The notes: generated by a model not told the origin, from the sequence alone. Positions 1 to 64,000 are shown, counted from the stretch's first letter. The stretch is DNA of 64,000 bases from Malacoraja senta (GCA_038087875.1 CM075991.1:4836001-4900000), one strand, 5' to 3'. Made by a program: numbers and translations.

Positions 1-1849
1 CATTTGCACTGACAATTGTGATGCTTTATTATTCACAAAATCTGAACACAATTCATACTCGATTTTATTTCAAGATGAGCTATTGCAAAATTAGGCCACT
101 GTGAAATAAGTTGCAGTTTTGTCACTGATTGTTTTGATGTTATGAAGTGGCTGATTATGTATCCATTTTCAAAGGAGCTGCTGATGTTTGCTTCTGCACC
201 ATGTCAGTAAAGAACAAAAGCAAAAGCATGTGTACGCATGAATTCTGGATGTAAAAGTCTTATAGTATCAGACACAATCTGACAACAAGTGTCAGCTGTG
301 AGCAGGGAACTGCAGGAAAGAATTGAGAATGTGGAAAGTAAGTCAGTGAACTAGCATTTGATGGATTATCGAAAATACAAAATGCGTATATTGATATGTT
401 GGAGAGTTTATTAACCTCATTATTTTAGATTATTTTCAAGACAATTTGCACAAAAATCTATTTCAACAGTCTCATGTTCCCAGAACCAGCAGGTTGCATT
501 GTGTGCATCTGTAGATAAAAAACCTCTGATCATTACTTTGGTCATAGCTCTTGCAGTGTAATAGAAGAAACAAAAGCAGACTGTTGGACAATGAATAAAT
601 ATTAAAAAATACCGACCCTGAAATGCTGTATTTTACACAACAGTCCATGATACTATTTACAATCCACCTATCTCCGTCGATCCATTTTCGTTGAGCCTCA
701 ACAGAAGCTTCTCGTACACTACTTACTAATTTTTTATTGTTTCAGCTCAAATGGATTCTATTTGAATGAATTTTAAAGGCATTTTTTAAGATGATGGCAG
801 CTAGAGATAAACAAAGATGTCAACAGGCTTACAGACTGTGGAAGGATATAGTGTTACCGCTAAGATCCAGAGCAGTTCCTGGTATTTCACAAGCACCACT
901 AAATTTCTTTGCTCCATTCAGCAGCGCTCAGACCACAAGATACCCCAGCACAAAACGACATCATAACGAGACTTGCTAACGAGGCTCCGTCATTGCCAAG
1001 AAGCTTGCATTTCACTCTTTAGGAATTAAGGGGAGAAATCAGCAGATCATCATTTGCCTGTAAATGAGTTAACTGAGCAGAAAACTGCCATGGTTTTGTT
1101 GATGTTATTAGCCTCTCTAAACTATTGGCTGGGAACAAATTCTCATTTAATGAGATGAGAAATGGTTTAATCATGACAGCAGTATTGCACATCTACCTGG
1201 CCCAGTAAGGAAGAAACAAACCAGCGGCAAGATTAAAAATGGGTAATGAGGGAAAGCTGAAGAGAAAAAGAGATTTCAAAAATATGGAGAGAAAGCTGTT
1301 TACTCACCAAACATGTATAAATCTTCAGATAATACAAAAAAAAATCTGTCCTGCAGAAATGTTTTAAATGTGTAGAAAGGAACTCCAGATGCTAGTATAC
1401 CGAAGATAGACACAAAGTGCTGGAGTAACATGATGGGTCAGGCAGCATCTCTGGAGAAAATGGATGGGTGATGTTTCCAGTTGAGATCCTTCTTCACACT
1501 GGTTATAGAAAAGGTCTAAAGAGGGTAGATAGAAGGCCATCCGGGGGAGTTCAAGAGCAGGAAGACCATTGGAGATGGGAGAAAGGGTTATCACAGGGTG
1601 GTGAGGACTCCTCATAGAAAAGGCATGGAGATGAATTTTTATGTTTCAAATGTTGGCTTGAAAATGAATTTACATTGAAATGTGCACAAAACCAATAATG
1701 CACATTCAACTCTTGCCATTTCACACTGATATCATTTTCTATTCAATCTGCACATATTTTGAGTGCACAACACCTAGTTTCATAGTTTAATCACCATTCA
1801 TGAACTGGACACCTGCCTACACATTCAGATGCTAAATGAACAGCTGTAC

Positions 1850-2090
1850 ACTAATTCTATCTTACACGGTAGGGACAGTTTATAGAAACCAATTAACCTA
1901 CAAACCTGCACGTCCCTGAAATGTGGACGGAAACTGGAGCACCTGGAGAAAACCACATGGTCACAGGGAGAACGTACAAACTCCGTACAGACAGCACCCC
2001 GTAGCCAGGATCGAACCTGGGTCTCTGGCACTGTTAGGCAGCAACTCTCCTGCTTCACTACTGTACCATCCGTGACGCTTTTCTGACTGC
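1850..2090 (-). mobile_element. HE1-like tRNA-derived V-SINE
   Basis: The minus strand has a tRNA-like head (B box GGTTCGATCC) and the V-domain GGTGCTGTCTGTACGGAGTTTGTACGTTCTCCC. Confidence 0.85.
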
Positions 2091-3189
2091 AGCGAAAGGG
2101 GATGAATCGATTATTTAAAAGGCCAGCAAGACAAGTTGTAAAATTGCCAATAAGACTGAACATGTTGAATAGCTCATAACATTCTACAGTTGTTAAGTTT
2201 TCCTTCACTTCAATGTTCTGGGATTTACTGTATGTTAATTAAAACCTTATCTCAAAATAATTCTCGCCTAAACACTTCAGTAAATTGCTTAGATGTAGTG
2301 ATGAGGGACACTTAAAAAAATACAATACTGCTTGTTGCGATAGACTGTGTAACCTTCAGTTTTTATTTATTTTATGCACGTAAGAATGGGCATACTGTAG
2401 ACTATTTTGTTCAATATGTGCAGAGGTCAAAAGGACATCGGCATTCTCCTTCAACAATGAGATGAAACTGGTACAGGGTGAAATGTTTTCTGACTGATGT
2501 GCATAAAGTGATTGGGGGCAGTGAGTTTCAACCTTATGTGGTCATCTGAGTCAGTGAATTTCTTCCCCTTATGCAGGGGCCTGCCCCTGAAGTAATACTT
2601 TTTAGAAGAAGCACATGTGCAGGGGGTTTCATTTGACTTAGAAAAGTTAGATGTAGATAATAATAGACTGGAGTTCTAAGATGAAAACATTCTTATGAGT
2701 GGTAGGCACGGATAGTTGAAGTAATCGGATGGAGATGGTAACATACAAGCTTGCATTACACTGGATAGAAAACTTTGCTCTGTGTTTCCAGCAAAAGATT
2801 ATGTGTAAATTTTACTCATGCAAGTGAAGTCTCTGAAAGAGATGACAGGGAAATGCAATGCTTCAATGGAATAGCTTGCCTCCTTTGTTGATTCTGGAGG
2901 TCAAACCTTAACACCTAATGTGTAGTTCCAACAGGCAATCCACACAAATTACACTGCACTAGAAAGTATTCAAAAATACAAGTGGAAAAGAGTGGGTCCC
3001 CTTCAGAACCAAGGGAGTAATCTGTGTGTGGACCCATGGATGTAAGCGGGATCCGAAATTAAGACTTCTCATCTGTATTCACCAAGGAGAAGGATATGGA
3101 AAATAGTGATTTCAGGGAGGAATATGTGGATAATCTGGAACTTGTCAGTATTAAGGTGTTAAGTGTCATAGGACACATTTTGTGGGGAA

Positions 3190-3450
3190 GATCCTGTCTC
3201 AGTAATTTAATGGAGTTTTTGAGGAGGGACAGGGAGTTGATGAGTTGTTTGTGAGGCTCTGTCTAAACAGAGCTGCTTTTGTGGTGTCCTTGAGAGCTTC
3301 TTACAGCACCACCTGATTATGTCGATGTTCTGGGCCATGTTGTTGAAATGAAGAACGTGAATAAAGCAGTGGTCAGCCCAGTTGTCGATGCCTGTCATGG
3401 CATGGGTCATGTCGACATTTTTGTTCTCCCTCAGTCGAACCAGTCCCAAC
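3190..3450 (-). mobile_element. RTE-clade LINE endonuclease fragment
   Basis: VRLRENKNVDMTHAMTGIDNWADHCFI resembles the RTE APE C-terminus (VR.RD.KDV.ITRAM.GA.CWTDH). Confidence 0.6.
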
Positions 3451-4739
3451 TATGCTAGAAGCTTTAAGTGAAGCCCATATTTTCTGTGAAACTGACAGCC
3501 AGTTCTACTTCAATACTTTCAAACTGAATCATTTGATGGTGGCTGGTGTTCAAGGTCTGAGCTTCCATTGGAGCAACAATAAAATTCATCTTTGAAATGG
3601 AATGGTGAAAAGGGGAACAGACAATGGACACAACAGACAATGGACATGACAAATCAATGGTGCTTTAGTTCAGCATACAATTATTTAAATAGCTTTTAGG
3701 GTGGCAAGGCATTTTACCCCTTTGCACATTTGCTCAGAGTTGCTCCACTGGAAAAGTCATAATAACTGAAAGAAAATCATCTCCCCTCACTCTGACTACA
3801 GCTTTTGTAATCTTATTGTTCCCTCTCAGCCAATGAACCAAACAGCTGAGATTGCCACTGCTCAATGTGATGTGGTGCTTTCTGAATCTGACCGTTATGG
3901 TTCCTGAGCCACTGATAATATGGAGAAGCAAAGGTGTGCAGAATACCAATGCAGGATAGGGTGATACAGTGGCACAGCGGTAGCATTGCTGCCTTACAGT
4001 GCCAGCTTGTTCCAGCCTTGCTACATCATTGATAGAAAATGGAAGTGCTCATGGAGATGGATAATTTATTAAGCAAAGTCACTGCTTTGTACCAGACTTT
4101 CTGGGTGATATTAGAGCTCCCCTCTCCTGGCAGGGTCAATCACTCATAACATACCTCGTTAATGGTAGCAGACCTTTGGCAGTGGGGAGGTATGTTGCAG
4201 AAGGCTTGGCCCCTGTGATATGTTTATAGCCATAGAATTTTAGAACTGGACCACTTATGTCATCACCCAGGATTTGACAACAGGGATGGGATTGCCATCG
4301 AATGTGACGTGGAAGTGGTTAGAATTCTGTTGCTGGTTTTTTTAACGCAGGTTTGCAAACAGCAAGCATTCGAATGCTTTGTTTTGGTGATGTGCTTTGT
4401 GTTCATGGCATTGCATATTAAATAGTCCATTTGGCACACAAATTGCTATGTAAGCAATGTAAGAGCGCCCTTATGTAATACTGATATTCTTGTATGTTTG
4501 AAAAATACAAATAGTTGGCAGAGAAACTGCACAAAGCTTACAATGAATTGCAGTTATAAAGAAATTGCACAAATGTGAACAATAACTTGTCTAGCAACCA
4601 AAACTTTATTTTGCATACAGTGTAAATTCAGCATTAACTCTTCAAGTCACATCCATGCAATGAGCAGCAACACTATCCATCCTATGTGGCATGTCTCAAA
4701 GTGCAAGCAGAGCAAATGAGAGATCAACGCTCTGTATTC

Positions 4740-5380
4740 TCACCATGGAATAGGCCCAGCGCAGTCCTGTTACGTGAATATGTTCATTCGAAAATTTATC
4801 CCAGAAGCGAAATGGATCCGCCAACAGTCATAAAAACACAAAATACACAAAACACAAAATACATGGAATATGAAATTAAAGTGATGAGTGGAAAGGCTTG
4901 GGGGGATGTGCAACGATTGGTGGGTAGGGTGGGGGAGTCAGTCTCAGTCGACCACACGAGAGAAAAGGGAGGAGTTGTACAGTTTGATGGCCATAGGGAA
5001 GAAGGATCTCCTGTGGTGTTTGTCCTGCATCTTGGCGGAACCAGTCTGTTGCTGAAGGTGCTCCTCAGGTTGACCAGTGTGTCATGGAGGGGGTGAGCTG
5101 TATTACCCAGGATGCTCCGCAGTTTGAGAGCATCCTTCCCTCCAAGACCACCTCCCATGAATCCAACTCCACCCCCAGGACGGAGCCAGCCCTCCTGATG
5201 AGTTTGTTGATCCTATTGCCGTCCACAGGCTTCGCCCTGCTGCTCCAGCACACGGCAACGAAGAAGATGGCACTGGCTACCACCGATCGGAAGAACATCT
5301 GCAGCAGACGTTGAAAGAGCAGAGCCTTCTCAAAAAGTACTGCTGGCTCTGTCCCTTGTATAGGGCCTCAGCGTTCCTGG
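4740..5380 (-). mobile_element. Rex1/Babar LINE 3' fragment
   Basis: Frameshifted ORFs FFRSVVASAIFFVAVCW...INKLIRRAGSVLG and HPLHDTL...STFSNRL..PRCRT, typical of the Rex1 RT C-terminus. Confidence 0.8.
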
Positions 5381-6049
5381 ATGTTCATCGATTTTATGTC
5401 AAGTTTCAGATACTTGGAATAAGTTACTCCAAACAATGTTGAATAAACATGCAGTACTTGGATTTACTTCAGTACATTATTTAGTTCTGTAAAGCTGTTG
5501 TCTTTATGTAGTTGGCCATTTCAATACAAGGTGGAGTTTAATGAACTGTGGGATGAAAAGTGATGTTGCATGGAAATTGCAGTCATTTTTCTCGCAGTGA
5601 GCATGTTTTTTAAAGTGCATCTGCTGCCTGCTGGCAATGAAATTCAGAGTTAAACAACGATCAGTTTGACTGAAAGCAAGCAATTGTGATATTGTTGTAC
5701 AGTATTTGGACATAATCACAACGTTTTAAACTGATCGTTTCTTTGCAGGATCACAAAATGATTATAGATGAGGTCTAACCTCCACTAACTACGACACATC
5801 ACTAACTTCCACCCTGCCCTCAAATTCACTCAGACTATCTCTGATGCCTTGTCCCCTTTCTTGATCTCTCTGTCTCCATCTCAGGGGATAGACTATTGAC
5901 TGATGGCCTTATTCTTCTCCCAGCTCCCCCCCTCAGCTTTCTGGTCCCCTTACTAGAAATAGTCTGATGAAGGGTCCTACCTGAAACATTGCATATCCAT
6001 GTCTTCCAGAGATGCTGCACTGTAGAATTTGATGGTCACCAAGTACATC

Positions 6050-6870
6050 TGTCTCCATCATGTTGCAAATGTTGATTTATCATTCAAGGTGTCTCGAATA
6101 GTCAATTTGTGAAACCACTTCAAATTGTTGAAAATGTGGGAGGCATGATGAGTAAGTGTGCAGATGAAATGAAAATTAACATTATTTTGATAGTCAGGGT
6201 GATTGTCATGTTTCAAAGCAGTACTGATCAGTTGTAAATTGGGCAGATTAATGGCAGATAGAATTTAATCCAAATAAGTGTGAGATGGTACAATTTAGAA
6301 GGTCCGATAAGGGCCGGAGTACTAAGGAACAAAAGAACCTTGGTGTACATGACAACAGATCCCTAAAGGTGGAAGCACCGCTGAAGAAGGTACACAAGAT
6401 GCTTGTTCTCATTAGCTGGCACAGCAAATTTAAAAGCTTCAGAGTTTTTCATCCAATGTTATAAAACTTGTGAATGTACTGGAGAGGGTGCAGAGGAGAT
6501 TTACCTTGATGTTGCCTGTGGTGGATCATTTAAGAAGAAAGACTGGATAGGCTGGAATTGTTTTTCTTGGAGCAGAGGAGGCTGAGAAGGAATTTGATTG
6601 AGATATGCAAAATTGTAAAAAGCATTAACTGGGTAAATAGGAACCTTTCTAAATTCAGAGGTTTCTTAGACCAGAGGCCATAGATCTAAACATGGATGGT
6701 GAAAACAGGTAGTCACGCCTATGATAGTTAATAAGTATCTGTTTATGCACTTGTATCACCAAGACATGGAAGGATACTGAACATACACAAATATTAATGA
6801 ATAAAGATAAATGTGATGGTTGGCATCGCTATGAAGGGCTGAAGAGCCTATTTCTCTGCTGTGTGACTCG
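6050..6870 (+). mobile_element. CR1 (HER1-like) LINE 3' fragment, old
   Basis: Degenerate SK(F)ADD, WAD.WQ.EFN..KCE..., ERVQRRFT and a CR1 3' UTR ending tgtgactcgatgagtc. Confidence 0.7.
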
Positions 6871-7568
6871 ATGAGTCTAAGATTTGGAATGACAAAAGCT
6901 GTGGCTCGGATGAAGGGTGAATGATGCCAGTGGCAAGGATTGGTTTTATTGAATGACCTTTTTGTATTACACCATTTACAGTAAATTAATGTACAGATAT
7001 CTCCAAAAAATAAAGCATGGAATTGTTTTGAAAAATAAAATTTAGACGCAACAAATGTGTTGAGCATTGAGTTAACGCATAAATGTGAAAGCCAACAAAA
7101 TGGCTTGCAATGTTATTTTAGAAGAAATCTCATAAATATCAAATTAAGAGATTCAGTGGACTAAGGCCACTGTCTTTATATATTGCAAGACTGGTTTGAG
7201 CACAATATGATTTGTAATGGCTCTGGGTTTTATAGAATGACTATCAATTTCAGTATTTTTATGTTGCTTTCTTTTCCTAAAGCTAAGTTCTCAGTCTTCT
7301 CCCATATCACTAAAACACAGTTTTGTATTGTTTATATTCACAATGTGTATTGATTTCACATTAAAATATGAACAAATTCTGAACCATTTGATTTTATCTT
7401 TTCTGCTGATTACCATAGTGCAGAGTAAATGCCATACACATTTGAGATAAGGGATGTGTTTGATAAATATATCTAATTTACAAGATAAGTTGCGCAATTG
7501 CTTTTTGGGTGAAGGAACCCTTTTAGTGTTATTTTTTATGACTTTAATTTTGTTTCATTGTATCACAG

Positions 7569-7685
7569 CGTATAGGCCTCCCACCCCTCCATCTGGCACA
7601 GGCTACCACCGTTACCAGTTCTTCCTTTATGAGCAACCAGTCAGCAGAAGCATTTCACTGGATGAACACGAAGCAAAGTCCTTAA
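7569..7685 (+). CDS. pebp4: Internal coding exon (117 nt, phase 1/1) of a phosphatidylethanolamine-binding protein 4-like gene
   Basis: Acceptor ...ttgtatcacAG|CG and donor A|GTAAGT. Translation (x)YRPPTPPSGTGYHRYQFFLYEQPVSRSISLDEHEAKSL contains the PEBP PP-x-G-x-G-x-HRY-x-F-x-L/V-Y-x-Q motif. An intron right after ISL...E matches the PEBP4 penultimate exon; PEBP1 has this part in a continuous last exon. Confidence 0.88.
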   Translation, partial: RIGLPPLHLAQATTVTSSSFMSNQSAEAFHWMNTKQSP

Positions 7686-8289
7686 GTAAGTCTATTAAAG
7701 AAAGGTGAGGGGCAAAATTTTATTTTTGTTCCGGAGGTGACAGTATCTTCACCAGTTATTAAAAATGTGGATGTGTAAGGTGTTTGCAGAACTCCACAAC
7801 ACAAAAGATTTTAATAATTCTGACTGGATTTTGAAAGAGTGGGATACTTATCTGCATCAAAGACCTTAGTTGCAAAGCTGGCTATAAGCCCTTGTGATGC
7901 ATTTGCATTAAATCGATATTGCCAAGTGGAGCCAAAACTTCTGAGGAGGTGGGCAAATTTGAATGAGCATTGTCTTGGGAAGCTTTTGGAACAATAACAT
8001 TTGCTGGAATTGATTAAAAAAGAGGTAATAAAGATGACTTTTTTTTACATCAAACCAAGTAATTGTCCAGCATTCCACATCACTGGGTAAGCAGAGCACC
8101 TACAAAATACCACTGTTTCATAGTTTGACTGCATTAATTTGCTTATTTATAGATTTAATTGGACCTTGAAGTAGGTGCATTTTTATCATTGAAGCAAATA
8201 GAAATATCCCATCAGTATTATCTTTATCATCAATACACTGGCATCAAGGTTATATCTAGAAAACCTTTTTATCCAAACCAAGTTAAAGT

Positions 8290-10707
8290 GGAAGGGGCGT
8301 CTGCCTCATGGTCAACTCTGCGTGGTGCTCAGACGTGCCAGTCCTGTCCAACTCCTGCTCTCCACACCTCGAACATCTGGCGTTGAAGTGCCGCCCATCC
8401 TACCTTCCGAGGAAATTCACCTCCATCATCCGGACCGCGGTCTACATCTCAACCCAAGCAGACGTCCGTCTGGCACTGGAGGAGCTGCACGCCGTGGTCA
8501 ACAAACACCAGACGTCTTACCCCGAGGCGTTTACCACCAAAGCTGGGGACTTCAACAAAGCAAACCTCAAGAAATCGCTCCCTAACTTCCACCAACATGT
8601 TTCCTGCTGCACCAGAGGACCAAACACCCTCGACCACTGCTACACCGCCATCAAGGATGCCTATCGCTCTACCCTCGCCCTCACTTCGGTAAATCCGACC
8701 ATTCTTCCTGCTTCTTCCTGCCTAGGGACCTGAACGAATACACCACAGTCGTTACAGGGGAAATGTGTGGAGGACTGCATCTCAACAAAAACCTTCCAAG
8801 TGTTTCCCAATCAGAAGCCTTGGATGAACTATGAGATCTGCACTCTTCTGAAGTCCAGACACTGGGCATTCATGTCTGAAGATACCGAGGACTACAAGAA
8901 GACCAGATACGACCTTAGTAAGGCCATCAAAAAGGCCAAAAGGGACTTCCGCTCCAAGCTGGAGGATGTGACGGATGTTCGGCAGCTGTGGTGGGGCCTG
9001 AATGCAATCACCTCCTACAAGGCGAAATCAGGAGGCAACTCGAATGTCGGCGAAACATCACTCCCTGACGAGCTCAATGCGTTTTACGCACGCTTTGATA
9101 GGGAGAACACTGAAGTGCCTTCTCAAGCCCCCATTCGCTGTGATGGTATTTCAGTCACAGTCACTGAGGTCGACACCAGAAAATCCTTCAGAGGGGTGAA
9201 CCCTCAGAAAGCGCCTGGACCTGATGACATACCCGGTCGTGTTCTAAAAACCTGTGCGGACCAACTGGCTGGAGTTTTTACGGACATTTTCAACCTCTCA
9301 CTTCTGAGGTCTGAGGTTCCCACCTGCTTTAAAAGGGCATCAATTATACCGGTGCCCAAGAAGAGCAAGGTGACGTGCCTCAATGACTATCGACCTGTGG
9401 CACTAACGTCGGTGGTGATGAAGTGCTTTGAGAGGTTGATCATGGAGCAAATCAATTCCTACCTCGACAAAAACCTGGACCCACTGCAGTTCGCTTACTG
9501 CCACAACAGATCAACGGTGGATGCGATCTCACTGGCTCTCCACTCCGCTCTGGACCACTTGGACAACAAAAACTCATATGTCAGGCTGTTATTCATTGAC
9601 TACAGCTCGGCATTTAACACAATCATCCCCTCAAAGCTGGTTACCAAACTCTCAGAACTGGGTCTCTGCGCATCCCTCTGCAATTGGATCTTCGACTTCC
9701 TCATTCACAGACCACAGTCTGTTCGTATTGGTGGAAATGTGTCAGCCTCGATAACAATCAGCACGGGAGCACCTCAAGGCTGCATGCTTAGCCCCCTGCT
9801 TTACTCACTCTATACTCATGTCTGCGTAGCTGGTCATTGTGCGAACTCCATCATCAAGTTCGCTAACGACACCACTGTTGTGGGATGTATCACTGATGGA
9901 GATGAGTATAGAAATGGGATCGACCGTTTGACCAAATAGTGCCAGCATAATAACCTGGTTCTCAACACGAGCAAAACCAAGGAACTGATTGTGGACTTTG
10001 GAAGGGGTAGGATGGGGACCCATAGTCCTGTTTATATCAACGGGTTGATGCTGGAGAGGGTCAAGAGCTTCAAATTCCTGGGCGTGCATATCTCTGAAGA
10101 TCTCTCCTGTTCCGAGAACACGGATGCAATTATCAGCGCCTCTACTTCCTGAGTCGGTATGTCAAGGAGGACTCTCTCAAACTTCTACAGGTACACAGTG
10201 GAGAGCATGCTGACCGGTTGCATCGTGGCTTGGTTCGGCAACTTGAGCGCCCAGGAGCGGAAATGACTACAAAAAGTTGTACACACTGCCCAGTCCATCA
10301 TCGGCTCTGACCTCTCTACCATCGAGGGAATCTACCGCAGCCGCTGCCTCAAAAAGGCTGCCAGCTTCATCAAAGACCCACACCATCCTGGCCACTCACT
10401 CATCTCCCCGCTGCCCTCAGGTAGAAGGTACAGGAGCCTGAAATCTGCAACATCCAGGTCCAGGAATAGCTACTTCCCCACAGCCATCAGGCTACTAAAC
10501 TCAATTCATACAAAACTCTGAACATTAATAACTCATTGCACTTTATCTGTTTATTTATTTGTGTGTGTATATATTTATTCAATGGTATATGGACACACTG
10601 ATCTGTATTTATGCCTACTATATTCTGTTGTGCTGAAGCAAAGCAAGAATTTCATTGTCCTATCTGGGACACATGACAATAAACTCTCTTGAATCTTGAA
10701 TCTTGAA
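8290..10707 (+). mobile_element. Rex1/Babar-clade LINE, 5'-truncated and inactivated (partial APE endonuclease + RT)
   Basis: ORFs show AGDFNKANL and TLDHCYT (APE), FPNQKPWM, PGPD.IP, NDYRPVALTS..MKCFE, LFIDYSSAFNTI, GAPQGC.LSPLL and KFAND (catalytic FADD mutated). The C-terminus reads HPGHSL..LPSGRRYRS and the tail is (CTTGAAT)n at ~10688-10707. There is an internal deletion near 8725 and there are stops and frameshifts. Confidence 0.93.
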
Positions 10708-10873
10708 GTGATGCATTTGTTTTATGGTAATTTTCACATGTAATTTTGCTTACTCAACACATTTATTAACCCATTTGAAAGTGGCTTATTTTAAACTGCA
10801 GCTTGACTAAAGATATCTTGTGATAAATGTATTTCACAAAAGATGTACAGAATAAAATAATACATTCTTTCAG

Positions 10874-11106
10874 AGTTTTATGAGGGTACAACAGGTAGCA
10901 AGATGTTGGAGGACTGCATTCAAACAGCATTCACTCCAAATGCCATCAATTTCAGGATGCCTGTACATATGCACAAATTGGCTATTCTTCAGAAGAACAT
11001 TGTTGACTGCACTCCAATGTTGGACTCTTCACGGATCATGAATTTGCTGGAATTCATCAGCATTAAACTGGGGAATCTGGCAATTGAACATGATTTGTAT
11101 AGTTGA
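10874..11106 (+). CDS. Candidate alternative terminal exon for the PEBP4-like gene (speculative)
   Basis: Good acceptor (cattctttcAG). The A left from 7685 plus AG gives Lys and continues in frame into ORF 10903..11106 (77 codons to TGA). There is no clear PEBP C-terminal motif and no nearby AATAAA. Confidence 0.2.
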
Positions 11107-11665
11107 ATAAGCGTTACTATTCATTTCAATGCAGAGAGATAGCTATGAAAGATAAGTGTTTTTTTTTTTAAATGGAGCTGATTTAAATGACAAGAGGCTA
11201 ACAGATCACTAGTTTCCTGTTTCCTATATCACTATATCTATATAAGTGTGTTGTCTGAATCTGTGTGCAACTGCGACTGCTGCAAGCATGATTTTAATTG
11301 TACTCATACCTCACCATACTGGTGCACATGATTATGAACTCAATTTGATTTGATTTGACTCGTACATCTTCGGTGTCTGTCTTATTCTGGTTCAACCATG
11401 CCTTGGTTAAACTTGGTTAAAAGTTTAAATAATTCTCATTGCCTGATAAGATGCAATTTGATATAACGTGAATACCGGGCCATCTATCGAGTTTGGTATC
11501 TTATTTGGACACTGAACATAATTTATTTATTTAGATGTTTTCATTGACCACTATAACATTATTATGGTTTGATAGCTTCGTCATGCGCCCTTGCAATTAT
11601 TCCGGCTTTTTTGTTCCCAAAATGCACATTGTATTCACAATAATAGCTGTGTTCTTATCGTTTAT

Positions 11666-11886
11666 AGGTACACAAAAATGCTGGAGAAACTCAGCGGGTG
11701 CAGCAGCATCTATGGAGCGAAGGAAATAGGCAATGTTTCAGGCCGAAACCCTTCCTCAGAAGAAGGGTTTCGGCCTGAAACGTTGCCTATTTCCTTCGCT
11801 CCATAGATGCTGCTGCACCCGCTGAGTTTCTCCAGCATTTTTGTGTACCTTCGATTTTCCAGCATCTGCAGTTCCTTCTTAAACAC
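11666..11886. mobile_element. Penelope-derived fold-back (palindromic) element
   Basis: Inverted arms of ~90 bp; TSD TTCTTAT(C/A)GTTTAT (11652-11665 and 11887-11900). Confidence 0.8.
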
Positions 11887-12682
11887 TTCTTATAGTTTAT
11901 TCTAGTTTGGCCAACAGTACTCTTTAATGCTTATAAAGTGGCTGGTTTCATACAATCTCACATATGCTGCCAGTTCTGCATTAAACTTTCCCACATGGGT
12001 TTCCCCTGTTGTGTATGTGGGTAGTATTATCTATGTGGTATTTTGTATCATTTGGGTACTATGCACAGGGGAAAGCTCCGGATGATTCAAAAGCACATTT
12101 TACCCAAATTTGTTGGTCTTCAATTGCTTCTACCATGCGTACCAAAGCTAAATTACCTTCACATACTGTTTTCCCTTCCCCAGAACTAATATTATTGTTA
12201 AAACAATATGTGTAATACAGCTGTTTTAAATATGTGCCAACTTTAGATGCTTTCCCCAGGTAATTAACAGTTGGTCTGGCTGTCATTATATCATTGTCTC
12301 TATTTCTCCCCATAGAAATAAAAATGTACGGTTGCTCTGTCTTGGCCCTGTTTATATGATTCAGGACAAGCAGAGAAGTTACTTATTTAGAAACTTTGCA
12401 AATAGGTCCTTGATATGTATGGCTCCTTACTTTAGATCCTGTGCACATTTCCTGAAAAGGTGGGATTGATAACTGTGCCACTACTGCTGTAGGCAAATAA
12501 AAACATCCTCTAAGGTCCACCATTTCACCACCCCCGTAAGTCATTTTCTCTCTTTTGCTTTAGTTGTGTTTGTGTAATTTTATCAGATTGAATTTACCTC
12601 CTTGTGGAAAACAAGGGCATTTTCCACAATATTGTATGACACCTAATCTAGTGGTTCAATAATGCTTGGAATTAGGAAATAT

Positions 12683-12897
12683 ACAAAATGCTGGAGTAAC
12701 TCAGCGGGTCAGTCTAGAAGACTGCTGGGGTCCCTGGATGAGGGAAGTCTCCATCCTGGAACCCCAGCAGTCCTTCCAGTCCAACCCAAAACGTCACCAA
12801 TCCATGTTCTCCAGAGATGCTGCCTGACATGCTGAGTTACTCCAGCACTTTGTGTCCTTTTGTAAATTGACCAGCATCTGCAGTTCCTTGTTTCGAC
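12683..12897. mobile_element. Penelope-derived fold-back element with an extra internal hairpin
   Basis: Arms acaaaatgctggagtaactcagc / gctgagttactccagcactttgt; internal palindrome at 12717-12776. Confidence 0.7.
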
Positions 12898-13482
12898 ACT
12901 AATGTTTTTTTTATCTCCTCTACAAAACTGGCCTTAAATTACTTAATTCTACTGCCTTTTAGCTATTGAATGTGTGAACAATTATCTGATGTTTTCATGG
13001 GTTACTCTATAGTAACTCATGGGATGAGTATCCTATGTGGGAGATACTTTGCTCGTTATTCATTGATATTTCATCCCATTTTATGTCTTCTGTTTATCGA
13101 ATCCTCTCCAGTCTTTCGTTTATTATCCTATTTATACATCCAACGTTTTCTGAAGTCAGTGGATTATGGCTTCCATGTTACTTCCCTTCAACAGGCAACC
13201 ATTTCAAGGTCACCCTCATTACCTTTCTGATAAAGTGATAGTCCTGATCTGATTCCAGCACACTCGGCCATTCAAATCTAGAGAACACCTCTCACATCTT
13301 GATCTTATCTGTGATTAGTACAGTAATTGCTTTGCATATAAAAGGCTTAACTCATTTAGTCATGATATCCACTAATAATGCTGAAAATTGGGAGAAATCC
13401 AATAAAACCTACCTGTACGCACTACCATGTCCCCTCTATCTCCAGAGTGTGCCTAAGCAAAGCTTTCCCATTGTGAGTCTGA

Positions 13483-13700
13483 AGGGCCTGTCCCACGTGG
13501 CTGTCATTTGCGCGTCATTTACGCTACATCATTTATGCGTCACAACGCAAGACGCGCGTGTCGTGCATTACGCGTGCATGATGCGTGGTGAGGCGCGGTG
13601 GCGTAGGCAGTGACGCACGGTCACGCACGGCGCCCCAGGATTTGGGGATTCACAAAATCTTCGCGTGTCACCTGCGTGACACCCAAATGGGACAGGCCCT
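13483..13700. mobile_element. 218 bp PIF/Harbinger-like (Tourist-type) MITE, copy A
   Basis: TIR AGGGCCTGTCCCA...TGGGACAGGCCCT, flanks TGA/TCA, CpG-rich interior homologous in inverted orientation to 63197-63417. Confidence 0.85.
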
Positions 13701-14104
13701 TCAATTACAAAGTGCACTGATTAAGCAATTGCAACAAATATCTTCCACTCCATTCATTCATTGATTATTTTCCCCAATTTCTCTGTGCCACACATCCCTT
13801 TCCCCATTCCACTATGTACCAGTCACATGAAATTCTCCCCCAGGAGTGAGGGTGCGTGTCATTTATCATCCATAAATAACCCTTCTTTTATACTATCTTC
13901 AGATATTTGATGGGGTCCCTCAATGATTTCACATTTGATCTGTTTGTCTAACACTTCCTGAATGACCAAATATGTCTTTTGCAAGTTGATGAGATTTATT
14001 TCTCTCACTGACCCAACTGTTGCCAATGTTGTTATTAATCCCAAAACAGCTCCTCAATACCATCTTCTTTGCCAATCTCTCTACTTCCCAATATCTTCCT
14101 AAAG

Positions 14105-14390
14105 CTACAGAGTCATGCAGTATGGAAACAGGCCCTTTAGTCCATTGAGTCCATATTATTATCTCCTTGTTCCTCTCAATTCCCTCCTGGCCCTGATTCT
14201 ATGACTCACTTGCATACTGGTTGATAAATAACCTAGTAATCCTCACTCTTCAGGATGTGGGAGGAAACCGGAGCACCTGTACGGATCCCACACAGTCACA
14301 GCGAGAATGAGCTGACAGGTCCACATAGAGCTAAGAATTGAAGCCAGGTCACTGGTGCTGTGTGGCAGCAGTTCTTCCAGCTGTGCCACT
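14105..14390 (-). mobile_element. HE1-like SINE (diverged)
   Basis: gtgggaggaaaccggagcacc core, plus head and CR1-like tail. Confidence 0.7.
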
Positions 14391-14849
14391 TTGTGCCCTT
14401 GTGCCTCAAAGCGGCTTCTCGGCTACTGATTTAAATCTTCTTTCAAACAACCCAAAAGTCTGTCAGTGAATTGCAGACAAACATAGAATCTGAACAGATA
14501 GTATATGGAGGCGGGAACTCAGTCGGGTGAGTCATTTCATCTGCAATAGCAGCCAACTCTGCCTGCTGTGCACTCAGATGACTTGGTAATTTTAGTGCCA
14601 CTGTAACTTTATTACAGAAATTCCAAATTTCACATTCCTCTCTTTCTCCCTTTTTTCACATACCTGGATCCATCCACACAGATCTATCTCACCGGCAAGT
14701 AAATGACTTTCCTTTTATTTCCCAGGCCCCTTCTGCTGTACATTTATTTGATGCCCCTATGTACCCATACCTACTGTGTAAGAAGATGCTGGTTTATACT
14801 GAAGATGGACACAAAATCAGCCTTCCATGTAGCATATACAATGGTCTAT

Positions 14850-15330
14850 ATATACACGAGTCAAGAGATTGTCATATACACTAGTCATGAACAATGAAAT
14901 TCTTTCTTGCTGCAGCTACAACAACAAGTTTTTCTTTCCAACAACAACAAAAGTAAATATGCAACATTATTAGTTATTGTAAAGGAAAAACTAGATCATA
15001 ATAGTTCAAAACCCAAGGTATGTAAAGCAACTATTGTAGTACAATGTCTGCTGCAGATGGGTGCTGAGATATGGTTCCTAGTCAAGGTTGTGCAGGGTGG
15101 TTCAAGAATCTGCTGGCAGACAGGAGGAAACTGTTCTTGATCTTGGAGTTAACGGTTCTGAGGCTCCTGAACCTCCTTTCTGCTGGTAGCAGCAATAAGA
15201 GAGTGTGGCCAGGGTGATGTATCTTTGATGATAGTAGCTTCCTTCTTGAGGCAAAACTTCCTGTAGATCCCATCAATGGTGGAGAGATCAGGACCTGTGA
15301 TGAAATGCAATGGAAATATACTGTAAGCCT
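14850..15330 (-). mobile_element. Rex1/Babar LINE 3' fragment (old)
   Basis: HHPGHTLLLLLPAERRFRSLRTVNSKIKNSF..ASRFLN followed by a Rex1-like 3' UTR (aagaatttcattg on the minus strand). Confidence 0.75.
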
Positions 15331-15339
15331 TAAATGATC

Positions 15340-16500
15340 TCCAGGCATTGGTATTGTTGCTGCACTGCTTCACTCATTGCCTTACCCATACTCCTCTTGC
15401 TTCCCCTTGATTATTATGGGTGTCAGGAGTTCAGGGGAGAAGACAGGAGAATGGGGTTGGGAGGGAAAGATAGATCGGCCATGATCTAATGGCAGAGTAG
15501 ACATGATGAGCCAAATGGCCTAATTCTGCTTTATAATTTATGAACTCTTTTCTGAGTTCAATATGAGTCCCTAAAACTGTACTTTGCCCTATCTGAGCAT
15601 TTTTAAAGTTTACTTTTAGCTCACACCATGTTAGGAGCCACAATAACTTCAGTAGCAACACCATATGTTCCTCAGCATAGTCTGTAAATAGTAACAAACC
15701 ATCCACATAATGAATCACTTTGTCCCTGCTGGAAAATCCTGAGCAATTAGCCATTTGCTGATGGAATATAGATTGGCTGCGGTATTATGGAAACCTTGTG
15801 GCAGGCATGTCCAGATGTACTGCCATCCCAAAAGGCAAAGCTGCATTTATACTGATCATCTTTTCTCATCAGAACAGATTAAAACCTATGTAAGCTATCT
15901 GGAATTCCGTACACTGTTGTTGAGCCCTGGTTGCGGCTGATTAGATCTATCACAGCAGCCACCTTTGGGATACATGTTCCTTTATTCTTGTTCGGCAGCC
16001 TGTAATCTTTTGTTCTTTTCCGTGATTCATCAATCCATAAGAACAAGAGATTACAGACTGTTAAACAAGTCGAACAGGCCAGATTTGTGAATGTATATGT
16101 GTGTTGCCACAGGATGCAAAATGATTTGGGCCATGAGAGGATTTACTGCAACCTTTAAATCTCTAGTCTGCATTTTTAAAGTAACTTTATGACATCTACT
16201 GGGTGTCCACAGGTTTCCCCTCAACTGTCACCTCTGCTGCTGAGATTCTCCCACAATTATGTTTGTGTGAGGCGAAAGCTGCTTTATCCAGAATGCCTTT
16301 ACTCCACTCTGGATTTATTTTAATGCTTCCCAGTCCCTAATCCCTTTTTGCTACTGCTTCCCATCCAGGAACCACACACATAATTTGCATGCCCATTCAG
16401 TTGATTCCACCATTTTCCATTGCACTTCCATAAACTATGATTATCTACATTTATTACAAAGCCATTTGCTTCCCTGCTGTGTAAGCCTAATAACGTTCTG
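15340..16500 (-). pseudogene. Decayed endogenous retrovirus pol (end of protease, linker, RT) with lokiretrovirus/spuma-related motifs
   Basis: Manual translation across frameshifts: FASHKHNCGRI...VTVEG, IWPVR, DYR..NK, DQYKCSFAF, QYIWTCLPQGFHN..IFHQ, HYVDGLLL...EEH..LL..LL.LL...LKVN.K.AQ. Interrupted by a CR1 3' fragment at ~15430-15545. Confidence 0.75.
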
Positions 16501-16629
16501 CCTCATCCCAATTCATTAATGGAGAAGGTGCATATGATGTATGAGACAATAGTGGGGGAGGGGGGGGTGCGAGGGGGGGGGGGATAGGCATCCACAGTAC
16601 TATCAAGCTGCACACTCCTTACCAAAGCA

Positions 16630-17270
16630 CAGTTTAGTTATTGCCAGGACCACTTGACTCTGAGCATGGAACAAAGAACCGAATTCCGAAGATGAGCTAT
16701 AAGTAACTACCCTTGAAATCAAGGCGGTGGATCAGAGGGTCGCACATAGCTGAAGCTACCAGAGGACGCCGGTCTGGAAGGGGGAGCCCTCTGAGCCGGC
16801 CCCTGCTCATCCCCCAAAGTCCAGAGACCAGGATGATGAAGCCTGGGATGATGACGGACTCGACTGGCGAGGAGCAAGGTCAGTAGGAGAAGAGAGGGAT
16901 CCAGGGTCTATTGTCTATTGTCAAGGTCTGGCCTACTGCCCCCTCAAGATCAGCTACGGGTGCCGTCCCCCGGGACAAAAAAGGACGGGCGAGAAGTGGA
17001 CATGGGTTCATGGTAGATCCACACATCCAGGGGAAGTCAACGGCTGAAGGCTCACAGCAGCCTGGGATAGCCTGGAAAAGGTGCTGTTCATAAGAACTAG
17101 AGCGCAGACTAGACTTTGAAAAAGACGCCAGAACATGGTGCCTCTTGCATGCGGGATCAGTAGACTATTTCTGTAGGATTTGCTAATCGGGGATGTGCTT
17201 GCGTATGGCAATACTCTGCTGGACTTTGTAAGAAAAAAAATTCACTGTGCATTTGCACTTCGTGCATTAT
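16630..17270 (+). repeat. Unclassified GC-rich interspersed repeat ending in a Rex1-like 3' tail
   Basis: Abrupt rise in GC/CpG; ends aaaaaaattcactgtgcatttgcac, similar to the Rex1 tail motif aagaatttca(c/t)tg seen elsewhere in the window. Confidence 0.35.
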
Positions 17271-17299
17271 TCTTGTAAACCTAAGAGCTCAGTCTACTT

Positions 17300-18430
17300 A
17301 ATCACTCCACATTTGAGAAACCTGTCATCTTGAAAGTTAATACGACGAACCTTCATTACACTCCCCACATCACTAGTATATCCTTCCTCAGATGAGATGA
17401 TCAAACATGTACACAGTATTCCTGATGCATATCTCAGCAGGTCTGTATATAATTGGACTGAAATATTTTACTCGTGCTCAGAACTTTTTCCAATAATGAC
17501 CAACATACAACCTGGTTTCATAATTGCCTCCAGTACCTACAGGATAGCAGTATGCTTGTCCAAAGAAGCCCAGGTATCCATGACCTTTCACTCTCTCACC
17601 ATTAAATAATTGCTCTTTATCTCGTGACCTCATATTTTGTCACATTATATTATATCTATCATTTCTTTGATTGTCCATCTAACCTTCTATATCAGCTGAA
17701 GTCTCTGTACATCCTCTTGATAACACATACCGCCACCCAGATCTATAGCTTGAGCAAACCTCCCACCCCCGCCTCCACCCAAAGAATTGAAATAAATTAT
17801 GACCACTTGGGGTGACAGTTTTGATCCCTGCACAAGCTACTTGTCACTACCAGAAAAATGATACATTTATTACCACTCTCTACTTCCTATTCATTAATCG
17901 ATTTCCAATCATTAATTGCACTAATACACAACATTTGCGCACCCTAATTGTACCAAAGACCTATGAAAGTCTAATTCATCCTTAACTATTCTGATGCTTA
18001 TAATCTGCAAATCTCAATCACATTTGTCAACTGTGATTTCCATTTCATAGATCTACATTTATACCAGCAATTACTCTGAATGCCCTATTACCACTTGTTT
18101 AATAAATATCAACAATTTGCTCAACAGGTTGAGAGGTGAAACTTTAAGATGTGAAGGGGAAAGCTTAAAGGAGTTGTGTGGGGCAAGCTTCTTTACACAG
18201 TGAGTGGTGGGTATGTGGAACGTACTGCAGTGGGGGGGGGGGGGGGGGGGTGGAGGCAGATACAATGATGGCATTTAAGATGCTTTTGGATAGGCACATG
18301 GATATGTAGGGAACAGAGGGATATGGATCACATGCAGGCAGATGAGATTAGTTTAACTTGGCATTATGTCCGGTCCAGACATTGTGGTTCCGAAAGGTCT
18401 GCTCCTGTACTGTATTATTTTATGTTCTGG
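17300..18430. mobile_element. CR1 fragments (minus ~17300-18070, plus 3' end ~18125-18430)
   Basis: CR1-like RT remnants and the 3' UTR (gataggcacatggatatg..ggaa..gagggatatgg). Confidence 0.6.
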
Positions 18431-19309
18431 GTTCTATAAAAGGCGAATATTTAGCAGGCCAGTCTGCATCTGTGGGAAGAGAAACAAAGTCAGCATTTCA
18501 GATCAACATTTTCCTTACTACTGACATCAGGCTAACTGTCCATAGTTTCCTGTATTCTCTCTCCTTCCTTTCTTCAATAGTGAGGTTACATTTGCTACCT
18601 TCCATCAGTAAGGACTGTTCTAAAATGGATGGAGTTTTGAAATATAACAAGCAGTGTATCTGCTTAACCAATAACTGCATAACCAAGTCCTTCAACATGT
18701 TAGCATGCTGAAAGGCCACTGTGTCAACTGTCCAGTAGTCAAGGCCAGGTAAATAGGACAGAAAGCAAGCACAAAACACAGCATAAAAATAATTAGAATC
18801 ATTTGGAATAACTAGTAATAAATGAAACTAATCGCAAAAAGTTGGAAAAAGGACACAATGGATACAAGTATGTGGAAAACCTAGCCTATGATGATTAATT
18901 TTCAAAACTAAAATGTAGTTTGTGTTTTTATAACAGACGCATAGCCCTAAAGATTGTGTAAGTAAATGTATCACCAGAAAAGCCCTAGTGTCACCAGTTA
19001 TTCAAGTTCTGTCACAAGTGAACATCTATTTAAAAATACAATTGTACAATGCTGGTTTCTATTCTAGTAGAACCCAGTTTTTGTTGCACTCATGGACTAT
19101 AGTATAATTTGTTCACAACGTCTTCCATCTGAGGTATGAACACTGTCTTTCCCTTGGTAATTAGATTTTAAATATTCATGAGAAGGCATTCAATTCTTTT
19201 GCACAAATTATCTCTAAATGTGTTTATCATTTTTTGTTTAACTTTGGATTTAGTCAATCATTTACTGATCCTCAAACCTCAAGTTATTGCTTGTCACCGC
19301 TTATGTAAG

Positions 19310-20035
19310 AGCATGAAGACATACGAAATTGAAGGAGTCAGCCATTCAGCCCCACATGTTTGTTCTGCCATTCAATAAGTCTCTTGCACATGCATCGTAT
19401 CCCCCAATTCCCTTAATATATCTGTAAAATGTATCAATCTCTGCCCTAACTATTCTCACCTGCTGTTCAATAACCAAGAGAAATGCAAAGAGTTGCAAAT
19501 TCTTCTGGTGAAGAAGATTCTTCTTAATGCAAAATGGGCATCCACAAACATGGTGATGCCTTGTTCTAGGCAACTCATCAAGGGGAAGCATTATCCCAAT
19601 ATTTAACTTGGTTTAAGACATTGTAGGTTTCAATGCGATCCCGTCTCATTCTTCTAAACTGATTCATTTCTCATTATACCACAATCCTGCCATCCAGAAA
19701 TTAATATGGTGAAACTTTGTTACAATCTCTCTAATCCAAGTACATCTTTATTAAATTAGGGAGAACAAAATCTGTACATAATGTGTAGGAAGGAACTGCA
19801 GATGCTGGTTTACACCTATGATAGACACAAAATGCTGGAGTAACTCAGTGATTCGGGCAGCATTTCTGCAGAAATGCAATAGGTGACTTTTCTGGTCGAG
19901 TCTGAAGAAGGGTCTCAACATGAAACATCACTTATTCCTTTCCACCAGAGATGCTGCCTGACTCGTTGAGTTACTCCAGCACTTTGTGTCTGTACATAAT
20001 GTTCTAGGTATGGTCTCCCCAGAGCTCTATGAAAT
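19310..20035 (-). mobile_element. CR1 LINE 3' fragment
   Basis: The + strand reads as the reverse complement of a CR1 3' end (gaagaagattcttcttaa, ctcattcttctaaac, ccaaa.ctgtacata); contains a Penelope insert. Confidence 0.6.
19785..19988. mobile_element. Penelope-derived fold-back element inserted in CR1
   Basis: 14 bp TSD TCTGTACATAATGT (19771-19784 and 19989-20002). Confidence 0.8.
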
Positions 20036-20069
20036 TACAAAAATAAGTCTGATGTTTGCATTCAAAAGA

Positions 20070-20406
20070 ATCATAGAGAGAGACAGAGACAACTCCAATA
20101 AAGGCCTTTTGGCCAACTGAATCCACACTAACTAACAACTACCTACTAATCCTATAATAACCCCATTTTATTCTCCCCCCCCCATTCCCATCAGATTCTA
20201 CCACTCCTCTACATGCTAGGGGCAATTTATGGTAGTCAAATAATCTACCAATCTTCATGTCTTTAAATTGCAGAAGTAAACTAGAGTTCATGGAGGACAC
20301 CCACAAGGTCACAGAGTACAAGCTCTGTACGGGCAGCACAGGAGGTCAGATTTAAACAAAATCTCTGGCGCTGTGAGGCACCAGTGCTACTTGCTGTGCC
20401 ACTGTG
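20070..20406 (-). mobile_element. HE1-like SINE (diverged)
   Basis: Same architecture; the head reads tctctggcgctgtgaggc...tgtgccactgtgcc on +. Confidence 0.7.
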
Positions 20407-20899
20407 CCTAGGCTCTTGCAATATAGGTCAAAATACTGCTTGCCTTCTAATTACTTCCTCTCTCCGAATGTTAACAAAGTGATTTTTGCCCAAGGAGAAC
20501 CAGATCCCACTGAAGAACAACAGTTGTCAATCTCTTACCATTTAAAAAAAATATCCTTTCTACTTTTTCCATTAAAGTGGATGATCTCCTATTTCCCTTA
20601 GATATATTACACATTATGGATGAGTCCCTTATCCAAATCTTTGATACAGATCATGAACTCCGGTATCAATTCTTGTAGCTGCACACGTCTCAGCCTAAAA
20701 ATGATTTAAATAAGTGCCACTGAAAGAACAGCAAAGTTTAAATTAAGGCCAGGTTTAACAAGTGCAGTTACTTATTAAAATATTGTATGAGGCTTTTTAG
20801 TTGCAATCCAATGTCCTTCATATTGTCTCCCTATATTCTTTTCTCTTGATATTTTGTTATTTTAAAAATAAAAGTGCTTCACTTCCTTCCTCTTTCAAA

Positions 20900-21400
20900 C
20901 AATGTCAGAGGCTCCAGTATTAGTGGCAAAGACAAAGTGTTGCCAATGAACTAAGTTTTTCCACTGGCTATTTTAAAGCGTCACATTTATCTTCTTCAAG
21001 CAGCTCGGCATTTTCCTCTTGTTTGCTTTGGGTCCTGTGCGCTGAAGAGAAATTGTGTACAATATAATTCATTCACACCATGTGAACATTGCTGACAAGG
21101 CTTAGATTTATTGGCGGCTTGATTTTTAGTCCACTGGCACTGATGGTCTTCTGCCCTCTGGCTAATTAGGTTTTGCACCTTGGCCTGAGGGTAATGTGTG
21201 CTATATAGGATTACAGCATGGAATAAAGGTTTGTGACCAAATATATTCCTGTAACTGTTGGCCCACAGGAACTCCACTAGTTCCATTCTGAACCTATCCC
21301 ATTCGACATGGTGATGTCCATCTTAAACAATGGACAATGTTTTTGATGTGGAGATGATAATTCACTCCCTTCACTGATCTATTGGCAAATGAATCTGAAA
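20900..21400 (-). mobile_element. Ancient CR1-related LINE ORF2 fragment
   Basis: HHHVEWDRFRMEL...W resembles the post-endonuclease H.A.WDRFR.DL...W motif. Confidence 0.45.
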
Positions 21401-22704
21401 ATGATCGAGGACAAAGTTCTTCACTTGTTAGATTTGTCAGACTGTCAGCAAAGATAGAGGCAAGATAGAAAAATAGTAAACTTGTAACTGTGTAGAGTTG
21501 TCACAAAGGTACAAACTTCCTTGCCTTTGGTTTTATGTAGAGTGGCATAGTGGAGTCAGTTAATATGAACATTTCATCCTGGGAAGTTTCTCAAAACTGT
21601 TTGCTTTGTGGCGAATCTGAGCACATTTGCCACGTGAACTTTGTTTTATCTACATGTCTGCAATTAGCTGGGCTTGACACAGGGTGCCCACACCATTGAT
21701 GTGCCATGTAGCCTAGGCAGTGAAGAAACGCACTGGCTGCTTCAGGTTCAGAATGCCCAGACAGCTATTAACAAGAGGCAAGATTGCCCTTCTTTGTTTT
21801 AATGAGTAATATATGGCTCCCCACATAAATAAATTGCTTTGTTTAAAGAAGGAAATGCTCGGTAACTAGGGGCAGTGTCTACTGGGTGTAACATCAAAAA
21901 CAACAGAGAACCTTTGAAGCCTGTTATTCTTTGTGATCTAGAGGAAGATCCATATAAAGCAACACTGTTTTTTAAACACGAAGGAACATGTTGCATTGGT
22001 TCTTGTGGAATTACCAATGAGTGAAATACTTCATTGATAATCAGCATTGTATATCAATGTATATTTAATTGATATGCTATATTTAATTGTATACTCCATT
22101 AAAGTTATTTCCGTGTGATGCATATAGCAGAGGCAAATTGCAGTACAGCCCAGTACAACCATTTACCAGTTCTTGTCAACACAGGCAAGCCATAATTTTT
22201 TAAGAGAAGCCATATTTTCCTCTTTCTGCTTTTTGTTCTCTTAATGATGGCTGAAGCAGAGGGTTCTTTTGGAAATAAGGTTGATGCCTCAATAACAATC
22301 TTCTAAAGTCAACAAAAATAATTTAATGGTGATATAGAAGGAATCAGGCGATAGATGGGATTAGAGGAGTCGGAATCTACTGTGCTTGCTCCTTATTTCT
22401 ACCTGATTAACTAATCCCTTTTGTATCTGGAAATCTGGGTGTTCAATGGCACCTGTGTCCTGCTGTCTCTTCCAAAATATTGCTACAGTCTCTAGATTGA
22501 CATCTACTGGTTGCATTTGCACTGCCTGATTGAGCACCAAGTGGCTTGAACTGCTGCTGGCCAGTCACTTGATGAGGTAAAAAGACAATCACAGTTCCTC
22601 CCTGTCCTGTTCCCGACATGCGCAGTGAATTATTGATCACAGTGCAACTTTTCCTGTGTTATTGGTAATAACAATGAGAGTACTTAAATTAAATTAAATT
22701 AAAT

Positions 22705-24128
22705 TAAACAGTAGCAAAACAGAATTTCTCCTCATTGGCTCCAAATCAACACTCACTAAAATTAACAGCCCCACTCTCACTATTGACGGCACCACTGTCT
22801 CCCCATCTCCTCAGGCCCGCAACCTTGGCGTGATCTTTGACTCAACCCTCTCCCTTGAGCCTCACATCCGCCATGTTGTCAAAACATCATTTTTTCACCT
22901 CCGCAACATTGCCAAAATCAGACCCTCTCTCACACCCCCCGCTGCTGAAAGACTCATCCATGCCTTCATCTCCTCCCGACTGGACTACTGTAACTCTCTT
23001 CTCTTTGGCATCAATTCCACCAACATCAACCGACTCCAACTGGTCCAGAATTCAGCCGCCCGACTCATTACCCACACCAAATCCTGGCACCACATCACCC
23101 CAGTTCTCAAAGAACTCCACTGGCTTCCCATTTCCCACCGGATCATCTACAAAATCCTGGTCCTCACCTACAAAGCCCTCAACCACTTGGCCCCCCCTTA
23201 TCTCACTGACCTCCTCTCCCCCTACCAACCCTCACGGTCCCTCAGATCCACATCAGCTGGTCTCCTCTCCACTCCGAAATCAACCCACTGCACGTTTGGA
23301 GGCAGAGCCTTCTCCAGGGCAGCTCCCAGGCTCTGGAATTCCCTCCCACAACTGATCCGAAATTCTGAGTCCCTCACCATCTTCCAGTCCCGCCTCAAGA
23401 CCCATCTCTTCACCTCTGCATACCCTTAAAGGCCTGTCTCACGAGTCTGCGGTCATTGGCGGCGAAACGGGAAGAATCTGCCGCCATAGACCGCGCACTC
23501 GTGAGAACGCACAATTCCGGGGCCGTGCGGCGATGTTCCCAACACCACACGGTGCTAAAATAAAACCTACACTGTTGAAAAATATTTTCCTACCGCACAA
23601 CCTCCACCAGTGATGCACGAGTGTGGCACGGCCGCCCGCACGGGCCGCCGCCAGTGTGGCTCGAGCGCCGTGCGTCAAACTCGCACTACCACAGCCTCCG
23701 CCAGTGAGGCACGTGTGCGGCACGGCTGCAGGCACAGCCACCGCTACAGCGCCGCGATCAGGACGGCCGCCGCCACAGCCGCCGCTGGTGAGTCACGTGC
23801 GTCGGGCCTACGTCATCGCAGTCGGCCCGCCCTTTTTTTTACTTACCGCAAGCACGTGGGACCAGCCGTATTTTAATCACTCGGCCCCCGCGCAGCATCC
23901 GTGCGGCGCTCCCGTGGATAGGCTCAGCGCTCTCGCCGTTGCCGTGCGGTCCACTCTACAGGCGAAGCCGCGCTTCACCGCCGATGACCGCAAACACGGA
24001 AGACAGAGTCCCATGTTCCCCTCCCCTTTGTAGCTCTGTCTTATTGTTTATTCTTGACTCTCAATGTAAAGCAACTTTGAGTCCTGAAAAGCGCTATATA
24101 AATAAAATGTATTATTATTATTATTACT
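22705..24128 (+). mobile_element. L2-clade LINE 3' end, interrupted at its stop codon by a MITE
   Basis: ORF 22830..23429 HAFISSRLDYCNSLL...LQLVQNSAARL...HITPVLKELHWLP...FSRAAPRLWNSLP...LKTHLF. The 3' UTR resumes at ~24009 and ends AAAAGCGCTATATAAATAAAATG(TAT)n. Confidence 0.9.
23430..24008. mobile_element. CpG-rich ~580 bp non-autonomous DNA transposon (PIF/Harbinger-like MITE), copy 1
   Basis: Near-identical to 58504-59085. Imperfect TIRs AGGCCTGTCTCACGAGTCTGCGGTCATTGGCGG / CCGCCGATGACCGCAAACA..AGACAGAG. Inserted after the TAA stop of the L2 ORF; the last bases of the right TIR are missing. Confidence 0.82.
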
Positions 24129-24659
24129 TAATATTGGAAATAAATGACACTATCAACATGCTGCAATGCAAACAATTTAATTTGTGAAATTAAACATCAA
24201 TTTGCAATTTTGCCTTCAACTTCTGAACTGATACTACCTGATACTGGTAGTTTATGAAGTTTGAAGTTTATGAATAAGTTTATTGGCCAAGTATTCACAT
24301 ACAAGGAATTTCCCTTGGTGCTCCACCCGCAAGTGACAACATGACATACAGTGACAGTTAGTACATACAGTACTACCTGATTGTACTGAAAGTCCAGATC
24401 TATTCTCCAGGAAAATTGGCTTCACTGTGCAAAAAGTGGAGTTTGTGTTCAGTATTCTTCATTGTTCTATTATTCTAATAAGTCGATTATTTCATACTGA
24501 TATGTGATATGTTTAATCTGATAGACTTTAGACTTTAGATACAGCCCTTCGATTTTGGTTCAAAGCAAATTGTATCAATTGCTACTATCCAATTAGTTTA
24601 CAGTCTTCACATGCGCCCGTTCCATTTAATCTTGCTAAATTTATATTAATTTCATTCTT

Positions 24660-25470
24660 CATAAGCAATCCCTTGATCAAGGCTGACTTGCTTCCACTCT
24701 GTTTTGTGGATTCTGAGGTGGCTGGTGTGTTGGAATCGCATGCGACTGCCAGGGCAGCTGAGGGATTTTCTCTGCTTATGCAGGGCTTCTGTTAGCTCAA
24801 GCTTCCCAATGCCAACCCGAATGCTCCTTCTCCATCTCGACTGGTCATGAGCCAGGACTCCCAGGAGTTATCAGGGATGTTGCATTCCTTCAAGGAGGAT
24901 TTGAATTGTTTCTTCTGTTCACCTGGTCATCTCATCCCCAGACTGCAGAGATCTGTATTCTGTCAGGCATCTGAGCCACAAAGATAGACACAATGTGCTG
25001 GAATAACTCGGCGGGTCAGGCAGCATCTCTGGAGAAAAAGAATAGGTGACGTTTTGAGTTGGAACCTTTCTTCAGAATCTTCAGAATTTCTTCAGAGTCT
25101 AAAGAAGGGTCCCGACCCGAAACATTACCCATCCTTTTTCTCTAGAGATGCCACCTGACCCGCTGAGTTACTCCAGCACTTTGTGCCTATCTTCAGTATA
25201 AACCAGCATGTGCAGTTCCTTCCTACACCTATGAGCCACATAGCCTCCTGCTGTAGCCACCTGTATGTGTACAGGTCCTTATTGCTAGGGATGTTGGCCC
25301 AGAAGAGGACACTGGCATTGGTTCTATTATCCTTTCATTGAGTTTGGAGGAGCTGGCAGGATCTTGCCATGGCTTTGAGATGGTATAGGTGGTCCACATT
25401 TCCGACTGCAAAAGGAGGCCAGGGATCAATGCCATCTGGTAGATCAGGACTTTTGTGGCAGGGCTATCTC
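24660..25470 (-). mobile_element. RTE-clade LINE 3' fragment interrupted by a Penelope fold-back element
   Basis: The minus strand gives PGEQKKQF..SSLKECNIPDNSWES..HDQSRWRRSIR, typical of the RTE/BovB-like RT C-terminus. Confidence 0.65.
24981..25231. mobile_element. Penelope-derived fold-back element
   Basis: Inverted arms; TSD TGAGCCACA (24972-24980 and 25232-25240). Confidence 0.8.
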
Positions 25471-26390
25471 CTGTTATTCTTCAGATGCTCTTAAACCTAC
25501 TGTGTTCTTGTTTTATTACCAATTTTTATTAAAAAAATTCCACCAATCCTTTCCAAGTCTAATTACAGCCTGTTGAAAATCCTTATTAGATATTCCTAAT
25601 CTTTTGAGGAATTCTCTAAAAATTGATCTTAATGAGACAATGAAATCTTAGGTTGTGCTGTTATTTATTTAAAAAGGTTTATCTCCTGAATTAATTTAGC
25701 ATTATTCCACTGTGATCCTGAGTGGGTTACAGTCGCGCCGTTGTATTCATTATTGCCTAATTCGAAGGTAGGTTGATACACTCTGCCAAACTATTTAATG
25801 CCTTTAAAGATCTCTTCTCAACTGCCTTGTTTCCATGGATACGTGATTTACACGATTCCTTCCCAGGAGACAGCATATTTCTCAGTAAAATCACAGTTCT
25901 TCCTTTTGAAAAATGCAATATTTGTGAATTATTTTGTTAACTTGGGGCAATGGGTGCATTTTGCTTGTGGAGGGCCCTATGCAGGTGCCAATTTGAGACC
26001 TTTCCTGATGACAATGACACACTTAAAAAACGTAAACCACTGTCACATTGGTCTCAGTTACCTATTGCCTGCATTAAAATAGATTAAGATAAAAAAACAA
26101 CGGAATGAGACAAAGGAAAAGAACATAAAAGTGAAAAATGAGTGAGTAACATGATAATCCAAGTTGCAAATTGTGAAGAGGACACAAAGAGTCTTCGAAA
26201 TTAAGGATAGCGGGCAAATATTTGGCAAAATCTCACATTTGCCCACATTGCCCATATAATTTGACTGAAAGAATTTAAAAAGGCAGCATATTGCACAACT
26301 CCATTAAACATTCCCCCTCTCACCTCATAGCTATGCCCTCTAGTGTTGGACATTTCCACCCTGGGGGAAAGGTGCGACTCCCTACCCTAT

Positions 26391-27012
26391 CTATTCGGAA
26401 TGGTTTTGGCCCCATTCCTCTTCACCCTGTATACTGCAGACTTCAAATATAAGTCTGACGCATGCCACATACAGAAATGTCACAGCGATTGTGGCATGTG
26501 TAAGGAACGGACATGAGGAGGAACACAGGGACTTGACCAGTGCTTTCTGTGTCTGGAGTAAAGAGAACTGTCTCATCCTGAAAACAACCAAGACTAAAGA
26601 GATGGTTGTTAACTTTGGCAGGTCCAAGCTCCAGCTTCAGTCGGTTAACACTGCAGGAGTGGACATTGAGGTGGTGCCTACATATAAATATCTGGGAGTG
26701 CACCTTGATAACAAACTGGACTGGTCTGTCAACACTGATGCCCTCTACAAAAAAGGACAGAGCAGACTCTTTGTCCTCAGAAGGCTTAGATCCTTCAATG
26801 AGCGCAATGAAATGCTGTACTTCTTTTACCATACTGTGGTTGCAAGTGTCATGTTCTATGCTGTTGTCTGCCGGGGTAACAACATCACTCCTAAAAACAG
26901 CAAGAAGTTGGACAAGCTGGTAAAACGAGCTAGCTCAGTGCTGTGGGGGGAGAGTGGACTCTGTGGTGGATGTGCTTGAGAGGCGTAAGAGGAGCAAGGT
27001 GCAGGTCATCCT
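26391..27012 (+). mobile_element. Rex1/Babar LINE RT fragment
   Basis: VLAPFLFTLYTADF; ORF 26491..26979 KTKEMVVNF...YKYLGVHLDNKLDWS.NT.ALYKKGQSRLF.LRRL. Confidence 0.8.
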
Positions 27013-27127
27013 CGGCGACTAAACCGTCTCCTCCACCTGGTTTGCCAGGTGAGGAGGGGGCTGTGGAACCCCAGCAGGACCAAAGACAAGACCTGTCAAA
27101 GGGCGGATGAGCTTCGAGCGAGCCAAT

Positions 27128-27457
27128 TATGGAATAGAGGGAGAGGAGGGCAGTGGGGGAGGTGAGGAGGGATAGGAGGGGGGAGTAGGGAGGGGAGAGG
27201 TTATAGAGGGAGGAAGGGAGGGAGTGACTGAGGGTAGGGGAAATGAGAGGGAGAGAGAGGTGAGGGAGGGATTGGGGAGGGGAGGAGGAGAGGGGAATGA
27301 AGAGGGAGGGTGAAGAGGAGGGGGAGAGAGTGCTTGGGATGAGGGGAAATGAGCTGCGCCTGTGCAGTTGGGGGCCATGGGTGAGTGGTGGAATATTGTG
27401 TTGGGGGACTAAGCCTCCTGTGTGACATGGACCCAACGCTTCCCACTTAGTCTGGTG
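27128..27457 (+). mobile_element. GA-rich tract followed by a Helitron-like 3' end
   Basis: Purine-rich minisatellite at 27135-27350, then a degenerate hairpin GGACCCAACG..TCCC and ACTTAGTCTGG|T (CTRR terminus). Confidence 0.35.
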
Positions 27458-28209
27458 ATGAGTTAATGCTGGGTATTTGCAGCATCCAAGAAAGATGAAA
27501 GATTCTCAGTCTGCTATCGCAATAATACAAAGTGAAGCACTTTGGATTGGGAATCAGGAGCAATCATATGGGGAACAAACAGAGAACTGAAGGATATGTG
27601 CAACCCATGTTGAATTAGTTAGTAACTTACTTTGCCTCTAGTTTCCAAACAAATTTGATTGCTCTGAAAAAGCAGCGATGAGCTAAATGTCTAAAGATAT
27701 TTCGAGAAAAAGGCAAATCTTACAGCATTTCTCCCACTAAATGAGTCAAGGTAATGGTAATAAACCTTCCTGAATGAAGGATAATAATGTTTCAGTTCAT
27801 GCCTTTGAATTGAGCTTTGAATTGAGGAAATTTCATCGCCAGCTGTATTGTAATTGATTCAACGGTATGAACTAGCAACAGCTATGCATTAATCAGATCG
27901 GAATATCGTCAGTATTGCAAGTAGGTTGTAAAAAAACAAACTATAATAAATGGAAGAATTAGTTTCATGCACGTAGAAAGTTTGTTGACTGGTTTCCATC
28001 ACAATAAATGTCTCAATTTCTTTGATGGTGTTTGCATTGTTGAGAATAAAATTTAACTGAAGCAGTTTATGTTCCTGTGATACTCCTCAAGCAGATAAAG
28101 ATGTCTAAGGAATTATTAAATGGAATTACGATTGTGGACTCCTGGCTGAAAATCAAACAATAAAGCCAAAGAGGAATGTTTTGCTGATTTTGTTTGCAAG
28201 CTGAAGAGG

Positions 28210-28699
28210 TAGACACAAAATGCTGGAGTAACTCAGCGGGACAGGCCTCATCTCTGGAGAGAAGGAATGGATGACGTTTCGGGTCGAGACCCTTCAGACT
28301 GATGTCAGGGGAGTGGACGGGGCAGAGATAGAATGTAGTCAGAGACAGTAAGACTGGTGGGAAAACTGGGTTTGTGGGAGGGGATGAAAAGAGAGGGAAA
28401 GCAAGGGTATGTGAAGTTAGAGAAGTCAATGTTCATATCACTGGGGTGTAAGCTACCCAAGCAAAATATGAGGTGCTGTTTCTCCAATTTGCGCTGGGCC
28501 TCACTCTGACAATGGAGGAGGCCCAGGACAGAAAGGTCAGATTGGGAATGGGAGGGGGAGTTAAAGTGCTGAGCCACCGGGAGATCAGGTAGGTTTAAGG
28601 CGGACTGAGTGGAGGTGTTTAGCGAAACGATCGCCGAGCCTGCACTTGGTCTTGCCGATATACAGGAGTTGAAACCTGGAACAGATGAGGTTGGAGATT
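28210..28699 (-). mobile_element. Penelope-like element 3' end (GIY-YIG C-terminus + pseudo-LTR)
   Basis: ORF 28305..28577 VAQHFNSPSHS.SDLSVLGLLHCQSEAQRKLE.QHLIF.LGSL.P..MNIDF; near-perfect 9 bp flanking repeat CTGA(A/G)GAGG. Confidence 0.85.
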
Positions 28700-28899
28700 C
28701 TGAGGAGGGATTTGCAGTGAGAAAGGACTATAATTTAAAAATTAGAGCTTGGCTATGAAACTTGGTTATGAAGCTGGCCTGAGACTACGTAAGAGTACAG
28801 TTTCTCTGTGTGGTAATTTATTAGTCTGAGTTAATCTCAAAACCAAGCTGTTCATTGAGTAATCTGATGGTTCAGCAGATCTACGATTGAACTATTCAT

Positions 28900-30193
28900 A
28901 TGATGCATATTATCTCCTGCCTTAGTAAAGATCTGGATCTACTACAATTCACTTACTGGCACAACAGATCAACAATTTATGTGATCTCGCTGGCTTTCCA
29001 CTCTGCATTGTACACTTGGACAACAAGAAGACATGTGTCAGGCTGTTGTTCATTTACCACAGCTCAGCGTTCAACTCCATCATCCTCTCCACTTATATGA
29101 TCCAACTTAGAGGACTAGGTCGCTGGTCAACCCCTACGTAATTGGATCCTCGACTTAATCAGCGGCAAATCACAATCAGTATGTGATGGCAAAACTTCCA
29201 CCTTGATAATCATCAAGAACAGTTGAACCTAAGGTTTGCGTGATCAGTTGTCTGCTCTCCTCACTCAGTACCCATGACTGTGTAGCTAGACTTGACTCCA
29301 ATGCCATCTTTAAATTCACAGATGATACCAGCTTTGCTGGACGAATAATTAATAAGGATGAATCAGAGTACAGGAAGGAGGTGGAAAATCTAATTGAATG
29401 GTGCCAGAACACCAATCTCACTCCCAACGTTAGCAAGACCAAGGAGCTGATTGTTAACGAGTAGGGGAAAACTGAGGATCCACGAACCTGTATTAACTGA
29501 TGGGATAGCGGTGGAGAGGTTTCTGGATGTACATATTTCTGAAGATCTGTCCTGGGCTCAGCACATCAATGCAATTACACAGAAAGCTTAACAATGCCTT
29601 CACTTCCCTCAAAGTTTGAGGAGATTGGATATGTTGACGAATATGTTATCAAACATCTACAGGTATACAGTAAAGAGCATACGTTGCTTCAAGGCCTGGT
29701 TTGGCATCTCGAAAGCCCAGGAACGAAAGAGACTACAGAGAGTGGTTGACGTTTATCTGGTTCATCACAAGTACAGCCCAAAAGGGATCAGTACTTGCAC
29801 TAAAAAGCAGCCAATATCATCAAAGACCCACACCACCTTGGGCATACTCTCATTTCACTACTACCATCGGGGGAAAGGTACAGACGCCGGAAAACATGAC
29901 CACTAAGTTCAACAATATCTTCCCACCATCCATTAGTCTCTTGAACATTACACAACACTAACCTTAGCAGCTGTGATCTTCTATGGACTCTGTCTGGTTG
30001 CACTAAGGATTTTAGTTATGCACTATTGTAATTATCTAGTATTATGGTTAATAATTTATTGTATTATTTATTATTGTATATTTGCCTGTGTGTTACTGCA
30101 TTTACAAGCCTGTTAAGCTGCAGCAAGTAATAATTTTATTTTTCCATTGCCAAAACCTATGACAATTAAATACTCGGTTCTCTTGACTCTTGA
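28900..30193 (+). mobile_element. Degraded Rex1/Babar LINE (RT + 3' UTR)
   Basis: DLDLLQFTY.HNRST, THDCVARLDSNAIFKFTDDT and NVSKTKELIV; ends in ctcttgactcttga. Confidence 0.8.
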
Positions 30194-31716
30194 TAGTGCA
30201 CATGGATTAGCACTTGTCATTCCAAACATTGCACATAACATTTTGGATTCAGTTGAATATTTATTTGCAGGCCCATCGCCATTAACTAATACCAAACTTC
30301 TGTAGGTGCTAATACAAAATATAGTTGTGCTATGCTATTTGTGATTTAAGCAAGGTTTTCATTAACAGCAAATGACTGCTGCTGAAAATTAGCAAATAAA
30401 GTCAGCCAAAAAACGAGCATTAAATGTGAGAAAACAACACAAAGAGTAGGATCAGTACGAAGAGAAAGATAACATGCACCGTGGAATGAATCAAGATACA
30501 ATAAAGAGAGTGAAAGGCATTGTCAGATTACAGTTTTAATTTTTGTACCAAATACTTAATACCTCTGTCCATGGCAGTCTCGATACAGCAGCATAAAAGG
30601 CTGTTTGGGAGGTGATGGACAAAGTGTAGCGGGATGGGATGAAAGATAATGTACCCACATACCATCCAGCCTTCCAACAATCTCCCTTGTAGGTTGAATC
30701 CTGTATCATGAATGGACCCATGCCATAATGCATTAAGGACTCTTAATTACCACAGAGATCCAGTGCATCTGAATGGTGTATGATTATGCTCCTTGCAGTA
30801 TACAGGTGTCATGGGGAGAGGGGAGAAGGGAGAAGGCAGGAGAATGCGGTTGAGAGGGAAAGATAGGTCAGCCATGATTGAATGGCAGAGTAGACTTGAC
30901 GAGCCGGATGGCCTAATTCTGCTCCTAGAACTTATGACCTTATGCTCCAAATTCTGTTGGTAAGGCAGAGACATACCATCACATGTACAAAGACAAATAG
31001 TGCCCAAAAGTTCCAGGTTCACTTCCCTGATGGATGGCAAATGGCAAATGGTGCAAATATCTCCAATTTCTACACAATCATCTCGTTTGTGGTTGCTCGA
31101 AGGGAGTTTCAGAATGGAATATCTGATTGATCTGCATACTGCGATAGCATCACAAGTTAAACATGTATGCACTAAAGACTCATCATTCTTTTTTTCATTC
31201 TGTCATCATAACCTATATGCTGTTTCTCGTACGGTTGAATACACAAAGAGGAATTTAGTGGGGTTGAATACTGTGCTGTAATTAATCACTTGTACCTTTA
31301 TACATTACCCATAGAACTCCTGGCCAAAATTTTACTTTATTTTACTGTCTTGGAAGTTTTGTCTATTTTACTCTGTGTTAATTAGGGGTCCATAGTGGGG
31401 TGATGGAGTTCTGAAAGCAGCAAGTTTAAACAGACTGGTGGTATTTTCTGTAAGGTTCCCACTGATCTTAAAGATCGAAAGGAATCCAAGCAAGCCAAGA
31501 TTTCTTGAGTGTAAACAAATGAAAATTAAGGGGAACAAGTGGAGATATTAGGGCTTTCTTTTCCCCCATCCTACACTCTCAATATCATGGGAAACAAAGC
31601 TTGAATTTCCCCATAACTATACTCTCACAAAAGGTCATTTTCTTTCCCATGTGTCCTGTATTTTGGTGTACAATCCCTGTTAGGCAATATAAACACATTT
31701 ATTTGATTAATGGATA

Positions 31717-32149
31717 GTAGTAGGCCCCTCTTGGTCATGACTGACCATGGGTGATGCATCCTGGTCGGATGCAAGCCTGGGCGATTTCACATGGAGGACA
31801 GGCTGTTGCCCATGCAGCATGTCCCCCCCCTCCACGTCGCTGATCAATCCAATGGAACAGCAGGGCCATTACAGTTTGGCACCAGCGCCGTCGCAGGAGC
31901 TGCCAGAGCAAGGTTGTAGACAACGACGAACTGCCTTAGGGGCTCCGACTCCGGATTTTCTTGAGGTTTACTCCTGGAGCCTTTTCCATGACTGGATATG
32001 GCCACAAGGAAGTGGAGGTTTTAAATCAGAGTTTTCCCTCTCCTGGATGGACTGCCTTCCCAGGCTGACGAGCCCCATCTGCCCGAGACTTGTGGGGGCT
32101 TGAGCGTCTACCTTCCCGTGCAGGTCTATAGCACCTGCCCACTGCCCAA
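31717..32149 (-). mobile_element. 433 bp non-autonomous RTE-derived element (5' UTR joined to 3' tip) with an 11 bp TSD
   Basis: TSD ATTAATGGATA at 31706-31716 and 32150-32160. The minus strand has the RTE 5' UTR-like GGCAGTCCATCCAGGAGAGGGAAAACTCTGATTTAAAACC and a short (CTA)n tail. Confidence 0.72.
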
Positions 32150-32341
32150 ATTAATGGATAAGAATCTTGTATTCCTCCATTTTTCCAACCACCACCCCCT
32201 CCCTGAGCACAACTTTTGAAGAAGCTTGTGTGACTCATGAAGATCATTAATGATTACCTCCAAGCGTAGACACAGGCTTATCATTACCATTTATCTGTGT
32301 GATGTTGGGATGTCTTATTATTTTAACTCTTTACAACAAGT

Positions 32342-32602
32342 GGGTGGCACAGTGGCAGAGCGGTAGAGTACAGCGCCAGAGACCGGGTTCGATCTTGACT
32401 TTGGGGTGCTGTCTGTACGGAGTTTGTATGTTCTCCCTGTGATCATGTGGGTTTTCTCCGGGTACTCCGATTTCCTCCTACACTCCAAAGACATGCAGGC
32501 TTGTAGGTTAATTGGCTGCTGTAAGTTGCCGTTAGTGTGTAGGATAACATAGAACTAGTGCTCGGGTGATCGTTAGTCGGCGTGGACTCAGTTTCCACGC
32601 TG
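32342..32602 (+). mobile_element. HE1-like SINE
   Basis: GGGTGGCACAGTGGCAGAGCGGTAGAG (A box), GGTTCGATC (B box) and V-domain. Confidence 0.85.
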
Positions 32603-34056
32603 AGATGTGTTTTTCAACAAAATTGTTTTACTTTTGGGTTTAATCTGTGAGAAGAACAGAATCCCTTGCTAGGCCCGTGCTTGAGTACGTCACCACCGGA
32701 TTTGGGGAAAGCAGATATATGAACAGTAGCATCAGAGGGAAAGTCAACAGCCTTTAAATTCTTTACCCATTTACAGTATTTGTTCTTTAACAATTTGTAA
32801 TTTTTGTATTAGAATAGTTTGTTTTCGATACTGGTGCATTGCTTAAGTTCCCTGACAAGCAGTTCAGTAGGCCTAGATTATAGAGCCTCTTATCTGAGTT
32901 CAGATTCTAACATGGCAGTTGGCAGAAATTTTATTTTTAAGTTAGTCGTTGGTAATGAGGAGCACACAACAAGTGGGTTGTCATAAAAAACCTATCTGAG
33001 TCCGTAATATCCTTCAGGGAAGAAAATCCGTTAACCTAACATGATCTTACCATTAAGTGACTGTAGGCCTATTGATGTGATTAAATGCCCTCTCAAATGG
33101 CCTCATAACCTTTAGCCATGCCTGTGAGGCTGAAAAACAAGGATTTTTTAAAAAGTTGTTTGGTTAAAGTAACTGTAAATGATCACTACAAAAATTACTC
33201 TGCATGACAACATGAAATGAAACCTATCTGGATCATTTATCAATGCAGAAATGCCTTCGCCAGCAGAGTCTATTCAAAAGTGATTAATATATAACAAGAT
33301 TTTGCACTTGCTTTGATCAAACTAACACTGATTTGGTGTTCCAATGTTCAGGGATGTGCGAGTGTAAATTTTCAAATGTGGGGTTAATGCATGGAAATGT
33401 TGCTGAGGTAACTTAATCAGACATGTTCTTATTGAATGGTGGAGCAGACAGGAGGGGTCAAAAGGCGTCCTACTGCTTCTATTTATACATTCTTACGTTT
33501 CATACTTCATAAACTGTTTCCTCTGGAAATGCTTTTTAGACGAGATTCAGGAAATTGATACTGCAGAAGAATAAACCGACATAGAAAAGAATTCCATCAT
33601 GAGACTGATACTACTGGTCATCAGCGTATGACCAGGGGGAGCTAGAAAGTAAACAAAAAGGCTGGTTCATGAATGAAGTATCAGATATTAGAGCTCTCGG
33701 GTATTTTGGTGATCACATTATTCGTTTCGAGAATATGTTCTGGTACAAAATGACCAGCTGGGCCATCCATCATGTTTATCACATCTGAGACAATGTAACT
33801 AGTAAAATTGGACACTTCTGCGTGATACTCACTCAACTGTGCACCCTTCAAGGGCTAACAATTTGATTTCACAACTCCCCAAAAAAGACATTCTATTTGA
33901 AAATTGATTTCACAAAAATGGCAATTTTGCACAGCTTATGGATATCGTGCTTTCCACTCCTAATTTCTAGGTGGAATATTCATTCTCCCAGGCACCTTCA
34001 TGCCGGATTACAACATTATTAAATGATGTAGTTAGCAGCCAAATATAAAAATTCTT

Positions 34057-34380
34057 CTGGTGAGGCAGCATCTATGGAGCGAAGAAAATAGGCGACGTTT
34101 CGCGTCTGAAGAAGGGTCTCGACCCGAAACGTCGCCTATTTCCTACGCTCCATAGATGCTGCCTCACCCGGTGAGTTTCTCCAGCATTTTTGTCTACCTT
34201 CTTGCCTGAGATTATCTGTTGTCATCCCCGGTTTGTCCTGTTTTTTTTTTCCTTCGCTTCCAGTTCCCGCATCCCCCACTACAATCAGTCTGAAGAAGAC
34301 TCCCAACCCAAAATGTCACCTCTCCGTTTTCTCTAGAGATGCTGCCTGACCCGCTGGGTCACTCAGCATTTTGTGTCTAC
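34057..34380. mobile_element. Two adjacent Penelope-derived elements containing the best-preserved hammerhead core
   Basis: CTGAAGA-A-GGGTC-TC-GACCC-GAAA-CG-TC at 34106-34133 inside a palindrome; a second degenerate unit lies at ~34285-34380. Confidence 0.78.
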
Positions 34381-34859
34381 TTCTTAAAAATGACATGTTG
34401 CATTTGCCCGCGGAACAACCAAGTTTTATGAACCTAATTTTCTCTGAAACACGTGCTGTTTGAAGGACCAATTCTCATATAGCATCCCTTTGTCCTTCTT
34501 GAGATCTATGATGTACAACTTCATATTCAACCTCAGACTGTTTTGCCCAGGACGTCAGGTCACAGCAGTTCCCAGCATTCCAGCCTTAGGATCATTCCAG
34601 GTTACTGATGCTGCTCTCTGCATCATCTCCCAGTTCTTTTCTTACTACCACATCTGAGAGGTTTCCCCAATGTTCATACTGAGGGAGAGAAGATTTCAAA
34701 TTAAAGATAAGAAATGCTGAAGTTACTCGGGTCAGACAATATCTCTGGAGAACATGGATAGACAACGTTTTGAGTCGGGACCCTTCTTCAACACAATTTT
34801 ACTTTCAGTCCCTCAGGAGCAGGTATAGTGGGTATAGGTAGGCATTCATGGATTATATT

Positions 34860-35005
34860 CATATCCTTGTGGAGATTTCCCTGGGAGCTTCCTGCCCAAT
34901 GCATCTGGTCTCCAGTTGTGGAGGCTTTCTGCGGCCACTGTGCACAAAGAACATACAGTAATCTCAGGCATTGTCTTTCACCAATGTCCAGTTCTCCCTG
35001 ACACC
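34860..35005 (-). pseudogene. Relic Myb/SANT-like DNA-binding gene (Harbinger partner protein)
   Basis: EL..LVKD.A.DY.MFF.HSGRRKPPQLETR...QEA.REIS resembles the EL..LV..V......LFG......R..W.EIA..V pattern. Confidence 0.4.
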
Positions 35006-35189
35006 TTGAGATCACTACATCTAGCCCATTTCAACAGCTGCAATGTTCAGGTTCTGGTTCTCCTTCTGGTTCTCCCTCAGCAGTACTGTTGCAATAAGCT
35101 ATCAAAAGCCATGAAATCCAGCCCTTTCTTAATTTAATAAACACAAAACAGCTTAATAGTTTACTGCAATAGATTACCTTTCTTTCTTA

Positions 35190-36200
35190 CATTTCACACA
35201 GAAGATGGGATATGGAATGAGCTGCCAGAGGAAGTGGTTGAGGCAGGTACAATAACAGCATTTAAAAGACATTTGAACAGGTACACGGATAGGAAAGTCT
35301 TAAAGGGATGTGGGTCAAATGCAGGCAAATGGCACTAATTTATATGGTCAGATCGCAGGGACGAGTTGTGTTGAGGGTCTATTTCCCAGCAGTATGACTG
35401 ACGCTAATTTCAATTTAACAACTTTCAGGCATGCTTTTTCCATAAATTCTACATAAAAATATAATTATTTTAAGCAGTTGTTTTAAGATGGAATTTGTAA
35501 CCTTTTACTGATAATTGTTGAGTAGATTTCTTTCTATTTGAAAAGTTGGATGAAAATAAATTAAATCTCAGAATTGCTGGGAATCAGGAATAAAAGTAGT
35601 ATTCTTCAGCAGTATGTGGGGGGGAAAAAGGACATACCTGTTAAGTGGGATTTTCTTCAGAACTGCTGTGTGTTTTGACCATCTCTACTCAAGGATGTCT
35701 TGGGCCCTATATCTGAGGAAGGGAGTGCTGGTGTTGGAGAGGGTCCAGAGAAGCTTTACGAGAATGATCCGGGAATGATCGGTTTAACGTATGATGAGCT
35801 TTTGATGACACTGGGCCTGTACTCGCTGGAGTTTAGAAGGAGGAGAAGGGGAAACTTACCGAATAGTGAAAAGCCTGCCTAGAGTGGGTGTGGAGAGGAT
35901 GTTTCCACTAGTGGGAGAGTTAAGGACTATAGGGTCAGTCTCAGAATAAAAGGACGTACTTATAGAAAGGAGATGAGGAGGAATTGCGTTAGTCAGAAGG
36001 TGATGAATCTGTGAAATTCATTTACACAGACAGCTTTTAAAGAGGAGATTGACAGATTCTTGATTAGTAAGGGTGTCCAGGGTTATGGGGAGAAGGCAGG
36101 AGAATGAGTTTGAGAGGGAGAGATAGATCAGCCATGATTGAATGGCGGCATAGACTTGATGGGCCGAAATATCTAATTCTGCTCTTATGAACTTATGAAC
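35190..36200 (+). mobile_element. Two CR1 3' fragments (~35190-35400 and ~35695-36200)
   Basis: WNELPEEVVEAGT..FK; LERVQR.F..MIPGM.GL.Y.E.L..LGLYSLEFRR; tail cttatgaacttatgaac. Confidence 0.75.
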
Positions 36201-37149
36201 ATCACTTACACAGACGTTACATGTGATAAATTGTTTGGTTGCCTGCATTAAGCAATGGAACTAAACGTGCAGAGGTGAGCACAGCCGGCCGTAATGATAG
36301 TGAGCAAGATGAATATCTCGCCCAAATACACAATTGCAAACCACTAGCACATCTGCCAACACAAATTACAATTTTCATTTTTCACTCTTCAAGTGATGTT
36401 TTAATAATTTGAACTGTGCTGAGACTTATGTGAAAATGAGTAGTTTGAATTGTCTGTTCTGTGCTGTAAATTCTACTGACTTCTCTTTAATATTCCAAGT
36501 GTTAACATTGATTCCACAGCTGCCTTGACCCAAATTTACAGAAAAAACAATCCAATATCTGGTCGAGTCTAAACCACAGTCAAATTGGCTATAAATCACA
36601 TCGATATAAATTAAGCAATTTTGCTTTGATTGTTTTGTCGACAAATTGTTGCATTGTTACTGCTTTATCTGCTGACCAGAAACCACACATTGATTTTGAC
36701 ATCTGCATTTATCTCGCTGAGAGCTCATGGTCTGTTGCACAGTAATTCAGTTGAAATTAAATTGAAAATAATATCTGTAACAAAGCCAATAACAATAGTA
36801 AATAACCATATGGGATGTCTGCAGCAGTTCATCGCCCTTTGGGAATAATCCAATTGCTATCTAGTTTCTCCATCTGAGAAACGAGTAACATCACGAGTGT
36901 GTTTTATTTCATAGAAACATCTGCCGGAAGAATATTTTAATCGTACCCAGTGCCCAGCTGAAATGGTTTCAAAAGCAGCTATTGCAACATTAACTTTTAT
37001 TGATCCACCATTTCTGTAGGGGTTTTATTTTCATGCAGAATCACGATATGGGAATTTCAAAAATGAACATCCTTTTAATTTATTATGTGTACAGTTCAAG
37101 GTATGAAGCAGCAATGCTAGGAGAGGGAAGAGATCTGCCTTGCATTTTT

Positions 37150-37680
37150 TGGGGGAAGAAATAATGACAGGAAATTTGAGGAAGGACATTCTTGCTATTG
37201 AGGGAGTGCAGCGTAGATTCACAAAGTTAAGTCCCGGGATGGCGGGACTGTCATATGCTGAAAGAAAGGACTGCGACTGGGCTTGTATTCACTGGAATTT
37301 AGAAGGATGAGAGGGGATCTTATAGAAACATATAAAATTATTAAGGGATTGAACACGTTAGATGCAGGAAACATGTTCCCGATGTCGGGGATGTCCAGAA
37401 CCAGGGGGCCACAGTTTAAGAATAAGGGATAGGCCATTTAGAACTGAGATGAGGAAAAACATTTTCATTCAGAGGGTTGTGAATTCGTGGAATTCTCTGC
37501 CTCAGAAGGCAGTGGAGGCCGATTCACTGGATGCATTCAAAAGAGAGTTAGATAGAGCTCTTAGGGCTAGCGGAATCAAGGGATATGGGGAGAAGGCAGG
37601 AATGGGGTACAGATTGTGGATGATCCGCCATGATCACATTGAATGGCGGTGCTGGCTCGAAGGGCCTACTGCACCTATAG
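37150..37680 (+). mobile_element. CR1 LINE 3' end
   Basis: LRKDILAIEGVQRRFT...GHSLRIR.RPFRTEMRKN.F.QRVVN.WNSLPQKAVEA.SL..FK.ELD. Confidence 0.85.
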
Positions 37681-38589
37681 GGAGTTTACACGGCAGTCGG
37701 GTCGACCTGTACTGTTGCCAGACTGGGACCAGACTGCCCCAACTGCTGCAGCTGACAGGGATGTTGCCAGGTGGTCGGGGGTGGTCAGTGGGGGGTGGTC
37801 GGTGGGGGGGGGGTGCTCGGTGGGGGGCTGGGGGGTGGGATGGTCAGGTGTCAAGCACATTGGACATGATTAAGAAAGGGTGTTTCTGAAGATATAAAGA
37901 AACTTTATTCCACTAGGCCTTTGCACCATATACAAGTCCCATCAGCTGTGTGCTGAAATACTCTCTATTTGTCTGATAGAGTGCACCTCCAACACCTTTC
38001 AGGAAAGTAGAAATCACCCAAGACTCAAAATCATTTTGCATGAGATTGCACTTAACAATTGTCATTGTACTGCGATTGAATTAACGGCCTTAATCTTTTG
38101 ATATTTGCAGTTAAGTGCATTAAATAGTCATGCCACCAAAAACCTTTAAAAGTATGATTGGAAATGTAAGTGATAATGATACTGAATTATCATGTAATAA
38201 CTAAGAATATTAAGTTCAGTAAGAAGTGATTGCTGACGTCTTTGGAAGTCATGTTGAGCCTATGATACATGACTTAGAATGAATGGTGGACAGCACGGAA
38301 TCAACAATAGAGACATAGAAATTTGAGCACTTCCCCATATGAAGAATATTTTACCAGCAATTGAACGATGAGGCCCAAAGCTTCCTCAAAATTGGCCCCA
38401 GGCCACATAATAATGAAGGGAGTGAGGAATAGGAACCTGTCAGCACGGTGTAGCAGAACATCTAGCCACCCATATCGGAAGTGTTAGTTAGACTGGGCTG
38501 GGAGGCAGGGGTCCTTGGGAATGGTGGGATTAGTAAATTGACAGTTAGGAGTGGAAGAGTTTGGGGAAGACAAATTAGGCATAAATCAT

Positions 38590-39165
38590 GAGAGGAGTGC
38601 TGCTAATTATTTCATTTAATGAGAAGCAACACTTATCTCAACTACACATTCAGATCATGTACTCTGATGTCAGTGGGGCCTGGTTTCCCTGAGTGTAGCT
38701 CATAATGATACTGGCTGTCTCAGAGAAAATCAGTCATGGACCAGGGGACTTCAAATAGATGCTCAACCCCTTATTTGCATGTTCAAAGAACACCTGCTTC
38801 CTTTCCTAACACGTTGAGCGGTGCACTTACAACGGAAGATGTGCACGTGCTTTAAACTATACATTTTTGGCACCTGAGAGTTCATGGAGCTGCATGGGAC
38901 CATGACTTTGAGACGTGCCAGCCTCAATGATGTGTGCAAACCAGGATCTTCAATTTTAGCAAGAAAACTTGTAAACCGGAAACAAACCAAACCCTCTGGC
39001 TGTTGACCGCAGATGAATTCACTGATGTATAAAAGGCACAAGCATTGGAAGACTCAATCTTCCAATGAGAACAGGACAAGTCAGTAGGGTGAAGGTCTGT
39101 GTTAGCACTTGCAGAGTGCTGGACGTGAATGCTATGTGACATCCGTGAGACCTAAAATGGCCACA
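38590..39165 (-). pseudogene. Relic PIF/Harbinger (DDE_Tnp_4, HARBI1-like) transposase
   Basis: Motifs in the expected order across stops and frameshifts: FRL..LC.VL.TDL.PT, A.AFYTS (cf. AL.FY.SG), HVHI, RKG..SLNMQI (cf. NRKG.HS.N.Q), VHD.F.LRQ (cf. PGS.HDS..LR.S) and (G)DK.....TPL. Confidence 0.6.
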
Positions 39166-39574
39166 TTTGTACAGTGCTGGTGAACCTTCTCAACAATGGT
39201 TCCCCTGGCTACCATTGCTGGAACATTTTAGTTCAATTGATTGACGGAGTCTGGGCAAAAGAATCATTCAGAATCTGTAGCAATGGCTACATACATTGTT
39301 TCCATGGTTACCCACAAATCATATCAATTTTTAACCTTGGTAAAACATTTGAATTGATTTAGAAAAACTGCAGGAGTACAGATGCATATACAGTCCAAAT
39401 CCCCATATTCTGCCATCATCTCCACATTAAAACCTATTGGTACATAAGCCAAGAAATTATTTGCCCTAAAAAAATGTCCTTGACTCACATGCTTCGGAAT
39501 GCTTGTTCTTTGTCTCCCAGTATCGTTGGACAAAGGTTTTCAGCAAGTCTGTGCACATCTCTATGCAACTGACT

Positions 39575-39855
39575 GCATGAAAACCAGAGGACATAGATTT
39601 CAGATGAGAAGGGAAAGATGGGGGGTAACTTTTTTACACAATGGGTGGTGGGTGTCTGGAATGAGCTGCCTGAAAAGGTAGTTGAGGTAGGTGCTATCGC
39701 AACATTTATGAAACATTTAGGCAATACATGGATAAGATAACTTTAGAGGGATATGGACCAAATGCAGGTCGATGGGACTAGTGTAGATTGGACATGTTGG
39801 TCAGTGTGGGCAGGTTGGGCCGAAAGGCCTATTTCCACTCTGTATGACTCTGTGT
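39575..39855 (+). mobile_element. CR1 3' fragment
   Basis: TRGHRF...WNELP..VVE and the tail ctgtatgactct. Confidence 0.75.
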
Positions 39856-40610
39856 CTCTGGCGCTATCTAAATGTATTGTGCCTTAATTTTTCTGCAGCA
39901 ACCAGTTATCTAACCAGTACCACCCATCTTGGTCTTGTGCTAAATAATGTCAGGGCTCCAGCTCTTATAGGAAACTGACCACACATTGTCATTTCTGTTG
40001 TGGAAGTAACCTGGAGCTCTATGGCTGCTTCAGACCTTCAGCCGCTAGGCCGTAAGCCATCAGATCAGAGACACAAACCTGAAAGGTTGAGAGCAGAAGA
40101 GCTACTTTGCACCAAGGGCTCCCAGAGACAGCTCTGTGCGAAAATTAAACAGAGTTGGTAAAATGCCGAAAGAGCAGTAGCTTCCAGGAGTGAGTTGCCA
40201 TGTATTTGATTGCAATGCTGAGAAAATCCCATAGTCTGACTCATTAGATCCAGCAAAAGTGTTTGCATCCAAAAGTACCTTCTGATGGAACCAACACTAC
40301 AATATTTACACATCCATACATTTCAGTTTTTGTTGGTCATCTAGAGTAATTGGGGAGAAGCGTCTTCCAGCACAGGAGGGGTGTTGGAAATAATAATCAT
40401 CAGTACTTCAGAATCAATGAACCCTGGAAAGCCTCAATTCAAAGCAGACAGAACACATTTTGTTAATTTTTCGTTTATAAGATCCTTCCCTTGTTTTATT
40501 AACTCTTTGGAAACACCCTTCTTAATCGTGCCATTACCATGGTGAGTAAGGCGGGGAAAACACTATCATTGTGCTTGACAGCTCCACATTCCAGTTTAGA
40601 CGTTGGCACC

Positions 40611-40890
40611 TGCACAGTAGCGCGCAGTGGTAGAGTTGCTGCCTTACAGCGCCAGAGACCCGGTTTGTTCCTGAGGATGGGTGCTGTCTGTACGGAGTTT
40701 GTACATTCTAACTGTGATTGCGTGGGTTTTCTCTGGCTACTACAGTTTCCTCCCACATTCCAAAGATGCGGAGTTTTGTAGGTAAAAATTGGCTTCTGTT
40801 AATTGTCCCTAGTCTGTAGGATAGAACTAGCGTACGAGTGATCACTGGTCGGCACCTGTTTGCACATTATTTCTCTAAACGAAACTAAAC
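40611..40890 (+). mobile_element. HE1-like SINE
   Basis: Head, V-domain and (CTAAA)-type tail. Confidence 0.82.
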
Positions 40891-42725
40891 CTGACAACTC
40901 ACTGAATGGGGAGGGTAGTGTAGAGTGTGTTGCTTTTCATCATGTGACATATGAAACAAGCAAACTTCACCTGGACTTGAGAGCAAGAGAGATTACTGCA
41001 TCAATACAGGGGAGTAAGGAATGGCATTAGTTCAGCTCTGGAGGTCTCAAATGAGAACTCTGATGTGCAATTGCAGATACATATGGATATGTTTGGTGCG
41101 GTGTCCGAGCTGACAGAAACTTAAGGAACGTAGAACAGTCCAACATTTGCATAGCTTTCAGCTGAAATCAAGCACAATCTAGCCTGTGGGAAAGTAGCTG
41201 GCCTCTCTTTGCCAACGAGCATAGAAGTGTCCATGCTCTGTTGGTTGAAGTCAGCCCAGATGGAGGTCATCTAGTGCCTAGGCCCAACACTTCCATCTAA
41301 TAAAGGCTCAGCTCACTGCCATCACAGGACTGGAATCATTGATTGGCACAGGTTTCAATGCAATATGGCAGCCATGCCGGCTTACAAGGCCATCTGTTGT
41401 CCGAGACTGCTAATTGGCTTTCTGGAACAAGAATATTTTGGCCACTTCGAATTACACAGTGATTCCCTCAGCTGGCACCCTTGACCCTGAATTTGCCTTA
41501 CAGTTTAACAACCCAAAGAAAGTAGAATCCCTCACCAGAATAAGTTGGCTTGGAGCTGCTTTTGATTGTTCTTCAAGGCCACCTGATTGCTACCTCCTCC
41601 ATGCAAAGGTTCAATCTACTACAAACTCTACGGTGACCATCTTGGGAAAAAGCACTGAGACAATGTGATGGGGTTAATATGAAAACATTTTTATTAGTGA
41701 AATCCTAACTACTGTCGAGGCTTGCATTACCGGAGTCACAGAGATGGCGACAAATAGAGACGGCACAAGTGGAAAGTTCACCTGCAGGATTACTTGCTCC
41801 TTTATACAATGGTTCCGTTTGCTCTTGGCCTTAGATGGAAGGCAAGCTCACTGTGATGACTATATCAACATGAGATTGGTAATGTCTTCTTCCAGACATT
41901 GAGTGTTTGTGTTGGTTACATCAGCAGTTAAGGACGTATGATGGCACGGTGTAAAGAGAACTGAGTGACTTGATGTCCACCTTCCACTCAATCAGATACA
42001 GCATTGACAGTTATACCTACTTGAATGCCTCAATTATTCAAAGCATTTCTTATGATTGAAATGGATCTTCAACAGGATCTCAACGTTCAATAACATGGCC
42101 ATTGGGGTAGTCTCATTGTATTTGAAAAACAAGGCAGCTAGTGAAGGATGTAGTTGGTATATCTGTTATCATCCACATTTTCTGGGTGTGGACTGCACTC
42201 GCGCAAACCTAGTTTCTTCTTTCTGATGAAGCTGCCAATCAGAAAAACAAGTGTACTGACATCAGCTGTTTCTAATGGAGAGACCTGCATTTGGGGAAAC
42301 GAGTGGACTGATGTTGATTTGGTGAGGAATGTCATCTCCAGAAGGCAGTTTTTCTTTATGATGAATCCTGAGGAGGTAAATATTTGAGGAGGTAAATATT
42401 TTCTTTTCCAACTACTTTCTGGTTTTTGTGTTCCATTTATGGAAGCTGGACATCAGTTAGCATTTTTGATTCTGGACCAAATATGCCTCTCAAATGTAAA
42501 GCTTTTTGTTGAATTGGCAAGATCAAAATGAGAACTTGCAATATTCAACTTGCAATAAAGAACTTGCACATATAGCTGCAGAGACTATTTGATTGTTACT
42601 GGTGATTTTAATTCTTGGTTTCAATGTTTCAAAATGATGGTTTAGTAGACTCTGGACATTGACTCTGGACGTTGCAATTGATAATCATGGTTATGAACCC
42701 CACAGCAGACAACGTTGAAATGATA

Positions 42726-42941
42726 GACACAAAATGCTGGAGTAACTCAGCGGGTCAGGCAGCATCTCTGGAGAAAAAGGATGGGTGACTTTTCAGGTCC
42801 GGACCCTTCTTCAGTCTCTGACCTGGAACGTCACCCATCCTTTTTTTTCTCCAGAGATGCTGCCTGAACTGCTGAGTTACTCCAGCACTTTGTGTCTATC
42901 TTTAGTGTACACCAGCATCTGCAGTTCTTTGTTTCTACAAT
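42726..42941. mobile_element. Penelope-derived fold-back element
   Basis: 12 bp TSD GTTGAAATGATA (42714-42725 and 42942-42953). Confidence 0.8.
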
Positions 42942-44169
42942 GTTGAAATGATACCTGCTCTAGATGGTAGTGCAGGGCTCCCCTGCTCATCCAGGTTCTA
43001 GCTCATCTTTAGTACCCCTCTGGCTCTGCAGCAAGCAAATGAATCTAAGAGGCAAAATAGAAGGAAAGAGAGGATATCTTGTTTCCCACATTGCAGGAGA
43101 TAAAATAAGATGGGCACTGATGAAGGAAGACAGAAGTTGTTCAAGCTCCTAGGTACACAACATGGCATTGATGCAGAGGAGCTGAATGTTCAGGGTGATG
43201 GCAGTATGCTTGCCATAGATTGAGTCATGTGGCCAGCCCTGAAGGGCCATAAGTGCACTTTTTCTTTCCCTAACTCTTCAGAGAGATGCACTCTTTAATA
43301 TGATCGTAATATGATAATGGCTGACCTCAACTACACGTCTGTGCGATTTTCTCTATGCCCCTCTATTTCTTGATCTATCAAATATTTATCCGCCTGCACT
43401 TTCCAGCTTCCACCACCAGTCTCCAAATACATTGGATATGGAGCTTGGGTTCCTATGTGCTGCTGTGGGAATGGGGTCTTTGGAAACTATCCCTCCATTA
43501 TGTCCATATATGGAGTCCGTAGGCAAGTCTGTGTTGCCTTCAGTCTGTCTCTATTTACTTCCAGGACCACCAGTGAAATACACTGGACAAAGAGGTTAAA
43601 AATAAAAGTTTTGTTCTGTGCCCAGAAGATTCATGAAGGATCTCAGTACCTGACTCTGTACAAAGGTAAAGGTGGTTTATTATCCCGTGGGTTGTGTTAA
43701 AAGGTTATTTCCTATGCAGTTTCTTAGGAAGACATGATATATTTTAAGCCAGGTCATTCAAAAAGACGCATCGTGACTTGCATCATCACCCCTGTTTAGT
43801 TTACTTTCTTTAGTGAAAACAGCTGTTTCAATAAACTTGCACGAGACATGGACTAAAAGAAGAGATTTTTAATCATGTAAAAATTAGAAAGCAAATGATC
43901 CATGTCGGTGTGGAAAACTACAGCTGCTAGAAATCAAAAATAAAGTGCTAGAAACACTCAGCTGGTCAGGCAGCATCTATGGAGAGAGAAACAAAGTTAA
44001 CATTTCAGATAAATAACCTTCATCAGGACTGGACAAGTGCAAAAACAATTGTTCTAAACTTACAGAGAGGTGAAGGGATGGAGAGAACAAAGGAAATATC
44101 TGTGATAGTGTGGAGACCAGAATTGTCTAGATGATACAAAGCCTGCAATGCTATCTAGTTAATAATGAT

Positions 44170-44353
44170 AGGTAGACAAAAATGCTGGAGAAACTCAGCG
44201 GGTGAGGCAGCATCTATGGAGTCTGAAGAAGGGTCTCGACCGGAAACGTTGCCTATTTCCTTCGCTCCATAGATGCTGCCTCACGCGCTGAGTTTCTCCA
44301 GCATTTTTGTCTACCTTCGATTTTATCCAGCATCTGCAGTTCCTTCTTATACA
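44170..44353. mobile_element. Penelope-derived fold-back element nested in an older Penelope fragment
   Basis: TSD TAGTTAATAA(T/C)GAT (44156-44169 and 44354-44367); hammerhead core at ~44224. Confidence 0.8.
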
Positions 44354-45269
44354 TAGTTAATAACGATGGTTAGAGAGGGGATAAAATAGAATAACGTATT
44401 GGAACTGTGAGGTGCAAAAGTTGATAACTCCAAGAAATCTGAAAGCAAAGAGGCTACTGGAAGTCAGGGAACACGTGGAGATGGTGAAAAGCTGTTGTCG
44501 TTCAATAACCATATATCAGAACTGTTCACTATAAAAAATAAACTCCTGGCAAGCTTGAAGTAAATGTACATAATTGCATTTTTGCTATTCTGGCTGAGGG
44601 TGACTCAAATAGTATGTGTGTTTGTTCCAATGTCCCCATTGATATATCATTAATAATCAGGGTGTTTACTAAATTACTGAGTACGTCTGTTCATCTGCTG
44701 AAGCTTTTGAGTCAGTGAGAGTAAAGACTGGATATATTACATTTTAAATAGGAAATTGTCCTATACTTTGAGTTCTGCGGTGTAATTACAGCTATAATAA
44801 AATAAAGATCTTGGAGTCTTCAATACTGGGTTCTCTACAGTTTGTCTCAATTAGGATGGATTTCAAAATTTAAAAAAAGTGTTCCCACTCCCCCATCAGA
44901 CCACAGACCGAAGATTTGATGTGATTCTATTGTAGTTCTTTGTTGTGCCACTTGGCGCCACTGAAGTGTTATTTAAGCACAGTGCGTGTTATATATAGAT
45001 ACTTCAGTTTATATAACACCTTTCACAACTTTGATGACTCAAAAGTACCTGACAGCTTTCAGATACTTTAGTCACCAGTTGTGATGTAGAAATCATGATA
45101 GTCAATTTGCACAGAGTAAGCTCTCACAGACAGCAGGTATGACAGTGACCAGATCATATTAGACTTGGCATATTTGGTGTTCAAAATATCTACCACATTC
45201 AGCACCAATGGTCATGTTACCCACACAAAAAAGAACAATTGGCTGAAAGCAACAGCCAGAAGAACAGTA

Positions 45270-47050
45270 TGGCATATTTTTCCAAACGTGGAGTTATAAG
45301 ATCATTGGGATCTGCGCTAGTTAACAAGACACTCGTTGCAATTTAGTAGATCAGTACACACTTTGCTTTAGTCCCAAAAAGGCATCAGCTTTAAAGCATA
45401 CTACCCAGGAAGCAGCATATGGTTGCAGAAATATGCTCAAGGGTCAACAAGGGAGGGCAGAGTGGCTCCATGGGAGTAGGACAATGCACCACTTCCAGTA
45501 GTCCAGGTGAGGTGGCAGATCCCATGATGCAGGGCTCCCATGAGACTGTGCAGGTAGGTGTAAGTCACATGCACACACACTCTCTCAAAATGATATTGTC
45601 TTGAGACCACCACAAATCACTCTCACACAAAAGCACCACCATATCATCTTCAGACAGGAGGGAGGGATCAAGCATTGGAGGAGTGTCTCATCAAACAGGA
45701 AATAAACATACTGAGGCAGATAGGCAAGAGATGCCACGAAGCCAAACTGGGCTGGATGAGCAGGCAGGACTCAAAGCCTGCCAGTTTGTTGCTCCATTGT
45801 TTCATTCTGTTGTCAGTGTTGGTACTGAATTCCTTAGCAGTGCACAGCATCAGATACATCAGGGAGATGCCTTTAGATACTGCATCTTGGAAGTCCTGCT
45901 GTCCCTTGTTTTATTTTTGCAAGGTTTAAGCAGAGGCACGAGATGCCCTCCCCATTCCTCTTCCTTCTCAGAAGACAATGAACAAGTGAGTTGGAGGAGC
46001 CACGGTGGTCATAGCTGAGAGAGGAAGAGGCAGCAGAGGGAGGGAAGGAAATTGAGGGGTTACTGGAGAGTTGGGAGACTGAGTTGAAGAATAAAAAGAA
46101 TAGCAACATTTCTCATTGTGTCACACTCCACAACACCTGTTCACTGGTCAGCTGCATGGGGAATCAAAATATTCAGAAAAGGGATAAGTGTCCAGCACTG
46201 ACCAGTGGGCTTGACTCTAGCACTGGAAGGCATAAGGAATCAGGTGTGGAGCAAAGACTCAGCACAAAGTCACCTGGCACTACAACCTGTGAATCAGCAT
46301 GCTCACCTGTTCCTTGCAGCCAACCCTTCCAGACTGCTTCATCCCTGGCTGGGAGAAACTGAACCTTCCAGGGCAGGGGCTTCTCTTCAGACTGCAAGAC
46401 CATCTGCTAACACATCAATTGAAGGAGTAGCCTTCTAGAAAGCAGACTGCAGCGACACGGGAGACAACCCGACAAAGTGCTTGGAACGATAACGAGGATA
46501 AAGTTCACAAAAAGCAAGGGACATGAGGATTTATATCTTAAAGTGAGATTGACCATTAAGTTTCCAGATTAAATTCAAGTGACTTTGTTATAAATCTCTG
46601 AAAATATTAGATATGAAAAATGACTTGTTTTATTTGCCGTTTACATCCATTGTCAGCCAGTATAACTGATAATGTTGTGTCACGTGCTGGCATAGTTGGT
46701 AGTTGGCAGAGACGAGGAAGTTTGTTAAATGGATGCCAGGCACTTGAAGATTCTCTGGGCAATTTGTCATTGAACGGTGCCTTCCCCCTGAGTTGAACAG
46801 CAGCTAGTGTTCATTTTGAAAGTTCTGTACTCTTGTTACATGTTGGTCTGAATATGAGAGAATATGAGTAATAATAACATGTTTCATCCTTTCTTGTCAG
46901 ACGTCTACTCTAGTTATCATGGCCGCCTGTGAGGCAGGGACTCTGGCCATAGGCAGTAAAATGTGAGAAAGGTTGACATCTAAAATGTAATGTTGCATCA
47001 TCTTGTCCAGTTTGTACACTGTAACAATCTCCAATGTCTAGACCTATAAC
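45270..47050. pseudogene. Second Harbinger relic: Myb-like gene (+, ~45270-46080) convergent with a transposase C-terminus (-, ~46660-47050)
   Basis: On +: IWL..IA.RVN...QC, then a GT donor at ~45554, then TGG.....L...E..IL..IG and an acidic stretch. On -: HD.RV, FKCL and (L)HNI in order. All motifs are heavily degenerate. Confidence 0.35.
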
Positions 47051-47535
47051 GTTGTAAGAGAGGACTGATCAATATCAGTATTGTTTCTACAGTACATAAT
47101 CCAGTCACCATTTTTGTAGTCTGCACAAGATGAACGGGAGAAAGCATAAGATCCAAGAATCACGTCAGTATGAGCTCATCTTTGAAAATGGCTACTGCCC
47201 CAGTACACTGAAGGGCTACAATATGAACACATCTCCCTCTTCTACAGCTGATACTTACAACTGTGACACAAGAACATACGCAAAGCAACTCCATTATGTT
47301 AATGATGACAAAAAGAGGAAATAAAATATTGAAGAAGCAAAAAAAGACACAAATATTTGTTGAAGTCAAAGTGATTAATATCACACAGAAATCCAAAGGC
47401 AAAGCATTGATAAAGTTCGAAATACAACAGACCCAGTGAAACATGAACTCGGTTTCCTACATGGTCTGGATCTGATGATTATGTCCAGCATTTTCTGTTA
47501 TTATTTTAGATTGTTGGACATGAACTCCTGCATTT

Positions 47536-47846
47536 TTAGTTTAGTTTTAGTTTAGTTTAGAGATACAGCATGGAAACAGCCCCTTCGGCCCACCGGGTCT
47601 GCGCCGACCAGCGATCCCCATACACTAGCACTATCCTACATACAAGGCACAATTTTACTGAAGCCAATTAACCTACAAACCCGTTGGTCTTTGGAATGTG
47701 GAAGAAACCAGAGCTCCCGGAGAAAACACATGCAGTCACGGGGAGACCGTGCAACCTCGGAACATACAGCACCCGTAGTCAGGCTCGAACCCGGGTCTCT
47801 GGTGCAGTAAGGCAGCAACTCTACTGCTGCGCCACTGTGCCACCCC
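47536..47846 (-). mobile_element. HE1-like SINE, full length
   Basis: (TTTAG)n tail on +, V-domain, head ends gccactgtgccaccc. Confidence 0.85.
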
Positions 47847-48739
47847 GATACTCAAGCGAGATCAATTTATACTCGAGATTTCCTTATATGGAAAGGGATT
47901 ACGAGAAATGCCATATTTTGTACACAGATATAAATGACACAGATATTTACAAATTAATTCAACTCCTATATGCTTCTGAGGCTTAGACCTGAAGGACGCA
48001 CTAATTACATCCGGCTAAATCCATTGGGCAGGCTGTGTGCCCAGCATTAGTCTCCCAAAAGATACTCTTTTGGAAGCTCTGACATGGGAACAGATCACCC
48101 GTAAGAGAGCAGAAAATTCCTTGGAAAACTAGACACAAAGAACTGCGGATGCTGATTTACAAAAAAAGACATAATGTGCTGGAGTAACTCAGCCGTTCAG
48201 GCAGTAACTTTTGAAGACTTGGACAGGCCTATGTGGCAGAACATGGTTATGTGACGTTTCAGGTTGAGACTTTTGGAATGGAATGGCCACTGTGACACTG
48301 TTGCTTGCTTACCTATTGTATACAAATACATTACAATGTATACAAATACAAATATATTGCCCTTCTCAAATGGGCATTTGAACTACTTCTGCCTTTTTTA
48401 TAATGGTCAGACCCTTAAAGGGTTTGGGGCCATCAGAGTTTGAAAGGCTGAGGCTTCAGGAAATTCAATGGGCCAGGCTAAAAACGTGTGGGTGGGTTGG
48501 TGCCACAGTCTAATGGGGAGAAAAATATAGATGTGTAATGGCATTTACCTCAGTGGAGTCCCAGTCTAGAATAGGATTAGACAAAAATCTATTTTTTTCA
48601 GAAGTGACCTACAATTGTTCTTAGAACTATGTGATCTCATTTTCTTGGTAATGCGCCAAACCGTTTGAACCAACCTGGACGTGGGCATTATCTCAAGCAA
48701 GACTGCACGTGATCATCTGGCACTGAAACAAGTAATACA

Positions 48740-48842
48740 AGTAATCAGTCTGAAGAAGGGTTTCGGCCCGAAACGTTACCTATTTCCTTCGCTCCATAGA
48801 TGCTGCTGCACCCGCTGAGTTTCTCCAGCATTTTTGTGTACC
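48740..48842 (+). mobile_element. Single-arm Penelope pseudo-LTR unit with a hammerhead core
   Basis: CTGAAGA-AGGGTTTCGGCCC-GAAACGTTA; 13 bp TSD AACAAGTAATACA (48727-48739 and 48843-48855). Confidence 0.78.
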
Positions 48843-49239
48843 AACAAGTAATACATGTTTTTTTCAACTTATTCAAAAAAAAAGATGAATGCCTATTTCA
48901 CAAAGTAGAATTGGGTGTAGATAGATATGAGTGTGTTAGGTCTCTTGTACCATGTTCACATACCCACTCTGCACTTGAGGTTGGATAGTAAGTGATACAA
49001 TTTTAGTCCAGGGTTTGTAAGCTGGGGCATCACAGCTGATTAAATCATTAACCTCACCATTAGATTCTAATTCCTACTACATGTACCCTGGAAAACATAG
49101 GCCACTTTCCATACCTCAGAAGCAACTTTGGCATGAAGCCAGACATTGAAATCAAATCCACCATTGCTTCTGCTGCAGAAGCCCATCCTTTGACGATGGA
49201 TGGTTGACTTTGGATGATTTTCTGATGGAAAAAAATGTT

Positions 49240-49652
49240 CAAATGTTCCCCCATTCTTCCAGTCTTCTACTCCGACAATTCCCTCCTCTCACTTACCTTT
49301 TTTCTTATTAGTTCATTCTTTACCTCTCCCCGTCTCCTTCATCTCGATCTCTCTGCCTCTCCATTATTTGTCTCCTTTCTCTTACACATCCTCCTCTTTT
49401 ATATTCACTCCTTTCTATTATTTCCATGGTGACCTTATTTTCACATCAACTCCCCCCTCCCATTCTCCCTCCCCTTTCTGACTTCTCTAACATTTCTTTC
49501 CCTTTGGTCCTTTCTCCATCCATTCTGTCTCACAACCTCATTTGTCACCCCCTTCCTTTCTCTTATTACCTACCTCCTCCCATTTCCCATCCCCTTTCAC
49601 CTACATACCACCTCCGTCCCACTCCCCACTAATCTCTCTCCTCCTTAACCCT

Positions 49653-49706
<54 letters not shown>

Positions 49707-49950
49707 ATACCCCTTCTCTCTTCTCCCCTCTACCTCATCCGGTCTCCCTTTCCTGCCTTTCACTATTATATTTTCTTACTTTGCCACTTCATAAAAGAGG
49801 GGAGAGTTGGAGGACAGATAAAGAGAGGGAAAGGATATGAGGAGAGAGAGTGAGAGGTAAGAAAAGGAGAAAGCGAGGAGTACATTCAGAGAGAATTGAT
49901 CAAGAGAAGCAAACAAGAGATGAAGGGAGAGAGAATGGGGCAAAGGCATT
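49240..49950. repeat. Polypyrimidine tract with a (CT)~22 microsatellite followed by a polypurine tract
   Basis: C/T-rich 49240-49780, (CT)n at ~49655-49698, G/A-rich 49790-49945. Confidence 0.85.
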
Positions 49951-51092
49951 CTGTGGAAATAATTTGGCATTAAACCTAAGTCAAATTTACTAATTCAAAA
50001 TCGTTTTCAGAAAATTGTTTACATGGTCTCAGCAAATATTCCAAAGCAACTGGACATTTTAAGATTTGACAAGCTGTGTTTCTAACAACATGAAATTTGG
50101 CTCCCTGGTAACTATTGAAATTAATAGAAAGAAACGGGCAATATTGCTGCCATGCAGTTTAATTGAAATTCTTGTTTCAAGAGTCATGTTTCCCATGCAC
50201 CATTAATTTCTGGTCTTGTCCAAGCTGTGTTGTTCATGAGCCAAATATTTTCACACAATGAGGCTAGGAAACAATAGCTGACTGTAACCGCTTAACATTC
50301 CTTGTTAAGCTACTGCTGTTCAAAATATCACTGAGATTGCAAAGGATATTTTTGCTCTCTATGCTCTCCAAGAAGATGGTATGGTGTGGAGAAATTGTAA
50401 CTGTTGATTTTTACTTTTTTATACTGAGCTTTTATACTGAGCATTTTTAGTACTGAGGTTACACAAGATAACGTCAACTTGCTTTAGGAACTGAAATATT
50501 GTTACTTCCTGTTTTTATTTTCCATAAATTAGTTTTTTTTTAATGAATGTCTAAATTTACCTTTCCATTAACAAATAGTTCCTGGTCGTAGCTTTGTCTT
50601 GAATTGATGCCTCATGGAACATGTCTGCAGCGTGTGTGTGATTATTTTTGAGATGTGGAACCAAAACTGCTGATCATTTTGGTTAGCAGGTTTAGAGAAA
50701 TGACTAATTTCTCACGACTCATGACACCAGTGTCTCAACCCAAAACATCGACCATCCTCTTGCCTCCACAGATGCTGCTTGACCCACTGAGTTCCTCCAG
50801 CAGTTTTTTCTTCCAGATTCCAGCAACTTGTGTTACCAGTGCATTGCTTTATCATTTTGCCAAATAACAGCAGACTATATTCAGGCATGATATAAATCTT
50901 AACAGGAAAAGACTTTAAGGAGTGGCTAATCTGAAGCCTGCATCATAATGTACAGAACCATCTTGTGCATTTTCAATCATTACAGAGATCTGATAAGCAG
51001 ATTTTGTTTTGCATATTTGACTAATCCTTCAATGGCTTTCCTGAAGTAATGGGGCAGTGGGGATCTCCCAACATGTATACACAGTGGATTTA

Positions 51093-51571
51093 ATTCCTCC
51101 TAGTAGGCAAAGTAGACCAATTTCAAAAGACGTGGTCTACGTTTTTGGACCTATTACAAGCATGAGGTGCAATAGTAATTTAGAAAAACAAATAAATAAA
51201 TAAAAGGTATCTGGACCTGGTAATGGGAGGTAAAACAAAAACAGACTTGGTTGGTAGTTCCTTCTCTATGAAGTATGTTATAAGAGTTATAATAGAGCGA
51301 TTGTTCCTTCTTTCTTTCTCTTTCTTTTCTAGGGTCTATTTTCTAACTTTACTTCCTTCTCTAACTTCTTTTCTAAGGGGCTTTCTTTTCCCAAAACTCT
51401 TTTGCACTTCACAACCTTTGCGCACTTTCTTCACTTTTCTTACTTCTTTCTTTTTCTTTCTTAAAGTTTAAAAAAGTGAAGCGGTACAAAAAATGTATTA
51501 ATATATACGTGTTGTACATTACTGTAATCTACCGTACTTCTATTAAAAACATTATTTAAAAAAAAAAAAAA
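51093..51571 (+). mobile_element. 5'-truncated L1-like LINE (ORF2 tip + 3' UTR + poly-A) with a 16 bp TSD
   Basis: TSD ATACACAGTGGATTTA (51077-51092 and 51572-51587); ...GKVDQFQKTWSTFLDLLQA*; T-rich 3' UTR; poly-A tail of ~14 A. Confidence 0.75.
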
Positions 51572-51619
51572 ATACACAGTGGATTTAGATTTGCTGCATG
51601 TTTTCAAAGTATACCTACA

Positions 51620-51674
51620 TATTTTCAAACTCTTCTAAACTCGCCAATTAGGTCGCCCAAGTGGGACAGCCCCT
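51620..51674. mobile_element. Right-end fragment of a related MITE
   Basis: ...GGTCGCCCAAGTGGGACAGCCCCT|TAA, a TIR variant of the AGGGCCTGTCCCACTTGG family; no left end seen. Confidence 0.55.
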
Positions 51675-51699
51675 TAACATTCCGTGCTATTACTTTTAC

Positions 51700-52582
51700 C
51701 TCAAATTTAGAAATTGGTGGTGTTGATAGTAAAGAGGATAGATGTAGGCTTCAGAATAATATTGATCAGTTAATAAATTGGGCAGGGCAATGACAGATGG
51801 AATTTAATTCTGTTCATGTGAGGTGATGCATTTTGGAGGACCAAGTAAGGGTAGGACATATACCATGAGTGGTAGGGCCCTAAGAAGTAATGAGGAACAG
51901 AGGGACCTCATTGTACAACCAAAAACTCCAGAAGGTACCAGCACCACTGGAGAAGGTGTAAAAGTAGGCTTTCGGCACATTTGCCTTCATCAGTCAAAGT
52001 AGTGAGTATAGAAGTTCGGATGTAATGTTACAGTGATACAAAACTTTTGAATATTGTGTTCAGTTTTGGTCACCTTGTTACAGGGAAGATGTTGTTAGTT
52101 GGAAAGGGTGCAGAGAAGATTTACAAGGACATTGCCAGGACTCAAGCCCCTGAGCTATAGGGACAGGTTGAGCAGGCTGGGACTACAGGAGTGCAGGAGG
52201 ATGAGGGGTAATCTCATAGAGGTGTATAAGATCACGAGAGGAATAGATAGGGCAGATGCACATTGTCTTTTACCCGGAGTAGGGTAATCAAGAACCAGAG
52301 AACATTGGTTTAATGTGAGGGTGGAGGGGGGGAGAGAGATAATAGCAACCTGAGGGACATCTTTTTTACACTCAACATGGTGGGTATGTGGCCAGAGGAG
52401 GTAGTTGAGACAGTACTATCAGAACATTTAAAAAACATTTAGATAGGCACATGGATATGATAGAAGGATATGGGCCAAAATAGGCAGGTGGGACTAGTGT
52501 AGATGGAGCATGTTGATCGGCGTGGGCAAGTTGGGCCGAAGGGCCTGTTGCCAAGCTGTATGACTCTGTGACTATGACTATG
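51700..52582 (+). mobile_element. CR1 LINE 3' region
   Basis: ORF 52099..52287 ERVQRRFTRTLPGL..LSY.DRL..LGL; tail tatgactctgtgactatgactatga. Confidence 0.8.
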
Positions 52583-53859
52583 AGGTATGTAGTATCCAAA
52601 GACATACATACTTATCAATTGTGATATGTCCAAAGTATATAATTTGAAACTAGAATGAGGGAAAGTCATAGCTAGCTTCCAGAGATAAAGGAGACATTCC
52701 TGGCCTTTTAGCTACCAGGTATAAAAAAGAATCACCAACAGTAATAAATAGTTTACTTCCAGACACCTGGATATATTTTAAAGTAAGCTTGATATTGTGA
52801 AGTATTAGTTTTATGAATAGTAAATCTGGAAGTTAATGTAAGAAGCTAAAATGAATGTTAAACATTTAAAATAACTGCAGATTTTGAATCCAATGCCTGA
52901 TTACATATCATTTGGCCAGGATTATTTTATGTAAACTGAAGCATAATGTCAGAAAATCCCCCCTCCATTTACATTGTGATGTCGTTGTACAGGCACTAAC
53001 GTGCTATTTTTACTCCTTTGTAATTCTCTGACTAGCATTCCTCCTTTCAGAGATAGCGTGGGGGAGGCCTTAAACACAGAGTTCTCCGCCACCTTCAATG
53101 CCTTTGCTGATTGGGTGTTTGGAGATTTCGGCAGGCATCAATTCCACCTACAGAGGAATGCCTCGCTGACTCACAGTGTCAACCATGAGCACATGAAAAT
53201 CACTCGCCCCCTCTCTTCTCTTCCCCAATCCTCTTCCTCTATTATATGCTTCGTGCCTGAGCTGTAGATAAAATATATAGAGAAATTGACTCCTTTTTTT
53301 TAACATGTTATAAATGGAAAAAGAGAGAGGATAATGCAGAAATATCTACAGCTTTTAGTGATCAAAAACACTTAGCAATCAGTTATGAAATGTGGGCCGG
53401 GAGATTAATTAATTGTAAATTGTCTCTTGTATGTAGTTGAGGGTTAGTATCTGGGGAGTTAATGGGCATGTGGGGAGAATAGAATGGGAATGGTGTAGGA
53501 TTGGTGCAAATGGTCAGTGTAGACCCAATGTGCTGTATGAATAGTCGCTGTGGGAATGCATAAGTTAAATAATGTAGAAGTGTGAAAACAGGAGCAAAAA
53601 CTATGAGTAAGATTTCGTTTTGGAGGGGTTAAGGAAGGGAATTCCACAGCTGACTGAAGGGACATCCACCCATCGGGAAGCGATTAAAAATAGCGATAGG
53701 CAATACACTGATAACAGAAGGATGTAGCAAAGTATACTACTAGCATGAATGAAAACCATTTCAGTATTTTCTTATTGCAGTCTTTTCTTATTTTTGAATA
53801 AAATTATAAATATGCTATCTTTTCTCTTAAAATTAAGCATTTATTAAAAAATTTAAAAG

Positions 53860-54590
53860 ACTTAGTTTAGTGAAGATTTGTTTCGAGATATAACGTGGAA
53901 ACAGGCCCTTCAACCCATCAAGTCTGTACCGACCAGCGATCACCCCGTACATTGCACTATTCTACACTCCAGAGACAATGTACTATGGTTTTTTACTGAA
54001 GCCAAATTAACCTACAAACCTATATATCTTTGGAGTGTGAGAGGAAACTGGAGCAGCTGGAGAAACCCCACGCGATCACGGGGAGAACGTACAAACTCCA
54101 TACAGATGCACCCGTGGTCAGGATCGAACCCGGGACTCTGGCAACTCTACTGCTGCCCAACCGTATCACCCATAAACAGCAGGGATGCTGTCCCTTATTT
54201 ATTTAACTTAATTTGAAGCATTAATTACTTTCTGGTATCATGGGGTAGCAGATGCTGCAATATTGGTGTCCAGTACAGACACATTGAACTCCCCTTTTGT
54301 ATTTCTATTGTGTGTTTCACAATTCTGGTATTGATTGTTGAAATATACATCTTGGAAACAGGCCCTTCGGCCCACCGAGTCCACGACGACCATTGAACGC
54401 TCATTCACACAAGTTCTATGTTGTCCCACTTTTGCATCTACTCCCTTCACACTAGGGGCAATTTACAGATGCCAATCAACATTCAAACCCACATGTATCT
54501 GGGATGTGGGATGTGGGATGAAACATAGTCAGCAAGATTATGATCGAGATCAAGATTAAACCTGTGTCTATGGCGCTGTGAGACAGCCCC
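53860..54590 (-). mobile_element. Two HE1-like SINEs (~53860-54170 and ~54340-54590)
   Basis: Both show the ggaaacaggccctt..gccca tail and V-domain remnants. Confidence 0.75.
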
Positions 54591-54631
54591 CTTGATATCA
54601 CATGGAAAAGTACAACCAGTAAAGTACAGTA

Positions 54632-54775
54632 TAAGAAGGAACTGCAGATGCTGGAAAATCGAAGGTAGACAAAAATGCTGGAGAAACTCAGCGGATGAGA
54701 CAGCATCTATGGAGCAAAGGAAATAGGCGACGTTTCGGGTCGAGACCCTTCTTTAGACTGACATGGGGGTGGGGG
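54632..54775 (-). mobile_element. Penelope pseudo-LTR unit (further units at ~1365-1500, 5960-6020, 14780-14815, 34710-34790, 43900-44030, 48130-48270, 50720-50825 and 62185-62300)
   Basis: Shared motif gaactgcagatgctgg...gctggag(a/t)aactcagcggg..gcagcatct.tggag...gacgtttcgggtcgagaccctt. Confidence 0.75.
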
Positions 54776-54864
54776 GAAAGATAGATCATCCATGATGGAA
54801 TGGTGGAGTAGACCCGATGGGCCGAATGGCCTAATTCTGCTTCTATGACGATGAACCTATGACT

Positions 54865-55370
54865 TTGGGAATTACGCCCCTGTTCTGCTTTGAAATGGTG
54901 TCAGGATTGTTTTTACTTCTACTTGAGGTGATAGACTGGACATTGGTTAAATAACTTGTTTAAGAAGGAACTGCAGATGCTGGAAAATAGAAGGTACACC
55001 AAAATGCTGGAGAAACTCAGCGGGTGCAGCAGCATCTATGGAGCGAAGGAGATAGGCCTTTAAGAAGGAACTGCAGATGCTGGAAAATCGAAGGTACACA
55101 AAAATGCTGGAGAAACTCAGCGGGTGCAGCAGCATCTATGGAGCGAAGGAGATAGCTTCGCTCCATAGATGCTGCTGCACCCGCTGAGTTTCTCCAGCAT
55201 TTTTGTGTACCATTGGTTAAATAACTTGTCTTAAAGATGCCACCTATGATAACACAGCACTCTTTCAGTAATGCACGAGTATTGTCAAAAAAAAAATTCT
55301 AGTCTGTGTAGATGAGTTCAGATCAGTGATCTTCTGGCTTGGGAGAATGTACCTCTATCTGAGCCATGGC
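54865..55370 (-). mobile_element. Ancient DeuSINE (SacSINE1/AmnSINE-like) remnant split by a Penelope insert; related tail at ~45000-45160
   Basis: The sequence resembles the reverse complement of the Deu domain (cccctgttct.ctttgaaat.gtg.c..gat..tttta ... aaagatgccacct..ga.a..cagcactct.tcagta.tgcac) and a tRNA-like head ending ctgagccatggc. Recognition is from memory. Confidence 0.5.
54960..55210. mobile_element. Penelope-derived element: two tandem units plus one inverted unit
   Basis: 19 bp TSD CATTGGTTAAATAACTTGT (54941-54959 and 55211-55229). Confidence 0.82.
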
Positions 55371-56414
55371 AAATGGAAAACCGATTAAAGTAATGAAATT
55401 GCGACCCCATTCACATTACTTGATATCTAGAACTCCACCTTCCACCCCAGATATCTGATATTTGCCCACTATCCACTATACCCCAATTTCTTTAACTCAA
55501 TATCTCAATATCTCCAATTTTAATTTCTCCTTCTCGAGACTCCAGTCCTGAGACCCCACCTTTGGGCTTCAATTGAGACCCCAAATATTACAATTTCTCT
55601 TGTCCCTCCCCTGCTCCCTCACTCTCCCACCTCTCCAGACCTGATTGCAGATGTAGACTTACTATGTTTATCTTTGTACACTTAAAAACGCACATGTGCA
55701 AATGTGTGTGACATACCACCATTCATACATTAGATCTTTGTCACCCACTACTGATTGTTGCTGCATTGTGCCTCTGACCAAAATGGATATGGTGGACTTT
55801 GGGGTGTCCCTTTGCTGTGTTGCTACAGGTACAGCAACCCAGCTTCAATCCTCATCTCCGTTGCTTTCTGTGTAGAATTTTGTACCTTCAAGTGCTCCAG
55901 TTTCCTCCCACATGCCAAAGATATGAATGTTGGAAGGTTAATTGACCACTGTAGATTTCCTCTGGTATACTGCGTGTGGGAATGAAGGACAATAAGTTAT
56001 AGGAAAAATTAGTGGGTAAATGGGAAGCTCTGACAGTTAGCATATCAAATGACCTCTTCATAATGAATGGAAATAAGCCAGGAGATATCAAAATAGGATC
56101 TACAATATGAGCATGTGAGTTTACCAGTGGGCCTGCTAACGAGGCAGTTAATCGAATCATTTTGAAAATCTCACGGGTTGATATTCATTGTGGTGATTTA
56201 GAGCTGCCTTACAACACATCTCCAGTGTTTGGATTATTCTTTGCACTATAACCTTAGGTAATGTTGGCAGTGCATTGTGCTTGCCCTTATCAGCTCTGGT
56301 CATAACATCCAGCTGTCTTCCATCACATGCTCCAGATCAGTTTGAGCAAGCTGGGGAATTGGAGTAGGGAGAGGGCCAAGTGCCTTAAGGCTGTAGTACC
56401 ACTGAGCTGATTAG

Positions 56415-58193
56415 TCAAGTCAAGTCAAGTGAGTTTATTGTCATGTGCCATTGCACACAGAACATAGTAGGCATTTACTACAAAACAGATCAGTGTGTCC
56501 ATATACCATAATATAAATATATACACACATGAATAAATAAACTGATAAAGTGCAGATAACAGATAATGGGTTATTAATAATCAGAGTTTTGTCCGAGCCA
56601 GGTTTAATAGCCTGATGGCTGTGGGGAAGTAGCTATTCCTGAACCTGGTTGTTGCAGTCTTCAGGCTCCTGTACCTTCTACCTGAAGGTAGCAGGGAGAT
56701 GAGTGTGTGGCCAGGATGGTGTGGGTCTTTGATGATACTGCCAGCCTTTTTGAGGCAGCGACTGCGATAAATCACCTCAATGGAAGGAAGGTCGGAGCCG
56801 ATGATGGACTGGGCAGTGTTTACTACTTTTTGTAGTCTTTTCCTCTCCAGGGCGCTCAAGTTGCCGAACCAAGCCACGATGCAACCTGTCAGCATGCTCT
56901 CTACTGTGCACCTGTAGAAGTTAGAGAGAGTCCTCCTTGACAAACCGACTCTCTGTAATCTTCTCAGGAAGTAGAGGCGCTGATGAGCTTTCTTGATAAT
57001 TGCATTAGTGTTCTCGGACCAGGAAAGATCTTCAGAGATGTGCACCCCCAGGAATTTGAAGCTCTTGACCCTTTCAACCATCGACCCGTTGATATAAACG
57101 GGACTGTGGGTCCCCATCCTACTCCTTCCAAAGTCCACAATCAGTTCCTTGGTTTTGCTGGTGTTGAGGGCCAGGTTATTGTGCTGGCACCATATGGACA
57201 GTTGCTCGATCTCTCTTCTATACTCTGACTCATCCCCATCAGTGATACGTCCCACCACAGTGGTGTCGTCAGCGAACTTGATGAAGGAGTTCGCACTGTG
57301 ACCGGCTACGCAGTCATGAGTATAGAGTGATTACAGCAGGGGGCTGAGCACGCAGCCTTGAGGTGCTCCCGTGCTGATTGTTATCGAGGCTGACACATTT
57401 CCACCAATACGAACAGACTGTGGTCTGTGAATGAAGAAGTCGAGGATCCAATTGCAGAGGGATGCGCAGAGACCCAGTTCTGCGAGTTTGGTAACCAGCT
57501 TGGAGGGGATGATTGTGTTAAATGCCGAGCTGTAATCGATGAATAACAGCCTGACATATGAGTTTTTGTTGTCCAAGTGGTCCAGAGCGGAGTGGAGGGC
57601 CAGCGAGATTGCATCCACCGTTGATCTGTTGTGGCTGTAAGCGAACTGCAGTGGGTCCAGGTTTTTGTCGAGGTAGGAGTTGATTTGCTCCATGATCAAC
57701 CGCTCAAAGCACTTCATCACCACGGGTGTTAGTGCCACAGGTCGATAGTCATTGAGGCACGTCACCTTACTCTTCTTGGGCACTGATATAATTGATGCCC
57801 TTTTAAAGCAGGTGGGGACCTCAGACCTCAGAAGTAAGAGGTTGAAAATGTCCGTAAAGACTCCAGCCAGTTGGTCCGCACAGGTTTTTAGAACACGACC
57901 GGGTATACCATCAGGTCCAGGCGCATTTCGAAGGTTCACCCCTCTGAAGGATCTTCTGACGTTGGCCTCTGTGACTGAGACTGAAATACCATCACAGCAA
58001 ATGGGGGCTCGGGAAGGCACATCAGTGTTCTCCCTATCAAAGCGTGCGTAAAACGCATTGAGCTCGTCAGGGAGTGATGTTTCGCCGACATTCGAGCTGC
58101 CTCCTGGTTTCGCCTTGAAGGAGGTGATTACAGTTAGGCCCCGCCACAGCTGCCGAACATCTGTCTCAACCTCCAGTTTGGAGCAGAAGTCTC
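56415..58193 (-). mobile_element. Rex1/Babar-clade LINE of the same family as 8290-10707, 5'-truncated RT half
   Basis: ORFs 57331..58020 and 56581..57258 are in the same frame, separated by one premature TAA. KFADDT is intact and the C-terminus is RFRNSYFPTAIRLLN. A (CTTGA)n tail reads gtcaagtcaagtcaag on the + strand. Confidence 0.93.
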
Positions 58194-58503
58194 CAGATGT
58201 TCCTCCTGGCTCGACACTACAATAATTAACAAAATGGCTAATGATGAAGCTTCTGGTTAGGTTGCCCTAAAGCCGGTTAAATTAATCAGAGATCTGGCTT
58301 TTACAGACTGCCACAAAATTGGTATAGGGTGAGCCATTTTACGCCCAGAAAACATCAAGTGAAACCAGTTTCTCTTTCTTTATCCTTAATACTCAAAACA
58401 GCATCAAAAGGTATCCAAGAATATTCTCATTGTTTATATTTGTGTCTGGAAACCATATCCTTTTGTCAGGCATTTTAGGCCACTACTATCAAATGTTTCT
58501 TAA

Positions 58504-59085
58504 AGGCCTGTCTCACGAGTCTGCGGTCATTGGCGGCGAAACGGGAAGAATCTGCCGCCATAGACCGCGCACTCATGAGAACGCACAATTCCGGGGTCGT
58601 GCGGCGGTGTTCCCAACACCGCACGGTGCTAAAATAAAACCTACACTGTTGAAAACTATATTCTTACCGCACAACCTCCACCAGTGATGCACGAGTGCGG
58701 CACGGCCGCCCGCACGGGCCGCCGCCAGTGTGGCTCGAGCGCCGTGCGTCAAACTTCCACTGCCACAGCCTCCGCCAGTGAGGCACGTGTGCGGCACAGC
58801 CGCAGGCACAGCCACCGCTACAGCGCCGCGATCAGGACAGCCGCCGCCACAGCCGCCGCTAGTGAGTCACGTACGGCGGGCCGACGTCATCGCAGTCGGC
58901 CCGCCCTTTTTTTTACTTACCGCAAGCACGTGGGACCCGCCGTATTTGAATCACTCGGCCCCCGCGCAGCATCCGTGCGGCGCTCCCGTGGATAGGCTCG
59001 GCGCTCTCGCCGTTGCCGTGCGGTCCACTCTACAGGCGAAGCCGCGCTTCACCGCCGATGACCGCAAACAGTTAAGACAGAGCCT
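58504..59085. mobile_element. CpG-rich ~580 bp PIF/Harbinger-like MITE, copy 2 (complete)
   Basis: TAA|AGGCCTGTCT...AGACAGAGCCT|TTA with ~35 bp imperfect TIRs and internal direct repeats (ccagtga.gcacg.gtg.ggcac). The ORFs inside are GC-driven and have no recognisable domain. Confidence 0.85.
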
Positions 59086-59214
59086 TTACTATATTCTGTT
59101 TGTTCCATCACACATGGATTGTTTATGAACCGTGTTCTCTGTAGTGGCATACTTTTTGCATGGTCCAAGTACATTTTTAACATTACTGTGCCCTGAGGCT
59201 CTGTTAGCTTAGCT

Positions 59215-59735
59215 CTGGTTAGATCACATTTCTGGCTGCCACGTTATAGGGTGCATGTGGAGGCTTTGGAGAGGGTGCAGAAAAGGTTTACCAAAATACT
59301 GCTTGGATTAGGGAGCGTTAGCTAGAAGAAGAGGTTGGGCAAACTTGGATTATTTTCTCCAGAATGCCGGATGTTGAGGGGAGACCTTATAGAAGTAGAC
59401 AAAATTATGAGAGGCGTAGGTAGGGGAGACAGTCAGAATCTTATTCCCAGGGTAGAAATGTCAAAAACTACAGGCCACAGATTTAAGGTAAGAGGGGCAA
59501 CCTTTTTACACATAGAATGGTGGGGTCCTGGAACGTGCTGCAAGGGGTTATGGTGGAGTCTGAAACAATAATGGTGTTTAAGAAGCTTTTAGATAGGCAC
59601 AAGATATGCAGGGAATGGAGGAATATGGGTCATGGGCAGGCCGATGAGATTAGTTTATCTTGGTATTATATTTGGCGCAGATATTGTGAGTCGTAGAGCT
59701 TGTTCCTGTGGTGTATTTTTCTATGCTCCATGTAC
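59215..59735 (+). mobile_element. CR1 3' fragment (others at ~60640-61215 and ~63140-63595)
   Basis: LGLFS.E.R.LRGDLIEV.KIMRG...GHRFKVRG. Confidence 0.78.
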
Positions 59736-60247
59736 TAATATTGTATGTTTCGTCATTCAGATTTACCACAAACCACAGAATAATTTCAATATTTAATTTC
59801 ACGCTGACCCTAGACTATCATAAATAGATTACCTCTATATTACAGGCTGGCTGCTGGCTGTTCAACCTATTTCGCTCTGATCCTAATCTTAATGTTGCAG
59901 TTGATGATGTGCTGCTATTAGCAAAATTGATTACACTACGGTAATTTCTGTAAGGCGTCAAGCTCCTGCCTGTACATTAAAGATGATTTTCATATACTCA
60001 TGGTACTAATAGAATTGGATTGAAGACTGTGGGCACCAGCCCTCCCACACACATGTGGAGAACTTTTGGGTTTAATCTGTGTGCTTTGTAACTTTGTCAA
60101 TGCCCTTTAAGTGGCAACGATTGCATACCTTGGGTATGGCAGCAAAGAATTTCACTGGGACTTGTCACATGTGACAATAAAGTATTAATCAATTAGTTAA
60201 TTAATTTGATCTGCATGAGGGAACAATAGAAAAGGAAATGGCGGAAA

Positions 60248-60630
60248 CCAACCTGACCTCCCGGTGGCTCAGCACTTCAACTCCCCCTCCCATTCCGTAT
60301 CTGACCTCTCTGTCCTGGGCCTCCTCCATGGCCAGAGTGAGCACCACCGGAAATTGGAGGAACAGCACCTCATATTCCGCTTGGGGAGTCTGCATCCTGG
60401 TGGCATGAACATTGAATTCTTACAATTCTGTTAGCCCTTGCCGTCTCCTCCCCTTCCCATCTCTCCCTCAGCCCGCGGGCTCCTCCTCCTCCTCCTTTTT
60501 CTTTTCTTCTCCCTGCCCCCTCCCACCCCACATCAGTCTGAAGAAGGGTTTCAACCCGAAACGTTGCCTATTTCCTTCGCTCCATAGATGCTGCTGCACC
60601 CGCTGAGTTTCTCCAGCATTTTTGTGTACC
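60248..60630 (+). mobile_element. Penelope-like element 3' end with a hammerhead core
   Basis: Same GIY-YIG tail (VAQHFNSPSHS...EEQHLIFRLGSLHPGGMNIEF); CTGAAGA-AGGGTTTCAACCC-GAAA at ~60538-60561; TSD TGGCGGAAA (60239-60247 and 60631-60639). Confidence 0.85.
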
Positions 60631-60749
60631 TGGCGGAAAGCAAAGTCAGAGGTTGAAGGGAGACCTGATAGAAGTCTATGAAATTATGCATTATTGCTGG
60701 CCCTACTACTTATCAAATTCATGGATATGTTGTTTTTGTTTCATTTTAT

Positions 60750-60833
60750 TTATATATTTGTAATTTGCTTGTTTTGTCTGTAAGGTGTCCTTGAGTGTCC
60801 TGAGTGTTCTGAAAGGCGCCCATAAATAAAATG

Positions 60834-60866
<33 letters not shown>
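60750..60866 (+). mobile_element. L2-type 3' tail with (ATT)n
   Basis: tgtaaggtgtccttgagtg..gaaaggcgcccataaataaaatgc(att)10. Confidence 0.7.
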
Positions 60867-60867
<1 letters not shown>

Positions 60868-61256
60868 GGGTAGACAATCAGAACCTTTTTCCCGTGGTGG
60901 AAATCTCAAAGAATACAGGGCATAACTTTAAGATAAGAACAGTAATTTTTAAAAGGAGATGTGCGTGGCCTCTATAACAAAGGCAACTTTTTACACAGAG
61001 GGTGGTGGGTGCCTGGAATGCATTGGAAGGGGTGGTGGTTAAGACAGATATGATAGTGGCATTTAAGAGACCTTTTGTTAGGATTGTGAATACAGTACAC
61101 AGGAATTGAGGTATATCACGCGCAGGCAGAGGAGATTAGTTTATCTTGGTATCATATTCAACACAAACATTGGTGGCCGAAGGACAATATCCCGTGCTGT
61201 AGTGTTCTATGTTCTAAGTGGGGAGCATTGTTCTAGACCGAAGTAACTTTTCACAT

Positions 61257-61780
61257 TGAAGTCTGGCTCAGCCAGTGGCACCTAGGAATAGACTGGGTGA
61301 CAACCAAGAATAGTTTGGTGACTACTGGAGAGACAGTTGACGGCACGGAAAGACGGCACCCGGGACAGGCTGGGTTAGCACCCCAGTCTGTGTCTTTCGT
61401 GAGAAAGACACCTAACAAAGCTACGGAAAGGCCTAATGAACCACCGTGGCCTAAAAATCCATCAGGCGGGAATGAAATGCTTGGAGAAGGAGAAAGAGGT
61501 GCAGTGCACAGGGCCTTGAACCTGGTGAGCCCAGTCGGGATTCACCCCACAGAGCCCAAGTCCCTCCACGCACTAGAGTCTCCCAACCCCTGCAGAGTAG
61601 TTATTAAGATGGCTGATCTGTGGGCGGTTGCTGCTGGGACGCAAGTCGGGGCCTGATCAACCCGGCTGGGTCGCCTGAGCGAGGGTGTCTGATGTTGTGA
61701 GACCCGAAACACCCGATGATCCCAGGTCACACCACTGAGGATGCGTCCCAGCGCATCTAGAGGATGTATATTTTTCACAT
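61257..61780 (+). mobile_element. Internally deleted Hero/R2-clade non-LTR retrotransposon derivative (5' UTR + ORF start fused to ORF end + 3' UTR)
   Basis: An alternative frame reads NHRGLKIHQAGMKCLE (half C2H2 zinc finger of R2/Hero N-termini), fused to ...DLWAVAAGTQVGA* and a structured 3' UTR. Flanked by TTTTCACAT direct repeats (61248-61256 and 61772-61780). Confidence 0.7.
61668..61757 (+). ncRNA. Candidate rearranged (non-circularly permuted) hammerhead ribozyme, copy 1
   Basis: GGGTG-TC-TGATGT ... GACCC-GAAA-CACCC ... ACACCA-CTGAGGA-TGCGTC; stem III is perfect and stem I has one mismatch. Confidence 0.5.
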
Positions 61781-63196
61781 ATCTCTACCTTACCAAACAA
61801 ATCTGTTTGGCCTAAATCCTCTCCCGCACTAGACCACTTTCCATTTGCTGATTAGTGCTAAATTAAGAAGTGCTTTCTTCTTTTGGTTGAAACTGTTGAC
61901 GTCATTGCTGTAGAGTGCACGCAAACAATACATACAGGTGATTTCTAAACCAACCATTTGTGTGGATCTTTATCATGTGGGATTGAAAGGCTAATTTAAT
62001 AATTTACTAATTTACATTAATCTGTCCAATCTTATTTTACAGAGATTTGTTTCAAAAATTAACGTGGTGGAATGACTGTGGTGGTGACAATGGAGCAGAT
62101 AGCTCAAATTTAAAAAAACAATAATTGCATGAAGATTCGAGGAGGGGAAATTGAATTGTGGCTATAAAACTAAATTGGTAATGTCAAAAACAGCAGATGT
62201 TGGAAATCTACAATAAAACAGAAAATGCTGAAAACACCAGCAGGTTAGACAGCATCTATGGAAAGAGGCACAGTAAATGTTTCTGGTCTGAGACTCTTCA
62301 TCATAACTTGGGCATTTGATTGTTCCAAAATTGAAAGATTAGCAAGATTCATCCAGTTTTAATTCAAAAAGGTTTCATAGCACGAAAAGATTGGAAACCA
62401 TCATATTTAGAGATTGGCTCAGGAAAATCTGGAAACCATGTTTGTTTAATAATCTTGTTAAACTCAACAGTGCAAAGATTTGGAAATCCCCAACCACCCT
62501 GTACAGCATCTAACTGGAGACAGTAGTAATGTATGTTAGTGTATGAGTCATGCTGGCAGATATGTATATCTACTCACTGATCTACTCACTGGAACGGTGA
62601 CTCAGAAGAAACTCTTAGGATCATGAAAGGCAGAAGTCAGCAAAGCAGGGAAATGTCAGAAGTAGGTTGGAGTAGTTCAACAGGATGCCACAGGCTTTTA
62701 AGACTCCTCCACAAATTTTCAGATTTTATTTAACCTTTATATTTATGTTGCAATGTTGTAGACCACAGAAAAAATGAACTCAAGCCAAAATGTTGCAAAG
62801 ATAAGCATTTAATTTTTAAATGTGAATCCTTGCTGCTGTGTCTAGGTTTGAATCTATACCTCATATAAATACCTAAACATAACTAGTCACTTTTGTGTCA
62901 TACAACTTTTACCTATATGTGAAGCTCTGCTTTGAAAGTTTATATCAGGTTAGTTTTTAGGTCATGTTGTTATAGTGGAATTTAAAAAAACCACAAGATT
63001 TCTCAGCAATCTTTTTTGTCCCATAAAGCTTCCTGCAGTTAATTCCACTTTGTTATCTGGTCACTGTAAAACCAGAATATGACATTATCTTTTGCTCTGA
63101 ATAGTCGTAAGTAGTAAGGAAGGCAAACACAATGCAAACATTTATTTCTAGAGGACTAGAGTAAAAAAACAGGGCTGTAATACTGAGGCTCTATAA

Positions 63197-63417
63197 AGGG
63201 CCTGTCCCACTTGGCCGTCATTTGCGCGTCATGCAGGTGGCTCGCGAAGATTTTGTGAATCCCAATATCCTGGGGCGCCGCTCGCGACCGCGCGTCACTG
63301 CCTACGCCACCACGTCTCACCACGCGCCATGCACGCATAATGCACGCCATGTGCGCGTGATGCGTAAATGATGTCGCGTAAATGACGCGCAAATAACGCC
63401 CAAGTGGGACAGGCCCT
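63197..63417. mobile_element. 221 bp PIF/Harbinger-like MITE, copy B, inserted in a CR1 fragment
   Basis: TIR AGGGCCTGTCCCACTTGG...CCAAGTGGGACAGGCCCT with flanks TAA/TGA. Removing the element plus one triplet restores the CR1 frame L-Y-K-A-L-V-R (CTC TAT AAG GCA CTG GTC AGG). Confidence 0.88.
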
Positions 63418-63595
63418 TGAGGCACTGGTCAGGAGGTATTTGGAGTATTGTGAGCAATTTTGGGCCCCATATCTGAGCAGGCATGTGCTGGCTCTGGAGA
63501 GGGTCCAGAGGAGGTTTACGTGAATAATCCCAGGAATGAGTGGGTTAACATATGATGAGTGTTTGACGGCATTGGGCCTCTACTCTCTGGAAGGT

Positions 63596-63728
63596 CCTGA
63601 TCAACCCCGCCCGGCTGGGTCGCCTGGGCGAGGGTGTCTGATGTTGTGAGACCCGAAACACGCGATGACCCCAGATCACATCACTGAGGATGCGTCCCAG
63701 TGCATCTAGAAGATGTATATTTTTCACA
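63596..63728 (+). mobile_element. Solo 3' UTR of the same Hero-like element, inserted in CR1
   Basis: Closely similar to 61652-61779; ends atatttttcaca. Confidence 0.75.
63617..63706 (+). ncRNA. Candidate rearranged hammerhead ribozyme, copy 2
   Basis: GGGTG-TC-TGATGT ... GACCC-GAAA-CACGC ... ACATCA-CTGAGGA-TGCGTC; stem I is perfect (6 bp) and stem III has one mismatch. Confidence 0.5.
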
Positions 63729-64000
63729 CGGAATTGAACTTATTTGCTGACAATCTTTTTGCAAGATCATAATCTGTGCTAAAAGATTAAAATCTGGAGG
63801 GATGGTAAAACCAAATCTTATCAGATTTCTTGCACGTAGGTTTGACTCAACTGACTCCTGGATAAGAGACCCAGACTGACTGTTTACAAATCTAGAAAGG
63901 TTGGAGAACAGATTAACAAAGCAGTTGTGTGATTGTGGAAGCAGAGGCATGAAGTAAAATCCCAAGACATTGGGTTAATTGGACCACAATATTTTAGCTG

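Follow-up and report, generated by a model that had tools for sequence, protein, structure and literature searches.

A conserved six-helix RNA with a split hammerhead core in Hero-type retrotransposons: a predicted ribozyme and a possible circular template for reverse transcription

The window analysed in the present study is a stretch of 64,000 nucleotides from Malacoraja senta (GCA_038087875.1 CM075991.1:4836001-4900000). Near its end, two copies of a repeated element lie on the plus strand, and both are assigned to an R2-like (Hero-type) retrotransposon family. Copy 1 (61232-61779) is a non-autonomous, internally deleted Hero-type element, truncated at the 5' side within its own 5' repeat. 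It is about 91% identical to the full copy L022, and the unit of this derivative family measures about 535 bp. The copy opens with a decayed remnant of the 5' terminal repeat, which is the element's tail (61232-61255, recognized by a match to the junction pattern) and which abuts the start of the 5' UTR. A frameshifted remnant of the N-terminus of the open reading frame (ORF) follows at 61439-61602, corresponding in tblastn to residues 13-70 of the homologue P0001, and behind the deletion joint come the final ORF codons (61603-61656); it is here that autonomous copies diverge from the derivative. The RNA motif begins with the 5' strand of helix P0 (61633-61643), whose partner (61742-61752) stands right after CUGANGA. 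It continues with hairpin H (61644-61667), which has the self-complementary loop word UGAUCA (61654-61659) and carries the ORF stop codon (61654-61656) inside its loop, the 5' strand of stem II (61668-61672, partner 61701-61705), whose first letter is G10.1, and the 5' strand of helix X (61674-61679, partner 61721-61726), which links stems II and I. The segment 61683-61695 holds the 5' strand of stem III, U16.1 (61688), C17 (61689) and the 5' strand of stem I, and the cut is predicted after C17. The 3' strand of stem II, ending in C11.1, is followed by GAAA and the 3' strand of stem III (61701-61714), and the motif closes with the 3' strand of stem I, the CUGAGGA core (61735-61741) and the 3' strand of P0 (together 61729-61752). 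A terminal hairpin and the fixed 3' end of the element, without poly-A, occupy 61753-61779, the end lying 90 nt past the predicted cut.

Copy 2 (63593-63728) is a 5'-truncated 3' end of the same family without the 5' strand of P0, and its predicted cut falls after C63638. The two copies are 90-94% alike (90% over 136 bases). A first-pass annotation had proposed a hammerhead on non-circularly ordered strands at 61668-61757 and 63617-63706. All the core strands that it named are present there and both of its cleavage letters are correct; the start has to be moved 5' in copy 1, from 61668 to 61633. It had ascribed a single defect to each copy, and the mismatches in stem I of copy 1 (C61732) and in stem III of copy 2 (G63662) are indeed found, but copy 1 has an additional mismatch in helix X (A61678). 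Because copy 1 is mismatched in stems I and X and copy 2 has no 5' strand of P0, neither copy is likely to be active as a ribozyme. The minimum-energy fold of copy 1 partly uses the stem II pairing of the first-pass annotation.

Several other features were observed in the window and its surroundings. A near-perfect 63-nt inverted repeat at 55086-55218 is made up of a common short repeat present twice, in opposite orientations, and yields spurious matches to microRNA models. A short MITE-like element with 37-nt terminal inverted repeats is present at 63196-63418. RT-like ORF fragments of other LINEs lie at 8734-9939, 22698-23429 and 56581-58266, and presumably resemble the Rex1 and L2 families. 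The region of copy 1 has a 99.9% identical, inverted duplicate about 620 kb away (L002, G000:C15:5518807-5521998), which is either a segmental duplication or an assembly haplotype.

In the 1.94-Gb genome, a first look with the 191-base region gave 1208 candidates, of which 40 were scored, and the 32-letter core word has 223 exact matches; thus, the motif of the window belongs to a repeat family. The copies share the fixed 3' end 90 nt behind the predicted cut, and none ends in poly-A. In a sample picked by pattern, about half of the copies (34 of 70) run upstream into an ORF, giving an autonomous unit of about 3.7 kb, and the remaining ones, copy 1 included, fuse the first ~70 ORF codons to the last 17. 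Translations from L036, L121, L123 and L284 contain a reverse transcriptase (RT), a CCHC knuckle and a restriction-like endonuclease (RLE), the last identified by eye; Pfam gave RVT_1 on P0001 and a weak zf-RVT on L036. ORF homologues are 52-90% identical (120 listed of 343 matches), and among the matches listed the named ones come from teleosts, rays and lancelet, with a skate protein the closest of them. R2 proteins are the best PDB matches for the close homologue P0004. We take this family to be the one called Hero, which is consistent with the occurrence of pufferfish and lancelet among the sources of the homologues. Insertions are dispersed and the flanks of different copies are unrelated. 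In the available text of its description, the Hero clade inserts mostly without site specificity (PMC4640811), and our element is consistent with the clade as described there. Target-site duplications gave no consistent signal, the longest shared flank word reaching at least 7 letters in 14 of 116 cases as compared to 5 of 97 controls. Pieces of the element and its deletion joint are present in four of 24 runs, all 24 of which consist of contigs, the RNA status of three of the four being a guess.

The fold of the motif was derived from 83 candidates, of which 45 could be anchored using nothing but the core together with stems I and III; these were reduced to 30 copies below 90% identity. Stem III is paired in 115 of 120 cells and stem I in 145 of 150, figures inflated by that selection; stem II was not a selection criterion. 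The strand before GAAA has its partner about 20 nt 5' of the cut, and pairs in 147 of 150 cells at the best of nine offsets. P0 is formed by the strand after CUGANGA with a strand far upstream (210/230), and hairpin H stands between P0 and stem II (134/150). The order of the strands is P0a, hairpin H, IIa, Xa, IIIa, UH, Ia, IIb, GAAA, IIIb, Xb, Ib, CUGANGA, P0b. As an independent check, 28 of the 45 sequences, of similar length, were aligned with MAFFT without fitting to the fold, and RNAalifold recovered P0, H, X and III from this alignment unaided. It was found that the six helices together are 94.1% paired and that 30 of 34 pairs show changes on both sides. The covariation score was 0.80, against 0.21 in shuffled and at most 0.16 in slid controls; kinship among the sequences inflates such scores, yet the slid controls, which retain the kinship, collapse. 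Stem I is 94.8% paired with two-sided changes in 5 of 5 pairs, stem III 93.4% (4 of 6), the upstream stem II 93.6% (3 of 5), helix X, which joins the free sides of stems I and II, 91.5% (6 of 6), and P0 96%. Two elements of the first-pass annotation are supported, namely stems I and III, which covary, and the hammerhead-type core on strands in a non-circular order. In nested folding, stem I receives no probability and stem II a mean of 0.16, and no energy model supports the full fold; low support for these two stems is expected because they form pseudoknots. Since the strand after CUGANGA is part of P0 and stem II is formed upstream, A9 is not joined to G10.1. The junction of A9, P0, H and G10.1 has no unpaired letters in 27 of 30 copies (ties favoured zero gaps), and a four-way junction is predicted at the break. 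Of the 30 copies, 19 have a self-complementary loop in hairpin H as compared to 2.6 after shuffling, a number that shared ancestry inflates, and the palindromes alternate among relatives (UGAUCA, UGGCCA, CAAUUG). This loop, which in the lineage of the window also contains the ORF stop codon, could be a kissing loop which pairs two RNAs or the two repeats.

The core letters CUGANGA, GAAA, U16.1-H17 and G10.1-C11.1 are all present in the motif. In the 30 distinct copies, for which CUGANGA and H17 were selection criteria, U16.1 got a scoring bonus and G10.1 a small one, U16.1 and G10.1 were each found 30 times and C11.1 28 times; the two exceptions carry U, which gives a G-U pair, and core position 7 varies freely. 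H17 is never G in the 28 aligned copies, again a selected set, nor in the distant model matches checked by eye. Three further relatives (L162, L179 and L184) have C at 16.1 and are either dead copies or a sub-lineage with an altered site. A descriptor composed of the core, stems I and III and the upstream stem II matched two plus-strand places in the window, which are the two copies, and none on the minus strand. It was passed by 24 of 29 copies of the same genome, and in 80 related loci (267,861 bases) it gave 42 sense and 0 antisense matches, with 1 match in 20 shuffles. Among 80 viral control loci containing both core words in order (out of at least 122 pattern loci) there was no match. The occurrence of the motif is far above what chance would produce. 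Rfam gave no match to a ribozyme family in 55000-64000 at E up to 5, and no ribozyme match in ten related loci, seven of which have no motif. An HDV-like reading with P0 as P1 was examined by eye and rejected: there is no GG after P1 and no strand with the catalytic C, and about 100 nt would lie inside the helix.

Relatives were collected by a scan of metagenome contigs, which gave 117 confirmed stretches; the best 80 were retained, with 32-68% protein identity in the best segment. The motif, called by a match of the covariance model or the descriptor, stands behind the ORF in 54 of 61 relatives having at least 200 nt past the protein match, and its placement behind the ORF of an RLE-type retrotransposon in the first-pass annotation is supported. 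The loci bearing the motif are spread across the protein tree, and all 63 covariance-model matches in those loci are on the plus strand, which is the strand of the ORF. The motif is absent in the other 7 loci: L136 has the 5' half alone, L193 a decayed core (by eye), and L150, L163, L187, L197 and L203 showed no trace by model or descriptor. The viral collection contained no protein relative, and the 4 loci matched in prokaryote genomes were not informative. Two tiny contigs in bacterial assemblies (L210 and L211) encode a Hero-type protein with 73-82% identity and are probably contamination by animal DNA. In the predicted proteins P0078, P0119, P0121, P0048, P0034 and others, the C-terminus is a read-through of the ribozyme region; indirectly, this speaks for the presence of the motif, or of the 5' half of it, in teleosts and lancelet among the named species. 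By eye, tRNA-like segments were seen in eight loci (L159, L161, L167, L175, L176, L181, L185 and L198), most of which belong to one branch of the tree. These segments lie behind the ORF stop and in front of the motif, and words resembling A and B boxes stand immediately 5' of the ribozyme. They could serve Pol III as an internal promoter from which the following unit is transcribed. No tRNA gene was called by ARAGORN in 11 loci.

The upstream stem II is what separates our reading from that of the first-pass annotation, which had built an imperfect stem II from GCGUC after CUGAGGA with GACCC and had noted an upstream GGGUC that pairs with GACCC. Read in that way, the RNA would be a type-SGC hammerhead switched off by the upstream GGGUC. 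In the fish-like lineage four of the five pairs of that stem can form, and on the 28-copy alignment it is 62.1% paired, a level reached by 4 of 500 shuffles. Its second pair, however, fails in 19 of the 28 sequences, and when the offsets are fixed, its first four pairs form without a fault in 3 of 30 copies, compared with 24 of 30 for the upstream partner. The strand that it needs is already committed to P0, and at offsets 0, 1 and 2 it is 41, 53 and 36% paired, compared with 41, 45 and 39% in shuffled sequences. This stem II is highly improbable and has to be given up together with the switch, the upstream strand being the actual stem II partner in all lineages. It could also be imagined that the fold is not catalytic, and is a structure derived from a hammerhead that is recognized by a protein, or a dimer element acting through the palindromic loop. 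The split core, the self-complementary H loop and a position where LINE proteins bind their RNA would agree with such a role, which nevertheless appears improbable to us: the letters that are fixed are exactly the catalytic ones, with the helix letters free to vary, and G is never seen at H17 in the aligned copies or in the distant matches inspected. The motif is, in our judgement, very probably active as a self-cleaving ribozyme. This activity is a prediction, because no natural precedent for helices between A9 and G10.1 was found in the literature.

Full copies of the element repeat their 3' end at their own start. Thus the sequence that had been described as 3' UTR does lie behind the ORF but recurs at the 5' end, also in the internally deleted derivative of the window. 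The start of the 5' UTR is reached by 70 copies. In 56 of them the sequence continues into the tail, and among the remaining 14 several match the tail junction with more mismatches. The 5' starts were mapped for 74 of 80 junction copies, a few rows of which are duplicates. The length of the 5' repeat varies, and the starts become gradually sparser from the tail through the motif into the preceding unit: 15 fall in the 10 nt nearest the tail junction and 29 lie upstream of the predicted cut, the farthest 296 nt before it. There is no pile-up at the cut, with 4 of 74 starts within 4 nt of it as compared to about 0.4 per nt nearby. A single one of the 74 junction copies (L321) exceeds two units, and its start lies within 2 nt of the cut. 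Arrays of three or more junctions were not found among the 80 junction matches. Autonomous copies have repeats of 190, 417 and 121 bp. In 35 copies with two repeats, 27 non-majority letters are common to the two repeats of a copy, whereas shuffling gave a mean of 7.0 and a maximum of 19 (0 of 5000 shuffles as high), and repeat identity within a copy is 93.6%, barely above the 92.7% between copies. A reading as fixed-length LTRs was rejected because the 5' repeats vary continuously, and independent insertion of a new copy before an old one is disfavoured because the two repeats share private letters. Past the 3' end, the next three letters match the continuation of the element in 88, 59 and 47% of 116 ends, after which the match drops to background; such a run-on would be consistent either with priming at an internal site of a longer RNA or with a preference for certain targets. 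The seam is intact in all 30 copies of the genome that were inspected, and in the 223 exact 32-mer matches, a word which selects for it. In other collections, 10 of 82 loci show a direct repeat from end to start, or contigs that overlap or wrap through the ORF, though cyclic contigs and end overlaps may equally arise from repeats collapsed in assembly. One circular contig (L150) has no motif, and therefore end-joining may not need the motif RNA. A long hairpin is predicted in this contig near 1325-1420 (L150:1154-1780) and may be another processing element.

In the reading that we find on balance probable, the RNA cleaves itself, is circularized and serves for target-primed rolling-circle reverse transcription. 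In a solved hammerhead, as far as the available text describes it, A9 pairs with G12 adjoining G10.1-C11.1 (PMC11300833). In the Hero RNA, P0 and H would stack as a four-way junction and hold A9-G12 on G10.1-C11.1, a proposal made from helix geometry. The core so arranged would cleave after H17. A copy with two complete motifs would be cut twice, giving a unit-length RNA whose ends are clamped by helices P0, II, X and III, and the clamped ends could be ligated by the RNA itself or by a host ligase. The protein of the element would then start target-primed reverse transcription within the circle, about 90 nt behind the seam. Reverse transcription would cross the seam and often enter a second lap, and this second lap would restore the two-ribozyme arrangement required for the next round. 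Because of the terminal redundancy, the likely role of the motif shifts from 3'-end processing to the production of a unit-length, probably circular, RNA. That the template is a covalent circle seems to us a reasonable, if far from certain, conclusion from the genomic pattern.

Two other routes to the same redundancy have to be considered. The RNA could be cut twice and never form a covalent circle, its ends held together by the helices, so that an R2-like RT jumps across the open seam. The R2 RT copies across non-continuous templates, and such jumps would explain the same pattern in DNA. Any copy of more than 90 nt has to pass over the seam, however, and the seams inspected are intact, whereas template jumps usually add or lose letters; the 5' ends, moreover, are without a pile-up at the cut. 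Alternatively, read-through transcripts of tandem master copies could remain uncut, with a slow or regulated ribozyme whose sole use is to free a 5' end for translation, like the HDV-like ribozyme of R2. Intact seams would follow from uncut RNA, one copy above two units is known, and the published type-SGC ribozymes are slow, with rates of 0.007-0.19 per min (Eckert et al. 2023, PMC10085705). Against tandem masters stand the absence of arrays with three or more junctions among the 80 junction matches and the private letters common to both repeats of a single copy, which means that a fresh duplication from a single repeat would be needed; in addition, the redundancy is seen alike in autonomous and deleted forms and in other species. 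Both the jump across an open seam and the uncut tandem transcripts are unlikely, to a similar degree, and circularization followed by rolling-circle copying remains the reading that we prefer.

The closest known RNAs are the type-SGC and type-CSG hammerheads. Eckert et al. (2023) divide the hammerhead into blocks S, G and C, set out a scheme of six permutations and, in the main text, know of no alignment with more than 1-2 letters between CUGANGA and its stems; RefSeq was searched on that unsplit-block basis (PMC10085705). Like these types as described there, the Hero RNA has stems I, II and III that mutually cross, complete core letters, and a short linker between stems I and II with an extra helix on their other sides (here X). 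In type SGC/CSG, in contrast, CUGANGA runs directly into stem II, whereas two helices stand between them in the Hero RNA, well beyond the 1-2 inserted letters by which A9 and G10.1 are joined in the forms of that text. The Hero RNA is opened inside block C, which Eckert et al. assume to be intact, and its open ends lie there. Nor does it show the order S, G, C with block C in one piece: CUGANGA comes after S and G, but block C has its stem II strand on the 5' side of S. The Hero RNA resembles the SGC class in topology and yet is no member of it. The sources differ as well, since type SGC/CSG was described there from metatranscriptomes and metagenomes with one candidate in a bacterial genome, and the Hero RNA comes from animal genomic DNA. 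With types I-III and the pseudoknot hammerhead of Zhan et al. (2024), as available in PMC11300833, it shares CUGANGA, GAAA, NUH, G10.1-C11.1 and three stems, but not the strand order, nor an unbroken A9/G10.1. Retrozymes and Penelope-like elements resemble the Hero elements in their hammerhead-bearing repeats and, as described in the accessible parts of PMC7229834, PMC6765202 and bioRxiv 2026.07.22.740005, in a proposed circular RNA intermediate and in repeated copies made by a retroelement RT. Their hammerheads are of type I or III and their proteins those of Penelope or Gypsy, whereas the Hero motif is found in an RLE element that is autonomous and in the deletion derivative of this element, where the 3' end is fixed and the copies mostly stay below two units. 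The derivative is distinct from a retrozyme, which is a non-coding repeat mobilised by Penelope or Gypsy, in its form of hammerhead and in its derivation from an RLE element. R2, the LINEs with HDV-like 5' ribozymes and the R2 SIDEs, so far as PMC6765202 in its available text goes, also combine an RT and a restriction-like endonuclease with a ribozyme serving the element, and have internally deleted parasites; the Hero ribozyme differs in being a hammerhead and not of the HDV class, in standing behind the ORF and being repeated in front, and in occurring at dispersed sites and not in rDNA.

A full-text search of the literature, with Repbase and most subscription papers outside its scope, gave no paper in which Hero is connected with a hammerhead, with terminal repeats or with circular templates, and found the term 'Type-SGC' in Eckert et al. 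(2023) alone. Nor is the Hero motif mentioned in the available portions of reviews and articles that deal with R2, with retrozymes or with variant ribozymes. Circular intermediates were proposed earlier for retrozymes and Penelope elements, according to the accessible text of the sources cited above for them (PMC7229834, PMC6765202, bioRxiv 2026.07.22.740005). What is apparently undescribed is the architecture, along with its host clade and the genomic evidence of copying beyond one unit in an autonomous RLE element.

Our data indicate that Hero-type (RLE) retrotransposons end in a conserved six-helix RNA that has a full hammerhead core with CUGANGA split from stem II. By its split core, this RNA departs from a rule that has been stated for the architecture of hammerheads, which would account for its absence from the published RefSeq pattern searches and suggests that further ribozymes are hidden by the unsplit-block assumption. 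It also places a non-circularly permuted candidate ribozyme in animal genomes, with at least 223 exact copies of the core in this one. We lean, with some caution, to the wider view that Hero-type LINEs across animals carry a seventh natural hammerhead architecture with a four-way junction in its core, and that they move through circular RNA and rolling-circle target-primed reverse transcription, with no true 5' end and a repeat rebuilt at each jump. For the Hero-type elements, this could be a route to processing and copying which needs neither a promoter-defined 5' end nor a poly-A tail. If true, they would be a natural case of a protein-coding LINE integrating from circular RNA, and would be of direct interest for R2-based gene insertion and for the production of circular RNA in cells.
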